Positions 1-46,564 of a DNA stretch of 46,564 nucleotides are shown here, one piece after another. Numbering within the stretch: the stretch's first letter is position 1; every line of letters starts with the position of its first letter. The translations under genes and the position numbers were made by a program. The DNA is from Candidatus Magasanikbacteria bacterium CG1_02_41_34 (GTDB lineage Bacteria > Patescibacteriota > Patescibacteriia > Magasanikbacterales > UBA922): positions 1-46,564 of the forward strand of contig MNVD01000016.1 in assembly GCA_001871445.1 (NCBI GenBank), written 5' to 3'. The notes under the pieces were generated by a model. That model saw only the letters and a program-made list of their open reading frames with translations, searched no databases and was not told the origin of the DNA.

Positions 1-1090
1 TAGCATTGTATCCCCAGGCATAGACCGTGCCATCAGATTTGAGAGCGTAGCTAGTATAACCACCACCAGCAATGGCCGTAATACCACTTAGACCAGATAC
101 TTGCACCGGGGTGGTTTTTGGGGTTGCTGTTGTTCCATCACCTACTTGCCCGAAATAATTGTATCCCCAGGCATAGACCGTGCCATCAGATTTGAGTGCG
201 TAGCCAGTAAGAGCACCACCAACAATGGCCGTAATATCACTTAGACCAGATACTTGCACCGGGGTGGTTTTATCTGCTGTTGTTCCGTCGCCTACTTGCC
301 CATAATGATTGTATCCCCAGGCATAGAAGACCGTGCCATCAGATTTGAGTGCGTAGCCAGTATAATTACCACCAGCCAACTGTGCCGGATGACTAAGAGG
401 ACTACTCAACCAGACTGAGGCTGTTGTGCCAGTCCCGTTTACCGTCGTGCTTACAGTCGTCCCTGCTCCAAAATCTCCATCACTCGTCTCACTCGCCGAA
501 AGAGCTTGTACTGTCAGACTCACGGTTGCGCCAGCTGAAATAGTACTAGAAGCGCTCTCATAATACGTCCACCCTGTCTTGTCTCCAGGATGTAATCCTG
601 TAGCTGTGGTAGATGCACTGCCGGACCAGCTGGACTGGGTAAAATTGTAGGTGGCGGCGAGAACTGGTGTTGAGTTTTTGTAAAACACCGTAACACCAAA
701 CTGGACAATGAAAAAAAGAAATACCAGTTGCGATAGCATGGCGATACGGAGGGGGCGGAATTCTCGACTCATCAGTCCTCGCCACATGGTCTTTAGATTT
801 GTCCAGACATTTACTTCTCCTTTCATGTATGCCGGTACGAGCAACGAAAAAAACCAGATTGGGAACATGAAGAAGTTTTTGGCGTAGTACCAAATGATCT
901 GGTTGCGTAAGTAGGACAACCGTTTCTTGTCTGTCTTCTGTTTCTCGTCTGTTTTCAGACTTCGATACGAACTAAAAAAGCCATGCCAGATCCAGTAATT
1001 ATCTCCATGTTGAAGCACTGACGCACTGTCAGGGGAAGAAGAGTGAATTGTCTTTTTGAAAGATGTGTTGGTTTGTTTGCGGAGAAACAT
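1..1090 (-). CDS. RCC1-repeat membrane-anchored/surface protein, 3' end runs off the window (partial)
   Basis: Hand translation gives an open frame from ATG 1090 to the edge: MFLRKQTN...hydrophobic LSQLVFLFFIVQFGVTVF...Ser/Thr-rich linker, then repeats of GYALKSDGTVYAWGYNxxGQVGDGTT..KTTPVQVSGL. Absent from the ORF track because no stop lies in the window. Confidence 0.85.
   Translation of the reverse strand, partial: MFLRKQTNTSFKKTIHSSSPDSASVLQHGDNYWIWHGFFSSYRSLKTDEKQKTDKKRLSYLRNQIIWYYAKNFFMFPIWFFSLLVPAYMKGEVNVWTNLKTMWRGLMSREFRPLRIAMLSQLVFLFFIVQFGVTVFYKNSTPVLAATYNFTQSSWSGSASTTATGLHPGDKTGWTYYESASSTISAGATVSLTVQALSASETSDGDFGAGTTVSTTVNGTGTTASVWLSSPLSHPAQLAGGNYTGYALKSDGTVFYAWGYNHYGQVGDGTTADKTTPVQVSGLSDITAIVGGALTGYALKSDGTVYAWGYNYFGQVGDGTTATPKTTPVQVSGLSGITAIAGGGYTSYALKSDGTVYAWGYNA
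5..370 (-). repeat. Near-identical tandem coding repeats (RCC1 blades, period 150-153 nt)
   Basis: ATTGTATCCCCAGGCATAGA recurs at 5, 158 and 308 with high DNA identity between units. Confidence 0.9.
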
Positions 1091-1140
1091 ACCGTGCAGT
1101 GTTCACAGGTATTATGGGCGTAGTATAGCATGTTTTTCAC

Positions 1141-1178
1141 GAAACATATAGCACATAACACGTAACATAGCACGAAAC
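1141..1178. repeat. Degenerate heptamer array (TGTTACG/TGCTATG type on minus strand)
   Basis: Minus strand reads tgcta-tgttacg-tgttatg-tgctata-tgtttcg; same unit family as 38556-38583. Confidence 0.6.
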
Positions 1179-1221
1179 AAAGTGGATAAAAAAGCTAGAA
1201 AACAAAAACCTCTCCCTCAAC

Positions 1222-1352
1222 ACGTCATCTCGACCGAAGTGAGCGAGGTATGAACGAACGGAGTGGAGAGATCTCGCTGGTGCATGAGAATCTGATACGA
1301 CACGAGATCCTTCGACTCCAGACTCTCTATAGACTTTCGCTCAGGATGACGT
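1222..1352. repeat. REP/MITE-like palindromic element with nested inverted repeats
   Basis: Terminal IR ACGTCATC(1222-1229)/GATGACGT(1345-1352), extended imperfectly by TCGACCGAAG/CTTTCGCTCAG; inner imperfect IR GGAGTGGAGAGATCTCG/CGAGATCCTTCGACTCC. Confidence 0.75.
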
Positions 1353-1380
1353 ACTTCCCCTTGTTTGTCTTGCAAACGAC

Positions 1381-1410
1381 CCCCTCCAACTCCCCCTCAT
1401 AGGGGGAAAG
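1381..1410. repeat. Small REP-like hairpin
   Basis: TCCCCCT-CAT-AGGGGGA stem (1391-1407) preceded by CCCCTCCAAC, just downstream of yraN. Confidence 0.5.
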
Positions 1411-1434
1411 AATGATTGTTTTTTGCTTTTTCAA

Positions 1435-1815
1435 CTACACCGGTATCTCATAGTGCCTCACATCTCTCAATCCCTTTGGCGAACCGTACACACTCACGTG
1501 TTCAAATTGTATAGCTGTTGTCTCCCGCTGTATATTATTCCGCAGACAATATGCAATAGCCGCCTGTTTCATACGGCCAAGCTTCTCTGCGCCAGTAGCC
1601 CGCTCCGCACTTCCGTCTTCTCCTCCTCGTGTTTTCACCTCTACAAAACACAATGTTTTCCCAAAATAGGGCTTGTTGTGCCACGCAATAATATCTATTT
1701 CTCCTTCACGCGTTTCAAAATTTCTATCAGCTATTTCATACCCTTTCTCTTTCAACATCCTGACGGCCACTTCTTCTCCCCATGCACCTATCTTTTGTTT
1801 GTCGGTTTGTGACAT
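1435..1815 (-). CDS. yraN: YraN (UPF0102) family PD-(D/E)xK endonuclease
   Basis: GAWGEEVA..L..KGYEIADRNF....GEIDIIA...LCFVEVKTR motifs; likely start MSQTDK at 1815. Confidence 0.9.
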   Translation of the reverse strand: MSQTDKQKIGAWGEEVAVRMLKEKGYEIADRNFETREGEIDIIAWHNKPYFGKTLCFVEVKTRGGEDGSAERATGAEKLGRMKQAAIAYCLRNNIQRETTAIQFEHVSVYGSPKGLRDVRHYEIPV

Positions 1816-1850
1816 ATAACAAAAAATCCAGAAATTAATAAATCTAGAAA

Positions 1851-2208
1851 TCAACCGTGTTCTTTTATGTTTTGTATTTCTTTCCAAAACATCGCTCCGA
1901 TACCATCTGCTAATGTAAACATTTTTTTGTACTCTTCTTCTGATAATAATTTTTCAACATATATAAAATGAAGAAGGTACTTTGTTTCTTGAAGTGAAGC
2001 GTAGGATATATCTAAAAAAATAATGTCGTGAATTGTTTCTTGCACGCGCATACCCCTCTATATAATTGAGCACCACGGATAAGGATGCTCGGTTTATTTG
2101 AGATGTCATCCCATATTTTTCTGCTTTGGGGAAATTTTTTGTTTCACGGTATACTCCATGTGCCAAGGTGTTCATCTTTTGTTTAAGCCCCTCCTGATAC
2201 TCGTTCAT
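1851..2208 (-). pseudogene. Four-helix-bundle protein (23S rRNA IVS-protein family), split by a single-base frameshift
   Basis: ORF 1954-2208 (FPKAEKYGMTSQINRASLSVVLNYIEGYAR) and ORF 1851-2051 (FLDISYASLQETKYLL) are the two halves; removing one base of the A7 run at 2014-2020 gives a 118-aa frame (358 nt = 357+1). Confidence 0.8.
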
Positions 2209-2238
2209 ATTGTTTTCTTGTTTTTTTGATTTCTTACT

Positions 2239-2790
2239 TTATTCATTTTTATACAACACCATCCCTTGATGAAACCGCCCTACGTCAAATACTTCCTGTA
2301 CAACAAATCCATGCTCACGAGCCCACTGTTCTATATCTTGAAAATTTATAAACTGTTCATCTTTCGGCCCAAAGACCAATCCTTTTTTGATCCAGTCAAC
2401 TACAATCAATCGTGCTTTATCTTTGAGCAAACGGTTCACTTCTTCGAGTACTAGATGTCGCTCCTTGACATGCACGAGAATATTTACAAGGAATGCGACA
2501 TCTAGACTATGCTTTGGAATGGCAGTATGTCCTTCTTTTTCTATATCAGACCACACACTGTGCACATTCAAAAGACTAATACTCTTGGCACGTTGTTCTA
2601 TTTGCTGCAATACATTCTTCAAAATATCTACCGCATACATAATACCCCGATCGCCCAATATTTTTGCACACGGAAAGACGATATGCCCAGTCTGCCCACA
2701 ACCAAAATCAGCCACATGCATGCCAGGCTGGATCTGTGCTTTTTCAAACAAGATACGTGGATCTACCATTTGATTACCACTGTGATACAT
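2239..2790 (-). CDS. Class I SAM-dependent methyltransferase
   Basis: VADFGCGQTG motif I, YAVDI acidic motif II, DVAFLVNIL. Confidence 0.85.
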   Translation of the reverse strand: MYHSGNQMVDPRILFEKAQIQPGMHVADFGCGQTGHIVFPCAKILGDRGIMYAVDILKNVLQQIEQRAKSISLLNVHSVWSDIEKEGHTAIPKHSLDVAFLVNILVHVKERHLVLEEVNRLLKDKARLIVVDWIKKGLVFGPKDEQFINFQDIEQWAREHGFVVQEVFDVGRFHQGMVLYKNE

Positions 2791-2814
2791 ACTTATTCTA
2801 ATCTACGAATGAAA

Positions 2815-3066
2815 TTATCCTGCAAACCCTGTAAATAATTTTCCAAAAATACCAAGCAAAATATTATCCATAAGTCCTGCCAAGGAAAGAAGCGAAAAAA
2901 GAATAATAGCAAGACCAATCAACTTGTATAGAAGTCGCGAACCACCACTTGAGCCCATGTGCTGTTCAGCCCACTCGGCAGACCCAAAATTTTGGACAAT
3001 CCACTCTGACTTTGCCACGATAATAGCACCAGCAACAACACCGAGAATCCCAAAAACAATATTCAT
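2815..3066 (-). CDS. Small two-TM membrane protein, function unknown
   Basis: 83 aa, two hydrophobic segments, fills the gap in the operon without overlap. Confidence 0.7.
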   Translation of the reverse strand: MNIVFGILGVVAGAIIVAKSEWIVQNFGSAEWAEQHMGSSGGSRLLYKLIGLAIILFSLLSLAGLMDNILLGIFGKLFTGFAG

Positions 3067-3078
3067 AGCATGTGTTTA

Positions 3079-3747
3079 TTATAATACATAATGCACCGTC
3101 ACATCTGCGTGTGATTGCAAGATATGCACAGGAAAAGCATCACTCAGTTTTATAGGATGTCGCAATTCTTCATAGATGGGTCTTTTTTCTTCCCCTTGTA
3201 AGAGTATCAGAATCTGCTTTGCTTGCATAATTACTTTTGGACCAAGTGTCAATCTGTCATGTACAAAATGATGCATTGTCGTTGTATACATGACCGTATG
3301 TTCCATATCATTCAGCTGTGGTGAATATGGAAAGAGCGATGCGATATGACCATCCACTCCAACACCCAATACCACGAGATCAAATACTAACTCTGGTACT
3401 CGCGAAAGCACATGGCGATATTCGAGAAGTGCCGTACTTATAGGCTGTGTAGTATCAAAAAAATACATGCCCGCCCACTCACCTTCATGTTTCTTGCCAA
3501 GATTTTTATATATCATGCATGCATTTGCATCGGGATGATGTAATGGTACATATCGCTCATCCACTTGGTACAAAAATATTTTGGAAGGATCTTTTATTTT
3601 TTTTCCAAATTGTTCATACACGGGCACAGGCGTTTTGCCTCCGGCAAGTGCAAGATATCGATACTCCTCACTATCTACCACTCGAAGCATATGGACGACA
3701 CTCTCGCTGACAAATTCTTCTTGCGTATCAAAGGTACGAAATATCAT
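3079..3747 (-). CDS. pgl: 6-phosphogluconolactonase
   Basis: LAGGKTP, VDERYVP, DLVVLGVGVDGHIASLFP motifs; adjacent to zwf. Confidence 0.9.
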   Translation of the reverse strand: MIFRTFDTQEEFVSESVVHMLRVVDSEEYRYLALAGGKTPVPVYEQFGKKIKDPSKIFLYQVDERYVPLHHPDANACMIYKNLGKKHEGEWAGMYFFDTTQPISTALLEYRHVLSRVPELVFDLVVLGVGVDGHIASLFPYSPQLNDMEHTVMYTTTMHHFVHDRLTLGPKVIMQAKQILILLQGEEKRPIYEELRHPIKLSDAFPVHILQSHADVTVHYVL

Positions 3748-3770
3748 AAGACATCAACATTTGAAGGAAC

Positions 3771-5207
3771 TCACGAACGTGAGTGGACATCATACCAAGA
3801 ATAGCCATCCATACTTGTCAATCCATGTTGTGTTCGTGGGCCAGTACTCCCCTGTTCATAGGATTCGAGTCGTACTTTTTGTTTTCGCATGGTTTCATGA
3901 ATATCATCTACCACATGCCATGCCGCAAGTACTTCTGCAAAACTCACAAAATGCATATGGTTGCCGTGAAGTATATCAAGTAAGAGGGTGGCATGTTCTG
4001 ACAGACACCCATCCATATCACACGCAATCGAATCAGACGTTGTGAGTTGTTGGTAGCTTTGAAGATCTTCTTGTTTATTCATGAGCGTGACACTCACTTT
4101 TTCATCTGGAGCAAGATCAAAAATAAGTCTGTTTGGCTCTTCACTGTTGTCTTGAAATATAAACTTCTTTAATTCAACTACGACATAGGTGTGCGATTCG
4201 TGCAATTTTTTTCCGGTACGAATATACACAGGGACATTGTACCAGTCTTCTCTATTCAAAAAGAGACGGACCGCTGCAAACGTCTCTGTACGAGAACTTT
4301 TTAGGACTCCATGTTCTTTTTTGTATCCTCTATACTGTCCGACAACGACATTGTCATCAGTCGCACCGCACCCAGACGCTGAAATAACAGAAAGACGTTC
4401 TCGCTGAAGACTGTTTGCTGTTTTTGCAACAGGAATATCCATGGTGACAAGTGCAAGCATTTGGAGCAAATGCGACTGGATCATATCTCTCACAATACCA
4501 ACGGCATCAAAATACCCGGCCCGTTCTTCGACTCCTTTTGTTTCAAATTTTGTAATCTGAATATTTGAAATTTCTACTCCTTGCATCATGTGCGAAAGTA
4601 CACGATTACCATGACGAAGATTAAGCATACTGCGCACGACATTTTTTCCAAGATAATGATCGAGGAGAAACAGTTGATCTTCTCGAAAATATTGGGAAAC
4701 GAAATGAAAAAGTTCTGTTGCAGAGGCGCTACTCGTACCAAATGGTTTTTCGAGAATCAGACGGATATCTTCCCGTTTTGACGTGCGTGAAAGCGCAAGA
4801 TTTCGAATAATATCTTGAAATGCACTTGGTGGAACAGAAAAATATGCGAGGTGCGCAACACGTTGTTTTTTTCCATACAACATTCGAAAAAACGCATGGT
4901 ATTTTTCGAAATCAACAAGATCATTGTACTGCCCAGGGAAATAATGCACATGCGTCAACAATTCTGAAAGCACTTTTCTTACCGTTGCCTTGCCATATTT
5001 TTTGACAATGGCATCTGTCACTTCGGCATGAAATTCTTTTTTTGTCATCTTCGTCCGTGCATATCCAACAATCCAAAAATCTTTTGGCATGCGTCCATGT
5101 TCGAGCATTTCATAGAGAGCGGGGAAAATCTTCAGCTTTGCCAACTCACCAGACGCACCAAAAATGGTCAAAACAAATGGCTGTGTTGTATTTTTTTTGA
5201 CAGACAT
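3771..5207 (-). CDS. zwf: Glucose-6-phosphate 1-dehydrogenase
   Basis: IFGASGELA, LEKPFG, DHYLGK, RDMIQSHLLQ, YIRTGK. Confidence 0.95.
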   Translation of the reverse strand: MSVKKNTTQPFVLTIFGASGELAKLKIFPALYEMLEHGRMPKDFWIVGYARTKMTKKEFHAEVTDAIVKKYGKATVRKVLSELLTHVHYFPGQYNDLVDFEKYHAFFRMLYGKKQRVAHLAYFSVPPSAFQDIIRNLALSRTSKREDIRLILEKPFGTSSASATELFHFVSQYFREDQLFLLDHYLGKNVVRSMLNLRHGNRVLSHMMQGVEISNIQITKFETKGVEERAGYFDAVGIVRDMIQSHLLQMLALVTMDIPVAKTANSLQRERLSVISASGCGATDDNVVVGQYRGYKKEHGVLKSSRTETFAAVRLFLNREDWYNVPVYIRTGKKLHESHTYVVVELKKFIFQDNSEEPNRLIFDLAPDEKVSVTLMNKQEDLQSYQQLTTSDSIACDMDGCLSEHATLLLDILHGNHMHFVSFAEVLAAWHVVDDIHETMRKQKVRLESYEQGSTGPRTQHGLTSMDGYSWYDVHSRS

Positions 5208-5375
5208 GCAATAAAATTCAAAAACACTAATTTTCAGAAAACACTAATGCTTTCGCAGTAATACTTTAAGTATAGCAAACTTTTTTGGTTTTCTCTATCA
5301 AGAAAGCCGATGCTTGGTAAAAAAGATACCGATCCCTATGTTATCGGGACAGCATGACAGTACAAAGTGTATTGT

Positions 5376-6803
5376 TTATTCTTCTTGAGATTCCCAATCA
5401 GTATGAAACGTGCCAGGCTGATCAATACGTTCATACGTATGTGCACCAAAATAATCTCGAAGGCCTTGAATAAAATTGGCAGGAAGCCTATCTTCTATCA
5501 TTGATTCAAAATATGAAAGTGCTGAGGCAAACGCAGGATTTGGAATACCCGCATCGGCAGTAAACGCAACAAGCGAACGAAGTGCTGGTGTATGTTTTTT
5601 CATAATTGCCACAATCGTTGGTACCGCAAACACATGCGTATCACTCTTCTTGTGAGAGCTATACGCAACGTGCAACATATTCAACATCTTTGACCGAATG
5701 ATACAGCCCCCTTCCCAAATACGAGAGACTTCTGCCATATCGATATTCCATTTTTCTTCTGCAGACGTTGTTTGGATCAAATCGTAGCCTTGGGCGAATA
5801 CGGAGATGGTTGAGGCATAAAACGCATCTTCAAGTGTACGAATAAATCGTGTTTTAGACACTTTACTTTTTTTATACCAAGTGTTATATATTTTTCCGAG
5901 AGCTACTCGTTCTTTTTTTTGTGTAGAAGTATACCGAGCAAACACGGCTTCTGTAATTGTCGGTATGGCAACGCCTCTATCGAGCGCATCGATCGATGCC
6001 CACTTTCCTGTTCCTTTGTTGCTTGCCTTGTCGAGAATGTGATAAATAAGACACTTGTCTTCACCAGGATTGCACCCCTCTTTTAGTACCGGCACAGCAA
6101 TCTCCATAAGAAACGAAGAAAGTTTTCCTTTGTTGAATGTATGAAATACTTCTCCAATTTCAGGTGCTGACATATCAAAAACAGTATGCAACGTCTGATA
6201 CATTTCAGCCATCAGCTGCATGATGCCGTATTCAATACCATTGTGTACCATCTTCACATAGTGTCCTGCCCCACCATCGCCAATATACGTCACGCATGGT
6301 TTTCCACTGAAATCTTTTGCAGCGATAGCTTCGAATATTTTTTTTATTGATGCATACGCTTTTTTACTTCCTCCTGGCATGAGGCTGGGTCCATTTAGGG
6401 CTCCCGCTTCTCCACCAGACACTCCTGTGCCTATAAAAAAAATACCTCGTTTTTTTAAAGTCTCTGTTCGTCTCTCCGTATCACGATAAAAAGAATTCCC
6501 ACCATCAATAATAATGTCACCCTTATCGAGGTGTGCAAGAAGTCCATTGATTACCAAATCAACAGGTTTTCCATCCTTAATCATGAGCATAATTTTTCTC
6601 GGACGCTGGATGGAACGAACAAAGCTACTAGCTTGTTCAAATCCCAAAAAATCACCTTCATGTTCTTTCAAAAAAGTTTTTGTAACACTATGCGTTCGAT
6701 TGTACACGGACACACGAAATCCGTGATGCTCCATGTTTTGTACAAGTGCTTGGCCCATAGGTCCAAGACCAATGAGACCAACATCTGACAGGCGTTGTTT
6801 CAT
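5376..6803 (-). CDS. gnd: NADP-dependent 6-phosphogluconate dehydrogenase (decarboxylating)
   Basis: IGLGPMG, DGGNS, GVSGGEAGA, KMVHNGIEYG, LRDYFGAHTY; ATG at 6803 preferred over upstream TTG. Confidence 0.96.
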   Translation of the reverse strand: MKQRLSDVGLIGLGPMGQALVQNMEHHGFRVSVYNRTHSVTKTFLKEHEGDFLGFEQASSFVRSIQRPRKIMLMIKDGKPVDLVINGLLAHLDKGDIIIDGGNSFYRDTERRTETLKKRGIFFIGTGVSGGEAGALNGPSLMPGGSKKAYASIKKIFEAIAAKDFSGKPCVTYIGDGGAGHYVKMVHNGIEYGIMQLMAEMYQTLHTVFDMSAPEIGEVFHTFNKGKLSSFLMEIAVPVLKEGCNPGEDKCLIYHILDKASNKGTGKWASIDALDRGVAIPTITEAVFARYTSTQKKERVALGKIYNTWYKKSKVSKTRFIRTLEDAFYASTISVFAQGYDLIQTTSAEEKWNIDMAEVSRIWEGGCIIRSKMLNMLHVAYSSHKKSDTHVFAVPTIVAIMKKHTPALRSLVAFTADAGIPNPAFASALSYFESMIEDRLPANFIQGLRDYFGAHTYERIDQPGTFHTDWESQEE

Positions 6804-6824
6804 AGTGACAGGCAAGGAAGGAAA

Positions 6825-7796
6825 TTATAATGCAATCATTTTTTTGAATTCTTCTACCATAGGGACTTGTTCTGACTCAAGACCATACAATGCAGCTGTA
6901 TGCACTGCAGTCCAATCTGCTAATAACAGTGATCGAAACATCTTTTCAAGTCGAGTTTTTCCTTCAAGTGGAATTCGAGTAACGGACATCCCACGCTGTG
7001 TGTAAAGCGCCTCCAAGACATCCATTCGTTTTTGGACTTTTGGATGATCATCATCGTCTTCGAGAAGTACCACATGAAATGGCGCCGTGAGATGCTGTAT
7101 TGAAGGAACAACGTCAAACCCAGTCATTTCATTATGATTTAACTCCGGAAATACATTATAAAATGCTGGGATTTTCCCTGTTTCATTTAATTTAATCTTC
7201 CAATTCCACGCAACAGTTTCATTTGCTCGTGAAGAATATATGAGTGGCACATGATCTTTCATCGCTGCAGCCAAGTCTGTACCAGATTGTTCTATCTCTG
7301 CGGGATTGATGATAAACGCGAGGGATTGTGTTTCCTTGAGCAAATCATCTTTTCTCGTAAGTGCTAATAATGCGAGAAAACTAAAAGCAAGAGCACTGCG
7401 TGGCTGAATTCCTGTATCTGGTAATGCCACATATGGCACACCATCAGCTTTTGCCATTTCAAGCAATTTTCCTCCTACAGCAATAGCAGCAAGGGACAAT
7501 CCTTTTCCTTTTGCTAGTTCATATGCCTCAATAACTTCTTCTGTATTTCCTGAATAAGAACTTGCAATGAATAAACTTTGTTGTTCTTTTTTTGAAGAAA
7601 CAACAGGAAGGCCATAATCTCTATGTATCGTAATATCACAATGTGGATCAACTGCAAGAAGTAAATCAGCATTGAGGTGAGAACCACCCATGCCAATAAG
7701 CACAAAAGAATCGGTAATTTTTAAATTCTCCTGATGTTCTACAACAGGATGAAAGTCGAATTGTTTCGAAAAAGCTAAAATGGCATCTCGCATCAT
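6825..7796 (-). CDS. Bifunctional phosphoglucose/phosphomannose isomerase (SIS domain, PGI/PMI type)
   Basis: GMGGS, SSYSGNTEE, QPR, WKIKLNETGK, PELNHNE motifs. Confidence 0.9.
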   Translation of the reverse strand: MMRDAILAFSKQFDFHPVVEHQENLKITDSFVLIGMGGSHLNADLLLAVDPHCDITIHRDYGLPVVSSKKEQQSLFIASSYSGNTEEVIEAYELAKGKGLSLAAIAVGGKLLEMAKADGVPYVALPDTGIQPRSALAFSFLALLALTRKDDLLKETQSLAFIINPAEIEQSGTDLAAAMKDHVPLIYSSRANETVAWNWKIKLNETGKIPAFYNVFPELNHNEMTGFDVVPSIQHLTAPFHVVLLEDDDDHPKVQKRMDVLEALYTQRGMSVTRIPLEGKTRLEKMFRSLLLADWTAVHTAALYGLESEQVPMVEEFKKMIAL

Positions 7797-7821
7797 ACAA
7801 AAACAAAATAATTATAATCTG

Positions 7822-8067
7822 TTACAATGTTGTGAGCTTCCCTTCTTTATGAAATTTCATGAGATCATCATACCCACCAATCAATGTATCTCCATTCATA
7901 ATGATTGGTACAGTCATATGTCCTGTCTTTGCGACCATCTCATCACGAATCTCTGGATTTGCAAGAACATCAACTTCTGCATACGGAATACTGAGTGAAT
8001 CAAGAAGCTGTTTTGCTTGGCGGCAAAAACCACAGACAGGTGTGGTGTAGAGAGTAAGGTTTGCCAT
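7822..8067 (-). CDS. Glutaredoxin (GrxC-like)
   Basis: CGFC active site, TVP, IGGYDDL. Confidence 0.92.
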   Translation of the reverse strand: MANLTLYTTPVCGFCRQAKQLLDSLSIPYAEVDVLANPEIRDEMVAKTGHMTVPIIMNGDTLIGGYDDLMKFHKEGKLTTL

Positions 8068-8373
8068 AACATACAAAACAAATGGGTAAAGATACGTCTA
8101 GTATAACAGAAAATATCTTCTTGTACATCTAGTGTAACCCTACATACATCAAGGTTAACGAAAATAAAACAACGCCCAACGGCGTGCTACAAGCATCAAC
8201 GACACAGTCGTTCATACCAATAGTGGATGTTGGGCGCTGCTTGTGACAGATTCATAAAAAACGTAATCCGTCACCCCACACAAAAATTGTTATATAGTTC
8301 TGCGCGAACTATGCCTCAATACAAGCTGTGTAGTGCTTGGAGGTCTTGTACATATGATATCAAAATGCTCGCC

Positions 8374-9012
8374 TCACTTCAATGTGAATACGTACTCTCG
8401 GAGTGGACAATTTTCATGTCGACAACGAGCTGAACAAAACTGCCGACCATATTCAATAGCATAGTACGTAAAGGAAAACCATTCCTTCTGAGGAAGGATC
8501 TCCATAAGATCTCGTTCGATGAGATCAGGATTGGAAGAATCTGTGAGACCAAAGTTTTTTGCAAATCTCTTTACATGCGTGTCAACGGCAATTCCTTCTG
8601 TTATACCATAGGCATTCCCGAGCACGACATTTGCTGTTTTTCTCCCTACTCCTGGGATCAAAATAAGTTCTTCTATCGTCTTTGGGATGTTTCCACCAAA
8701 AAGTTCTCTCACGACCTTTGCCCCAGCAAGCACATTCTTTGCTTTATTTTTATAAAAACCTGTTGAGTATATATCCTGTTCAAATTCTATTATATCTGCA
8801 TCAACGTAGTCGTGGAGTGTCGGATATTTTTGAAAAAGTTTTTGTGTTACTTTATTGACTTGCTTGTCAGTACACTGCGCTGAGAGTGCGACTGCCACAA
8901 CTAGTTCCCAATTATTTGAATACGCCAACATCATCTTTGCTTTTGGTATAAGTGTTTTCAATTTTTTGAGAAGGATATTTACTTTTTTCTTCCGCTCTTC
9001 AAGTGTCATCAT
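8374..9012 (-). CDS. nth: Endonuclease III
   Basis: LSAQCTDKQV, HhH PGVGRKTANVVL, AVDTHV. Confidence 0.93.
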   Translation of the reverse strand: MMTLEERKKKVNILLKKLKTLIPKAKMMLAYSNNWELVVAVALSAQCTDKQVNKVTQKLFQKYPTLHDYVDADIIEFEQDIYSTGFYKNKAKNVLAGAKVVRELFGGNIPKTIEELILIPGVGRKTANVVLGNAYGITEGIAVDTHVKRFAKNFGLTDSSNPDLIERDLMEILPQKEWFSFTYYAIEYGRQFCSARCRHENCPLREYVFTLK

Positions 9013-9079
9013 AGGACGGGTACGAAAAAGGATTGCACATATGTTTAATCCTTTTTTTCATCAATGTACATCAATGAAA

Positions 9080-9592
9080 TTAATTCAAAAACATAATTCG
9101 CATGGTAAGATACGATGCGAATAGTACCCATACAGCATATGGGAGAAGAAGGTAGCTCGCAATACGCGAAATTTTCCAAGAAAATGCAACCATGGCAATA
9201 ATAGTGACTTCGAGGAGCACAATTTCAAATGCAGCAGCGCCGATCCAATGAAAGAAAAAAAACAAGATGGTCCACAGAAGATTCAATCCTGCATTGATTC
9301 CAAAAAGCCACTGCAGTGCGTGAAATTCATCTTTGGACTCTTTTGATGCAAATAAATGGAGGACTTTTTTTGGTCCTTCATGCCAGACGATATATGCAGC
9401 ACCCGCTGTCATGATATAAATAGCTGTCCAGGCAATCGGAAATACCCAATCTGGTGGAACAAACGATGGTAGTGTCAACGTCGTCTCATACCACGTCATA
9501 CCAAGTTCTGTAAACAATGCACCCAAAACAGCAACCGTGACAGCAATGCTTGGAATAACGAAATGATGAGATTTTGCATGGAGATGACGCAT
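9080..9592 (-). CDS. tspO: TspO/MBR family tryptophan-rich sensory protein
   Basis: WYETTLTLPSFVPPDWVFPIAW, LNLLWTILFF, LLLPYAVWVLFASYL. Confidence 0.9.
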   Translation of the reverse strand: MRHLHAKSHHFVIPSIAVTVAVLGALFTELGMTWYETTLTLPSFVPPDWVFPIAWTAIYIMTAGAAYIVWHEGPKKVLHLFASKESKDEFHALQWLFGINAGLNLLWTILFFFFHWIGAAAFEIVLLEVTIIAMVAFSWKISRIASYLLLPYAVWVLFASYLTMRIMFLN

Positions 9593-9602
9593 ATATGTAA
9601 TA

Positions 9603-10040
9603 TTACACCATTGAACCAATGATAGCTCCCATAACAAGCAAACGAACAAGCCATTGCCCAGCGTTAATACGCCAGAGACTCCAAGGCTTATTCTGCCAGA
9701 GAACGGGATCGATCAAACTCGTAGCAAGAAAACCAAGCCATATCCAAAGTCCTGTAGAAACTCCTATCATGAGCGGATCTGACGTACCAGTCGTACTTCC
9801 CTTCCAGATATACATGCCTTGGATCACATGAGCAAGCACAAATGAGACAAGAAACACAGATACCAATGAAACAAACATCTTTCCTCCCATGCCCTTTTTT
9901 TGTTGCGTTTCTTGCGCCGTAGGTATAATACCAACAGCCTTCATCCAGACCTTTCCAAATACCCCCGGCAAGTACCAGACAAACCCTATGACGAAACCTG
10001 CAAGCGCGGCTACGGTAATAGCGATATAATTGACGTCCAT
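9603..10040 (-). CDS. DUF1761-like membrane protein
   Basis: NYIAITVAALAGFVIGFVWY..FGKVWM and C-terminal INAGQWLV; start MDVNY at 10040 preferred over the 234-aa track ORF. Confidence 0.75.
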   Translation of the reverse strand: MDVNYIAITVAALAGFVIGFVWYLPGVFGKVWMKAVGIIPTAQETQQKKGMGGKMFVSLVSVFLVSFVLAHVIQGMYIWKGSTTGTSDPLMIGVSTGLWIWLGFLATSLIDPVLWQNKPWSLWRINAGQWLVRLLVMGAIIGSMV

Positions 10041-10089
10041 ATATTTTTTTATAATAACTACGTATACTTCCCTTTTATCATACCAATCT

Positions 10090-10647
10090 ATGAACAAAAA
10101 TACCATAGAACAAGTAAAGACACGAATAGAACAAGTCATCGCCAACAGCAACCCGTATTGGAATATTTCTCCTGAAACTGCCACATATGTTGTTTCGCTG
10201 CTCAACACGTACAAACCAATGCGTGTATTAGAAATAGGGACGTCAATAGGATATTCTGCTATTCGTATTGCAGAGGCACTGACTGTGTGGGATGGAGAGC
10301 TTATCACTATAGAATCACATACCGAACGATTTGAAATTGCGAAAAAAAATATTGCTGAGACTGGTTTAAAAAATATTCAGCAAGTAAAAGGACATGCCCC
10401 AGAAATTCTTGATGGCATCAGAGGTACATTTGATCTCTGTTTTTTTGACGCCACAAAATATGAACATCTTTCCTATTTCAACGCCTTGAAAGAAAGACTC
10501 AATCCTAATGGCATTATTATCACAGACAATATGCTCTCTCATGAAAAAGAACTAGCAGCATATAAAAAAACTGTGGAAGATAATCCACAGTTTGAAAATG
10601 AATTAATTGATATTGGAACGGGATTATTGGTGAGTAGAAAATTATAA
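10090..10647 (+). CDS. O-methyltransferase (caffeoyl-CoA OMT/YrrM-like)
   Basis: VLEIGTSIGYSA, FDLCFFDA, IITDN. Confidence 0.88.
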   Translation: MNKNTIEQVKTRIEQVIANSNPYWNISPETATYVVSLLNTYKPMRVLEIGTSIGYSAIRIAEALTVWDGELITIESHTERFEIAKKNIAETGLKNIQQVKGHAPEILDGIRGTFDLCFFDATKYEHLSYFNALKERLNPNGIIITDNMLSHEKELAAYKKTVEDNPQFENELIDIGTGLLVSRKL

Positions 10648-10724
10648 TAAAACAAAAAATGTGTATTACTTCAACAACGTCATCACTTCGCTCACAATTT
10701 TTCCTTGAAATCTCTCTATATTAT

Positions 10725-12317
10725 TTAAGATGTAAATACCACAGAAACAAAAACAGTCGCATCATGCTCAGGTAAACCAGAAGGATTATCCTTATAGAGA
10801 CGTAGAGTCCCTGTTGGGGTGGTTGGTGAAGATGTATAGTGCAATACGATATGCATAGGCACAAAGTCCTCAGTCATCCAATCCCCTGTCGCTGTCGCGA
10901 GACCATTTGCTATCGTATTTCCATTTTCATCCACAAGATCGACAGGAAAACTTGCTTCAAAAAACATCGTGCCACGCGCTTTTCCCGTAAGCGTAACATC
11001 TTGTTGAGAAAGATCTAATGAAAGTGTTCCACTTTCATCCAGTCCATCCAGCATAACAGTATCATTCGTGGTATCAACGACATCTTTTGTATGATACGAA
11101 ATTTTGTAAATTACGCCCGCTATATCATCACTTACGTACATCATTCCTTCTCTACGAATAAGCACGCCAACGGGTCTACCAAGTGCGCGGCCATCGGTAT
11201 CAAGCCATCCGCTCATAAATGGTTCAGGTTTTCCTGTCACAAGGTTTCCTTCACTATCAATCGAAACAGGAACACGCACAAGCTGATATCCAACTGGTAC
11301 GGTACTATTAAATGACCCGTGTTCTGCTATGATAAAATCATACCAATAGTCTTCTGGCCATACAGTTGATTCTGGGATAATACTAATACCAAGTGGTGCA
11401 ACATGCGCCGGCAGTTCGATTGTTGCAGGCGCCGTGTTTCCACACGGATTTTGAATATACATATTTGTATCAAAGTCTGTATCATGAATATTGTTTCCAT
11501 AACAAATGGGCCAGCCATAATTTTTTCCTTCTTCAATTTTATTAATTTCATCTGGTGGTACATCATCACCAAGATGATCACGCCCCATTTCTGTTGCCCA
11601 CATACTGCCATCTACTTCGTGCCACGCAAAAAACACACTGTTTCTGAGGCCTGTTGCGTATGGCGTGAGTTCTCCTGTTTCAAGGTTCACCACTTGAACA
11701 GAGGCGTATGGGAGATCATCCTCTCGACACACATCGCACGTCGACCCTATAGAGACGTACAGCCGCTCATCTGGACCAAACGCAATGGTACGAGATACGT
11801 GTCGATCTCCTTTTGGAAAGTCGGCAACTTTCATCAAAGTCTTTTCTGAAGTTGATACATCTACTTTTGAAAGCCTGTCTTCTTCTGCAATATATAACAT
11901 ATTTGGATGAAACGGATCAAATGCTAACCCATGAGGATTATTCAAACCTGTAAATATACTCTCCTTATCAGCCGCAGTTCCATCTGGCTGAAGCTGAATC
12001 TCACTTACTGCCCCTTCTGTCATCTGACTGACCCATAGATTATTTTGAGGTCCAAGTACCATAACACGAGCTCCAGGGACATCATCAGCCAAAATTTCTA
12101 TGGTAAAGCCATCAGGAACACTGAGTGGCATATCCGTCGTATTTACAGCATCAGCAGGAACAGTACTTGTTGCCATCGGAATTTGATCACGAATATCACT
12201 CACAGACAGCAAAAATGCTGGCGCTAGTGCATGATAATGACTTACAAAAAACCATGCTATACCGCTGAAGAGCAATACACAAACTATGAGAATGCTAAGA
12301 AAATGTGAATGTTTCAT
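10725..12317 (-). CDS. Membrane-anchored PQQ-dependent sugar/sorbosone dehydrogenase-like beta-propeller fused to a C-terminal Gmad2-type Ig-like domain
   Basis: N-terminal TM; LYVSIGSTCDVC, TGLRNSV, WATEMGRD, NYGWP, HVAPLG, EHGSFN, GRPVG; C-terminal ARGTMFFEASFPV..DWMTEDFVP..KDNPSGLPE. Confidence 0.82.
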   Translation of the reverse strand: MKHSHFLSILIVCVLLFSGIAWFFVSHYHALAPAFLLSVSDIRDQIPMATSTVPADAVNTTDMPLSVPDGFTIEILADDVPGARVMVLGPQNNLWVSQMTEGAVSEIQLQPDGTAADKESIFTGLNNPHGLAFDPFHPNMLYIAEEDRLSKVDVSTSEKTLMKVADFPKGDRHVSRTIAFGPDERLYVSIGSTCDVCREDDLPYASVQVVNLETGELTPYATGLRNSVFFAWHEVDGSMWATEMGRDHLGDDVPPDEINKIEEGKNYGWPICYGNNIHDTDFDTNMYIQNPCGNTAPATIELPAHVAPLGISIIPESTVWPEDYWYDFIIAEHGSFNSTVPVGYQLVRVPVSIDSEGNLVTGKPEPFMSGWLDTDGRALGRPVGVLIRREGMMYVSDDIAGVIYKISYHTKDVVDTTNDTVMLDGLDESGTLSLDLSQQDVTLTGKARGTMFFEASFPVDLVDENGNTIANGLATATGDWMTEDFVPMHIVLHYTSSPTTPTGTLRLYKDNPSGLPEHDATVFVSVVFTS

Positions 12318-12400
12318 ATATATATTATATATCTAAGTATACACGCCTTTTTACAACATACAAAAAATCTCGCAAAGCAAGATTTTTGAAAACGAACACA

Positions 12401-13165
12401 CTAGGAGCGCAACCGCCATCCTTTATAAAACAAATACCAGGCCAACCCACCAAACCCAAAAATTAATGCAACGATAAGCGTACTTCCAACCCATACATTT
12501 GCTTCACGAATACCAATCATCGAATACCGAAGTCCATCGACAAAGTAAAAAAATGGATTGAGCTTTGCGATCATCTGTGCTTTTTCCGGAAGCATGTGAA
12601 CCGAGTTAAACACACCACCAAGAAATGTAAGCGGCATGATGACAAATGTTTGGAGTACGGAAAGCTGCTCAAAATTATCCGCCCAAAGACCAACAAGCAA
12701 TCCTACAAAAGAAAAAATAAGTGCAACGGCAATACTATAGACAATGAACAAAAAGAGATGTGCAATAGATGCAGAGGTAAAGAACAGCGCAATGACATAT
12801 ACACCAAGACCAACAATGAGTCCACGCAACACACCAGCAACTACAAACGCACCAAGCACTTCGAAATATGAAAATGGCGCAGTAAGAATTTCTTCGATAT
12901 GCCGAGCAAAACGTTTGAAATACAAACTAAATGCTGCTTGCATATACGATGCTGTAATAAGATTCATCATCACAATACCAGGCAATACAAAATCAATATA
13001 CGAAACCCCCGCAATCGTATCTATTCGTGATCCAACAATTACACCAAAAACAAGAATATACAACAAAGAGTTGATCCACGGGCTAATGAGTGCCTGAATC
13101 CATACACGGAGAAACCGCTGTATTTCTTGCCAGACGAGTGTTTTGAAACCAATCAAATTTGTCAT
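12401..13165 (-). CDS. ABC-2 type transporter permease (YadH-like)
   Basis: YIDFVLPGIVMM, PLTFLGGVF, NPFFYFVDGLR. Confidence 0.9.
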   Translation of the reverse strand: MTNLIGFKTLVWQEIQRFLRVWIQALISPWINSLLYILVFGVIVGSRIDTIAGVSYIDFVLPGIVMMNLITASYMQAAFSLYFKRFARHIEEILTAPFSYFEVLGAFVVAGVLRGLIVGLGVYVIALFFTSASIAHLFLFIVYSIAVALIFSFVGLLVGLWADNFEQLSVLQTFVIMPLTFLGGVFNSVHMLPEKAQMIAKLNPFFYFVDGLRYSMIGIREANVWVGSTLIVALIFGFGGLAWYLFYKGWRLRS

Positions 13166-13169
13166 ATGC

Positions 13170-13886
13170 CTATGCTTTTGTTAATTCCAAATACTTTGCC
13201 TCAAGCGTACCACCATCTTTCGTAAAGTTACTCTTTGGTGCATCAGCAATAATCTTTCCTTTATCAATAATAGCGATACGCTCACACAACTCTTCTACTT
13301 CATCGAGATAGTGAGAAGTGAAAATAATAGTCTTCCCTGCTTTATTAATTTGTTTCAGATACGCCCAAAGTTCATGACGAAGTTCAACATCCACACCAGC
13401 TGTCGGTTCGTCGAGAATGAGAAGATCTGGATCATGCATCATCGCACGAGCAAGCATAAGTCGACGTTTCAGTCCACCTGACAAATGACGGAACTGTTTG
13501 TTTTTGTGTTCTTCAAGTTCAAAAATTTCCAAAACGTCTTGCAGCCGTGTTTGCCGTTCTTTTTTTGAAAGTCCAAAATACCCACCAACGTGCAACAAAA
13601 TATCTTTTACTTTTGCAAAAGTATCAACATTAAACTCTTGTGGACACAACCCTACTTTTTTTCGAGCTTCTTTATATTCTTTTTCTACATCAATGCCAAA
13701 GACTGTTATCTCTCCGCTCGTAATCGTACCAATTCCTGTGATAGCACTAATAGTAGAGGTCTTTCCTGCTCCGTTTTTTCCGAGAAATCCAAAAAACTCT
13801 CCTTGTTGTACAGAAAGAGAGATGTTGTCGACAGCAGTAAAATCATCGTACTTTTTGGTAAAATTGTTGATCTCAAGTGCGTTCAT
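13170..13886 (-). CDS. ABC transporter ATP-binding protein (YadG-like)
   Basis: GKNGAGKT, LSGG, ILDEPT, TSH. Confidence 0.93.
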   Translation of the reverse strand: MNALEINNFTKKYDDFTAVDNISLSVQQGEFFGFLGKNGAGKTSTISAITGIGTITSGEITVFGIDVEKEYKEARKKVGLCPQEFNVDTFAKVKDILLHVGGYFGLSKKERQTRLQDVLEIFELEEHKNKQFRHLSGGLKRRLMLARAMMHDPDLLILDEPTAGVDVELRHELWAYLKQINKAGKTIIFTSHYLDEVEELCERIAIIDKGKIIADAPKSNFTKDGGTLEAKYLELTKA

Positions 13887-13889
13887 AGT

Positions 13890-14645
13890 TTATGTCATCA
13901 AGGAAGCAAGATGTTTTTTTATCAGTCGCCAGATCTTCCATTGTGTAAGAATTGAAGATGAAAGATGATCTCCGGTTTTCAATGAGATGAGCGGAATACC
14001 CAACTTTTTCGAGAATACCTGGGCAGTTGCATAGGGAACCACTGTATCATCTTTTGCGTGGATCATCAATATTTTTGTTGGATCAATATCTTCGAGTTGA
14101 TTCACTGGATTATAGAATGTCCCAGTTGCTAATTTATCCCAATTTTTTTTCGTCATTCTGTATCCATTTCCAAAGGCTTGCTCAGTAATATCAAAAAGCC
14201 ACTCAAGCGGTTCTGTTTCACCCTGATCAGTCCAGTCTACGACACCTGCAACAGTAACAACGGCACACACTCGTGGATCGGAAGAAAGAAGTAATGCAGC
14301 AGGCCCACCAAAACTTCCGCCAACGATAATAATTTTTTTTGGGTTAATACTATATTCCTCACCATCCCACAAGCTTTTGATTGGTTGAAAAAGCCCGCCA
14401 ATCACATCTCTGATATCTTCCACAGGTGAATTTTCTAAAAAGGATCCCCCACTTTCCCATACTCCTCGGTATCTAGGATTGAAACACCAATATCCCTTTT
14501 TAGAAAAAAATTTCATGAGCCGTTTCTTTTTTCCAGGGAGTCCTGGCATGCCGTCACAAAAAATGATCACATTTTGCGATAGTTTTTTAGGTGGAAGAAA
14601 TTCTGCAACGATATCGTCTGCAAATCGAGTACGAAGTGTATACAT
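13890..14645 (-). CDS. Alpha/beta hydrolase
   Basis: GGSFGG nucleophile elbow, HAKDDTVV Asp, GDHL His. Confidence 0.85.
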   Translation of the reverse strand: MYTLRTRFADDIVAEFLPPKKLSQNVIIFCDGMPGLPGKKKRLMKFFSKKGYWCFNPRYRGVWESGGSFLENSPVEDIRDVIGGLFQPIKSLWDGEEYSINPKKIIIVGGSFGGPAALLLSSDPRVCAVVTVAGVVDWTDQGETEPLEWLFDITEQAFGNGYRMTKKNWDKLATGTFYNPVNQLEDIDPTKILMIHAKDDTVVPYATAQVFSKKLGIPLISLKTGDHLSSSILTQWKIWRLIKKHLASLMT

Positions 14646-14656
14646 ACATAGTAATA

Positions 14657-15901
14657 TTACTCTTGTCGAAGTGCGGTAATAGGATCAAGTGATGCGGCAT
14701 GCTTTGCTGGAAAATATCCAAACACAAGTCCAATCACAACAGAAAATCCTGTACCTAAAATGACAGAAGGGAATGAAATGACAAACTTCCAATCAAATCC
14801 AAATGATCGGGCACCAAACGCAATAAGAAAGGATAAAAAAATACCAAGTGCAATGCCTGTTACTCCCCCAATAGCAGTAAGCACTATTGCTTCCACAAGA
14901 AATTGTGATCGAATATCGTGCTCTGATGCACCAATAGATTTTCTGAGACCTATTTCAAATGTACGTTCCACGACTGACACATACATCACATTCATAATCC
15001 CCACACCACCAACGATCAAAGAAATCGCTGCCAGCACAACCAACAAGGCTTGAATGCCAAAAAAAACGGTATTGATAAGATCAACAGATTCTTGTTGCGT
15101 TGTCACAGAAAAATCATCTTTCTCAGGGTCAGTGATATCATGCCTGTCTCGAATCAATGAACGAATTTCTTCAGCTGTCGCGTCTCCTTTATTTGCATCA
15201 CGCATCTGTGCAATCATAAAAAGTACATGATTGATACCCATCATTTTTTTTTGTGCTGTTTTGACAGGAATATATGCAATCTCATCATAATTAAAAAATC
15301 CCGTCGCGCCTCGCGCTTTCAATACACCAACAATACGAAACGACGTATCTCCTGCTTTTACATTTTTACCTATAGGATCATCATTGCCAAACAAGGTATC
15401 CTGAAGTCCAGATCCGAGAACAATCACTTGGTTGGCACCACTATTTTCTTCGTCAGTAAAAAATCTTCCTTGTTCAATTTCACTTCCCACATCAATTTCA
15501 ATATACGATGGTGTTACTGCAAAAAACGTCGGTTGTTTTTTTGCATCACCGTAGGACACCACTGCTTGTGTCGTCACACCAGCATACACATTCTTTATGT
15601 TGCTCAATTTTTTGATTGCATCTGCATCGTCAGTAGTGAGTGTCGTAATCGTCACACCTCGAACTTGGCTTTGTGCATTGCTGAGCGATGCTTTTCCTGT
15701 GCTAGGCACTTTTACTTCAATATCAATCCAATCATTGCCAAAACTATCGAGTTCTCCCATCACCAGTCCTTTCACACCATTGCCTGCAGACAATACCAAA
15801 ATGACCACCATGATACCGATGGTAATTCCAAAAATTGTCAGACTTGCTCTGGCCTTATTTTTTTTTATTTGATTGAATGCCAAACTGAGTGATTTATTCA
15901 T
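14657..15901 (-). CDS. MacB/FtsX-type ABC permease (copy 2)
   Basis: GIMNVMYVSVVERTFEIGLRKSIGA, FLVEA, PAKHAASLDPITALR. Confidence 0.92.
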   Translation of the reverse strand: MNKSLSLAFNQIKKNKARASLTIFGITIGIMVVILVLSAGNGVKGLVMGELDSFGNDWIDIEVKVPSTGKASLSNAQSQVRGVTITTLTTDDADAIKKLSNIKNVYAGVTTQAVVSYGDAKKQPTFFAVTPSYIEIDVGSEIEQGRFFTDEENSGANQVIVLGSGLQDTLFGNDDPIGKNVKAGDTSFRIVGVLKARGATGFFNYDEIAYIPVKTAQKKMMGINHVLFMIAQMRDANKGDATAEEIRSLIRDRHDITDPEKDDFSVTTQQESVDLINTVFFGIQALLVVLAAISLIVGGVGIMNVMYVSVVERTFEIGLRKSIGASEHDIRSQFLVEAIVLTAIGGVTGIALGIFLSFLIAFGARSFGFDWKFVISFPSVILGTGFSVVIGLVFGYFPAKHAASLDPITALRQE

Positions 15902-15925
15902 AACGTAGTTCTGTGTAATTATATC

Positions 15926-15954
15926 CGAAATGCGAACTGTACGAAATTACGAAA
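15926..15954. repeat. Left (ACGAAAT)n array flanking the GxxExxY gene
   Basis: CGAAATTACGAAA (15942-15954) is the exact reverse complement of 16382-16394. Confidence 0.75.
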
Positions 15955-15955
15955 C

Positions 15956-16363
15956 TTATGAACGTAGGTCATGATTAATAATACGTCTTGGATACGCCCC
16001 TTGCTGGGTAAAACATCCTATAATTGCCAATTTCAATTTTGTGGCAATTAAGTATTGTTTTGTCTGCTCTATCATAGCATGAGAAAGTAACTTTCCTCTC
16101 TTTAATTCTAAAATGATTTTGTCTTCAATCAAAAAATCTAAATAATACTTCCCCACTGATATTCCTTTATACGTCAACGGTACATAATACTGTTCTATAT
16201 ACGAAAGGCCTTTCTCTTTGAGTGCTATCGCGACTGCTTTTTGATAATATGCTTCTTTATGCCCTCCGCCAAGCTCTTTATATACGTCAAATAATGCACC
16301 ATTTATAGTATAGCTTAATTCAGGATACAGCAGATCTTTTTTCCATACATTTGATTTCATCAT
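15956..16363 (-). CDS. GxxExxY protein (predicted PD-(D/E)xK nuclease fold)
   Basis: GHKEAYY motif, YYLDFLIEDKIILELK; SD AAGGAGG upstream. Confidence 0.9.
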   Translation of the reverse strand: MMKSNVWKKDLLYPELSYTINGALFDVYKELGGGHKEAYYQKAVAIALKEKGLSYIEQYYVPLTYKGISVGKYYLDFLIEDKIILELKRGKLLSHAMIEQTKQYLIATKLKLAIIGCFTQQGAYPRRIINHDLRS

Positions 16364-16380
16364 ATACCTCCTTATTGCTA

Positions 16381-16412
16381 TTTTCGTAATTTCGCAAATT
16401 TCGTATTTCGTA
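16381..16412. repeat. Right (TTTCGTA)n array flanking the GxxExxY gene, inverted relative to the left array
   Basis: TTTTCGTAATTTCGCAAATTTCGTATTTCGTAC. Confidence 0.75.
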
Positions 16413-16414
16413 CA

Positions 16415-17644
16415 CTATTCATAATGGAGCGCATCGATAGGATCAAGTTGTGCCGCCCGTCTTGCAGGATACACACCAAAGACTAACCCAATAAGTGTGG
16501 TTACCACGAGAGAAACAACAATAGCACCAAACGATACAATAAACTGGTAATCTGGATATCCTGCCGCTTGAACACCTTTTGCGATACCAAACGCAAATAA
16601 TATACCAATAGCGAGTCCAATAATACCTCCCAACAGCGACAACACAATAGTCTCAATAAGAAATTGTTTCAAAATATCTTTATCAGTTGCACCAACAGAT
16701 TTCCTGAGCCCAACCTCTCTTGTTTTTTCTTGAACAGAAATAAGCATAATATTCATGATGCCAATACCACCCACAAAAAGTGAGACACCAGCAATCGCGA
16801 CAAGGAAAAATTTGAGAGCATTTGTAATCGTGGTAAGAATAGCGAGGGCATCAGCTGTATTACGAATAGAAAAATCTTCTTCGCCGTGTCTATCAATCAA
16901 TGTCTGTCGTATTTCCTCTACGGTTTGATCCAAATACTGTGTATCGTCCATTTGACTTCGAATAAACGTAATATGTCGCACCCCAAGCATATCGTATTGT
17001 GCCACTCGCAGTGGCATGATCACCGCGTTGTCAACGTCTTCAAAAATAGAACTTCCTTGTGTAGCAAGCACGCCAATGACACGAAATTGTTTTCCACCAA
17101 TTTTGACTCGCTCGCCTACTGGTTCACTATTACCAAAAACATCTTCTGCAACGGTGTTCCCTATCACAATCACAGGCTCATGAGCTTCATTATCTGAGGC
17201 GGTAAAAAATCTTCCGTCGCGAACAGTTACTTTTTCTATAATTTCATAGTCTGCATTTGCTCCTGTATACGAAACACTTTTACTTTCACTTCCCCACTTC
17301 AAAATTCCATTTCCTGTAATATACCCTGCTGCATACGCGAGATGCGATACATTATGTGTATCGAGTAGTGCATCTTTGTCTTCCTCCGTGAGCGTGGTAA
17401 TCACAATACCAAGTGCTTGTGCAGGCGGACCCGATGGGTCACTCGCACCAGCCAAGACCACAATCTGATCGGTTCCTCGTTTTTCCAACTGTCCAGTGAT
17501 CAAAGATTGAGCTCCTGCACCAGTACTCATCACAAGAATGACAGAAGAAATACCAATGATAAGCCCAAGCATGGTCAACATAGATCGTCGCTTGTTGATA
17601 CGAAAATTTTTAAGGGCTGTTTTGTAGGAATCAATAATTGTCAT
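16415..17644 (-). CDS. MacB/FtsX-type ABC permease (copy 1)
   Basis: RSMLTMLGLIIG, GIMNIMLISVQEKTREVGLRKSVGA, PARRAAQLDPIDALHYE; start MTIIDS at 17644 after SD AAGGAG. Confidence 0.92.
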   Translation of the reverse strand: MTIIDSYKTALKNFRINKRRSMLTMLGLIIGISSVILVMSTGAGAQSLITGQLEKRGTDQIVVLAGASDPSGPPAQALGIVITTLTEEDKDALLDTHNVSHLAYAAGYITGNGILKWGSESKSVSYTGANADYEIIEKVTVRDGRFFTASDNEAHEPVIVIGNTVAEDVFGNSEPVGERVKIGGKQFRVIGVLATQGSSIFEDVDNAVIMPLRVAQYDMLGVRHITFIRSQMDDTQYLDQTVEEIRQTLIDRHGEEDFSIRNTADALAILTTITNALKFFLVAIAGVSLFVGGIGIMNIMLISVQEKTREVGLRKSVGATDKDILKQFLIETIVLSLLGGIIGLAIGILFAFGIAKGVQAAGYPDYQFIVSFGAIVVSLVVTTLIGLVFGVYPARRAAQLDPIDALHYE

Positions 17645-17689
17645 AAAGATACTCCTTGCATAGTATACCCTATTCACTACGCAAACAAA

Positions 17690-17709
17690 AAAAGAGCGCT
17701 CGCTCTTTT
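17690..17709 (-). terminator. Intrinsic terminator downstream of the 95-aa cassette ORF
   Basis: Minus strand AAAAGAGCG-AG-CGCTCTTTT followed by more T. Confidence 0.65.
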
Positions 17710-17736
17710 CATAGATACCAATCTGATTTGCACGGC

Positions 17737-17767
17737 ACAGGAACCAACGCACGTGCGTGGTTCCTGT
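17737..17767. other. GC-rich hairpin abutting the stop codon of the cassette ORF
   Basis: ACAGGAACC...GGTTCCTGT arms enclosing ACGCACGTGCGT. Confidence 0.7.
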
Positions 17768-18054
17768 TACCGCTTCCCGACGTCTAGGTGCTCGTCATAG
17801 GTCAGACGACCTGTTCGCCGATCCTTGTATTCACGGATCGTGTAGTAAAGGCCTTTGCCCATCTTCAAGGTGATGCAAAGGAACACGCCCGGAACTATTT
17901 CTCCTACAAACAATGCAACGCCTCGGGCGAAGTTATTGGTAGGCAAAAAGTAGTTCAAGTAACAGATCCACCATGCTGTGGCAATCCCAGCGGTCACGAC
18001 CCCCATGATCACTACAGACACCGACTTCACCAGAACATTCAGGTTGTCACTCAT
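17767..18054 (-). CDS. GC-rich orphan two-TM protein (95 aa)
   Basis: GGAGG SD, own promoter, two hydrophobic segments; hand-counted 50-58% GC in sample 60-nt lines. Confidence 0.75.
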   Translation of the reverse strand: MSDNLNVLVKSVSVVIMGVVTAGIATAWWICYLNYFLPTNNFARGVALFVGEIVPGVFLCITLKMGKGLYYTIREYKDRRTGRLTYDEHLDVGKR

Positions 18055-18084
18055 CTTATCCCTCCAACAGCCGATATGAACAAC

Positions 18085-18113
18085 ATTCTACGCTTGAATC
18101 AGCTTTTTGTCAA
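18085..18113 (-). promoter_or_regulatory. Sigma70-type promoter of the 95-aa ORF
   Basis: TTGACA-17 nt-TAGAAT. Confidence 0.8.
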
Positions 18114-18164
18114 TATAAAAAGCATACGTGTGTATGCCTTGAAAAATAATTTACTCCAACAATC

Positions 18165-18881
18165 CTATTTTTTGATCAGTCCATCTTTTGCAAAACGACG
18201 GTGCACCACAAGGGAATCTTTTTCAATCAAACCATCTCGAAGCAACACAATACGTTTTGCATGATCGGCTGTATCTTGTTCGTGCGTGACCATGATAATG
18301 GTTCTACCTTCTTCATTGAGCTGTTGTAAAATCTGCATTATATGTGTGCCAGTTTTACTATCCAAATTTCCTGTTGGTTCATCTGCAAAAATAACGTCAG
18401 GGTCATTCACAATTGCTCGCGCAATGGCAACGCGTTGTTTTTCTCCTCCTGAAAGTTGATTTGACGTGCTAGTGATGCGATAGCTGAGATCTACTGACGC
18501 AATCGCATCTTGTACCTCTTTCTCTCCCCGTGATTTATGAGAGTATAAGAGTGGCAGTGCCACATTTTCATATACCGTTGTACGAGGTAATAAATTAAAT
18601 GCCTGAAAGACAAACCCTATTTTTTCATTCCTCATATTGGCAAGTTTATCTGTTGCGAGTGTGGTGACATCTGTCCCTTCAAAAAAATAAGTACCGCTTG
18701 TCAGATTATCCAAAAAACTCAAAATGTGCATGAATGTAGATTTTCCAGATCCACTTGGCCCCATGATCGCGACAAAATCTCCTTTATCAATCGTCAGATC
18801 AATACCATGAAGAACCGGTGTTTCTATATCACCAGTCACATACGTTTTTTTCAAATTCTTTATGTCCATTAAGTGGGGCAT
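18165..18881 (-). CDS. MacB/LolD-type ABC ATP-binding protein
   Basis: [33 protein letters not shown]. Confidence 0.95.
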
Positions 18882-18917
18882 ACAAAAAAAGGTTCTCCAC
18901 TTCAGAAAGAAAAACAA

Positions 18918-20747
18918 TTAACTTTCTTTCAAAAAAGTAACAATGACTTCACCTTCACTCAGTCCTAAGGTGATCTCTACCAACCCATCGTCCCCCACGA
19001 GCCCTGTTTCTACACTGCGTTCTTCAAACACACCGTTTGTTGCATCTTTCACAACACGAACAATTTTTGTACCATCTTTTGTGAGTACGGCTCGTCGTGG
19101 AATCACAAGCACACCATCGTTACTATTTGTTAATATATCAACATTTGCCGTCATGCCCGTTCGAATATCATATTGTTCCTCTGGGTGATCAAACAAAATA
19201 GTTGTCTTGTAATATACGACACCAGAAATTTCAGTCTGTGCTGGCTCGATTTTCACCACGTGTCCAGTAAAAAGGACATCATCACCATATGCATCGAGCG
19301 TAATGTCAACAGAATCATCAACAGACACTTTCGCAATATCAGCTTCTGAAATATCTACTTTGATAGTAAATCCCGCAGAAATAATACCAATCACATCTTG
19401 ATTGGCCATGACATTTTCACCAACCTCAACATCGAGCTTACTCACTACACCATCTGAAAGAGCAATAAGCTCAGTTTTGGAAAGGTCATCCCTTGCAGCA
19501 GATAACGATGCAGATTGACGCGCAACATCTGCCCTGAGAGAAGCAAGATCAACATTACGTGGTGGCGCAACAAAATCATCATAACTTGCTTGTGCTTGAA
19601 GAAGATTTGCTTCCTGTGCACTGACCTGCGCCTTGGCAACCGCAATATCTGCCTCAGCTTGTTTTTTTGCCTGTTCAAAATCTAACACGGCTTTATCATA
19701 GGCTATGTTATATGATGTAAGCGAAATTCGCGCACTTGCAATAGCTTGAACACTATTTGTTACATTTGTTGTACTTGTATCGATATATCCCTGAACCGTC
19801 GTGATACCAGACTTCAAAGTATCAAGCTCAGACTGAGAAAGGTTACCAATTGGTCTAGTGGCATTGAGCGTTTGCTGAACATAAAATAAGAGTGTCTGCA
19901 TGCTGGACAAGGATATTACTATACTGAGATGAGATGCATCCACCGCAGTATGATCATTTGCACTAGACAGAGACAACACTAAATTCTCCGCACGTATCTT
20001 GTCAGATTTTGCAGTATAATACGCATTTTTGGCTTGATTTAGTGAAGACGAATCAAGTACACTGAGCACTGTTTCAAAATCATCATTTGCAAAAATATTA
20101 TCAACTCCTAAAATATTATCAGCTTCAGTAAGAGCATTTCCAAGATTTGTGACAGCAGATTTGAGCGCATTCACCAAATCAGCATACGCATTGCTTACAA
20201 GTTCACTATCTTCTCCATCTGCCACGAGCTGCAAATTATTTTTTGCAGTGTCAACGACTTTTTCTGCCGAAAAAATACTTGCTGACGCTTGTGCTTCAAT
20301 TTTTGAAAGATTAGCTTTTGATTGATCTAGAGAAGCCTCTGCTTGCGCAACGGCTGCAGCTGATTTTTGTTTTCCTTCATCGCTGGGGCCTGCCAATTCC
20401 AAATTCAATCTTGCTTGTGCAGAAGAAAGCGAGGCAAGCGCTTCGTTGTATCTTGCTTGCTGTTGTGTGTTTGCAACGCGCGCAATGACATCAGTCGACG
20501 TAACAACGTCACCAACATGTTTTATAATATCACTCACTTTTCCACCTGTTTCCCATCCATAGGTCAACTCAAGTGATGCTTCAACAGACCCTGTTTCACT
20601 GACCGTTTGTTTCAAATCAATGCGTTCTACAGGTTGACTCGAAAATTCTGGAACAGGTATTTTCCGAGATCTAGCAAACATAATACCACCCAGAACAATG
20701 AGAAGTACGATTGTGACAATCATCCATTTCTTTTTAAAAAAATTCAT
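18918..20747 (-). CDS. MacA/HlyD-type membrane fusion (adaptor) protein with very long helical region
   Basis: N-terminal TM, lipoyl-like halves (GGKVSDIIKHVGDVV; SDGVVSKLDVEVGE), beta-barrel and MP domain (VETGLVGDDGLVEITLGLSEGE). Confidence 0.88.
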   Translation of the reverse strand: MNFFKKKWMIVTIVLLIVLGGIMFARSRKIPVPEFSSQPVERIDLKQTVSETGSVEASLELTYGWETGGKVSDIIKHVGDVVTSTDVIARVANTQQQARYNEALASLSSAQARLNLELAGPSDEGKQKSAAAVAQAEASLDQSKANLSKIEAQASASIFSAEKVVDTAKNNLQLVADGEDSELVSNAYADLVNALKSAVTNLGNALTEADNILGVDNIFANDDFETVLSVLDSSSLNQAKNAYYTAKSDKIRAENLVLSLSSANDHTAVDASHLSIVISLSSMQTLLFYVQQTLNATRPIGNLSQSELDTLKSGITTVQGYIDTSTTNVTNSVQAIASARISLTSYNIAYDKAVLDFEQAKKQAEADIAVAKAQVSAQEANLLQAQASYDDFVAPPRNVDLASLRADVARQSASLSAARDDLSKTELIALSDGVVSKLDVEVGENVMANQDVIGIISAGFTIKVDISEADIAKVSVDDSVDITLDAYGDDVLFTGHVVKIEPAQTEISGVVYYKTTILFDHPEEQYDIRTGMTANVDILTNSNDGVLVIPRRAVLTKDGTKIVRVVKDATNGVFEERSVETGLVGDDGLVEITLGLSEGEVIVTFLKES

Positions 20748-20821
20748 ACGCCTGTATCATACCGTATTTTTGAGTAAAAAAGAAGAACATATTCGTGCAT
20801 ATCCTGTGACAACAACTATGA

Positions 20822-20850
20822 TTGACAAAAGCCAGAAACTGTGCTATAGT
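20822..20850 (+). promoter_or_regulatory. Sigma70-type promoter of rnpB
   Basis: TTGACA-17 nt-TATAGT with extended -10 TG. Confidence 0.85.
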
Positions 20851-20856
20851 TCTGTG

Positions 20857-21317
20857 GCTCTATACAACGTGATCGCTCGACCTCTGGGTCGAGAGGAAAG
20901 TCCGAACTCCTTCCCGACAGTGTCGGGAATCGTGATAGTGGGTAACACCCACCTGCCGGTATGTGAATATCTGGTACGGGCCAGTGCCACAGAGACAATA
21001 CTATCCCGACAGTGTCGGGAGAAACGTGAAAAGTGAACGGATGTTTTTATTCTATAGATAAAAGCTACTGTTCTCGTCTCGATAGCAATGTCGAGATGTG
21101 GTAAACCCTATCTGGAGAAAGTGCAGTGTTCCTTTGCTAAAGCTTCGAAACATAAACTTAATTACATATACATTGTATATGTATGGCGCTTGTGAGCCGT
21201 AGCTTTAGCGGAGGTTCAAAAAGTTAGCACGTGAAGATTTCATTAGTAATAATGAAACAAGAGAAATGATCACTCCCGACATCGTCGGGATACAAAATTC
21301 GGCTTATTGTATAGAGC
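20857..21317 (+). ncRNA. rnpB: RNase P RNA (type A-like)
   Basis: P1 GCTCTATACAA/TTGTATAGAGC, P2 GTGATC/GATCAC, P3 hairpin, GAGGAAAGTCC, GCCACAGAGA, GTGAAA, GGTAAACCC, P18 with GTAA tetraloop, ACAAAATTCGGCTTA. Confidence 0.95.
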
Positions 21318-21353
21318 AACAAAAAAACAGTCATGTAGACTGTTTTTTTGTTG
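21317..21353. terminator. Bidirectional terminator between rnpB and tRNA-Leu
   Basis: CAACAAAAAAACAGTC-ATGTA-GACTGTTTTTTTGTTG. Confidence 0.85.
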
Positions 21354-21437
21354 GTGCGCGGGAGAGGAGTCGAACCTCCATGCCCTTGCGAGCGTTACCA
21401 CCTCAAGGTAGTGCGTCTACCATTTCGCCACCCGCGC
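21352..21437 (-). tRNA. tRNA-Leu(GAG)
   Basis: GCGCGGG acceptor, TGG D-loop, anticodon loop TTGAGGT, long variable arm, GGTTCGACTCC, encoded CCA. Confidence 0.95.
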
Positions 21438-21494
21438 ATATCATGAATCATGAAACGTATAACAACGTATTGCTACACATTTTTTGAATCATGA

Positions 21495-22256
21495 TCAAAA
21501 TTTTCTTTCTCTTCCTACGATCATCTCAATTCTTTTTTTTGCCAACTTGATCGTAATTTTTGTTTCTTTTGATTCTTTTCCATCTGCTTCAACAACAAAT
21601 GGTTTTCTACTTGTCACGACCATTTCTTCAAATGGAAAAATACTTGGCTCATCGTACTTTTCTTTTATAATACCCTTCCCTACTACAGGTCGGAGAAACG
21701 CTTCTAATTTTCCATCTTGAGGATGTACGACAATATCTTGACTCTTTCGAGATTTCCATGTATATGGTTGCAAATTGCAGACAACCAACTCAATCTTCCC
21801 CTTTGTAGAAGAAACTTTAAATTGTTCATCATATTCGACGGTGATATCACTTGGTGGGATATGAAGTCGTGATACAAAATACCGATTGTTAAACCAACCA
21901 ACGTCGAGCTTCACCTTTCTTCGTCTAGAAAGAACATCGCATGCTTCCAAGCCCACAGGTATACCAAGTACCTTGGCAATGCTATTGTCTGCTCCTACTG
22001 GCAAAAATCCAAAAGGTACATCACACACAGCAGCCTTTGAAAGCACACTACCAAACGTCTTGTCGTCACCAACAATAACAATGGTAGATGCCCCTCTTCG
22101 AATCTCTTCATTGATCACTGATTCAGCATTGGTAAGGTGCTGAAGCCGAATAATCTTACCAGCAATACCAAAATCTGTCAACCTTGTTTCGATCGTACTC
22201 AGAAGACTATCGTATTTTCTGCTCCTCAAAAAATTGTCGTAAAGATAAAGGTACAT
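21495..22256 (-). CDS. Diacylglycerol-kinase-family-like protein with degenerate ATP motif
   Basis: IVIVGDDKTF in place of GGDGT; GFLPVG..N.IAKVLGIP; LDVGWFNNRYF; EADG. Confidence 0.75.
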   Translation of the reverse strand: MYLYLYDNFLRSRKYDSLLSTIETRLTDFGIAGKIIRLQHLTNAESVINEEIRRGASTIVIVGDDKTFGSVLSKAAVCDVPFGFLPVGADNSIAKVLGIPVGLEACDVLSRRRKVKLDVGWFNNRYFVSRLHIPPSDITVEYDEQFKVSSTKGKIELVVCNLQPYTWKSRKSQDIVVHPQDGKLEAFLRPVVGKGIIKEKYDEPSIFPFEEMVVTSRKPFVVEADGKESKETKITIKLAKKRIEMIVGRERKF

Positions 22257-22339
22257 AGCAAAGAAGAAATCTGTATAGCGAGTAGAAAAAAATCACAGAA
22301 GGACAGGCCATTGTGACATGTAGGAGACACGCAGATTCC

Positions 22340-22816
22340 CTAAGCCTGTTCTTCTTGATCTTCCTGTTTTGATGAACGTCTGGTACGCACTGCAGATCTT
22401 TGAGATCCGTCTTCTTCTCCACCAGCAATAGAAACACCATTCATCATCACTTTTCCTTGTACCAATGCCCCTGGTTCGACGACAAGAATACTGCAAGTAA
22501 TATCACCCAGAATTTGTGCAGAAGAAGTAAGTTCAATCCTATCTTCCACCTTGACACTGCCTTTTATATTGCCAGAAATATGTGCACTTCCTGCACGAAC
22601 ATTAGCAAGAATTTGTGCACCTTTTTCTACAGTAAGTAGTTTACTTGTTTTTACATTTCCAGAAACACTTCCCTTTACGAGGATATTCCCTTCAGAAGCA
22701 AAGTCTCCTTCTACATGCACAGAAGGTCCAACGACAGTCTCAACGTCGTCGTTATCTGGAGATGTTGGGGCATGGTATTCTGTATCCATAGGCGGTGGGG
22801 TTGATTTTTGAAACAT
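22340..22816 (-). CDS. Bactofilin (polymer-forming cytoskeletal protein)
   Basis: TVVGPSVHVEGDFASEGNILVKGSVSGNV...VVEPGALVQGKVMM beta-helix. Confidence 0.9.
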   Translation of the reverse strand: MFQKSTPPPMDTEYHAPTSPDNDDVETVVGPSVHVEGDFASEGNILVKGSVSGNVKTSKLLTVEKGAQILANVRAGSAHISGNIKGSVKVEDRIELTSSAQILGDITCSILVVEPGALVQGKVMMNGVSIAGGEEDGSQRSAVRTRRSSKQEDQEEQA

Positions 22817-22881
22817 ATCAAGTAAAGATTAGGAAATGTGAAGGTATAGTACACCAAACATATCAATTTGAAAAGAGAAGA

Positions 22882-24591
22882 TTATACCACAGAGGCAAGG
22901 GTAAATGTGTCTTTCTTAGGAATAGCAATATCAGTCTCGTGTTCCTCCAAATCACTCGGCTGCATTATCTTTGGCACAGCACCTTTTTGATATGGAATCC
23001 AAAATCCAAATTCGCTTCCCTTTCCAGTTCCTTTACTTTTTGCCCAGACATGACCACCATGCGTTTCAATAAACTTTCTACACACATAAATGCCCAATCC
23101 AGTTCCATTAACATTTGTGCCTTCTACATTTTTTCCTCTATAAAATTTTTGGAAAAAGTTTGCTTCATCTTCCTTACCAAACCCAATTCCAGTATCTTTG
23201 ACTCTGAGTGTCAGACCTTGCTCGTCAGGTTCGAGCCTAACAGTAATATTTCCTTTTGGTGTGTACTTGATTGCATTGTCTATATAGTTGAATACGACAT
23301 GACGTACTTTTTCATCATCCATATAGATATCTTCCTTTTCTTTTGACGCTTTCCATACTATTTTAAGCTTCTTATCTTTTGCGCGATTTGTGAGTTCTTT
23401 GACAACGCTTGTCACCAACTCATTCATATCATATGTGTCAAAAGAAAATTTTGTACGACCTTGCTCGATACGGGTAATATCGAGAAAATCATCAACAAGT
23501 TTGACAAGTCGTTCATTACTTTCATCCATATCGCCCAATATCTCTCTCATTTTTTTTGTAACTTTTCCATACGCACCATCCGATATCAATTCTAAATATC
23601 CTTTAATAATAGAAAGCGGAGTACGAAGTTGGTGTGATGCAATAGAAAGAAATTCAGTCTTTTGACGGTCGAGCTCTTGAAGACGCAGGTTGGCTTGTTC
23701 AAGTGATTTTGCTAATTTTGTGACTTCTTTTCTCCGAGTGACTTCTTCACGTACTGAACGAACTAACATCACACCAAATACAATCATAATACCCAATGCA
23801 ACAAGACGATATATCAACTCAAGTACTGAACTCGATAAAAATGTATCTGCAAGTAATATGATAAAAAATAATGCTGCAAATAACTCTGCGGTTATAACTT
23901 GCACATTCAAGAGTTTATATTTCAAAATTGCATATACCGTTAACATGAAATAGACAACCACAAGTCCATTTCCCCACGGTGCAACAGGGACATTAAACCA
24001 AAGCAGATAATTTGTTGAGCCTCCGATAAATCCGATAAATCCTCCAGCTGCCAAAAGCATGAGTTGCCGTCGCCTATTTCCCTGTGCATGATGATATCCA
24101 CGTATCAACAAAAATGTTGCATACATAAATTCAAAACCAAATCCAATCAAAAAAGGCAAATAAAAAGGTCCAGGAACAGGCCAAAAATCAAACAATAACC
24201 GAGGTTCAACACCTGCGACAAAATATGGTGTCATGTCGACAAGAAGCCAAAAAAAGGAAAAAACATACAAAATTCTTAACGTAATTTTGTAAAATGACTG
24301 GGAAGACAGTCCCAAAAAATTGATGACAAGATGGATGTAAAAAAGTGCTGTTAAAATAGCACCAGCCATAAGCACTCGGGACCAAAAAAGTGCACTATCA
24401 GGAGTGTCTGCCAACTGCCAAAAAAAATATCCATAACTCCATAAACCAATCGCAATACAAAAACGAAAAATATCACGTGCTTGTTTTGCTGTTTTTCCTA
24501 CAGACACTATGTATATACCAACAACACTACTCGTTACAGCATTGATAAGTGCACTCAGAGGAAAATAAAATTTGAAACTTTCACCAATCAT
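22882..24591 (-). CDS. Sensor histidine kinase with N-terminal multi-TM (HisKA_7TM-like) domain
   Basis: About 7-8 TM segments, ASHQLRTPL H-box, NYIDNAIKY N-box, DTGIG, GTGLG. Confidence 0.93.
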   Translation of the reverse strand: MIGESFKFYFPLSALINAVTSSVVGIYIVSVGKTAKQARDIFRFCIAIGLWSYGYFFWQLADTPDSALFWSRVLMAGAILTALFYIHLVINFLGLSSQSFYKITLRILYVFSFFWLLVDMTPYFVAGVEPRLLFDFWPVPGPFYLPFLIGFGFEFMYATFLLIRGYHHAQGNRRRQLMLLAAGGFIGFIGGSTNYLLWFNVPVAPWGNGLVVVYFMLTVYAILKYKLLNVQVITAELFAALFFIILLADTFLSSSVLELIYRLVALGIMIVFGVMLVRSVREEVTRRKEVTKLAKSLEQANLRLQELDRQKTEFLSIASHQLRTPLSIIKGYLELISDGAYGKVTKKMREILGDMDESNERLVKLVDDFLDITRIEQGRTKFSFDTYDMNELVTSVVKELTNRAKDKKLKIVWKASKEKEDIYMDDEKVRHVVFNYIDNAIKYTPKGNITVRLEPDEQGLTLRVKDTGIGFGKEDEANFFQKFYRGKNVEGTNVNGTGLGIYVCRKFIETHGGHVWAKSKGTGKGSEFGFWIPYQKGAVPKIMQPSDLEEHETDIAIPKKDTFTLASVV

Positions 24592-24663
24592 AGTAATAGT
24601 ATTTTACCATAAAAATAAAAAAAACGCGTTATGCGTTTATCTGTATATCTATGTTGGTGAAGA

Positions 24664-24696
24664 GCGGTGCGCAAGGACGGGATCCTTGCGCACCGC
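24664..24696. other. Perfect 14-bp GC-rich hairpin directly after the methyltransferase stop
   Basis: GCGGTGCGCAAGGA-CGGGA-TCCTTGCGCACCGC. Confidence 0.8.
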
Positions 24697-24706
24697 TTCG
24701 TGTTGC

Positions 24707-25795
24707 TTACCGGCTGTACTTCAGCCGACACAGCGACACAGGGTGAATTCGATGCCCCTCGATGATGAGCCGGATCTCATCATCGAGGAAGCCACCGAGT
24801 AGTAGCAACCTCATGTAGTGAACAGCCGTCCGTCGCTCCATGAAGTGCCACCGGTGCACCTCAGCCGTGACGAAGGACCAGATGCCAGCGGGCGCAATGT
24901 GCGCCGCGATGTAGAGCCCCCCCAGCTTGAGGAGGGAGAGGACATCACGAGTGAGACGGATGACCGACTCTTCTGTCCGGTAGTCGAGAAACCCGACCAT
25001 TTCGACGATGTCCCAGCTGTGACTGTTCCTCTGGCTGGAAAGGAAATTCCGAAGGTTCATCTCCATGATGATGACCCTGTTGGAGGCGCCACGTGCTTGG
25101 GCAAGCCGAGCTGCGCGTCGCAGCGAAGGCTTGCTCAAATCTACGAGCGTCAGGGTAATGTCAGCATCTGGATGGGCCCTCAGGAAAGTAGCGAGTGCTT
25201 CTATCGAGGCCTGCGCCGAACCGCACGCAAGCGACAGGACCCGAAACTCCCGCTGTCCAGTCTTCCACAGACGCTCCAGTTCTCCGAACATCTGCTGGTA
25301 CGTTATACGGAGCCTATTCCTTACACTAGATGCATCTGGCTGCCAGAACCAGAACTGCGCTACCTTGTCACGCCAGTTCTTTGCCTCAGCCAAGATGATG
25401 GGTGCAGCGTAGGTCGCATCGAGCGCTTCGCTGGTGGTGACTCCCCGACGGATCTGGCGAGCAAGCCAGTGTATCCGGTCGAAGAACAACGATCCATTGA
25501 CGGGTCCAAGACCCCAATGGGCCTTGTCCATCCACCTATATGGCAAACCAATCGTGAATCTCCACAGCCAGGCTAAGAGCCACATCCAGACCGCCAAGGC
25601 GCCGACGGCGAGTTTCACCCACCACTTCTGGTAGATGGCTCGTGGCTCCTCGAGGGCCATGTGCTCGGGATGCCCGAGTATGGAAGACTCAATCGCGAGC
25701 GAGTCATCCGCCGCAGTGACTTGCATCACGGCTGCGATCCGCTCATGCGCGAGCATGTCACTGTGCCGAACAATTACTTGAGCTTGCGTATTCAT
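24707..25795 (-). CDS. GC-rich class I SAM methyltransferase with N-terminal hydrophobic segment (possibly PhcB-like)
   Basis: SVRNRL...RVLSLACGSA...LVDLS...DIVEMVGFLDY...LKLGG; GGAGG SD before ATG 25795; 63% GC in a hand-counted sample line versus 25% in a kinase line. Confidence 0.8.
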   Translation of the reverse strand: MNTQAQVIVRHSDMLAHERIAAVMQVTAADDSLAIESSILGHPEHMALEEPRAIYQKWWVKLAVGALAVWMWLLAWLWRFTIGLPYRWMDKAHWGLGPVNGSLFFDRIHWLARQIRRGVTTSEALDATYAAPIILAEAKNWRDKVAQFWFWQPDASSVRNRLRITYQQMFGELERLWKTGQREFRVLSLACGSAQASIEALATFLRAHPDADITLTLVDLSKPSLRRAARLAQARGASNRVIIMEMNLRNFLSSQRNSHSWDIVEMVGFLDYRTEESVIRLTRDVLSLLKLGGLYIAAHIAPAGIWSFVTAEVHRWHFMERRTAVHYMRLLLLGGFLDDEIRLIIEGHRIHPVSLCRLKYSR

Positions 25796-25885
25796 CTAGA
25801 CCTCCGAAGGTTCGAGAAATATAGAGGATCATTCCTCCAAGAGAATGCATGGAGCATACGTATTCTCTTGGAAAAACGATGTGTG

Positions 25886-25914
25886 AACCTATCATGGCAA
25901 ACCAATTCTGTCAA
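25886..25914 (-). promoter_or_regulatory. Sigma70-type promoter of the methyltransferase
   Basis: TTGACA-17 nt-TAGGTT with upstream TG. Confidence 0.65.
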
Positions 25915-26005
25915 TATCGGAAATCAAGGACCAAAAAACCATGGAGAAATACTCTCGGCATGGTTCTTTTGTAACAAACACAAATTGTAGATAACACATG
26001 TGTTG

Positions 26006-26380
26006 CTATACTCTATCTCGAAATCTTCCGAGTGTAATATCTACGGCATGATATATCCTTTGTATTGTTTCTTCTGGCAATTCTGCCTTCTTTGCAACAA
26101 TATGTGTTCTGTCTACAGTCTCGAGCTTATGGAGCATACAGATACCATCTTTCCCGAGACCAGTCTCTTCTTTGGGGAGCAGTACTTCATTTACAAATAC
26201 GTCATCGCCCTTTTTGTATGGTTCAACTTTTGCACAAATGACTGTTGGAAGCCCCTGATTCAATGCATCATCCTGAATAATCACAGCGGCATGTTCACGT
26301 GTTCTCTTTTCTTCAGAAAAAAGGACAATGTCACCCCGACGTATTGCTCCGCAGTACATGTTGTCAAAATCAAAGGACAT
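26006..26380 (-). CDS. PemK/MazF-like toxin
   Basis: IRRGDIVL, VIIQDDALN..LPTVI, ETGL.KDG..MLHKLETVD; follows a 64-aa ORF. Confidence 0.8.
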   Translation of the reverse strand: MSFDFDNMYCGAIRRGDIVLFSEEKRTREHAAVIIQDDALNQGLPTVICAKVEPYKKGDDVFVNEVLLPKEETGLGKDGICMLHKLETVDRTHIVAKKAELPEETIQRIYHAVDITLGRFRDRV

Positions 26381-26389
26381 ACATTAACA

Positions 26390-26584
26390 TTATTGTCTTG
26401 ATTTTCCAACTTTTTGTAACTCTTTTTCCATTTTTTCTATTTCTGCTTGATGTTTGTGTGACAAAATACATTCCTCTACAAATCGGCTACGCTGCCCATG
26501 TGGAAATGCTTTTCGAAAATAAGCAGCAACAGGCTTTGGGAGTTTGAGTGTCACTCGTTCGATTGTATCCACCACCTTTACCAT
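26390..26584 (-). CDS. Putative ribbon-helix-helix antitoxin
   Basis: RVTLKLP beta-ribbon, RSRFVEECI helix, 9 bp upstream of the toxin. Confidence 0.7.
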   Translation of the reverse strand: MVKVVDTIERVTLKLPKPVAAYFRKAFPHGQRSRFVEECILSHKHQAEIEKMEKELQKVGKSRQ

Positions 26585-26611
26585 AAGACGAAATGTTATA
26601 TAAAAAAAGTA

Positions 26612-26642
26612 TACACCTCATAAGGTGTACTACAAAGGTGTA
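26612..26642. promoter_or_regulatory. Candidate TA operator within promoter
   Basis: TACACCT-CATA-AGGTGTA inverted repeat plus a third AGGTGTA half-site, immediately upstream of a minus-strand TATACT -10. Confidence 0.6.
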
Positions 26643-26643
26643 C

Positions 26644-26652
26644 TGTGGATAA
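26644..26652 (-). promoter_or_regulatory. Single consensus DnaA box
   Basis: TTATCCACA on the minus strand. Confidence 0.45.
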
Positions 26653-26783
26653 CAAGTCAATTAACTATTAACAACTAGCAAATTGTATGAAGACTGTGTT
26701 TTACCGTTAATTGTTTGTGACAAAAAAACACCGGCATACACCGATGTTCGTACTTTCGTAATAGTTCAGAGTTCGTACTCTGT

Positions 26784-28592
26784 CTACATCTTCTCCACCG
26801 TCTCAATTCCAAGCAACAACAATCCGCGAGTCATCACGTCTCTGACAGTCTTAATAAGGAGAATGCGAAATTCTTTTACCTCTTCTTCCGCATCGAGTAC
26901 AGGACATACTGCATAAAAAGCATTGAACGCCTGGGCCAGTTCAAACATATACTTTGCAACATGTGATGGATCGTATTCTCGAACTGCTCGCTTTGTTATA
27001 TCAGGATAGGTAGCAAGTAACAAAAATAATTTCTTTTCTTCTGGAGTAATTGATGATTGTATATTGAAAATTGCTTGTTTCTTGTTACTTGTATTTTGTG
27101 CTTTTTCAAGGATACTTAAAATTCTCGCAACGATATACAGCAGATACGGTCCACTATCCCCTGTCGTCGACACGCTTTCTTCCATATCAAAGGCCACATC
27201 TTGCGAAACGTCTGCTTTGAGCATGGCATATTTCAATGCTGCACCAGTAATTTTTTGAATCGTTTCTTCGGACAATCCATGATCTTCGCCACGCTCTGCA
27301 AGGATTTGACGAATTTTTTCTTCTACTTCTTTCAGCAACTCGTCGCCACTAATAACATTCCCTTTTCTTGAACTCATTTTTTGTTCACCTTTCAATTGTA
27401 GATACCCACCAACCAGATGAAATTCCTTTCCTGTTGTTTGAGGAAGTAATTGTTCAAGTGCTTTGAAGACGACTTGAAAATACCCAGTCTGTTCCTTCCC
27501 TACCACGTGAATGACTTGATCAGGAGTAAAATCTGTAAAATGTTTTTCAGCAAGTGCAAGTTCCTTTCCTTCGTAGGTTGGATAGCCTTTGCTGTTGAGA
27601 AATACTCTGTCATGCAAATCATACTCACTGCCAGGGAAAATGACTGCTCCATCACTCTCGACAAAAATTCCTTTTTGTTTTCCTTCTTCCACAAGCTCAA
27701 CACCACGTTCGTACGTTTCTGATTCAAAATATAAACGGTCAAAATGACTGCCAAGTTTTTTGTAAATCGTATCAAAATAATCGAGACTCCACTGCCTTCC
27801 TGTTGTATATACTTCTTGTATGGAAGAATCTCGTTCGTACACCATTTCATTCAATCGAGCAATTGCCTTCTGTGCATCTTTATTTTCTTCATACGCATTT
27901 GCTCCTCTTGTGTATGCCTTGCCAAGAAATGCGACTCGTTCTTTGAGTATGCGTGATGATACCATTCTCACTTGCTCAGTAACTTCTTCCATAGTCAGAT
28001 GTTGTCCGTCGTCTGTCCCGCCTTTGGCAGGGATCCCGTCCGAAGGCGGGACAGTCTGTAGTCCATACAACACTTTTGCAATGTGCAGCCCAACGTCCCC
28101 CTGATAATTGACCCTCTTCACATCATACCCAGCATTTTCAAATACGCGAACAACGGATTCCCCCGTAACGAGATTCTTTAAATGACCAAGATGAAACACT
28201 TTCATCGGATTTGGGCAACCAAATTCAATCACCACCTGTTTTCCCTTGCCCTCAGTATGCATACCATACTGTTCACCTTCCTCAGTGATACCATTCAATA
28301 CAAATGACGCAACTTCTGCACCATCTAAAAAGAAGTTCACATATGGTCCAAAGGCTTTGACCTCTTTGATAAGACTAGATTGTATCATGTCTTCTTTTGC
28401 AAAGGCATCATTGAATTTTATTGCTAACTCAGTTGCAACATCAGTAGGACTTTTTCCCTCTTTTTTTGCCAACCAAAAACAGGGAAATGCGATATCACCC
28501 ATCTCAGAATTTGGAGGGGTAGAAAATTCTACCTTTTCAACACCAATGGCTTGTAATACTTGTGTTAGTTGACTTTCAATCTGTTTCATCAT
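26784..28592 (-). CDS. argS: Arginine--tRNA ligase
   Basis: FHLGHLKN HIGH motif, KMSSRKGN, GDSGPYLLY, FNAFY. Confidence 0.96.
   Translation of the reverse strand: MMKQIESQLTQVLQAIGVEKVEFSTPPNSEMGDIAFPCFWLAKKEGKSPTDVATELAIKFNDAFAKEDMIQSSLIKEVKAFGPYVNFFLDGAEVASFVLNGITEEGEQYGMHTEGKGKQVVIEFGCPNPMKVFHLGHLKNLVTGESVVRVFENAGYDVKRVNYQGDVGLHIAKVLYGLQTVPPSDGIPAKGGTDDGQHLTMEEVTEQVRMVSSRILKERVAFLGKAYTRGANAYEENKDAQKAIARLNEMVYERDSSIQEVYTTGRQWSLDYFDTIYKKLGSHFDRLYFESETYERGVELVEEGKQKGIFVESDGAVIFPGSEYDLHDRVFLNSKGYPTYEGKELALAEKHFTDFTPDQVIHVVGKEQTGYFQVVFKALEQLLPQTTGKEFHLVGGYLQLKGEQKMSSRKGNVISGDELLKEVEEKIRQILAERGEDHGLSEETIQKITGAALKYAMLKADVSQDVAFDMEESVSTTGDSGPYLLYIVARILSILEKAQNTSNKKQAIFNIQSSITPEEKKLFLLLATYPDITKRAVREYDPSHVAKYMFELAQAFNAFYAVCPVLDAEEEVKEFRILLIKTVRDVMTRGLLLLGIETVEKM
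27050..27098. repeat. Heptamer array inside argS
   Basis: ttgatga-ttgtata-ttgaaaa-ttgcttg-tttcttg-ttacttg-tattttg. Confidence 0.6.
28013..28054. repeat. 42-nt palindromic element in frame inside argS
   Basis: CTGTCCCGCCTTTGG...CCGAAGGCGGGACAG, 15-bp arms with one mismatch, central GGGATCCC. Confidence 0.8.
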
Positions 28593-28598
28593 ATCAAG

Positions 28599-29780
28599 TT
28601 ATACAATCCGTATAAAACTTCGTTTTCCTTTATTTACAATATCACCAGAAGTCACTGCAACATCATAAGAAGAAACTACCTCGTCATTTACGCGAACACC
28701 ATTGCCGTCAATCGCGCGACGAGCATCTCCTTTACTCGTCGCAAAACCAGCTTCAACGAGAACGTCTACAATGTTTGCGCTCATTGGAGCAAGATCAGGC
28801 ATCTCGTCTGGTACTTGCTTATTTGTAAATGTACTGATGAAATTTGCCTCTGCTTTTTCTGCATCTTCTACGGAAGAATAAAAGCTCACAATCGCTTTAC
28901 CAAGAAGCATTTTATAATTTCGAGGATTTGCCCCATCTCTCATCGCTTGTGTATATTGTTCAACTTCTTCCATTGGCACACGCGTCATGTACGTGAAGTA
29001 TGGAATAATAAGATCATCCGGTACACTCATGATTTTTCCAAACATATCGTCTGGTGCATCAGTCAAATTGACCGTGTTGCCCCAGCTCGAACTCATCTTA
29101 CGTCCATCTGTCCCAGCGACGAGAGGATTCATGATAATATCTTGTGCTTCCTGACCAAAGTGTGCCTGGAGTGTTCGTCCTGCGAGAAGATTGAATCGCT
29201 GATCTGTTCCACCAAGTTCAACATCAGCTTTGATTGCCACAGAATCGTATCCCTGCATGAGTGGGTAAAGCACTTCCCGGAGAGATACACGAGTACCAGC
29301 TTCCAGTCGACGACGAATATTATCTCGCGAAATAAATTCTGCAAGAGAAAACACATTTGCATGTTCACCTATTTCTTCGTAACTGAGTTTGTTCAGCCAT
29401 TCAGAATTGTGCCGAAATTCTATTTTTTTAAGATCAAGAATTTTCCCGACTTGTTCTTTGTAGGATGCGAGATTTTTTTCTACATCTTCACGAGTGAGCA
29501 TCGGGCGTTCGCTGTCTTTGTCAGACGTATCCCCTATGACACCCGTTGCATCACCTACAATAAACACAACTTTATGCCCAAGTTCCTGAAAATCACGAAG
29601 TTTCAAAAGTGGGATAGAACGTCCCAAATGGATATTTGCACTTGTTGGATCAATACCAAGTTTCACGCGAAGTTCTTTTCCAGATTCAAGTTTTTCAAGA
29701 AGATGTTTGCGATCAATAATTTCTTCTACACCGCGTGTAAGAAGTTCAATAATTTTGTTTTTATCTGTTGAAATTGTCAT
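28599..29780 (-). CDS. tyrS: Tyrosine--tRNA ligase
   Basis: GIDPTSANIHLGR, YPLMQGYD, GGTDQRFN, KMSSS, C-terminal S4 domain. Confidence 0.96.
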   Translation of the reverse strand: MTISTDKNKIIELLTRGVEEIIDRKHLLEKLESGKELRVKLGIDPTSANIHLGRSIPLLKLRDFQELGHKVVFIVGDATGVIGDTSDKDSERPMLTREDVEKNLASYKEQVGKILDLKKIEFRHNSEWLNKLSYEEIGEHANVFSLAEFISRDNIRRRLEAGTRVSLREVLYPLMQGYDSVAIKADVELGGTDQRFNLLAGRTLQAHFGQEAQDIIMNPLVAGTDGRKMSSSWGNTVNLTDAPDDMFGKIMSVPDDLIIPYFTYMTRVPMEEVEQYTQAMRDGANPRNYKMLLGKAIVSFYSSVEDAEKAEANFISTFTNKQVPDEMPDLAPMSANIVDVLVEAGFATSKGDARRAIDGNGVRVNDEVVSSYDVAVTSGDIVNKGKRSFIRIV

Positions 29781-29783
29781 ACG

Positions 29784-30179
29784 TTATCTTCCAAAAAAAT
29801 AATATAATGCAAAAAGCATAACTGCTATATCGAGAATGATAAAAATCCTAATCAATTCTTTTTTACTCTCACTCATCCGAGACCACATGCCCTTCCCTAT
29901 ATACATGTTTTGAGTTTGTGATTGAGATTGTTTTCCTTTCTCTCTTGCGTTGTCTTGTAGCACAAGTTGTTTTAACATATTACCAACAGTCTTTTTCCCC
30001 ATAAGTCGAAACACCAGAGAAGACAGCGACTTTTCCAAAAATGTATTTCTTTTCCCATGTTGAGATACCGTCAAACGCATCAGTTCATCTTTATTATCTA
30101 CAATATCAGGAGTTCCATCATTATCAGAATCCGTGGTAAAGGCAATTTTTTGTTCTTCCGTAAGCGTTGACATAGACAT
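29784..30179 (-). CDS. Hypothetical tail-anchored membrane protein
   Basis: 131 aa between valS and tyrS; DSDNDGTPD motif near N-terminus, single C-terminal TM. Confidence 0.7.
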   Translation of the reverse strand: MSMSTLTEEQKIAFTTDSDNDGTPDIVDNKDELMRLTVSQHGKRNTFLEKSLSSLVFRLMGKKTVGNMLKQLVLQDNAREKGKQSQSQTQNMYIGKGMWSRMSESKKELIRIFIILDIAVMLFALYYFFGR

Positions 30180-30182
30180 CTA

Positions 30183-32846
30183 TTATAGCATCGCGAGTTG
30201 TTCTTGTAGAGCGGTGAGCTTTTGTGTTGCGTCATTGAGCTTCTTTTTTTCAACAGCGATGACTGCTTCTGGTGCGTTGTCGACAAATTCCTTATTTGAA
30301 AGTTTCTTTTCCAGTTGCATTACATACGGTGATACATGATCGATTTCTTTTTGGAGACGTGTTTTTTCTACATCGACATCAATCGCTCCTGCGAGATCAA
30401 GATGCAGTGTTATACTCCCAACAACCGCTGTGCTTGCTTGTTCTGGTTTTGCACTCTCGTCTCCGGTAACAGTCAAGGATCCAACACGTGCCAATCCTCT
30501 AATCAACACTGCATTTTCATCGAGCATTGCTTGTTCTTCACCACAAACAATAACAATACCCACTTCTTTTCCTGGCTCAATATTTTTTTCTGAACGGAGT
30601 GAACGAATGTTGGTAATGATATCTCTAATTAAACCAAAGCCATGCATTTGAACATTGGCTCCCTCAACAAAATGCTCTTTATCAAATAATGGCATTTTTT
30701 GAACCATCAACATTTCAGCAGATTCATAAACAGACTGCCAAATTGCTTCAGTAACGAATGGAATAAACGGATGCCACAATTTAAGCAAATTATTGAGAAT
30801 AAAATTTAGGATTTCAGACTTATTTCCTTCTATTTTTGCTATCTCAAGGTACCAATCAGCTAATGTGTTCCATGTAAAATTTTGCAATAACTCAGCTGCT
30901 TGAGAAAAACTGTACTTCTTTATATATAAATGGTAATGCATAATTACCAAATTCAATTCATCAAGTATCCAAGCATCAGATAATGTCTGTGCTTCTGGTC
31001 GCTTAACATCAGTAACAGGATTTTCAATGTTCATCAAGATAAACCGAGAAATATTCCACAACTTATTCGCAAAATTTCTATATGATCCAATTTTCTCTTC
31101 AGAAAGTTTTGAGTCATTGCCTGGTGACGAACCAACCATCAACGACAAGCGTACCGCATCTGTCCCAAACTTTTCTGATACATCGAGTGGATCAATAATA
31201 TTGTCGAGTGACTTGCTCATCTTTCTCCCCTGTTCATCCCGTACGAGCCCATGCAAATACACGGTCTTGAATGGGATTTCGCCACGCAAGCAAGTGGTCA
31301 TGAGAATCATACGGACCACCCAAAATGTGAGGATGTCGTAGCCAGTTTCTAGGACACTTGTTGGGTGATAATTTTTTTGATCTTCACTCTTGCCTTCTAC
31401 ACCACCAAATGGTGAAAAGCTAAACATGCCAGCACTAAACCACGTATCGAGGGTATCAGAATCCTGTGTCCAGCCTTCACCCTCTGGCGCATCAATACCA
31501 ACATACACGTCATCGCCTCGGTACCACGCAGGCACACGATGCCCATACCAAATCTGACGAGACAAACACCAATCGAGTAAATTATCTACCCAATTAAAAT
31601 ATTGTTTTTCAAAACGATCTGGAAGTATTTGAATCTGTTTTGTGTTCACGACATGTTGAAGCAATTCTTGCAAAGACACATCTTGCCCGTCTGTAATGCC
31701 TTCAATATGTGAATGTTCTAGTGTAAATTTTTTCTTCACATCAACCCACCACTGCTTCATGATCTGTGGCTCGATGAGTCCACCACCACGACTGTTTGTC
31801 GCAATACTATGCACATACTCTTCATCCACTTTTACGAGCAATCCTTTTGCTTTCAATTTTTCTACAATCTTTGGTCGCGCATCAAGGATATTCATGCCAG
31901 CAAATTCTTCTGCTACAGGAAGAAGGTTTCCATCGAAATCAATAACTTGTTCTTTTTCGAGATTGTGACGCTCTGCAATAAAAAAATCTGTTGCATCATG
32001 CCATGGTGTGATCGTCATAACACCAGTTCCAAATGCTGGATCAACCGAGTCATCCTTGATAATCGTTGCTGTTACTTTTCCGTTGATCCATTCACATTCA
32101 AAGGTATCGCCATGTTTGTATTTAGCATATCGTTCATCGTCTGGATGCATGACGACATATTTATCACCAAATTTTGTCTCTGGTCGCGCAGTGCTTATCA
32201 CAAATGGACCATATTGAAAATAATAAAAAGGAGCTTTTTCTTCTGTTCGGACAACTTCGATATCTGACACATTTGATTGCATCTTTGGATCCCAATTGAC
32301 AATGCGATCTCCACGATAGATGAGTCCCATGTCGTACATGATGTTGAATGCTGTGCGGACGGCAAGATTTCGATCCTCATCAAGAGAATAATATTCTCGA
32401 GACCAATCGAGTGAAGTCCCCATGCGTTTTGCTTGGTTTACAATACGATCGTGACTATCCTGCGCAAAATCTTCCACGCGTTTCAAAAATACCTCACGAC
32501 CAAGATCATGACGAGTTTTCTTTTCATCATTCCAGAGCATGCGCTCTACCTTTTCCTGTGTTGCGATCGCTGCGTGGTCTGTCCCAGGCACCCAGAGTGT
32601 TTTATCACCTTTCATACGATGATAGCGAACCATCACATCCTCGATAGCAAGCATGACCGCATGCCCAATATGCAGTGTCCCTGTCACATTTGGCGGAGGA
32701 AGGACAATACTAAACGACTCTGCATCCTTATCAGTAATACCTTTTTCAATACAAACATCTGGATTAAAAAATCCACTCTCTTCCCAGTGTTTGTAAATAT
32801 TTTCTTCGTATTTGAATGGCTCGTATGCCTTTGGAAGTTCTTTCAT
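30183..32846 (-). CDS. valS: Valine--tRNA ligase
   Basis: PPPNVTGTLHIGH, DWCLSRQIWYGH, RKMSKS, C-terminal coiled coil; start MKELPK at 32846. Confidence 0.97.
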   Translation of the reverse strand: MKELPKAYEPFKYEENIYKHWEESGFFNPDVCIEKGITDKDAESFSIVLPPPNVTGTLHIGHAVMLAIEDVMVRYHRMKGDKTLWVPGTDHAAIATQEKVERMLWNDEKKTRHDLGREVFLKRVEDFAQDSHDRIVNQAKRMGTSLDWSREYYSLDEDRNLAVRTAFNIMYDMGLIYRGDRIVNWDPKMQSNVSDIEVVRTEEKAPFYYFQYGPFVISTARPETKFGDKYVVMHPDDERYAKYKHGDTFECEWINGKVTATIIKDDSVDPAFGTGVMTITPWHDATDFFIAERHNLEKEQVIDFDGNLLPVAEEFAGMNILDARPKIVEKLKAKGLLVKVDEEYVHSIATNSRGGGLIEPQIMKQWWVDVKKKFTLEHSHIEGITDGQDVSLQELLQHVVNTKQIQILPDRFEKQYFNWVDNLLDWCLSRQIWYGHRVPAWYRGDDVYVGIDAPEGEGWTQDSDTLDTWFSAGMFSFSPFGGVEGKSEDQKNYHPTSVLETGYDILTFWVVRMILMTTCLRGEIPFKTVYLHGLVRDEQGRKMSKSLDNIIDPLDVSEKFGTDAVRLSLMVGSSPGNDSKLSEEKIGSYRNFANKLWNISRFILMNIENPVTDVKRPEAQTLSDAWILDELNLVIMHYHLYIKKYSFSQAAELLQNFTWNTLADWYLEIAKIEGNKSEILNFILNNLLKLWHPFIPFVTEAIWQSVYESAEMLMVQKMPLFDKEHFVEGANVQMHGFGLIRDIITNIRSLRSEKNIEPGKEVGIVIVCGEEQAMLDENAVLIRGLARVGSLTVTGDESAKPEQASTAVVGSITLHLDLAGAIDVDVEKTRLQKEIDHVSPYVMQLEKKLSNKEFVDNAPEAVIAVEKKKLNDATQKLTALQEQLAML

Positions 32847-32930
32847 AAAAACGTATACAGATATCTGAAACATCGTCATTATACATCCCATACTACCAAA
32901 ATATGATGAAAACGCAAGTTTTTGGCTCCG

Positions 32931-32959
32931 TTGACAGAATTGCAATAATCCGCTATAGT
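32931..32959 (+). promoter_or_regulatory. Sigma70-type promoter of the DHH gene
   Basis: TTGACA-17 nt-TATAGT. Confidence 0.75.
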
Positions 32960-32999
32960 ATTTGACTGTCCTCATCTCTTTCATAGAGGGCATAGTATT

Positions 33000-34151
33000 A
33001 TGGCACTTTCAACCATCCAACAAATTCATACCCTCGTCACTGAAAAAAAGCAGTTCCTCATCACCTTCCGCAAAGACGCGGGAAGCGATGCTATCGGGAG
33101 CGTTGCTGCACTCATGGCTTTTCTGACCGCACAGGGAAAACGTGTGGATGTTGTGGTAGATGGATTTGTCTTGCCGGACAAATTGCAATTTCTAAAAATT
33201 GCACGATCATTCCAAAATAATTTTTCTCATTTACAAAAATTTATATTGACCATCGATGTAAAAAATACTGGTGTCGAAGAACTCAGCTATGATGTAAAGG
33301 ATGAAAAACTTCGTATCTACATCACACCAAAACACGGAGCACTTGCGCGTGAACATATTACAACCGCACAGACAGATTTCAAATACGATGCAATATTTGT
33401 CGTTGATACACCAGATCTCGAATCACTAGGAGCAACCTATAGAAACAATAGTGATCTTTTTTATACCGAACCAGTCATCAACATCGATCACCATATCGCA
33501 AATGAACAATTTGGACAGATCAATATCGTTGATAGCACCGTAGCAACATCTGCCGAATTACTTTTTGATATATTCAAACAACTCGGAGAAGAACATATCT
33601 CACAAGAAGTTGCGACAGCACTCCTCACCGCGATGATCGATAGCACACGCAGCTTCACAGCAGAAAATGTCAAACCACAAACACTCCGTACGGCAAGCAC
33701 ACTCATGGCACTTGGTGCAGACCGACAATATATTATTCACAATTTGTATCGTACGAAAACCATTGGTTCACTCAAACTTTGGGGGGAAGCACTCGCACAA
33801 CTCGAACGACATGAAAATCTCAATCTCGTAGCGACAAGATTGTCACGCGATATCTTCGTTCAAACAGGAGCATCAGAATCATCGCTTTACGATATCGTCG
33901 ATGAACTCATTGTCTATTCTCCAGAAGCAAAACTTATCCTCCTCACTCACGAGCACGCAAATGGAGATGATACCATACACAGCATTCTCTACGCAGCAAA
34001 AGGCTATGATGCGAAGGCACTCTTGAAATCATTGAATCCAACAGGAGATGACATGCGTGCATCAGTCACCATGCGAGAGAAGTCAGTCAGAGAAGTAGAA
34101 GAAAAAGTGATTGAAGAAGTGAAATACAGATTAGACGCGTTGAAGAAATAA
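33000..34151 (+). CDS. DHH family phosphoesterase (NrnA-like)
   Basis: SDAIGS, VDTPD, INIDHH, IDST motifs. Confidence 0.85.
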   Translation: MALSTIQQIHTLVTEKKQFLITFRKDAGSDAIGSVAALMAFLTAQGKRVDVVVDGFVLPDKLQFLKIARSFQNNFSHLQKFILTIDVKNTGVEELSYDVKDEKLRIYITPKHGALAREHITTAQTDFKYDAIFVVDTPDLESLGATYRNNSDLFYTEPVINIDHHIANEQFGQINIVDSTVATSAELLFDIFKQLGEEHISQEVATALLTAMIDSTRSFTAENVKPQTLRTASTLMALGADRQYIIHNLYRTKTIGSLKLWGEALAQLERHENLNLVATRLSRDIFVQTGASESSLYDIVDELIVYSPEAKLILLTHEHANGDDTIHSILYAAKGYDAKALLKSLNPTGDDMRASVTMREKSVREVEEKVIEEVKYRLDALKK

Positions 34152-34165
34152 ACAAATAGATGATT

Positions 34166-34195
34166 AAAAATTCTCCTTTAATGAGGAGAATTTTT
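34166..34195. terminator. Bidirectional terminator between convergent DHH and gpmI genes
   Basis: AAAAATTCTCCT-TTAATG-AGGAGAATTTTT. Confidence 0.8.
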
Positions 34196-34224
34196 TTAAT
34201 CTTTCAATCTTTTTATTATGTATC

Positions 34225-35802
34225 TTACATCAATGCTCTTCCTGTCATCTCTGGTGGCTGTTCAACACCAAGCAATTTCAACATCGTCGGTGCAACATCT
34301 GCGAGCATGCCGACTGGGTGCATGAGAGAAAGATCACCTTCTGGTGGGTCACCAGCAGGGCCTGCCTTTCCACGATATTCATTGCCAATGATATAAAATG
34401 GAACAGGATTTGTACTATGTTCTTTATCCATGTCACCAGTTTCAAGATTAATGACTTCTTCAGCATTTCCATGATCTGCAGTAATAAGAAGAAGACCGTC
34501 CTTTGATAATACATGATCTGCAATAATACCAAGCGCTTTGTCCGTAGCTTCAACACCAGCAATTGTTGCAGCGAGATCACCTGTATGTCCTACCATGTCG
34601 GCATTCGCAAAGTTGAGAATAATAACATCGTACAGATCCGCTTCAATCACGCGTACAACTTCTTTTACAATGAGCGCAGCAGACATCTCTGGTGCTTGAT
34701 CGTATGAGGAAACTTTTGGCGACGAAATAATTTTTCGGTCTTCTCTGGGAAAAGGATTTTCAACAGTACCATTGAGAAAGAACGTCACATGCGCATACTT
34801 TTCTGTTTCAGCAATATGAAACTGTGACAAATCAGCATTACTTAATACTCCAGCAAGACAATTGTGAACGACTACTGGTGGAAATGCTACTGAGACAGGT
34901 AACTCTTTTTCATATTCTGTCATGGTAACAAACGTCACATCTCGAATATATGCTCGCTTAAATTTTTCAAATGCCGGTAAGACGAATGCCTGCGTGAGTT
35001 GTCTTGCACGGTCCGGACGGAAGTTAAAAAAGATCACAGCATCACCAGATGACACTCGTGCAGTTGGCTCTCCTTCTTTTCCAATAACAACGGGTTCAAA
35101 TTCTTCATCGTACACTTTTTTTTCATACGATGCATCAATAGCAGATGAGGCAGAAGGAAAATATACAGATGCTTCTCCAAGAGCAATGACCGTATATGCT
35201 TTTTCAATGCGGTCCCAACGATTGTCACGATCCATTCCCCAATATCGTCCACCCAATGTTGCAATTTTCCCGACACCAAGTTCTTTCATTTTTGCCTCGA
35301 GTTCTGCAATAAATGTTTTTCCACTATCAAACTTACTATCACGTCCATCGAGAAATGCATGGATCATCACCTTCTTTATTTTTTTTGTTTTTGCCAATTC
35401 AAGAATAGCAAACAAATGTTCCTGACTGGCATGCACATTTCCATGACCGACAAGTCCCATAATATGGAGTGTCGAACTGTTCTTTGTAACCGCTTCTATT
35501 GCATCACGAAGTGCTTCGTTTGCGAAAAAAGACCCATCTGAAATACTTTTATTGATGCGCGGCAATGTCTGGTAATACACGCGCCCAGCTCCGATATTCA
35601 AATGACCAACTTCTGAATTTCCCATTTCTCCAAACTGAAGACCAACTTCATTGCCAGAAGCATACAGTGTCATAACAGGATATTCTTTTGTAAAAACATC
35701 CATGCGTGGTGTTTTTGCACGGGTAATCGCATTTCCCTCACTATCTTGCGCGATACCCCATCCATCACAGATGGCAAGAACTGTTGGTTTTGGTCTTTGC
35801 AT
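34225..35802 (-). CDS. gpmI: 2,3-BPG-independent phosphoglycerate mutase, copy A
   Basis: DGWG, GNSEVGH, ETEKYAHVTFF, NADMVGHTG, TADHGNAE. Confidence 0.96.
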   Translation of the reverse strand: MQRPKPTVLAICDGWGIAQDSEGNAITRAKTPRMDVFTKEYPVMTLYASGNEVGLQFGEMGNSEVGHLNIGAGRVYYQTLPRINKSISDGSFFANEALRDAIEAVTKNSSTLHIMGLVGHGNVHASQEHLFAILELAKTKKIKKVMIHAFLDGRDSKFDSGKTFIAELEAKMKELGVGKIATLGGRYWGMDRDNRWDRIEKAYTVIALGEASVYFPSASSAIDASYEKKVYDEEFEPVVIGKEGEPTARVSSGDAVIFFNFRPDRARQLTQAFVLPAFEKFKRAYIRDVTFVTMTEYEKELPVSVAFPPVVVHNCLAGVLSNADLSQFHIAETEKYAHVTFFLNGTVENPFPREDRKIISSPKVSSYDQAPEMSAALIVKEVVRVIEADLYDVIILNFANADMVGHTGDLAATIAGVEATDKALGIIADHVLSKDGLLLITADHGNAEEVINLETGDMDKEHSTNPVPFYIIGNEYRGKAGPAGDPPEGDLSLMHPVGMLADVAPTMLKLLGVEQPPEMTGRALM

Positions 35803-35845
35803 AATCCTAATCTACAAATAATTCGTTCCTCCTCAAATATTTCTA

Positions 35846-37411
35846 TTAATATAATGGGCGACCAGTCATTTCCTTTGGGGATGTGATATTCATCATTTTG
35901 AGTAATGTCGGCGCTACATCAGCGAGTTTACCAGTATGCATAGGTATACTCTTTTTTGACTTTTTTATCAAGATGCAAGGTACTGGATTAGCGGTATGCT
36001 GTGTAAGCACACCACCCGTTTTAAAATTGATCATTTGCTCTGCATTCCCATGATCTGCAGTAATAAGCACCTGGCCATCATGCTCAAGTACAATATCCAC
36101 AACCCTTTTTACTTGTGCATCCAAAAACGAAACTGCTTTTTTTGCAGCAGTAAAATCGCCTGTGTGTCCCACCATGTCGGCATTGGGATAATTAACGGTG
36201 ACAAAATCATACGTGCCCGCATCAATATATTCAACAATTCTATCCGTCAATTGCTTTGCATGCATCTCTGGCTGATCCGCATACGAATACTTTTTTGGTG
36301 ATTTGATAAGTTCTCGGACTTCACCGTCAATAGGCTCTGGATAACCACCATTGATAAAGTATGTTACATGCGCATACTTTTCTGTTTCAGAAATATAGAG
36401 TTGCTTACGATGTTCACCTATTGCTTTTGCAAGACTATGATCTATATCAGGACTTGGGAATGCGGTAAGAACAGAATCAAGATCAGGGCCAAAATCTGTC
36501 ATTGCCACAAAGCGCATATTTTTGGGATATTTCTTTCGTGTAAATGCACCAGGATTGTGCTTCACAAAATCTTTTTGGACAAATGCCTTGGTAATCTGAC
36601 GCGCTCTATCACTACGTGCATTGAAAAAAAAGATAACATCATTATCTTGAATTTTTGCAATTGGTTTTCCTTCTTCTGTAATAACAGTCGGACAAACATA
36701 CTCGTCTGTTTCTCCACGATTATACGCTTCTGCAATAGCTTCTTCCGCATTCGTCGCAGTGCAATGTCCTTGCCCAAGAACCATGGTGTTGTATGCCGCT
36801 TCTGTCCGTTCCCAAAGCTTTGCCCTATCCATCGCATAAAAACGCCCCATGATTGTGGCAATTTTTTCTTGACCCACCATTTGCTCACGAAGCAATTTGA
36901 GAAAAGTAAATGCAGAGTGTGGCGGTGAGTCACGTCCATCAGTAAAAAGATGCAGATACACTTTTTTTTGTCCTTCTTCACGAAAAAATTTGAGGAGTGA
37001 ATACAAATGATCCGGATGAGCATGCGCACTTTGTCCATCAGTCATGAGCCCCATAACATGAACGGCTGTGTTATATTTTTTTGTATGATGGAGTGCATCA
37101 CGAAATGCCTGATTTTTGAAAAATGTCCCATCTGTGATGGCATCTGAAATACGAACAATATCTTGCTCGACCACTCGTCCAGCACCGATGTTGAAATGTC
37201 CTGCTTCAGAATTCCCTTCTTGATCAGGGAAAAGCCCGACATCTACTCCATGCGCGGTGAGTGTCGTGGAAGAATATTTCTCCATATATAAAAAAATATT
37301 GGGAGCTGTTTTCTTTGTGATAGCATTGCCCGGCTCTGTTTCGTCAGCAAGACCAAACCCATCGAGGATCATGAGGACGGTAGGAGGATGTTTTGCTGGT
37401 ATGTGATTCAT
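35846..37411 (-). CDS. gpmI: 2,3-BPG-independent phosphoglycerate mutase, copy B
   Basis: DGFG, GNSEAGH, ETEKYAHVTYF, NADMVGHTG, TADHGNAE; start MNHIP at 37411. Confidence 0.96.
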   Translation of the reverse strand: MNHIPAKHPPTVLMILDGFGLADETEPGNAITKKTAPNIFLYMEKYSSTTLTAHGVDVGLFPDQEGNSEAGHFNIGAGRVVEQDIVRISDAITDGTFFKNQAFRDALHHTKKYNTAVHVMGLMTDGQSAHAHPDHLYSLLKFFREEGQKKVYLHLFTDGRDSPPHSAFTFLKLLREQMVGQEKIATIMGRFYAMDRAKLWERTEAAYNTMVLGQGHCTATNAEEAIAEAYNRGETDEYVCPTVITEEGKPIAKIQDNDVIFFFNARSDRARQITKAFVQKDFVKHNPGAFTRKKYPKNMRFVAMTDFGPDLDSVLTAFPSPDIDHSLAKAIGEHRKQLYISETEKYAHVTYFINGGYPEPIDGEVRELIKSPKKYSYADQPEMHAKQLTDRIVEYIDAGTYDFVTVNYPNADMVGHTGDFTAAKKAVSFLDAQVKRVVDIVLEHDGQVLITADHGNAEQMINFKTGGVLTQHTANPVPCILIKKSKKSIPMHTGKLADVAPTLLKMMNITSPKEMTGRPLY

Positions 37412-37442
37412 AGTGGAAGTAGTATAGCAGAAAAAGACGATG

Positions 37443-37471
37443 AAAAAAAGGCAGGAACACTGCCTTTTTTT
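37443..37471. terminator. Terminator-like hairpin with A/T tails
   Basis: AAAAAAAGGCAG-GAACA-CTGCCTTTTTTT. Confidence 0.7.
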
Positions 37472-37496
37472 GTATGATTTCATGCACCTTACATAC

Positions 37497-37525
37497 TTGA
37501 CAAAAGTGCCTTTTTGTGCTATAGT
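37497..37525 (+). promoter_or_regulatory. Sigma70-type promoter of the orphan GC-rich gene
   Basis: TTGACA-17 nt-TATAGT with extended -10 TG. Confidence 0.8.
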
Positions 37526-37664
37526 CGTCTATCGTCCTTTTCAACCTACCAACACAGTTCTCCCTACGTATATATACCTCACGAGAGGCCTCTATACGCC
37601 GGGAGAACTGCCCGGTTTCTCTAGCAAAGGGCTGGGGAAATTCCCCAAGACAGGAGGACGCACC

Positions 37665-38213
37665 ATGCGTCTCAGCGATTTGTTCCACAATTTCTCTGTC
37701 GAGAACTCCTACGCCCGTCGTCACTGCGTCCCCGAAAGACGCGGATGGCTCCATACCACGAAAGGGTGGGCCCTGGAAGCCATGATCTTCATCGTTTCGA
37801 CGATGATGGAGGACGAGTCGAAAGAGAAGAGCGGGATCACCACGTTCGATTTCGCCCGTAAGTACCGAAGTGGGAGCATGCAGATGTTCCTCCATTCCTT
37901 CCCGGACTACTACGTCGATGACCCGCATGGGGAGGACGAAGAGTTCGGATTCACGAACGGAATTGTGAGGATCACGCTCAACCGTCCGGATAGCACGGAT
38001 CTCGAGCAAGTCTGTTCCCAAGTGTTCGACTTGCAAGGGGAAGCTGGCTACTCCCGCATTCTGTCGAACCAGGGAAAGGTCATCTTGCTCCGTGAGTGGG
38101 AAAAGATGCTCCGCCAGGAGCTGATCCAGTACCGCTCCGAGTACTCGGGTGCGATGAAACGCAAGATCACGGAGGTCGTCATGATCCTCCGGCAAGCGAT
38201 CAAGAACATCTAA
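37665..38213 (+). CDS. GC-rich orphan protein (182 aa), function unknown
   Basis: AGGAGG SD before ATG 37665; 55% GC in a hand-counted sample line; opposite strand to its neighbours. Confidence 0.8.
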   Translation: MRLSDLFHNFSVENSYARRHCVPERRGWLHTTKGWALEAMIFIVSTMMEDESKEKSGITTFDFARKYRSGSMQMFLHSFPDYYVDDPHGEDEEFGFTNGIVRITLNRPDSTDLEQVCSQVFDLQGEAGYSRILSNQGKVILLREWEKMLRQELIQYRSEYSGAMKRKITEVVMILRQAIKNI

Positions 38214-38524
38214 TAGTTCTGGTTTGATGGTTTGCTGTTTTGGGAAAAGAGAATGACGAGCACATACTGCCCGGCATAAACATGTACTGTAGATACTACC
38301 CATATCTACAACACACGTTCATGCGTCAAAAAAGCAATATTGTATTGTTTGGGTCTCCACAGTCTCTGGGTGGAGTAAACTGGCGCCGAAGGGACGCCAC
38401 CATGAGACACCTTCGTTTTGCCAACGAAGAACAATAAGGATGTATACGGCATTGCATCCTCCAATTCAGATGAGTGAAATACTTCACTGTTCTGAATTGG
38501 ATGCAATGCATCATCTACATATAT

Positions 38525-38555
38525 AAAAACACTCACAATATCTGTGAGTGTTTTT
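38525..38555. terminator. Bidirectional terminator downstream of eno
   Basis: AAAAACACTCACA-ATATC-TGTGAGTGTTTTT. Confidence 0.8.
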
Positions 38556-38583
38556 TGTTATGTGTTACATGCTACGTGTTACG
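38556..38583. repeat. Heptamer array
   Basis: tgttatg-tgttaca-tgctacg-tgttacg. Confidence 0.65.
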
Positions 38584-38590
38584 TGAATGA

Positions 38591-39844
38591 CTACATCACC
38601 TCATCTTCTATCTGCATCAATCGATTATACTTCTCTACTCGCTCTGAACGAGACATCGATCCTGACTTGATATATTCTGCATTCACAGCAACAGAGAGGT
38701 CTGCAATAAAAGTATCTGCTGTTTCTCCAGAACGATGAGATACGGATACTGCATAGCCATGTTTTCGTGCAAGATAGATTGCATCGATAGTCTCAGAGAG
38801 CGTGCCGATCTGATTGAGTTTGATGAGCACTGCATTCCCTACTTTTTCATCAATCCCTTTTTGGATACGTTCGGTATTGGTTACAAACAAATCATCTCCT
38901 ACCACATGTACTTTCTTCCCAAGTTTTTTTGTTGCTATTTTCCAATTGTCCCAATCATCTTCTGCAAGCGGATCTTCGATAGAAATAAACGGGTATTTTC
39001 GTGTCCATCCTTCGAGCGTACGAATCACTTTATCTGCACGCCACCCGACATGCTTGTCGAGAAAATAGTAATTGCCGCTTTTGTAAAATTCTGACGCGGC
39101 AACATCCATAGCAAGCATCACGTGACGACCAGGTTCAAAGCCAGCAGTACTAATTGCCTTCATGAGAAATTTCAATGCTTGTTCGTTGTCGGTAAATTCT
39201 GGTGCATAGCCTCCCTCATCTCCAACACCTGTATTGAATTTTTTTTCTGCCAAGAGCTGTCCGAGTGTATGAAAAATTTGTGATCCCATGCGTACGCGTT
39301 CTTTAAACAATTTATGTTTTGGAACAATCATAAATTCTTGAATCGAAAGTCCATTGTTTGCATGTCGCCCACCATTGATAACATTCATGGTTGCCAGTGG
39401 CATGATCCATTTTTTTTCTGGCAGTCGGTATGCTTTTCGAATATATGCATACAGCGGTATTTTGGTCGATGCAGCAGCAGCACGACAGGCTGCGAGAGAA
39501 ACTGATAGAATTGCATTTGCTCCAAGTTTTTTCTTTTGCGGAGTACCATCAAGCGCAATCATCGCTTGATCGAGTGCACGCTGATGGAGTGCATCATGGC
39601 CTTTCAATTCTTTTGCAATGAGTGTATTTACATGCTTCACCGCTTTCAATACACCTTTGCCACCATAGCGCTTTGCACCATCTCGGAGCTCTACAGCTTC
39701 ATGCGCTCCAGTAGAGGCCCCACTTGGGACTGCCGCAATACCAACAGAACCATCTGCCAATGTAACAGTTGCCTCAATAGTGGGGTTACCACGAGAATCG
39801 AGAATCTCACGTGCGAAAATATGTGCGATGCTTGTCTTTTTCAT
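38591..39844 (-). CDS. eno: Enolase
   Basis: DSRGNPT, VPSGASTG, GDEGG, GDDLFVTN, SHRSGET. Confidence 0.97.
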   Translation of the reverse strand: MKKTSIAHIFAREILDSRGNPTIEATVTLADGSVGIAAVPSGASTGAHEAVELRDGAKRYGGKGVLKAVKHVNTLIAKELKGHDALHQRALDQAMIALDGTPQKKKLGANAILSVSLAACRAAAASTKIPLYAYIRKAYRLPEKKWIMPLATMNVINGGRHANNGLSIQEFMIVPKHKLFKERVRMGSQIFHTLGQLLAEKKFNTGVGDEGGYAPEFTDNEQALKFLMKAISTAGFEPGRHVMLAMDVAASEFYKSGNYYFLDKHVGWRADKVIRTLEGWTRKYPFISIEDPLAEDDWDNWKIATKKLGKKVHVVGDDLFVTNTERIQKGIDEKVGNAVLIKLNQIGTLSETIDAIYLARKHGYAVSVSHRSGETADTFIADLSVAVNAEYIKSGSMSRSERVEKYNRLMQIEDEVM

Positions 39845-39878
39845 ACAGAAAGAAGATATAATATATATATCAGTATAT

Positions 39879-39917
39879 AAAAAAAGACCCTCTGTGTATA
39901 GAGGGGTCTTTTTTTTT
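39879..39917. terminator. Intrinsic terminator after the SIMPL gene
   Basis: A-run AGACCCTCT-GTGTAT-AGAGGGGTCT T-run (one bulge). Confidence 0.7.
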
Positions 39918-39923
39918 GTATAT

Positions 39924-40817
39924 TTATCGAATTTCGAATGTAATATTTACACTCATTTCTACATCCATACTACCACTCTGAATATCTGGTGTCGCTTCAG
40001 CACCACCCATACCATATGCCGACTTGTCATACATATAAGGTGATACGTCTCCACTAGTTTCATATTCTCCATACGAGACAATACTCACAATTCGAACACC
40101 CAGTGCTTGAGAGAGTGCCTGCGCTTTTGTATATACTTTCTTGAGTGCTTCCATGCGAGCTTCTTCGAGATATACTTCTCGGTCATCGATGGTAAATTGC
40201 AATCCACTCACACTATTTGCCCCAACTTCTCCAGCAAGTGCAATTACTTGATTTGCTTTTTCAAGGTCACGAATCTTTACGCTCACACTCTGACTGACCT
40301 CATAGCCTTCGAGAATGCGTCCTTCCTCTGATGTATAGTTGTATTGTGGGTAAATATTGTAATTGGTCGTCTGCATGTCTTCACTCGCAATACCAAGCTC
40401 TGCCAATTTTGCAGTCAGCTTGTTCATAACAGCCGTATTTGCAGCTTGCGCTTCGGCAACAGTCTTTCCTGTTACAATCATCCCCAGAGTAGTCATCGCA
40501 ATGTCTGGTGTAGCAGTGACTTTTGCTGTTGCGTCGAGGCTAATCGTACGCTCTTGTCGATCTGCTTGTCCGATATGATAATACACTTCAATATTATTCC
40601 GAATAACCGTCCCTACCCAAAAAATAACATAAACTAAAAGAATCGCAAGAAGGGTAAAAAAGATTTTTTGTGCAAATTCACCACCATGCAAAAGAGAACG
40701 CATCTGTTGATGTGGTTTTAGAGGAGGAGAAGGAGGTGGCTGCGGTGGTGTATATGTTGGTTGAGATATTGGAGAACTCGTGATTGGAGTTCTCGTTGTT
40801 TTTTTGCTGACAGGCAT
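39924..40817 (-). CDS. SIMPL (DUF541) domain membrane-anchored protein
   Basis: Pro-rich N-terminus, TM, ATPDIAMTTLG, QTTNYNIYPQY, GANSVSGLQF. Confidence 0.88.
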   Translation of the reverse strand: MPVSKKTTRTPITSSPISQPTYTPPQPPPSPPLKPHQQMRSLLHGGEFAQKIFFTLLAILLVYVIFWVGTVIRNNIEVYYHIGQADRQERTISLDATAKVTATPDIAMTTLGMIVTGKTVAEAQAANTAVMNKLTAKLAELGIASEDMQTTNYNIYPQYNYTSEEGRILEGYEVSQSVSVKIRDLEKANQVIALAGEVGANSVSGLQFTIDDREVYLEEARMEALKKVYTKAQALSQALGVRIVSIVSYGEYETSGDVSPYMYDKSAYGMGGAEATPDIQSGSMDVEMSVNITFEIR

Positions 40818-40822
40818 ATATA

Positions 40823-40894
40823 AGAAATTAAAAAATTGAAATTAGAAATTGCTTTTAACAAAATTAATTTCTAATTTCCAGTTCCAAATTTCTA
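40823..40894. repeat. Inverted (GAAATTA)n / (TAATTTC)n arrays with no gene between them
   Basis: Perfect IR AATTAGAAATT (40840-40850) / AATTTCTAATT (40866-40876) inside degenerate arrays. Confidence 0.7.
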
Positions 40895-40928
40895 TGTGAA
40901 GTATACATCAATTGTATTTCGACATCAA

Positions 40929-42128
40929 CTACCATTGCAGTGCATAGATCCCAGGAAGTGTTTTCCCAGCAAGAAATTCGAGCATCGCTCCACCACCAGT
41001 AGAAACAAGATCTATATCATCTGTCATACCGACCATATCCATGGCTTGGAGTGTTTCTCCCCCACCAATAACACCAAAAGCGGATCCTTTTGATCGACTT
41101 GCAACAAGACGCGCAACCGTCAGCGTTGCCACGTCGTATGGTTTTTTTTCAAAATATCCCATGGCACCATTCCACACAAGTGTTTTTGCTTCTTTGATAT
41201 ACGTGGCAAAAAGACGAAGTGTCTCAGGCCCAATATCAAAAATAGCTTCTCCTTTTTTACAAATTTCATGTGGATTTTTTTTGATCTTCACTACCCGGAC
41301 TTTTTTTCCATCTTTTGTACCAACAATAACATCGAGAGGTTTGATAACATTTTTTCGTTTACAATACTGAATGGCATCCACTTGGAATTCTTTGTCAACA
41401 AGTGAATCTCCTACTATATATCCTTTTGCCAAGAGATAGGTATTTACAATACCACCTCCAATGAGCACCGCGTCTGCTCTTTCTACCAGATTTCTCATGA
41501 CAGGAATTTTTGTTTCCATCTTTGCTCCCCCAAGAACAGCAACAAATGGTGTGTTAGGATTGTGGAGTACTTTTGTCAATCCTACAATTTCTGTTGTAAG
41601 GAGTTTACCCGCATATCCCTTGATATACTTTGGAATACCCGACACCGAAGCACTCGCACGATGTGCAACAGCAAATCCATCGAGGACAAAAACATCACCA
41701 AGGGCCGCAAGTTCTTGAGAAAGCATGCCAGTATCTTTTGCTTCCTCTTTTGAAAATCGCATGTTCTCCATCATCGCAACTTGTCCTGGACGAAGTTTGC
41801 TGATTTCCTTCAACAGCGCAACTTTTTTTGCATCAGACAATTTCCAGTTTCCGGTTTCCAACTTTTTTACCTTTTTCTTGAGTAATTCTGATAACCGTTC
41901 TACGACAGGATCAACCTTTAACGATGCAACCGTCTTTCCCTCAGGACGACCAATGTGTGTCATCAATACAACCTTTGCACCTTTTTCTATGAGATACTGA
42001 ATGGTTGGAAGTGAAGCGACGAGTCGAAAATCATCGAGGACCTTTTTCTTCTTGATAGGAACATTAAAATCAACTCGTACAAGGACGACCTTTCCAGACA
42101 GATTGCGCGCTTTTGTAATCGAGTTCAT
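40929..42128 (-). CDS. pgk: Phosphoglycerate kinase
   Basis: RVDFNVP, THIGRP, ENMRF, VWNGAMG, STGGGA. Confidence 0.96.
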   Translation of the reverse strand: MNSITKARNLSGKVVLVRVDFNVPIKKKKVLDDFRLVASLPTIQYLIEKGAKVVLMTHIGRPEGKTVASLKVDPVVERLSELLKKKVKKLETGNWKLSDAKKVALLKEISKLRPGQVAMMENMRFSKEEAKDTGMLSQELAALGDVFVLDGFAVAHRASASVSGIPKYIKGYAGKLLTTEIVGLTKVLHNPNTPFVAVLGGAKMETKIPVMRNLVERADAVLIGGGIVNTYLLAKGYIVGDSLVDKEFQVDAIQYCKRKNVIKPLDVIVGTKDGKKVRVVKIKKNPHEICKKGEAIFDIGPETLRLFATYIKEAKTLVWNGAMGYFEKKPYDVATLTVARLVASRSKGSAFGVIGGGETLQAMDMVGMTDDIDLVSTGGGAMLEFLAGKTLPGIYALQW

Positions 42129-42137
42129 AGCAATATA

Positions 42138-43145
42138 TTACAATGATTTTCCAACAATTTCTGCCATCTCTACCAAACGATTTGCGTAGCCCCATTCATT
42201 ATCATACCACGCAACGACTTTGACAAGATTGCCACCGACAACGCGAGTAAGATCTAGGTCGGCAATAGATGAATGACTGTTTCCAATGAAATCTGAAGAG
42301 ACAAGTGGTTCTTCTGTGACAGTAAAAATGCCTTGCCAATGTTTTTTCTTCGCAGCAGCTTTGAGTGCTTTATTGACTTGTTCGACTGTCACATCTTTTT
42401 TGAGAAGCATGGTGATGTCGGTGAGTGATGCACTGATCGTAGGAACACGTACAGCAATTCCTTCAAATTTCTGATCAAGTGATGGAACAACTTTTGCTGT
42501 AGCAGCCGCTGCTCCAGTAGTTGTGGGTACCATGTTTTGTGCAGCAGCACGAGCACGACGCAAATCTTTGTGTGGACCGTCTTGAAGATTTTGATCTGCT
42601 GTATACGAATGAATCGTCGTGAGCATTGCTTTTTCTATCCCAAACGCTTCTTCGAGAATAGCGACGACAGGAGCGGTACAGTTCGTAGTACACGATGCAT
42701 TATCAACAATTTTTTGTCCTGCATAACTTCCACAGTTTACGCCTCGCACAAAGCCAGCGATATCATCTCCTTTACTCGGCGCAGAAATCACAACACGTTT
42801 TGCACCAGCAGTGAGATGCATAGATGCTTTTTCTTTGTCTCTGAAAAGACCAGTACATTCGAGAACCACATCGACTTTCAATTTTTTCCATGGCAATTTG
42901 CTCGGGTCACGCTCTGCAAGTGCCTGAATTTTTTTTCCATTGATGATCAGCACGCCCTCTTTCGCAGAAACTTTTGCACCAAAATCTGGATATGCGGTAT
43001 CGTATTTGAGTAAATGCGCAAGTGTGTTGGTATCAGTAAGATCATTGATCGCGACAATATTGATCCCCTTTTTCTTCCATGCGACCTTGAGTGCGTGCCG
43101 TCCAATACGGCCAAATCCATTGATTGCTATGTTCATACTGACCAA
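42138..43145 (-). CDS. gap: Glyceraldehyde-3-phosphate dehydrogenase (type I)
   Basis: INGFGRIGR, NASCTTNC, TTTGAA, WYDNEWGY. Confidence 0.97.
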   Translation of the reverse strand: MVSMNIAINGFGRIGRHALKVAWKKKGINIVAINDLTDTNTLAHLLKYDTAYPDFGAKVSAKEGVLIINGKKIQALAERDPSKLPWKKLKVDVVLECTGLFRDKEKASMHLTAGAKRVVISAPSKGDDIAGFVRGVNCGSYAGQKIVDNASCTTNCTAPVVAILEEAFGIEKAMLTTIHSYTADQNLQDGPHKDLRRARAAAQNMVPTTTGAAAATAKVVPSLDQKFEGIAVRVPTISASLTDITMLLKKDVTVEQVNKALKAAAKKKHWQGIFTVTEEPLVSSDFIGNSHSSIADLDLTRVVGGNLVKVVAWYDNEWGYANRLVEMAEIVGKSL

Positions 43146-43207
43146 TGTATTAAAAATAATCTGCCTTTAGTGTAGCAATTTTAGAGGTAATTGGCTAGTG
43201 GAAGATA

Positions 43208-46200
43208 TTAGATACTCTCCAGTGCAGACGTTGTGTCAGGCGGTAATTCATCTGAAATAAATTCTAACAATGAACCTGGTAACCACTTTGAATAGGCAAT
43301 ATGTTCGAAGTTGGTACTGTCCATATTTTTTGCCGTCACGTCGGTATTTGAATCACCCCAAATTCCATATTTTACATCACGAATAAAGACCGAATCCATC
43401 AATGTTGTACCGCCACGAATATCAATTGCTGTCATAATCCAGCTCGCAAATGTTTTTTCCCATTCTGTATAAAAATGAATTGTATCGTGAGAAAATGTAG
43501 TATCACTATTTCGTATTCTCAAAAGAATACCAGGCCACTTTCCTCCACTAATATCTGTATGATCAAACGACACGTCGGCTGAAGACAAATCCATCATTAC
43601 TCGCTCTCTGTTGTATGTCTCACCTCCACCAGCAATATGTGTATAAGAAAGTTCCCCATGTGAACCAGGATAAAATATCATCCTCCCCCAACCTCCGCTC
43701 CAGCCGTTAATGAGAACAGGAGACACCGCAGTCCCGAGTGTTTTTAGCGTTCCATAAATATGAAACGCATTTTTACTGCCAATTCCAATACCACCACCTT
43801 CTTCTACTGTGAGTGTTACACTTTCGGGAATGGTAACAGATCCAAATGCGACGTATGCTCCAGAAGAAATCGTGGTGTCTTCAGAAAATTCGTACGTTGG
43901 CACAACAATTATATTATTTACATTGTCTGAAAATATATTATTGCCAGACAACTGCGGGAAAACGCCGTCAAGAATAATGAGTCCATTTGGATAGGTAAAA
44001 TTGGAAAATTTTGTGTCAGCAATAGTTACAGATCCACTCGAATGCGGTGTATTTTTTATCGCAATGCCACCTGTATCAAATTCAGAATTTATAATAACCA
44101 CACTTCCACCATTCATCCAAATTGCTGCATTATATTGTGTATAATTTGGATTCGTGTGAATATACGAATTTGTAAGGTGCACATGATCAAGTGTAATATT
44201 TCCACTCGTGCGTATCACTTGAGATTGCGCTGTACCATACACAAATCCATTACTTGTCACAAACGGATCTCCTCCATATGAAACCTCTGTATAATGCATT
44301 TCAAGGACTCCCCCACCAGCAACATCTATATGCGACCAATCACCAGGAGAAGGATTCCCATGCCCAAAAAATGTATTCTTCCATGACGCATCTGATGCAA
44401 TACCCGAAGACGTCAGACGGGCTGGCAATTCTTCTGTCCCATTCATAATCATAGCACCTTCTACGATAAGTGTTGCCTTTGCAGAATTACCTATGATTGT
44501 CACACCTGGATCAACAACCAATGTTTTGCCTTCAGGAATAGTCACCTCGCTGCTCAATACATACGGGCTATGATCTACAGAAAGTGTAAGCACACCATTC
44601 TCGTCAATCAAACTGGGATATTGATCAAATGGGTTTTGCAATACCCACAATCGATCATTTGGCTGCAATGGACTTCCATACAATACATTTGTACAGCCAT
44701 TTGCCTGTCCTCGCGCACTCATATGTTCAGTAGTCTTCCATTGATTACCAGTACCGATACGTTCCATAGAGCGCCCTGGTCCGCCAGCTGGCCAAGCGTC
44801 AATGAAAGATATTTCATCAATAATATGTTCTTCTGCATCAGACAACACAAGGGTCATCCCTGCATTATCCAGTTCAATATCTTCATACACCATGTCGATA
44901 GAAAGACTTACCAACGCATCTTGCCCTTTCTCTCTTCTTGCCAACAAATAATACTCACCCGCATCAATAGTACCCGACAACGCAAGCGAACTGGTTACAC
45001 CGGTTGGCGAAGTGAATACGAGGTGCCATCCAGAAAGATCTATCACACTGTCCGTGGTGTTTTTCAATTCCATCCATTCTTGTTTTGGACAATTTCGCGT
45101 TTGGGTCGGCACACCTGCTGTTCCACCCCACGCAATTTCGTTGACAATTGCTGTCTTTGGCCAGTCGAGTGAAACAGATGTATCACTTTCATACCATTCG
45201 CTGAAATTATTCAATGGATCAAATGCACGGATACGAAATATATAGTCATGAGGTCTCTCACCAGAAAATATATACGACGTCTCAGTTGTTGACGTTGAGA
45301 TATCATTCCACCCACTCTCGTCTTCATTTACTTGTAATGCATAGTGAATGGTACTACTTGTCTCATCATTTCCAGACCAATCTACATGCACAAGTGTAGA
45401 TATTGTCGTGTCTGGTACAGAAGAAAATGACATAATCTCAGGTGGTGTCGTATCACTTACAATATGAAACACCACACGTTCTCCTTCCGATTCGACATCA
45501 TCAATTGGTGTGAATATCACAACATTTTCTCCTTCCAAAAGTGGAACATGCGCTTCCCACGTCGTAGACGTAAATGAAAATGATGTGCTCGCGATAGAAG
45601 AACGAACAGATGTCGCCTGAAGATTTTTTGTACCAAACAACATGACCGTGGTAGTAGCCAAAGAAAAAGCGTCATCAAAAGACGTATCAATTGTTATAGA
45701 TGGGAGAATCGTTTCTTTTACACTGCCCACCTCTTCTGGCGTAGTACTATCCGAGCTTCCTCCTGAATAGAAAAAAGGGATAACAGTATCAATCACTTTT
45801 TTTGTCGTATCAATAATTTTATCACCAAGCACTTTGCTGACATCTTTTATTTTTTCAATTACTGTTTTTCCTTCTGGGATTATTAGTATCGACTCATCTT
45901 GAACCAATGATTCTTCCGGAAATATTTCAGCTCCCATCTGAAATGTTATCGTTACAAATGAAGAACCAACCTGCACAAAAGTACTTCCTTGTTGTTTGAC
46001 AAGCTGAAGTCTAAAATCTTTTGTAAGATCAGAAGCAAGAGTGATAGGAATGCGTATTAAAACTTCTTCACCAGGACCAACGGCAGTTGATATCACCGCA
46101 GGTCGAAGTTTTGTTTTCCACGCATCAGCATACCACGCACTATTTTGTCCGACACCTCCAACGACATTGAGTGACAGCTCGTTTGATTTCCACGTGGTAT

Positions 46201-46564
46201 TGCCTGTATTTTTTATCGTCAGTGGGATGGTGGCAGATATATCAACGGGAGATACGCGTATCGTGACTGTGGATGGTAAAAATATTCCGTCATATACTGT
46301 AGGTACTTCAGGCTCTACAGTTTCCTCTATTACAACAACTTCTGTAGATTCGACCAATGCTACTTCTTGGGCTTGCGACTCATCATCATGATGAAATATA
46401 TTTTTGAAGAAGTTTGTTATGTTGTGGAAGATTGAGGTGTTTGGCTTCGGTTCTATTGATTCTGACTGTTCAACAAATACTTCTTCGCTGTCTTGATTAT
46501 TCACTTTGAAAATAATACTTGCATAATTATTTTTTGACCACGCAAGTTTGAACTGTTCAATTGT
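43208..46564 (-). CDS. Giant modular surface protein (NBR1-Ig-like, FN3, lamin-tail domain, beta-helix), 5' end beyond the window
   Basis: The frame stays open upstream of the track start to 46564 (TIEQFKLAWSKNNYASIIFKVNNQD); IKNTGNTTW, YIFRIRAFD, IVNEIAWGG..EWMELKN, SPYVLSSEVTIPEGKTLVVDPG. Confidence 0.85.
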   Translation of the reverse strand, partial: TIEQFKLAWSKNNYASIIFKVNNQDSEEVFVEQSESIEPKPNTSIFHNITNFFKNIFHHDDESQAQEVALVESTEVVVIEETVEPEVPTVYDGIFLPSTVTIRVSPVDISATIPLTIKNTGNTTWKSNELSLNVVGGVGQNSAWYADAWKTKLRPAVISTAVGPGEEVLIRIPITLASDLTKDFRLQLVKQQGSTFVQVGSSFVTITFQMGAEIFPEESLVQDESILIIPEGKTVIEKIKDVSKVLGDKIIDTTKKVIDTVIPFFYSGGSSDSTTPEEVGSVKETILPSITIDTSFDDAFSLATTTVMLFGTKNLQATSVRSSIASTSFSFTSTTWEAHVPLLEGENVVIFTPIDDVESEGERVVFHIVSDTTPPEIMSFSSVPDTTISTLVHVDWSGNDETSSTIHYALQVNEDESGWNDISTSTTETSYIFSGERPHDYIFRIRAFDPLNNFSEWYESDTSVSLDWPKTAIVNEIAWGGTAGVPTQTRNCPKQEWMELKNTTDSVIDLSGWHLVFTSPTGVTSSLALSGTIDAGEYYLLARREKGQDALVSLSIDMVYEDIELDNAGMTLVLSDAEEHIIDEISFIDAWPAGGPGRSMERIGTGNQWKTTEHMSARGQANGCTNVLYGSPLQPNDRLWVLQNPFDQYPSLIDENGVLTLSVDHSPYVLSSEVTIPEGKTLVVDPGVTIIGNSAKATLIVEGAMIMNGTEELPARLTSSGIASDASWKNTFFGHGNPSPGDWSHIDVAGGGVLEMHYTEVSYGGDPFVTSNGFVYGTAQSQVIRTSGNITLDHVHLTNSYIHTNPNYTQYNAAIWMNGGSVVIINSEFDTGGIAIKNTPHSSGSVTIADTKFSNFTYPNGLIILDGVFPQLSGNNIFSDNVNNIIVVPTYEFSEDTTISSGAYVAFGSVTIPESVTLTVEEGGGIGIGSKNAFHIYGTLKTLGTAVSPVLINGWSGGWGRMIFYPGSHGELSYTHIAGGGETYNRERVMMDLSSADVSFDHTDISGGKWPGILLRIRNSDTTFSHDTIHFYTEWEKTFASWIMTAIDIRGGTTLMDSVFIRDVKYGIWGDSNTDVTAKNMDSTNFEHIAYSKWLPGSLLEFISDELPPDTTSALESI

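Follow-up and report, generated by a model that had tools for sequence, protein, structure and literature searches.

What places a small nuclease gene exactly between two paralogous permease genes, enclosed by inverted arrays of a short repeat, and does the same arrangement recur elsewhere? The locus that raises this question comes from a groundwater metagenome-assembled genome of Candidatus Magasanikbacteria (CPR). We analysed it within a stretch of DNA of 46,564 nt (hereafter, the window). A first-pass annotation of the window had seen in this locus an instance of a general system of repeat-bounded cassettes that insert small genes into the intergenic gaps of operons.

The nuclease gene and its protein

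The gene lies at 15956-16363 on the minus strand and encodes a protein of 135 aa from its first ATG, or of 134 aa from the second in-frame ATG (16358-16360). The protein is matched by the profiles PF13366 (PDDEXK_3; 3e-26, 92.4 bits for a cut-off of 22) and TIGR04256 ("GxxExxY protein"; 1.6e-25, 89.7 bits for a cut-off of 35). PF13366 was the sole Pfam match of the ORF, which showed no HUH-Y1 (IS200/IS605-like) transposase. The motif GxxExxY is present as G34-x-x-E37-x-x-Y40, and E37, D76, E86, and K88 are invariant among 33 homologs. The AF2 model (pLDDT 90.7) adopts a PD-(D/E)xK exonuclease/Cas4-like (restriction-endonuclease-like) fold. Searching for similar folds with this model returned generic PD-(D/E)xK matches at a TM of ~0.5, i.e., lambda exonuclease, Cas4, MGME1, and Hjc-like proteins. 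The sequence matched no entry of the PDB, and among the defence families of PADLOC it gave just one marginal match, to Cas4b (E = 0.0025).

Beyond its nuclease core, the protein has no evident additional domain for binding DNA. The family numbers at least 10,476 clusters at 50% identity and includes two-domain fusions of ~265 aa. These fusions are a hint that GxxExxY proteins probably work as dimers or higher oligomers. Literature searches for "GxxExxY" and "PDDEXK_3" returned passing mentions only. The gene had been credited with a Shine-Dalgarno sequence of its own, and this can be read directly from the sequence: AAGGAGG lies at 16367-16373 on the minus strand, 3 nt and 6 nt ahead of the two in-frame ATGs.

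The host genes encode two MacB/FtsX permeases. The downstream gene (14657-15901, minus strand) encodes 414 aa. The upstream one (16415-17644, minus strand) encodes 409 aa in the public record, and its open frame extends to 17752. The two products (each MacB_PCD+FtsX) are paralogous, with a mutual identity of 37-40%.

Inverted heptamer arms around the gene

The gene is enclosed by two arms, which we describe in the sense of the gene. The 5' arm (16382-16419, minus strand) consists of four (T)ACGAAA-type units, whose cores on the plus strand read TTTCG at 16382, 16390, 16399, and 16406. The 3' arm (15917-15954, minus strand) consists of four TTTCG-type units, with plus-strand cores CGAAA at 15927, CGAAC at 15934, and CGAAA at both 15942 and 15950. 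Together they make a 38-nt inverted repeat (I1) that is 79% complementary and is the longest one found in the entire 46.5-kb window. At its core is the perfect 13-bp inverted repeat noticed at the outset, which we recovered unchanged: CGAAATTACGAAA occurs exactly twice in the window, at 15942-15954 on the plus strand and at 16382-16394 on the minus strand, with zero mismatches. The description of the surrounding arrays as (ACGAAAT)n needs a correction. The arrays are inverted and hug the ORF, with four CGAA(A/C) cores in each arm, but the cores are spaced by 7-9 nt and the unit is a heptamer with spacers of 0-2 nt rather than a strict (ACGAAAT)n.

The two arms of a locus match each other better than they match arms from other loci. 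The score of an arm with its own partner was 30.1, against 20.8 +/- 3.9 for cross-locus arms sharing the unit (spacers included), and the best partner was the own opposite arm in 13 of 18 cases in this comparison. Mismatches between arms were G-T in 66 cases and A-C in 58, i.e., there was no G-U enrichment and no wobble signature in the sense strand. The lack of a G-U preference speaks against a strongly selected RNA stem and slightly in favour of pairing at the level of DNA. If the locus is folded as RNA, the ORF is predicted to be enclosed by the stem of the two arms in both the minimum-energy and the centroid structures (z = -3.7). The Rfam search of the window found no family over the arrays and only an RNase P RNA and one tRNA elsewhere; there was no rRNA in the window, nor in the 11 loci with large gaps.

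Empty and occupied permease junctions

The first-pass annotation had suggested looking for alleles in which the two permease genes are adjacent. We fetched 80 relatives of the downstream permease, mapped the state of their junctions, and found such alleles. In L098, whose permeases are 81% (upstream) and 84% (downstream) identical to those of the window, the junction is virgin: it reads CATTATGAATAAATCA, with an 8-nt overlap between the TAA stop and the ATG. The more distant L110 (57% and 56%) has a virgin junction of the same type. The closest relative, L095 (95% and 92%), is empty and shows a 14-nt TATATATGCGTGGT between stop and start, possibly a deletion scar made of remnants of the arm ends. 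The junction of L097 (91% and 84%) is also empty. An occupied ortholog was found in L096 (80% and 83%), where the cassette protein is 80% identical to that of the window and TA(C/T)GAATAA stands directly at both arm ends.

In the window the junction is duplicated. One copy, TATTCATAA on the plus strand and TTATGAATA in the sense of the gene (15895-15903), includes the ATG of the downstream permease. The other copy of TATTCATAA (16416-16424) overlaps with the final codons of the upstream permease and with its stop (16415-16417). The copies of this direct repeat (D1) are 521 nt apart, with TTATGAATA(G) at one end of the cassette and TTATGAATA(A) at the other, which makes the duplicated junction 9-10 bp long. 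Because these 9-10 bp are present at both ends, both permease genes are intact. Comparison of the alleles shows that the cassette was inserted into the former overlapping stop/start junction TTATGAATAA of the two permease genes. It extends over 15904-16415 plus one junction copy of 9-10 bp, i.e., ~0.5 kb.

We found no general target-site duplication. Across 60 cassette loci, flanking direct repeats showed no excess relative to mismatched controls. The duplication of the window is therefore either site-specific or was retained for keeping both permease ORFs whole. The 9-bp duplication in the window could persist merely because both ORFs are preserved.

The tree of the permeases, with presence and absence of the cassette marked, is ((window+, L095-), (L097-, (L098-, L096+))). 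It implies that the cassette was lost several times or that it entered the same site twice. Other elements use this junction as well, i.e., a GIY-YIG cassette in L103 and a 73-nt hairpin element in L099/L100.

Cassettes at operon junctions across CPR

We surveyed 80 species-representative CPR loci and tested the flanks of the GxxExxY gene in 79 of them. The complementarity of the flanks exceeded that of all 20 shuffles in 65 of the 79 loci. The median score was 21-22 for GxxExxY genes and 7 for the 430 other ORFs of the same loci, so that the inverted flanks are not due to chance. A generic array detector found 285 arrays in 503 kb, against 29 in shuffled sequence. It also returned 72 inverted array pairs, of which 54 were spaced by 301-600 nt, which leaves room for a small gene, and 11 were bare hairpins. 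The pattern is thus nearly universal in these loci. The homologs first compared in unrelated contexts all have some four (Y)CGAAA units ahead of the gene and some four TTTCG(R) units behind it, pressed closely against the stop and start codons of the adjacent genes. These contexts were the junction of CNNM and pseudouridine synthase genes, that of LemA and M48 peptidase genes, and the orthologous permease site. The inverted periodic flanks expected of GxxExxY genes in CPR are thus real.

We counted 84 cassettes over 80 CPR species, and together with sibling and gene-less forms they occupy ~100 ordinary gene junctions. The pattern of the flanks is kept over ~80 CPR genomes and the unit varies, which upholds the initial suggestion of a general repeat-bounded cassette family in operon gaps. 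Homologs on plasmids outside CPR have different flanks: a plain 16-nt inverted repeat in Treponema, and direct repeats of ~50 nt in a plasmid of Fusobacteria. Hence, heptamer arrays are not universal in the GxxExxY family. No account of such cassettes at operon junctions came up when we searched the literature for CPR together with inverted repeats or with mobile elements.

Cassette genes share their orientation with 70 out of 72 upstream neighbours and with 64 out of 67 downstream ones (~96%), against 80% for adjacent genes generally, and the median gaps to these neighbours were 56 and 45 nt. The scan for promoters and terminators inside the cassette gaps gave nothing above chance. The presence of an own RBS, the lack of a promoter signal, and the co-orientation fit expression by read-through of the operon.

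The junction between LemA and M48 genes was found in several states. GxxExxY cassettes occupy it in 12 of the 80 loci. Nothing is inserted in L182 and L184, whereas L178 has a terminator-like hairpin and L180 a solo array hairpin. In L183 it is occupied by a four-helix-bundle cassette, and L183 and the empty L182 have identical LemA proteins.

Heptamer dialects

The units vary with lineage and include TACGAAA, TACGAAC, TACGAAT, TACAAAT, TACTAAT, TACAGAT, and CTCTAAT, among others. The dialect tracks the clade of the cassette protein, and paralogs that are at least 70% identical have a common unit. Yet, the TACAGAT of the GxxExxY cassette at L068 is close to the GACAGAT of the four-helix-bundle rRNA intervening sequence (IVS) of Coxiella, which weakens a strict pairing of cargo and unit. 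Gene-bearing paralogs of a given genome are at most 77% identical. The genome LCEC01 has four dialects (TACGAAA, TACGGAA, TGCGGAC, and TACTAAT) and carries three cassettes at three successive junctions of one T4SS-like operon. In the cassettes between LemA and M48, the dialect changed in concert across all eight units. This concerted change in situ, and the coexistence of several dialects in one genome, speak against the idea that one host factor serves all cassettes.

Selection and inheritance

The comparison of the window with L096 gave similar values for the cassette gene (pN 0.12, pS 0.79) and the flanking permease (0.11 and 0.70). The cores of the arrays and their spacing are still alignable between the two loci despite saturated synonymous sites, which shows that the arrays are constrained. 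Both the nuclease and the arrays are thus under purifying selection, and the complementarity of the two arms is under selection too.

Cassettes diverge along with their surroundings. At the LemA/M48 junction, the identity of the cassette correlates with that of the flanks (r 0.59-0.71; r 0.74 between LemA and M48), and between the window and L096 the cassette is 80% and the flanks 83% identical. Hence, gene-bearing cassettes are old, mostly inherited vertically, and rarely move. Along with the lack of a general duplication and the existence of a non-nuclease cargo, this co-divergence tempers the picture of an actively hopping element. Rare movement is compatible with a domesticated role and with a selfish one alike.

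Sibling cassettes and gene-less hairpins

The window encodes a sibling cassette at 1822-2250 (minus strand). Its gene, which is frameshifted, belongs to the four-helix-bundle family 23S_rRNA_IVP (PF05635) and is bounded by inverted arms of the (T/C)AGAAAT type (1822-1854 and 2218-2250). Other PF05635 cassettes were found in L050, L053, L076, and L183. The first reading of the window had mentioned a four-helix-bundle cassette of the same architecture, with another repeat unit and an unrelated cargo gene, and this is an accurate description of the element at 1822-2250. The MazF gene at 26006-26380 was also considered for this role and rejected. The four-helix-bundle cargo is not a nuclease and has the same architecture; a trans-acting factor could be the real mobiliser.

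Among the other ORFs with strong inverted flanks were further PF13366 genes, PF05635 genes with other units, and a small GIY-YIG gene whose inverted repeat is GC-rich. The remaining ones were ordinary genes located by chance between two such elements.

Some elements have the same arms but no gene. At another co-directional gene junction of the window (40823-40893), (AGAAATT)4 is followed by a 3-nt loop and (AATTTCT)4. L029 has three copies of a hairpin, ~97% identical, at three junctions. Gene-less hairpins look young, in contrast to gene-bearing cassettes. In contigs of the source community, the two arms of the window cassette were found joined via a 10-nt loop. In four metagenomes, the depth of the bin with the 5' arm was 137-377 for a baseline of 7-24, which indicates that this arm is multi-copy in the community. 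The sequence was present in 24 public runs, all of them DNA metagenomes stored as contigs. Decayed copies exist as well: the four-helix-bundle gene of the window is frameshifted, and at L024 and L054 the ORFs are short and interrupted.

Comparison with known elements

The nearest known counterparts of the cassettes, which the first-pass annotation had missed, are IVSs with an ORF in 23S rRNA genes, e.g., in Coxiella burnetii, Leptospira, and Salmonella. The Coxiella IVS is 428 nt long and has a 28-bp stem of terminal inverted repeats; tandem GACAGAT heptamers lie in its 5' arm, upstream of a four-helix-bundle ORF, and RNase III cuts at the first repeat (PMC4990558). The origin and the mobility of IVSs are still open, with hypotheses only (PMC4990558). 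In CPR, rRNA insertions with LAGLIDADG, GIY-YIG, and 23S_rRNA_IVP ORFs have been reported, and the term "PDDEXK" is absent from the main text of that survey (PMC11270868). The cassettes share with rRNA IVSs an ORF of ~115-135 aa inside terminal inverted repeats with a stem of ~28-38 bp, a co-directional position in a transcribed unit, and a sporadic presence and absence. Their siblings even carry the IVS protein family PF05635. Yet, the cassette of the window is flanked by MacB/FtsX protein genes instead of lying in a helix of 23S or 16S rRNA, and its cargo is a PF13366 nuclease instead of 23S_rRNA_IVP (S23p, four-helix-bundle). A strong SD precedes its gene, which evolves under purifying selection, unlike the decaying ORF of the Coxiella IVS. 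Given its different location and cargo, we class it as working like an IVS-type element and not as an IVS.

Several other kinds of element resemble the cassettes in single features, and each differs in one that defines it. Free-standing homing endonuclease genes of T4-like phages (seg/mob, "intronless homing") spread horizontally and are not known to have inverted periodic arms or gene-less derivatives. Like them, the cassettes place a small nuclease gene precisely between conserved genes, which are left unharmed, and relatives have empty sites. Unlike them, the cassettes co-diverge with the host and bear periodic arms.

The extragenic palindromes at gene junctions, and the protein gene between inverted copies of a repeat, recall REP/RAYT systems (REPtrons) and MITEs, as do the hairpin-only copies that multiplied in a single genome (L029). 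RAYTs are HUH/Y1 enzymes and are usually single-copy, whereas the cassette protein is a PD-(D/E)xK enzyme found in multiple copies, and the arms are heptamer arrays. As in TIR transposons and MITEs, terminal inverted repeats are present. A duplication of 9-10 bp exists in the window and in L096, and over the 60 loci flanking direct repeats are not in excess. Near-identical copies exist for gene-less hairpins (~97%, L029) and not for gene-bearing cassettes (at most 77%). Eukaryotic foldback transposons also have TIRs built from short tandem units, and exist both as copies with a coding loop and as bare foldbacks. Their size, host domain, and enzymes differ, and homology is not implied.

An integron cassette has a single attC at its 3' end and depends on IntI and an attI platform, and its imperfect inverted repeats act as folded single strands. 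The elements described here resemble integron cassettes in being promoterless, co-oriented small genes that need outside transcription and have imperfect inverted repeats. They differ in having repeats to either side of the gene and in occurring one by one at the junctions of ordinary operons, not in an array next to intI/attI.

Proposed mechanism and alternatives

We give an even chance to the following explanation: the locus is a promoterless, IVS-like cassette of CPR, the heptamers are sites of its own nuclease, and a complex of this protein with the foldback maintains, deletes, or moves the cassette. The agent and the mechanism of movement are among the parts of this scheme that we infer, and the PD-(D/E)xK protein, in which the first-pass annotation had seen a possible mobiliser, is a candidate for this agent. 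The heptamers would be the cognate recognition sites of the PD-(D/E)xK protein encoded in the cassette. We read them as protein sites, as units would not have to be identical for a stem alone. The two arms would pair with each other as a foldback, more probably in single-stranded DNA than in RNA given that G-U pairs are not enriched. The complex of protein and foldback would then account for the maintenance, the deletion, and the occasional movement of the cassette, and gene-less hairpins would be its non-autonomous derivatives. In the transcript of the operon, the ORF would also be enclosed by a long stem of the two arms, like the one that RNase III cuts in rRNA IVSs.

This last step is at the heart of the main rival explanation, a role at the level of RNA, which is compatible with the foldback-protein scheme and which on its own we hold to be possible but rather unlikely. 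The stem around the ORF would be cut in the transcript by RNase III or by the encoded nuclease, as in rRNA IVSs. Cutting would free the mRNA of the cassette and separate or re-couple the permease cistrons, with the arrays being kept to limit polar damage. The orientation of ~96% of the cassette genes with the operon, the arms that abut the upstream stop and the downstream start, and the predicted folds, in which the paired arms enclose the ORF (z = -3.7), all agree with such a role, as does the precedent of the heptamer-bearing IVS stem of Coxiella, which RNase III cuts (PMC4990558). A long vertical retention also suits an RNA feature that is tolerated or useful. Yet, G-T mismatches (66) are not enriched over A-C (58), and a stem needs neither four identical heptamers per arm nor a concerted change of dialect. 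Co-divergence, which suits an RNA feature, weighs against the idea that the gene is a free-standing homing endonuclease that cuts the empty junction and is copied in during repair, with incidental or regulatory arrays. We regard this idea as improbable, since the proteins diverge with their flanks (r 0.59-0.71) instead of spreading horizontally, since cassettes occur at many unrelated junctions, and since homing would explain neither the conserved inverted arrays nor the four-helix-bundle cargo, nor the presence of hairpins without a gene at new sites. It would nonetheless account for the position of a small nuclease gene exactly between conserved genes, with the presence and absence seen in ((W+, L095-), (L097-, (L098-, L096+))), and for the repeated occupation of junctions. 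The permease junction is also used by a GIY-YIG cassette (L103), and that of LemA and M48 by GxxExxY (12 of 80), by a four-helix-bundle cassette (L183), or by nothing (L182, L184).

It is likewise improbable, in our view, that the system is now a domesticated host function, i.e., a nuclease with its array operators that serves in defence, in an addiction module, or in operon regulation and no longer moves. The genes that flank the cassettes are very different and show no functional link to them (permeases, LemA/M48, T4SS genes, CNNM/pseudouridine synthase), close relatives lack the cassette, and some copies are decayed (the frameshifted four-helix-bundle gene of the window, L024, and L054). 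The match to defence families is limited to a marginal Cas4 (E = 0.0025). In favour of such a function are the purifying selection on protein and arrays, the deep vertical retention between LemA and M48 over several CPR classes, and the very large size of the family (10,476 clusters or more at 50% identity).

Significance of the cassettes

What is new here is that an IVS-like element lies outside rRNA, carries a PD-(D/E)xK cargo, and has heptamer dialects that are specific to lineages. A broader reading, which we put forward tentatively and think somewhat doubtful, is that the cassettes are "free-living" rRNA IVSs forming a CPR-wide foldback class, in which each cargo protein reads its own co-evolving heptamer on a foldback of ssDNA or RNA. 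If this is true, the dialects would be a natural library of matched protein/7-mer recognition pairs. The cassettes would also represent a new nuclease-based route of insertion, excision, or self-excision from transcripts within operons. The IVS design is found here outside rRNA, with empty sites, possible scars, gene-less forms, and swapped cargo, which makes the question of origin and mobility testable. Since this design occurs at ~100 ordinary junctions, the origin of IVSs could be tested by comparative genomics and simple biochemistry. The cassettes offer an initial clue to what two very large, functionally uncharacterised families do, the GxxExxY proteins and the four-helix-bundle IVS proteins. 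For the annotation of CPR genomes, they account for recurrent small "hypothetical" genes and odd intergenic repeats.

Other occupants of the permease junction

The junction between the two permease genes, which holds the GxxExxY cassette in the window, has other occupants in relatives. At the same junction of a 68%-identical relative (L103) we found a small GIY-YIG gene (L103:1198-1788), bracketed by the GC-rich inverted repeat GTCATTCCCGCGCAGGCGGGAATCCAC, which is doubled on one side. In two 73%-identical relatives, L099 (2421-2495) and L100, this junction is occupied by a 73-nt element, in which the inverted repeats TGTAACTCA...TGAGTTACA enclose two GC hairpins.

Further repeats and genes of the window

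The window also encodes a PF05635 four-helix-bundle (bAvd-like) gene between inverted (T/C)AGAAAT-type arms (1822-2250). Its frame is broken by a frameshift close to a poly-T run, and the gene is therefore either a pseudogene or affected by a sequencing error. Immediately 3' of it lies a UPF0102/YraN-like PD-(D/E)xK gene (1435-1887).

A hairpin without a gene, (AGAAATT)4 and (AATTTCT)4 separated by a 3-nt loop, was found at the junction of two co-directional genes (40823-40893), with 35 nt between it and the preceding stop codon and 5 nt between it and the following start codon. It resembles a cassette devoid of cargo whose dialect, i.e., type of heptamer unit, is that of the four-helix-bundle cassette. 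Just 3' of the gene at 38591-39844 (minus strand), about four (TGTTACG)-like units form an array (38556-38585) that may be a leftover cassette arm. Its unit is similar to the arms (GTGTTACGTG) that enclose the four-helix-bundle gene at a LemA/M48 junction (L183), and the array is accompanied by two terminator-like hairpins (38460-38501 and 38517-38563).

The remaining features include a bacterial (class A) RNase P RNA (20857-21321), which must hold insertions since it spans 465 nt against the 367 positions of the model. A tRNA lies directly behind it on the opposite strand (21355-21437). A MazF/PemK-like toxin gene (26006-26380) is preceded upstream by a small ORF of 64 aa (26390-26584) that could be its antitoxin. 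The window edge shows a tandem repeat with 2.4 copies of a 153-nt unit at 88% identity (5-374).

GxxExxY genes in other genomes

A PrgI/TraC-like (type IV secretion) operon in a single Parcubacteria genome contains three GxxExxY cassettes at three consecutive junctions (L057:2150-4640), each with a different heptamer dialect: TACGGAA, TACGAAA, and TGCGGAC. The flanks of GxxExxY genes outside CPR are unlike those within CPR. On a Fusobacteria plasmid (L177:1380-1960), direct repeats of about 50 nt surround the gene and take in the ribosome-binding site of the next gene, and the Treponema copy (L175:1458-1918) is bounded by a plain inverted repeat of 16 nt. Some proteins of about 265 aa (P0155, P0161, P0179, P0190, and others) contain two GxxExxY domains in tandem, and these fusions hint that the family acts as a dimer.

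Follow-up and report, generated by a model that had tools for sequence, protein, structure and literature searches.

A miniature palindromic hairpin at three peripheral helices of the RNase P RNA of a Candidatus Magasanikbacteria genome and in other RNAs of its relatives

Background

The REP and REPIN sequences with their RAYT transposases are the closest described counterpart of the element reported here. They are short, GC-rich palindromic hairpins dispersed in tens of copies, belong to lineage-specific families of which one genome has several, occur as singlets and as inverted doublets, and are often found at gene ends as terminator or stabiliser hairpins (PMC3116915, PMC6006769). In the arrangement described for these systems as a REPtron, a Y1 transposase gene has such hairpins on both sides in inverted orientation (PMC6006769; PMC3116915). 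The Rickettsia palindromic elements (RPEs) are a second counterpart, a selfish-looking palindrome that survives within the essential genes of a reduced genome, a stable-RNA gene among them; R. bellii carries 526 copies, 53 of them in protein genes and one in the tmRNA gene (PMC1458961). A third is found in mitochondrial genomes, small and AT-rich, whose rRNA transcripts retain GC-rich, hairpin-forming mobile elements, the GC clusters and hairpin elements (PMC2800124, PMC4478555).

Repeats and exchanged hairpins are also known from RNase P RNA itself. In cyanobacteria, a genome-wide repeat family (STRR) occupies a variable peripheral helix of rnpB, and the gene is not lost (Vioque 1997, cited in PMC2858038). 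RNase P RNA of class B has a hairpin between P5 and P7 that replaces P6 and another between P2 and P4 (PMC2858038). The RNase P RNAs of CPR bacteria are diverged, with helices lost or extended; repeated identical hairpins are not reported in that account (PMC8172020). Here we describe a hairpin that stands at three helices of one such rnpB gene and recurs elsewhere in its genome and in the genomes of relatives.

Results

The rnpB gene and its three hairpins

The window, by which we mean the whole 46.5-kb stretch of DNA that was analysed, comes from Candidatus Magasanikbacteria bacterium CG1_02_41_34, a groundwater bacterium with a genome of 1.04 Mb, assembled in 36 contigs at 96.75% completeness (G000 below; relatives are labelled in the same way). 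All relatives sampled likewise have genomes of 0.6 to 1.6 Mb. Its rnpB gene (Table 1) matches the covariance model RF00010 over positions 1-367, the full model, with 137.3 bits against a gathering score of 100, and a search of the whole genome returns this same match. The conserved core is present in the alignment, with both strands of P4 (GAGGAAAGUCCG ... ACAAAA..CGGCUUA) and the junction motifs that flank P12, and these columns are invariant in all four species of the genus. P13, P14 and P18 align as well, so the RNA is otherwise of class A. One hairpin stands where the model has the 5' strand of P6, and the P15-P17 arm aligns poorly to this model, which does not score pseudoknots. That arm has an extension of about 85 nt that makes up most of the surplus length of the gene; its tip is predicted to fold as a 9-bp AU palindrome, which is not part of the hairpin repeat.

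Table 1. Features of the rnpB gene and its immediate surroundings, in positions of the window.
Feature	Position	Strand	Basis and remarks
Promoter-like site of rnpB: TTGACA, 17-nt spacer, TG-extended TATAGT	20822..20850	+	11 of 12 consensus matches; consensus match only
rnpB, bacterial class A RNase P RNA	20857..21321	+	465 nt; RF00010
P3 hairpin, related stem CUCGACC / GGUCGAG	20876..20893	+	RF00010 alignment, comparison with relatives
Copy 1, P5.1-like helix, 8-bp stem, loop AGU	20911..20929 (17-mer 20912-20928)	+	Sequence and RF00010 alignment
Copy 2, helix P12, 7-bp stem, loop AGU	21004..21020	+	Sequence and RF00010 alignment
AU-rich, G000-specific extension of the P15-P17 arm	21131..21216	+	Gap in 3 of 3 sister species
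Copy 3, helix P19, 7-bp stem, loop AUC	21274..21290	+	Sequence and RF00010 alignment
A-run, short stem-loop and T-run; likely two-way terminator	21321..21349		Sequence reading
Class II tRNA gene, long variable arm, read as Leu, anticodon GAG	21355..21437	-	RF00005, 48.7 bits

The motif CCCGAC-N3-GTCGGG has exactly three matches in the window, starting at 20913, 21005 and 21275, and all three are within rnpB (none in any of 100 dinucleotide-preserving shuffles; 0 expected by chance). With its closing U-A pair, each copy is a 17-mer, UCCCGAC-N3-GUCGGGA. Copy 1 is an insertion directly after the 5' strand of P5 and before P7, where it takes the place of the 5' strand of P6. Copy 2 lies between the junction motifs ACAGARA and GUGAAA, and copy 3 occupies optional columns between the 3' strands of P2 and of P4. 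The first two are identical even in their AGT loops, at a distance of 92 nt, and the third has the loop ATC. An earlier, sequence-only reading of this DNA had described three such 17-nt hairpins, two of them identical, and had put them after the 5' strand of P4-P6, at P12 and at P19; the sequence confirms all three, and the covariance-model alignment agrees with every placement. By that alignment, all three hairpins are true helices in the periphery of a class A RNase P RNA, namely a P5.1-like helix, P12 and P19. The same reading had taken the P12 region to be nearly only this hairpin; the region is indeed short, but it aligns as a normal P12.

The promoter-like site ends 6 nt 5' of the start of the covariance-model match. 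The terminator-like element downstream, which the scan that listed the promoter-like site did not list, lies between rnpB on the forward strand and the tRNA gene on the reverse strand. ARAGORN also detects this tRNA gene, with no anticodon named, and the house hairpin (defined below) is absent from it. RnpA (PF00825) is found in 38 of 41 relatives, all three sister species included. Neither a PF00825 search nor tblastn with the G003 protein finds rnpA in the G000 assembly, most likely because of an assembly gap.

Hairpin-for-hairpin exchange in rnpB

Comparison of rnpB covered 39 genes from genomes and 11 from metagenome contigs. P12 carries the same stem in all four species of the genus (loops AGU, AGU, CAU and UUU), in G023 and G024, in G033, where it forms the tip of a longer P12, and in 11 of 11 metagenome contigs; other families of the order have near variants of it. 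At P19 the hairpin is found in G000, G015, G018, G033 and contigs L073 and L074, with a degenerate form in G024. P3 carries CCCCGAC..GUCGGGG in G010 and G023 and near variants of it in G005, G017 and G024. The rnpB gene of G033, a member of another family, has four copies: at the P5.1-like site, at the tips of P9 and P12, and at P19.

Within the genus, the four species align with nearly identical rnpB cores, and against this background two of the three helices differ outright. An unrelated hairpin of 21-23 nt occupies the P5.1-like site in the three sister species, and its flanks match those of G000 base for base. Their P19 is a UUCG-capped hairpin of another sequence, again between flanks that do not differ. 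These differences between G000 and its sister species are hairpin-for-hairpin exchanges. Selection for stability was considered as their cause and rejected: the G000 hairpins have predicted energies of about -11 to -12 kcal/mol and the sister helices -10 to -14 kcal/mol, so no stability is gained by the swaps.

The copy at the P5.1-like site is clearly derived in G000, because only G000 and the distant G033 have the hairpin there. The direction of change at P19 is uncertain, since the hairpin is widespread at that helix and a tree built from one protein, with G004 as the outgroup, leaves the root of the genus open. In G015 and G018 the P19 hairpin is present beside a different P12, so the P19 copies were not simply copied from P12. 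The proposal of the sequence-only reading, that a repeat has colonised or replaced variable helices of the ribozyme, is supported in part. It fits the P5.1-like helix and P19, where sister species have unrelated hairpins. It does not extend to a recent colonisation of P12, whose stem is shared by the whole genus (four species), by several other genera and by the metagenome contigs. A single metagenome scan for intermediate or polymorphic forms of the G000 gene returned the 11 contigs, none of them G000-like.

A lineage-wide family of palindromes

In the whole G000 genome, exact CCCGAC-N3-GTCGGG has six copies, the three in rnpB and only three others, all of these non-coding and adjoining GC-rich genes. 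Among 40 relatives the exact motif ranges from 0 to 21 copies per genome; its control has a single match in G026 and none in the other 40 of the 41 genomes. Copies of the relaxed family CCCRAY-N3-RTYGGG number 20 in G000 and 43, 31, 29 and 15 in four relatives, with 0 for the reversed control in every genome counted. The term "dispersed mini-hairpin" of the sequence-only reading suits the relaxed family; in G000, copies of the exact form are few. Of 301 genomes of the class, 27 contain the 17-mer and none its control.

A census of all perfect hairpins in G000 shows the TCCCGAY stem with a 3-nt loop to be the most frequent GC-rich family; a second family, of the TCCGCC type, has 14 copies. TCCCGAY-N3-RTCGGGA, usually a perfect 8+1+8 DNA palindrome, is the house palindrome of this lineage (the house hairpin, as RNA). 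On the reading that we prefer below, three helices of rnpB have one sequence because that sequence is the house palindrome. Copy numbers and positions turn over fast among related genomes. G005 has its own variant at P12 and P19 (A-U for G-C at one stem pair), of which only 3-4 copies are found genome-wide there. An Rfam search at gathering thresholds with the G000 copies on contigs C16 and C36 found no known family, and no G000 copy of the family lies inside a clear coding region.

Contexts outside rnpB

The sequence-only reading had set its proposal against the possibility that the hairpin was unique to rnpB. Copies were found instead in 23S rRNA, tRNAs, introns, terminators and untranslated regions; for the relatives, these contexts come from 19 loci of two copy-rich genomes. 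In G010, three identical 17-mers stand at the tips of conserved 23S rRNA helices at which G000 has other short hairpins, one of them UUCG-capped. A fourth exact copy in the G010 gene is not at an aligned helix tip but in an insertion that only G010 has, and three further copies of the Y variant fall within the span of the same gene. The 23S rRNA is assembled in 18 of 41 genomes, and among those 18 only G010 has copies in it. Elsewhere in the relatives, one copy is the variable arm of a tRNA-Ser(CGA), two variants are hairpins within a group I intron that interrupts tRNA-Thr(UGU), several copies form the GC centre of terminators whose outer stems are AT-rich, and others stand immediately ahead of Shine-Dalgarno sites. 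In G000, GC-rich lipoprotein genes have copies directly upstream of their Shine-Dalgarno sequence, and a GC-rich gene for a secreted protein is flanked by copies on both sides.

The hairpin also occurs in broken tRNA copies. In a tRNA-Ile copy at C16:6190-6290, for which the intact gene at 6323-6396 serves as the reference for the state before, one hairpin replaces four bases of the D-arm and another replaces four bases of the T-loop. A tRNA-Asp pseudo-copy of G010 has the 17-mer in place of its 17-nt anticodon arm. The corresponding tRNA-Asp fragment of G024 has one copy in the D-loop and one at the position of the anticodon arm, and is followed by a GIY-YIG ORF and then by an intact tRNA-Asp. 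G000 also has this tRNA-Asp fragment, with a 30-nt double hairpin of the TCCGCC family cleanly inserted at the same site of the D-loop, and here too a GIY-YIG ORF (Pfam E 8.5e-16) adjoins. The loops of broken tRNA copies are sites at which function is unlikely to select for a hairpin.

Candidate machinery

The 27 Y1-transposase matches of G000 stand almost without exception at the ends of contigs. They are from an IS200/IS605 element, found beside terminator hairpins, whose copies explain the fragmentation of the G000 assembly. As a cognate transposase for the house hairpin, the IS200/IS605 element was rejected, its G000 copies ending in other hairpins. The RAYT-like gene at C1:24516-25055 (Pfam Y1_Tnp, E 1.5e-7) was set aside for having no house hairpin nearby, and the Y1 genes of G010, G023, G033 and G028 for being flanked by other hairpin families. 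Inspection of the Y1 genes of G000, G010, G023 and G033 found no transposase or nuclease gene flanked by the house hairpin. In G010 and G023, the Y1 genes have other hairpins of 15-20 nt on both sides in inverted orientation, which is the REPtron layout.

Small GIY-YIG genes are a second candidate. Of seven GIY-YIG matches in G000, four are short ORFs located at tRNA loci. Small GIY-YIG proteins are encoded, for example, at C34:5852-6061 and C16:6493-6711. A GIY-YIG ORF lies within 300 nt of four family copies out of 20, against 0.10 expected, and these four copies fall in only two loci. Within the family, hairpin count has a raw rank correlation of rho 0.62 with GIY-YIG count and of 0.46 with Y1 count, modest values over 41 related genomes that are non-independent and confounded by relatedness and assembly quality.

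Discussion

Spread at the level of DNA

Our preferred reading, to which we assign a probability of roughly 0.6, is that the house hairpin is a REP-like miniature palindrome that has spread at the DNA level and is kept as a neutral helix cap. The element would be copied as DNA into hairpin tips, or in exchange for them, wherever a hairpin is tolerated: helix tips of stable RNAs, arms of tRNAs, hairpins of introns, loops of terminators and ends of mRNAs. In rnpB it would serve as a neutral helix cap only, and its copies would owe their identity to copying of DNA rather than to convergent selection. A structure-specific nuclease acting on single strands or cruciforms may drive the process; the candidates are a Y1 transposase of the IS200/RAYT type or the small GIY-YIG nucleases encoded beside tRNA genes. 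The dispersal of the family, its varied contexts, the swaps in rnpB, the hairpins in broken tRNA copies, the rapid turnover of copies and the presence of candidate enzymes speak for this reading.

The loops are informative here. In G000, 13 of 19 copies have complementary bases at loop positions 1 and 3, as do 25 of 31 copies in G010 and G033 together, against an expectation of 25%. Such complementarity is meaningless for an RNA triloop and natural for an element copied or read on both strands, which argues for copying at the DNA level. The P3 hairpin of G023 is the exact reverse complement of its P12 hairpin over 19 nt, the 5-nt loop included. Identical palindromes in one RNA also compete in pairing: in the predicted ensemble of the G000 RNA, a duplex of copy 1 with copy 3 reaches 0.41 and the local hairpins 0.36 and 0.21. 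As modelled, this competition would be a folding cost, which selection for folding alone would not favour.

Several observations fit the preferred reading less well. Among 19 copies examined, no target-site duplication is seen beyond the T/A pair, and the flanks have no conserved foot. At 17 bp the unit is, to our knowledge, smaller than any described mobile unit; moreover, the changes in rnpB are replacements, not simple insertions, and we know of no transposition chemistry that explains them directly. The P12 copy is old and family-wide and may simply be inherited structure of the ordinary kind, and copy 1, whose loop is identical, could have been copied from P12 within the gene. We consider doubtful, though worth stating, a more specific proposition, that the 17-bp palindrome is the unit of a nuclease-driven, hairpin-for-hairpin replacement process that rewrites the helix tips of stable RNAs across Patescibacteria. 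In this process a GIY-YIG enzyme, or a Y1 enzyme of the HUH type, would cut at the base of extruded hairpins, and the same process would cover RNase P RNA, 23S rRNA, tRNAs and group I introns.

Alternative explanations

The hairpin might instead be a module that acts as RNA, either the site of one lineage-specific RNA-binding protein, the alternative raised in the sequence-only reading, or a nuclease-resistant cap, placed repeatedly by selection, so that the three rnpB copies would recruit the same factor. We judge this unlikely, although much in the distribution of the copies agrees with it. The stem sequence is conserved while the loop varies. All copies checked are in transcribed places that tolerate a hairpin, and the fact that none is in a clear coding region of G000 means that a function at the RNA level fits as well. 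Positions directly 5' of Shine-Dalgarno sites and 3' of GC-rich genes resemble those of mRNA stabilisers, and imperfect copies retain G-U pairing on the sense strand wherever the strand of the RNA is known. Archaeal RNase P RNAs, with several sites for the one protein L7Ae, provide a precedent. Against this, no candidate protein was found, and a perfect A-form stem is rarely read by proteins through its sequence. A module of RNA gives no sense to the complementarity of loop positions 1 and 3 or to strand-symmetric loops, and it hardly explains the inverted pair at P3 and P12 in G023, the copies in loops of decaying tRNA fragments, or the swaps in rnpB that bring no gain in stability. Many close relatives, moreover, have no copies and a normal rnpB.

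It is very improbable that the hairpins are ordinary structure, with P12 inherited, the other two helices derived by local duplication or conversion within rnpB, and the resemblance to hairpins elsewhere a coincidence among GC-rich stems in an AT-rich genome. The P12 stem found across the family and the identity of copies 1 and 2, loop included, are what such an origin would predict. The genome-wide counts largely refute it: the controls for the 17-mer and for the relaxed family are 0, those for the 15-mer are 0 in 40 of 41 genomes, and family counts reach 43. The house P19 of G015 and G018, beside a different P12, does not follow from duplication within the gene, nor do the identical 17-mers at aligned 23S tips of G010, where G000 has other sequences, or the hairpins in tRNA, intron and terminator contexts.

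Pairing of the copies with one another, as a long-range helix between the P5.1-like site and P19 or as a dimer contact, in place of the lost P6 pseudoknot, is scarcely plausible. Any two copies of a palindrome are mutually complementary, both sites adjoin the P4/P5 end of the core, the 5' strand of P6 is missing in the lineage, the duplex of copies 1 and 3 exceeds either local hairpin in the predicted ensemble, and the P3 and P12 copies of G023 are complementary throughout, loops included. Local hairpins form first during transcription, however, and the duplex would cross P5; unrelated hairpins suffice at these sites in the sister species and most relatives, and the hairpin occurs singly in many RNAs. 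A site in double-stranded DNA that is transcribed incidentally (an operator for a dimeric regulator, a target of restriction-modification or a site that organises the chromosome) would suit a perfect palindrome with a free central base and fixed spacing and the copies in 5' regions of GC-rich genes, but deserves very little credence, as three to four copies in rnpB, several in a 23S gene and others in tRNA arms and intron hairpins follow no regulatory logic, and restriction sites are normally avoided, not enriched.

Comparison with described systems

Under the preferred reading of spread as DNA, the nearest comparison is with REP sequences. We take the house hairpin to behave like a REP-type element, not to be a member of the REP family. 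It is likewise a short, GC-rich palindromic hairpin, dispersed in tens of copies, one of several lineage-specific families in its genome, and often at gene ends as a terminator or stabiliser hairpin. Inverted doublets with reverse-complementary loops occur beside singlets (at G024:C64 and in the TCCGCC family of G000), most house copies and all rnpB copies being singlets. Y1 transposase genes are present in these genomes and are flanked in relatives by inverted mini-hairpins of other families. Unlike REP sequences, the house hairpin is only 15-17 nt long and perfect instead of imperfect. It has no GTAG-type foot, the flanks past the closing T/A pair being unconserved in 19 copies, and no cognate Y1 gene was found beside it in a REPtron arrangement. 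Its copies inside stable-RNA genes replace resident helices, which is not described for REPs, and it is associated with small GIY-YIG genes at tRNA loci. We do not file it as a REP because two defining features, the foot sequence and a cognate transposase with flanking copies, were not found.

With the Rickettsia elements the house hairpin shares the character of a selfish-looking palindrome that survives in essential genes, stable-RNA genes included, of a reduced genome. RPEs are about 100-150 bp long and mostly noted in coding regions, in contrast to a unit of 17 bp at the tips of RNA helices. The window also contains a 42-nt palindrome, at 28013-28054 inside a putative argS gene, that belongs to another family and is a closer analogue of the Rickettsia elements than the house hairpin is. 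The mitochondrial GC clusters resemble it as GC-rich hairpins of mobile origin in small AT-rich genomes, but they are organellar and longer (at least tens of bases), and no link to a GIY-YIG/tRNA cassette is described for them. The intervening sequences of rRNA genes are inserted helices that RNase III excises from the mature RNA; the 7-8 bp stem of the house hairpin is far shorter than the usual substrates of that enzyme. The STRR repeats are alike in being a genome-wide family within a variable peripheral helix of rnpB, which we take to be P12. They differ in being tandem heptamers with no palindrome, in affecting one helix and not three, and in involving no exchange of whole helices. With class B RNase P RNA, G000 has in common the hairpin that replaces P6 between P5 and P7 and the hairpin between P2 and P4; it agrees with class B in the position of P5.1. 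In class B this helix docks on P15.1, of which no equivalent was identified in G000. The house family differs from these systems in its unit of 17 bp, its perfect symmetry, the absence of a conserved foot, the swapping of resident helices and the occupation of several tips of one essential RNA.

Conclusions

Point mutation with compensatory change is the usual account of how the peripheral helices of RNase P RNA and rRNA drift. In the present case a helix is replaced as a whole, by a standard cassette that many other RNAs of the genome also carry. The poor covariance-model scores that rnpB genes of CPR bacteria receive are due in part to this motif, which also marks the sites at which helix swaps do not kill the ribozyme. 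The link with GIY-YIG/tRNA cassettes and with GC-rich islet genes offers testable enzyme candidates. If the replacement process proposed above is real, the palindrome would be the smallest mobile DNA unit known, and essential ribozymes would have a new route by which to change their peripheral architecture. If the exchange takes place at the DNA level, the REP and RPE concept would extend to a smaller unit that lives in essential RNA genes, and the unusual plasticity of structural RNAs in CPR bacteria (PMC8172020) would have a concrete mechanism.

Hairpin families and mobile elements in the genome

The 17-nt hairpin that occurs three times in the RNase P RNA gene (rnpB), TCCCGAY-N3-RTCGGGA, also brackets GC-rich islet genes of this genome (lipoproteins and one protein with a Tat signal), and in two of these cases a strong Shine-Dalgarno site follows directly 3' of the hairpin. 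A second mini-hairpin family in the same genome, TCCGCC-N3-GGCGGA, numbers 14 copies, often arranged as back-to-back doublets whose loops are reverse-complementary, and some of these doublets are flanked by A and T runs. A structured element of about 80 nt is likewise repeated, in both orientations; it consists of a longer stem tipped by a CCCGAT hairpin, followed by a CCCCUU-type hairpin.

One multi-copy IS200/IS605-type element explains 27 matches to the transposase model Y1_Tnp, and it breaks the assembly at roughly two dozen contig ends. Because one end of the element borders an A-run and then a terminator-like host hairpin, it seems to insert beside terminators.

Small GIY-YIG nuclease ORFs (85-120 aa) lie alongside the genes for tRNA-Asp, tRNA-Ile, tRNA-Ser and tRNA-Thr. 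Inspection of three of these loci (contigs C34, C16 and C29) showed duplicated tRNA fragments with mini-hairpins in their loops. The tRNA-Asp cassette is found again in relative G024, and also in relative G010, but there without the GIY-YIG ORF.

RNase P in this genome and its relatives

In this genome the P15-P17 arm of rnpB is lengthened by some 85 AU-rich nucleotides, which end in a 9-bp AU palindrome and are missing from the rnpB of all three sister species. In one of them, G003, helix P3 holds a 90-nt insertion, and about 290 nt separate rnpB from a GIY-YIG ORF. Among other relatives, P12 of G011 has grown to about 250 nt and holds a GCAGGCAG-type hairpin, and P19 of G039 has a similar one; the family is the one that flanks Y1 transposase genes in relative G023.

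Neither a Pfam model nor tblastn with the sister-species protein found rnpA, the gene for the RNase P protein, in the assembly. It is present in 38 of 41 relatives, and its absence here is probably an assembly gap. Beside rnpB, ARAGORN detects a tRNA gene and names no anticodon; by Rfam alignment it reads as Leu(GAG), with the first anticodon-stem pair mismatched.

Locations of features (C, contig of this genome unless another is named; L, fetched locus)
Feature	Location	Strand	Remark
17-nt hairpins at islet genes	C31:31851 and 32619; C36:71857; C28:4744; C16:21602 and 21666		
TCCGCC-N3-GGCGGA hairpins	C24:18105-18134; C32:9963-9992; C10:4829; C22:7773; C29:591 and 686		among others
~80-nt repeated element	C18:15257; C19:16389; C19:24658; C21:14282		
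IS200/IS605-type element	C1:4-174; C12:21151-21321; C24:3-176		example contig ends; 0 in window
GIY-YIG/tRNA loci	C34:5731-6135; C16:6190-6800; C29:175-770; C18:8154-8570		last, tRNA-Thr
P15-P17 extension	window 21131-21216		
tRNA beside rnpB	window 21352-21437	-	
rnpB and GIY-YIG ORF, G003	G003:C29:2970-3182 and 3474-3968		L037
rnpB, G011			L041
rnpB, G039			L030
42-nt palindrome	window 28013-28054		

The window also contains a GC-rich compound palindrome of 42 nt, from a family that differs from the rnpB hairpin, in a gene that the sequence-only reading calls argS. If it does lie inside this essential gene, it would be one more sign of palindromic elements in such genes here.

Follow-up and report, generated by a model that had tools for sequence, protein, structure and literature searches.

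We report a MazF/PemK-type toxin-antitoxin pair from Candidatus Magasanikbacteria bacterium CG1_02_41_34 in which the toxin, and with it the whole subfamily to which it belongs, fails two defining catalytic features of MazF, as judged from the aligned sequences. MazF toxins are the textbook case of metal-independent RNA cleavage mediated by an Arg and a Thr, and are used as tools for sequence-specific cutting of RNA. The gene at positions 26006-26380 and its partner lie in a stretch of 46,564 nucleotides that was analyzed as a whole (the window), and they are a real pair of this type by homology, fold and operon layout. The toxin is a member of the family in sequence and in fold, its catalytic dyad is lost across the family, its partner is conserved, the pair is under purifying selection, and a conserved operator lies upstream of it.

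A toxin-antitoxin pair of the MazF/PemK type

The toxin gene occupies positions 26006..26380 on the minus strand, as an open reading frame (ORF) with an ATG start, and encodes a protein of 124 amino acids with the MazF/PemK fold; its translation includes ...TREHAAVIIQDD... and ...PTVICAKVEP.... The Pfam profile PemK_toxin (PF02452) matched the protein from profile position 1 to 107 of 109 (E 5.3e-12, 46.3 bits, cut-off 23.1). In pairwise phmmer comparisons with PDB chains, the toxin matched S. aureus MazF (2mf2/4mzm, E 4.7e-06), B. anthracis MoxT (4hke, E 3.9e-05) and B. subtilis EndoA (4mdx, E 2.4e-04), and a search of PDB sequences with the family profile found S. aureus MazF with an E of 1.7e-14. 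The alignment by hhalign of the toxin family with 30 canonical MazFs, drawn from the exhaustive search of cluster representatives described below, had Prob 99.89 and E 1.3e-32. An AlphaFold2 model of the toxin built with 60 homologs reached a mean pLDDT of 87.6 and a pTM of 0.80, with a pLDDT of 56 in the last block of the monomer, the GRFRD tail. All the matches listed in a Foldseek search of the PDB were toxins of the MazF family (MazF, MoxT, YdcE; TMq 0.72-0.80). The toxin thus resembles MazF, EndoA and MoxT of Firmicutes (4mzm, 4mdx, 4hke) in sequence (E 1.7e-14) and in fold (TMq 0.76-0.80), and shares with them a small antitoxin encoded upstream whose C-terminal helix occupies the dimer groove, as modelled here. 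A search of the ESM Atlas with the toxin returned nothing beyond generic PemK clusters, and PADLOC had no match for the toxin, for the antitoxin, or for a third ORF present in related loci. The host genome (about 1.04 Mb in 36 contigs, 96.75% complete) contains a single PemK-family gene, the toxin itself.

The antitoxin gene, at 26390..26584 on the minus strand, encodes 64 amino acids and ends 9 nt upstream of the toxin start. We found a homologue of it directly upstream of the toxin and on the same strand in all 31 related loci (tblastn, E 4.5e-14 to 9.7e-35). The alignment of the antitoxins has 14 invariant columns; in the C-terminal helix, E48 is invariant, and E53, L56 and R63 are conserved in at least 90% of the sequences. 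In the antitoxin model (pLDDT 85.4), an extended N-terminus precedes a short helix (residues 17-26) and a long one (32-63). We did not find a family match for the antitoxin in Pfam, NCBIfam or PADLOC, nor a similar fold in the PDB with Foldseek at E <= 0.001, and its profile gave chance matches alone, to GFP-like proteins, among PDB sequences. Specifically, no ribbon-helix-helix family or fold (CopG/MetJ/Arc type) was found in Pfam, NCBIfam, PADLOC, the PDB or Foldseek. The predicted layout would suit a ribbon-helix-helix protein whose C-terminal helix neutralises the toxin; the combination of a strand-helix-helix layout with an operator made of repeats (described below) is only suggestive of an antitoxin of this class.

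The complex of two toxin chains and one antitoxin was predicted with an ipSAE of 0.83, against 0.26 for the best control. Among solved complexes 58 of 80 reach this ipSAE mark, as do 2 of 110 mismatched pairs; these counts hold only roughly here, since we used our own alignments and a 2+1 layout, which differs from that of the calibration. The runs agreed in at least 89% of the contacts, with a partner pLDDT of at least 84, although the score may be partly due to the likeness of this complex to solved MazEF complexes. In the model, the C-terminus of the antitoxin is seen in silico in the groove of the toxin dimer, where its residues 45-64 touch residues 60, 62-64, 82, 84, 115, 118, 120-121 and 123 of one protomer, and residues 37, 39-40 and 42-45 of the other. 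N64, H84, G118, F120 and R121, all conserved and specific to the family, are therefore grouped, in the model, on the surface covered by the antitoxin. Positions 30 and 53 are outside the listed interface, from which a residue may be missing simply because its placement is uncertain.

Ten of the 31 loci (L004, L005, L006, L009, L011, L012, L016, L017, L018 and L019) have a third homologous ORF of about 80-110 amino acids between the antitoxin and the toxin; the window lacks it. This ORF carries a conserved QAC..YL.IGL..G motif, and had no Pfam match (two tested) nor PADLOC match (one tested).

Loss of the Arg/Thr dyad and the residues conserved in the subfamily

The conservation analysis used a family set of 98 sequences, of which 93 are distinct. 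Sixty were retrieved with a word-indexed search, seven are full-length cluster representatives from an exhaustive search of 1.84 billion cluster representatives, and 31 were translated from genome loci; the fragments P0068-P0070, shorter than 100 amino acids, were left out.

Three methods (phmmer, the family profile and hhalign) agreed in aligning H30 with the Arg of the RPV motif, which is chain residue 25 in 4hke and 7bxy, and E53 with the Thr that closes strand 3 (PTVIVAAIT), chain residue 48. The catalytic Arg at the start of strand 2 (R25 in B. subtilis, R29 in E. coli) is thus absent from the toxin, which has His30 there, and so is the Thr/Ser at the end of strand 3 (T48 in B. subtilis, T52 in E. 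coli), with Glu53 in its place. The initial annotation had placed a His and a Glu at these two positions from an alignment made by eye, and all three alignments bear it out. They also support its remark that the loop before strand 2 is short: compared with solved MazFs, the beta1-beta2 loop lacks 5-6 residues, which appear as gaps in each of the three alignments.

Across the 93 distinct sequences, position 30 is variable (Lys in 26, Gln in 15, Arg in 10, Glu in 6, Leu in 5, Ala in 4, His in 3, plus eleven other residues). Position 53 is mostly Glu (65 sequences), followed by Val (9), Lys (8), Ala (3), Tyr (2), Leu (2) and four singletons, and no sequence has Thr or Ser there. The initial annotation had further read His and Glu as an acid-base pair like that of RNase T1 or barnase, and had proposed their joint conservation in homologs as a check. 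His30 occurs in 3 of 93 sequences and Glu53 in 65 of 93; the two occur together in only three. These three, which are all the carriers of His30, are the window's protein, P0002 and the protein of locus L001, and the latter two share at least 89% identity with the first. Since His30 is not conserved in the family, the idea of an H30/E53 catalytic pair fails, and we discarded it on grounds of conservation; what stands of the original reading is that the canonical dyad is missing from this MazF. An Arg of the neighbouring KRTR segment was also considered as a stand-in for the catalytic Arg and ruled out, with columns 25-26 consisting mostly of gaps and column 28 holding Lys in 42 sequences, Glu in 13 and Arg in 9.

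Positions 30 and 53 tend to carry opposite charges. A basic residue at 30 is paired with an acidic residue at 53 in 33 of the 93 sequences, and Lys or Arg is found at 53 in 4 of 8 sequences with an acid at 30, versus 5 of 85 otherwise (Fisher p 0.0025, uncorrected for relatedness). Val/Val and Leu/Val pairs occur at these positions as well. It appears that 30 and 53 may be a charge-coupled structural pair on neighbouring strands rather than a catalytic dyad; this is only suggestive, because the count ignores the relatedness of the sequences.

In contrast to MazF, EndoA and MoxT, the protein studied here lacks both Arg25 and Thr48, with His and Glu instead, at positions that vary in the family and are mostly Glu at 53. 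Unlike theirs, its beta1-beta2 loop is shorter by 5-6 residues and has no GSEQ-type motif, a segment of 12 residues with conserved D6, M8, Y9, C10 and G11 is added at the N-terminus, and an invariant GRFRD is added at the C-terminus. In S. aureus PemK, the GSEQ-type loop bears the important Glu20, and the residues named as important are Glu20, Arg25, Thr48, Thr49 and Arg84 (PMC8887465). The MazFs of B. cereus and B. subtilis are reported to depend on the canonical Arg and Thr as essential residues, and the substitutions R25A and T48A cripple the B. cereus enzyme (PMC7354611). The same source describes M. tuberculosis MazF4, with Lys for Arg, and MazF7, with Ser for Thr, which indicate that the dyad can vary (PMC7354611); those swaps are, however, conservative and still essential, whereas the corresponding columns of the subfamily hold Gln, Glu, Leu, Ala or His at the first position and Glu, Val, Lys or Ala at the second.

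The subfamily conserves other residues instead. R15, G16, Q36, L40, N41, R91 and G118 are invariant in all 93 sequences, and at least 90 sequences have Y9, C10, M8, E65 (90), K97 (92), R119 (91), F120 (92), R121 (92) and D122 (90). N64 is found in 89 sequences, C81 in 87, and H84 in 81, with Tyr at position 84 in 10. E65 and H84 occur together in 80 of the 93 distinct sequences; a conserved Glu/His pair therefore exists, at positions 65 and 84 instead of 30 and 53. In the hhalign alignment, the family has the motifs RGD, IQ(N/D), N41, PT, GLxKD, TxD(K/R) and KxGxL in common with the canonical MazFs. Features of the family alone are the segment DxMYCG at the N-terminus, the shortened loop, E53-P54, N64-E65, H84-K85, and G118-R-F-R-D122 at the C-terminus; this last motif, GRFRD, is absent from all 30 canonical MazFs of the alignment.

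In the phmmer alignment to MoxT (4hke), E65 falls at the position of His59 and H84 at that of Glu78, so that the residue types are swapped with respect to MoxT (Glu65 and His84 here, His59 and Glu78 there). In PMC8887465, the MoxT residues are described as an acid-base couple, by prediction only. E65 and H84 may have a catalytic role here. Kid/PemK of plasmid R1 belongs to the same superfamily as the toxin, and in the search of PDB sequences with the family profile it fell below the E 1 reporting level. Asp75 of Kid may correspond to position 84 of the toxin. Catalysis in Kid has been assigned to Arg73, His17 and Asp75, according to PMC8887465, and catalytic sets other than R25/T48 have thus already been proposed within the fold.

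The subfamily also has three nearly invariant cysteines, C10, C49 and C81, with all three present in 69 of the 93 sequences. C81 lies three residues ahead of H84; where position 81 is Val or Ile (four sequences), position 84 is Tyr in three. The three cysteines could, together with H84, make up a metal site, but C49 is replaced by Gly, Ala or Val in 18 sequences, and the candidate was set aside.

Distribution, operator and neighbouring genes

The subfamily is small, and was seen here in genomes of the Magasanikbacteria type (Patescibacteria) alone. Among 1.84 billion cluster representatives, 10 reach an E of 1e-10. Of 301 genomes sampled from the class, only the window's own had a strong match; three weaker matches (E 6e-12 to 6e-14) lacked the N-terminal segment and are probably ordinary MazFs. 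We did not find the gene in the three genomes of the same family nor in the four genomes of the same order that were examined. The related loci are labelled as Candidatus Magasanikbacteria, Parcubacteria or Patescibacteria, and several as "bacterium" or "uncultured Gammaproteobacterium".

The toxin ORF is intact in 30 of the 31 loci, the remaining one being cut by the end of its contig. Compared with its two closest relatives, the toxin has a dN/dS of about 0.10 (0.059/0.567 and 0.089/0.879), and the antitoxin one of about 0.05-0.07 (e.g., 0.080/1.10). In all 27 loci where both genes are present, the identity of the toxin to that of the window exceeds the identity of the arginyl-tRNA synthetase (ArgRS), and the toxin is thus not a decaying gene. 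The gene argS is located upstream of the pair in 27 of the 31 loci and a histidine-kinase homologue downstream in 21; in a 22nd locus (L018) the kinase match is upstream.

Two side observations concern the history of the locus. The identities of ArgRS to the window's enzyme in the 27 loci form two groups (33-37% and 43-84%), with the position of the gene unchanged, and two ArgRS lineages may alternate at the locus. In residues 99-124 of the toxin, the window is identical to L002 (85% identical overall) and has many differences from L001 (89% overall), a pattern that hints at recombination within the toxin gene.

A probable operator lies upstream of the antitoxin, at 26611..26643 on the minus strand, with repeats and a hairpin that are conserved across loci. 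It consists of two direct repeats of GTACACCT (26643-26636 and 26630-26623, minus strand), with five bases between them, followed by an inverted copy, AGGTGTAT (26618-26611, minus strand), that forms a palindrome with the second repeat around a spacer of 4 nt. This architecture could be aligned across 26 upstream regions, and a relaxed form of the palindrome pattern is present in 23 of 32 upstream regions. The palindrome is found at a single site in the 1.04-Mb genome, allowing up to 2 mismatches. From the alignment we read a putative promoter at 26608..26636 on the minus strand (-35 TTTGTA, -10 TATACT, and between them a 17-nt spacer that contains the palindrome); in most relatives the palindrome is enclosed by a TTTACA on its upstream side and, 17 nt further on, a TATAAT-like hexamer. 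A scan with consensus promoters called none at 26608..26636, and gave a promoter-like site at 26710-26682 instead. The arrangement would fit a promoter that is repressed by the antitoxin. Further upstream, a terminator-like hairpin with a T run follows argS (26726..26749, minus strand) and separates it from the toxin-antitoxin operon. A search of positions 25600-26800 with Rfam gave two sub-threshold chance matches and nothing else.

The repeats are abutted on their upstream side by the 9-mer TTATCCACA (26644..26652, minus strand), which is present in exact form in 21 of the 32 upstream regions and is identical to the DnaA-box consensus. The 9-mer is not rare, since it occurs 19 times in the genome and its reversed control 13 times. 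That it is conserved here might reflect an input from DnaA, or the 9-mer may just belong to the operator.

On the other side of the pair, in 24 loci and in the window, a single gene directly 3' of the toxin is rich in GC (50-64% GC, GC3 0.45-0.76), compared with 30-45% GC in the flanks, and with GC3 values of 0.27-0.61 in argS and 0.17-0.56 in the toxin. The loci are L001, L003, L005-L008, L010, L011, L013-L025 and L027-L029, and the gene of the window is at 24707-25795 on the minus strand. The slot is filled by at least five unrelated protein families: a protein without Pfam match in 12 loci, a membrane-anchored SAM methyltransferase in 7 (the window included), a protein with one weak sub-threshold match to an epimerase family in 3, a KAS III-like protein in 1, and a protein with sub-threshold CER1-like_C and SDR matches in 2. 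The members of the family found in 12 loci are 34-58% identical, and their divergence tracks that of the toxin (r 0.69, 66 pairs); despite this divergence, their GC3 has not drifted to the genome level. The family-1 downstream protein had no match in 201 genomes of the class, in a search run without a positive control. In G231, a genome of the same family that lacks the pair, argS is followed by a GC-rich methyltransferase (58% GC, GC3 0.76, 28% identical to the one in the window), and this by the kinase. The spacer between the toxin and the GC-rich gene is conserved among three close relatives (25796-26005, minus strand, in the window; 1909-2119 in L001; 2876-3075 in L003). The toxin is followed there by a hairpin with a T run; the spacer also has a TTGACA hexamer, and two more hairpins precede the start codon. 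No Rfam family matched it. Despite the conserved spacer, the next ORF in L003 belongs to a different protein family.

The GC-rich slot could be a recombination hot spot, or could be under selection at the RNA level. To look for signs that the transcript of this gene resists the toxin, k-mer counts in the 25 downstream genes were compared with 100 synonymous-codon shuffles; they revealed a generic depletion of TTA and of other TA-containing words, and no motif missing from all 25 genes. Residues 181-302 of the window's methyltransferase (24707-25795, minus strand) gave a weak PADLOC match (E 2.1e-07) to mad2, of a methylation-associated defence system, probably reflecting generic similarity between methyltransferases.

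Possible function of the toxin and its alternatives

The reading we prefer, and to which we give an even chance, is that the protein is still an active toxin and works through the groove covered by the antitoxin, with E65, H84 and the GRFRD tail. The pair would then be a type II toxin-antitoxin operon that is intact, under selection and probably autoregulated, in which positions 30 and 53, no longer catalytic, would now form a variable pair across neighbouring strands with a tendency to opposite charges, and the conserved functional surface would have moved to the groove at the dimer interface. On one protomer, this groove would be formed by F62-N64/E65, M82/H84/K85 and the GRFRD tail; the other would contribute helix 37-45, and the C-terminal helix of the antitoxin (45-64) is modelled as covering the groove. 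We infer that the protein is toxic and that it most likely still binds and cuts RNA, with E65 and H84 possibly supplying the acid-base chemistry, and either an Arg of the tail or R91/K97 holding the phosphate. The presence of Tyr at position 84 in 10 of 93 sequences makes base stacking or hydrogen bonding a better suited role for this position than general acid-base catalysis, and the conservation of GRFRD could serve the docking of the antitoxin alone. The fuller proposal of a relocated active site, in which the Arg/Thr dyad and the gating loop were dropped and Glu65/His84, together with the GRFRD Arg, cleave RNA, is in our view doubtful. A bolder extension of it would have the cleavage preference of the enzyme account for the GC content of the downstream gene (50-64%, against 33-45% in the genomes), whose transcript would be toxin-resistant.

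Because the Arg and Thr are reported essential (PMC7354611) and the GSEQ-type loop, which is deleted here, bears an important residue (PMC8887465), loss of the RNase activity has to be taken as a serious possibility. The protein might then be a catalytically dead MazF fold that acts as an RNA- or DNA-associated regulator, e.g., an obligate co-repressor with the DNA-binding partner of 64 amino acids, in a chromosomally fixed operon. Both catalytic residues and the loop are indeed lost family-wide, the chromosomal context is conserved, unlike that of a typical mobile module (argS upstream in 27 loci and the kinase downstream in 21, out of 31), conservation of the toxin exceeds that of ArgRS in each of the 27 comparisons, the toxin is the sole PemK-family gene of its genome, and promoter and operator are strongly conserved. 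However, the conserved C-terminal helix of the antitoxin is modelled onto the groove, as expected if something harmful were being masked, and the conserved polar residues E65, H84, K85, R119 and R121 resemble a functional site rather than a scaffold. Moreover, the operator palindrome is confined to the pair's own promoter in the genome, so that a wider regulon is not visible. We consider a regulator of this kind unlikely, although it is the strongest of the alternatives.

The live-toxin reading with a functional groove can also be set against two alternatives that keep an active toxin. An ordinary MazF mechanism, in which a Lys or Arg within positions 23-30 replaces the canonical Arg (here His30, or R26/R28), could draw on the fact that columns 23-30 contain one or more Lys or Arg residues in 89 of 93 sequences and that position 30 itself is Lys or Arg in 36, as well as on Lys19 of M. 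tuberculosis MazF4 and Ser51 of MazF7, which stand at the canonical positions and are functionally important according to PMC7354611. Yet no column in 23-30 is conserved, column 30 also holds Gln, Glu, Leu and Ala, a basic residue is expected by chance in a short Lys-rich surface loop, and Thr or Ser is found at position 53 in none of the 93 sequences; we regard this mechanism as quite improbable. CcdB belongs to the same general fold class, and its function depends on its C-terminus, whose last residues are crucial to the poisoning of gyrase. In the same way, a toxin of this fold could have a target other than RNA, bound by the invariant C-terminal tail as CcdB acts on gyrase; this would give a role to the GRFRD motif, which is without counterpart in the 30 canonical MazFs. 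We did not find CcdB, in sequence or in fold, among the Pfam, PDB sequence and Foldseek matches listed. The sequence and fold matches are, instead, all to MazF-type RNases, and the RGD, IQ(D/N), N41, PT, TxDR and KxGxL motifs are kept in common with MazFs that cleave RNA, which leaves such a target highly improbable.

Among the titles and abstracts listed by our literature searches, we found no MazF enzymology in the Patescibacteria group, nor any MazF clade without the dyad. A subfamily that is under strong purifying selection and lacks both catalytic residues and the gating loop would be informative either way. If its members are catalytic, they would represent a second catalytic solution in the MazF fold; if they are not, they would offer a clear-cut natural case in which a toxin has become a non-catalytic partner. 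The pair is also among the few toxin-antitoxin pairs fixed at a conserved chromosomal position in the reduced genomes of Patescibacteria.
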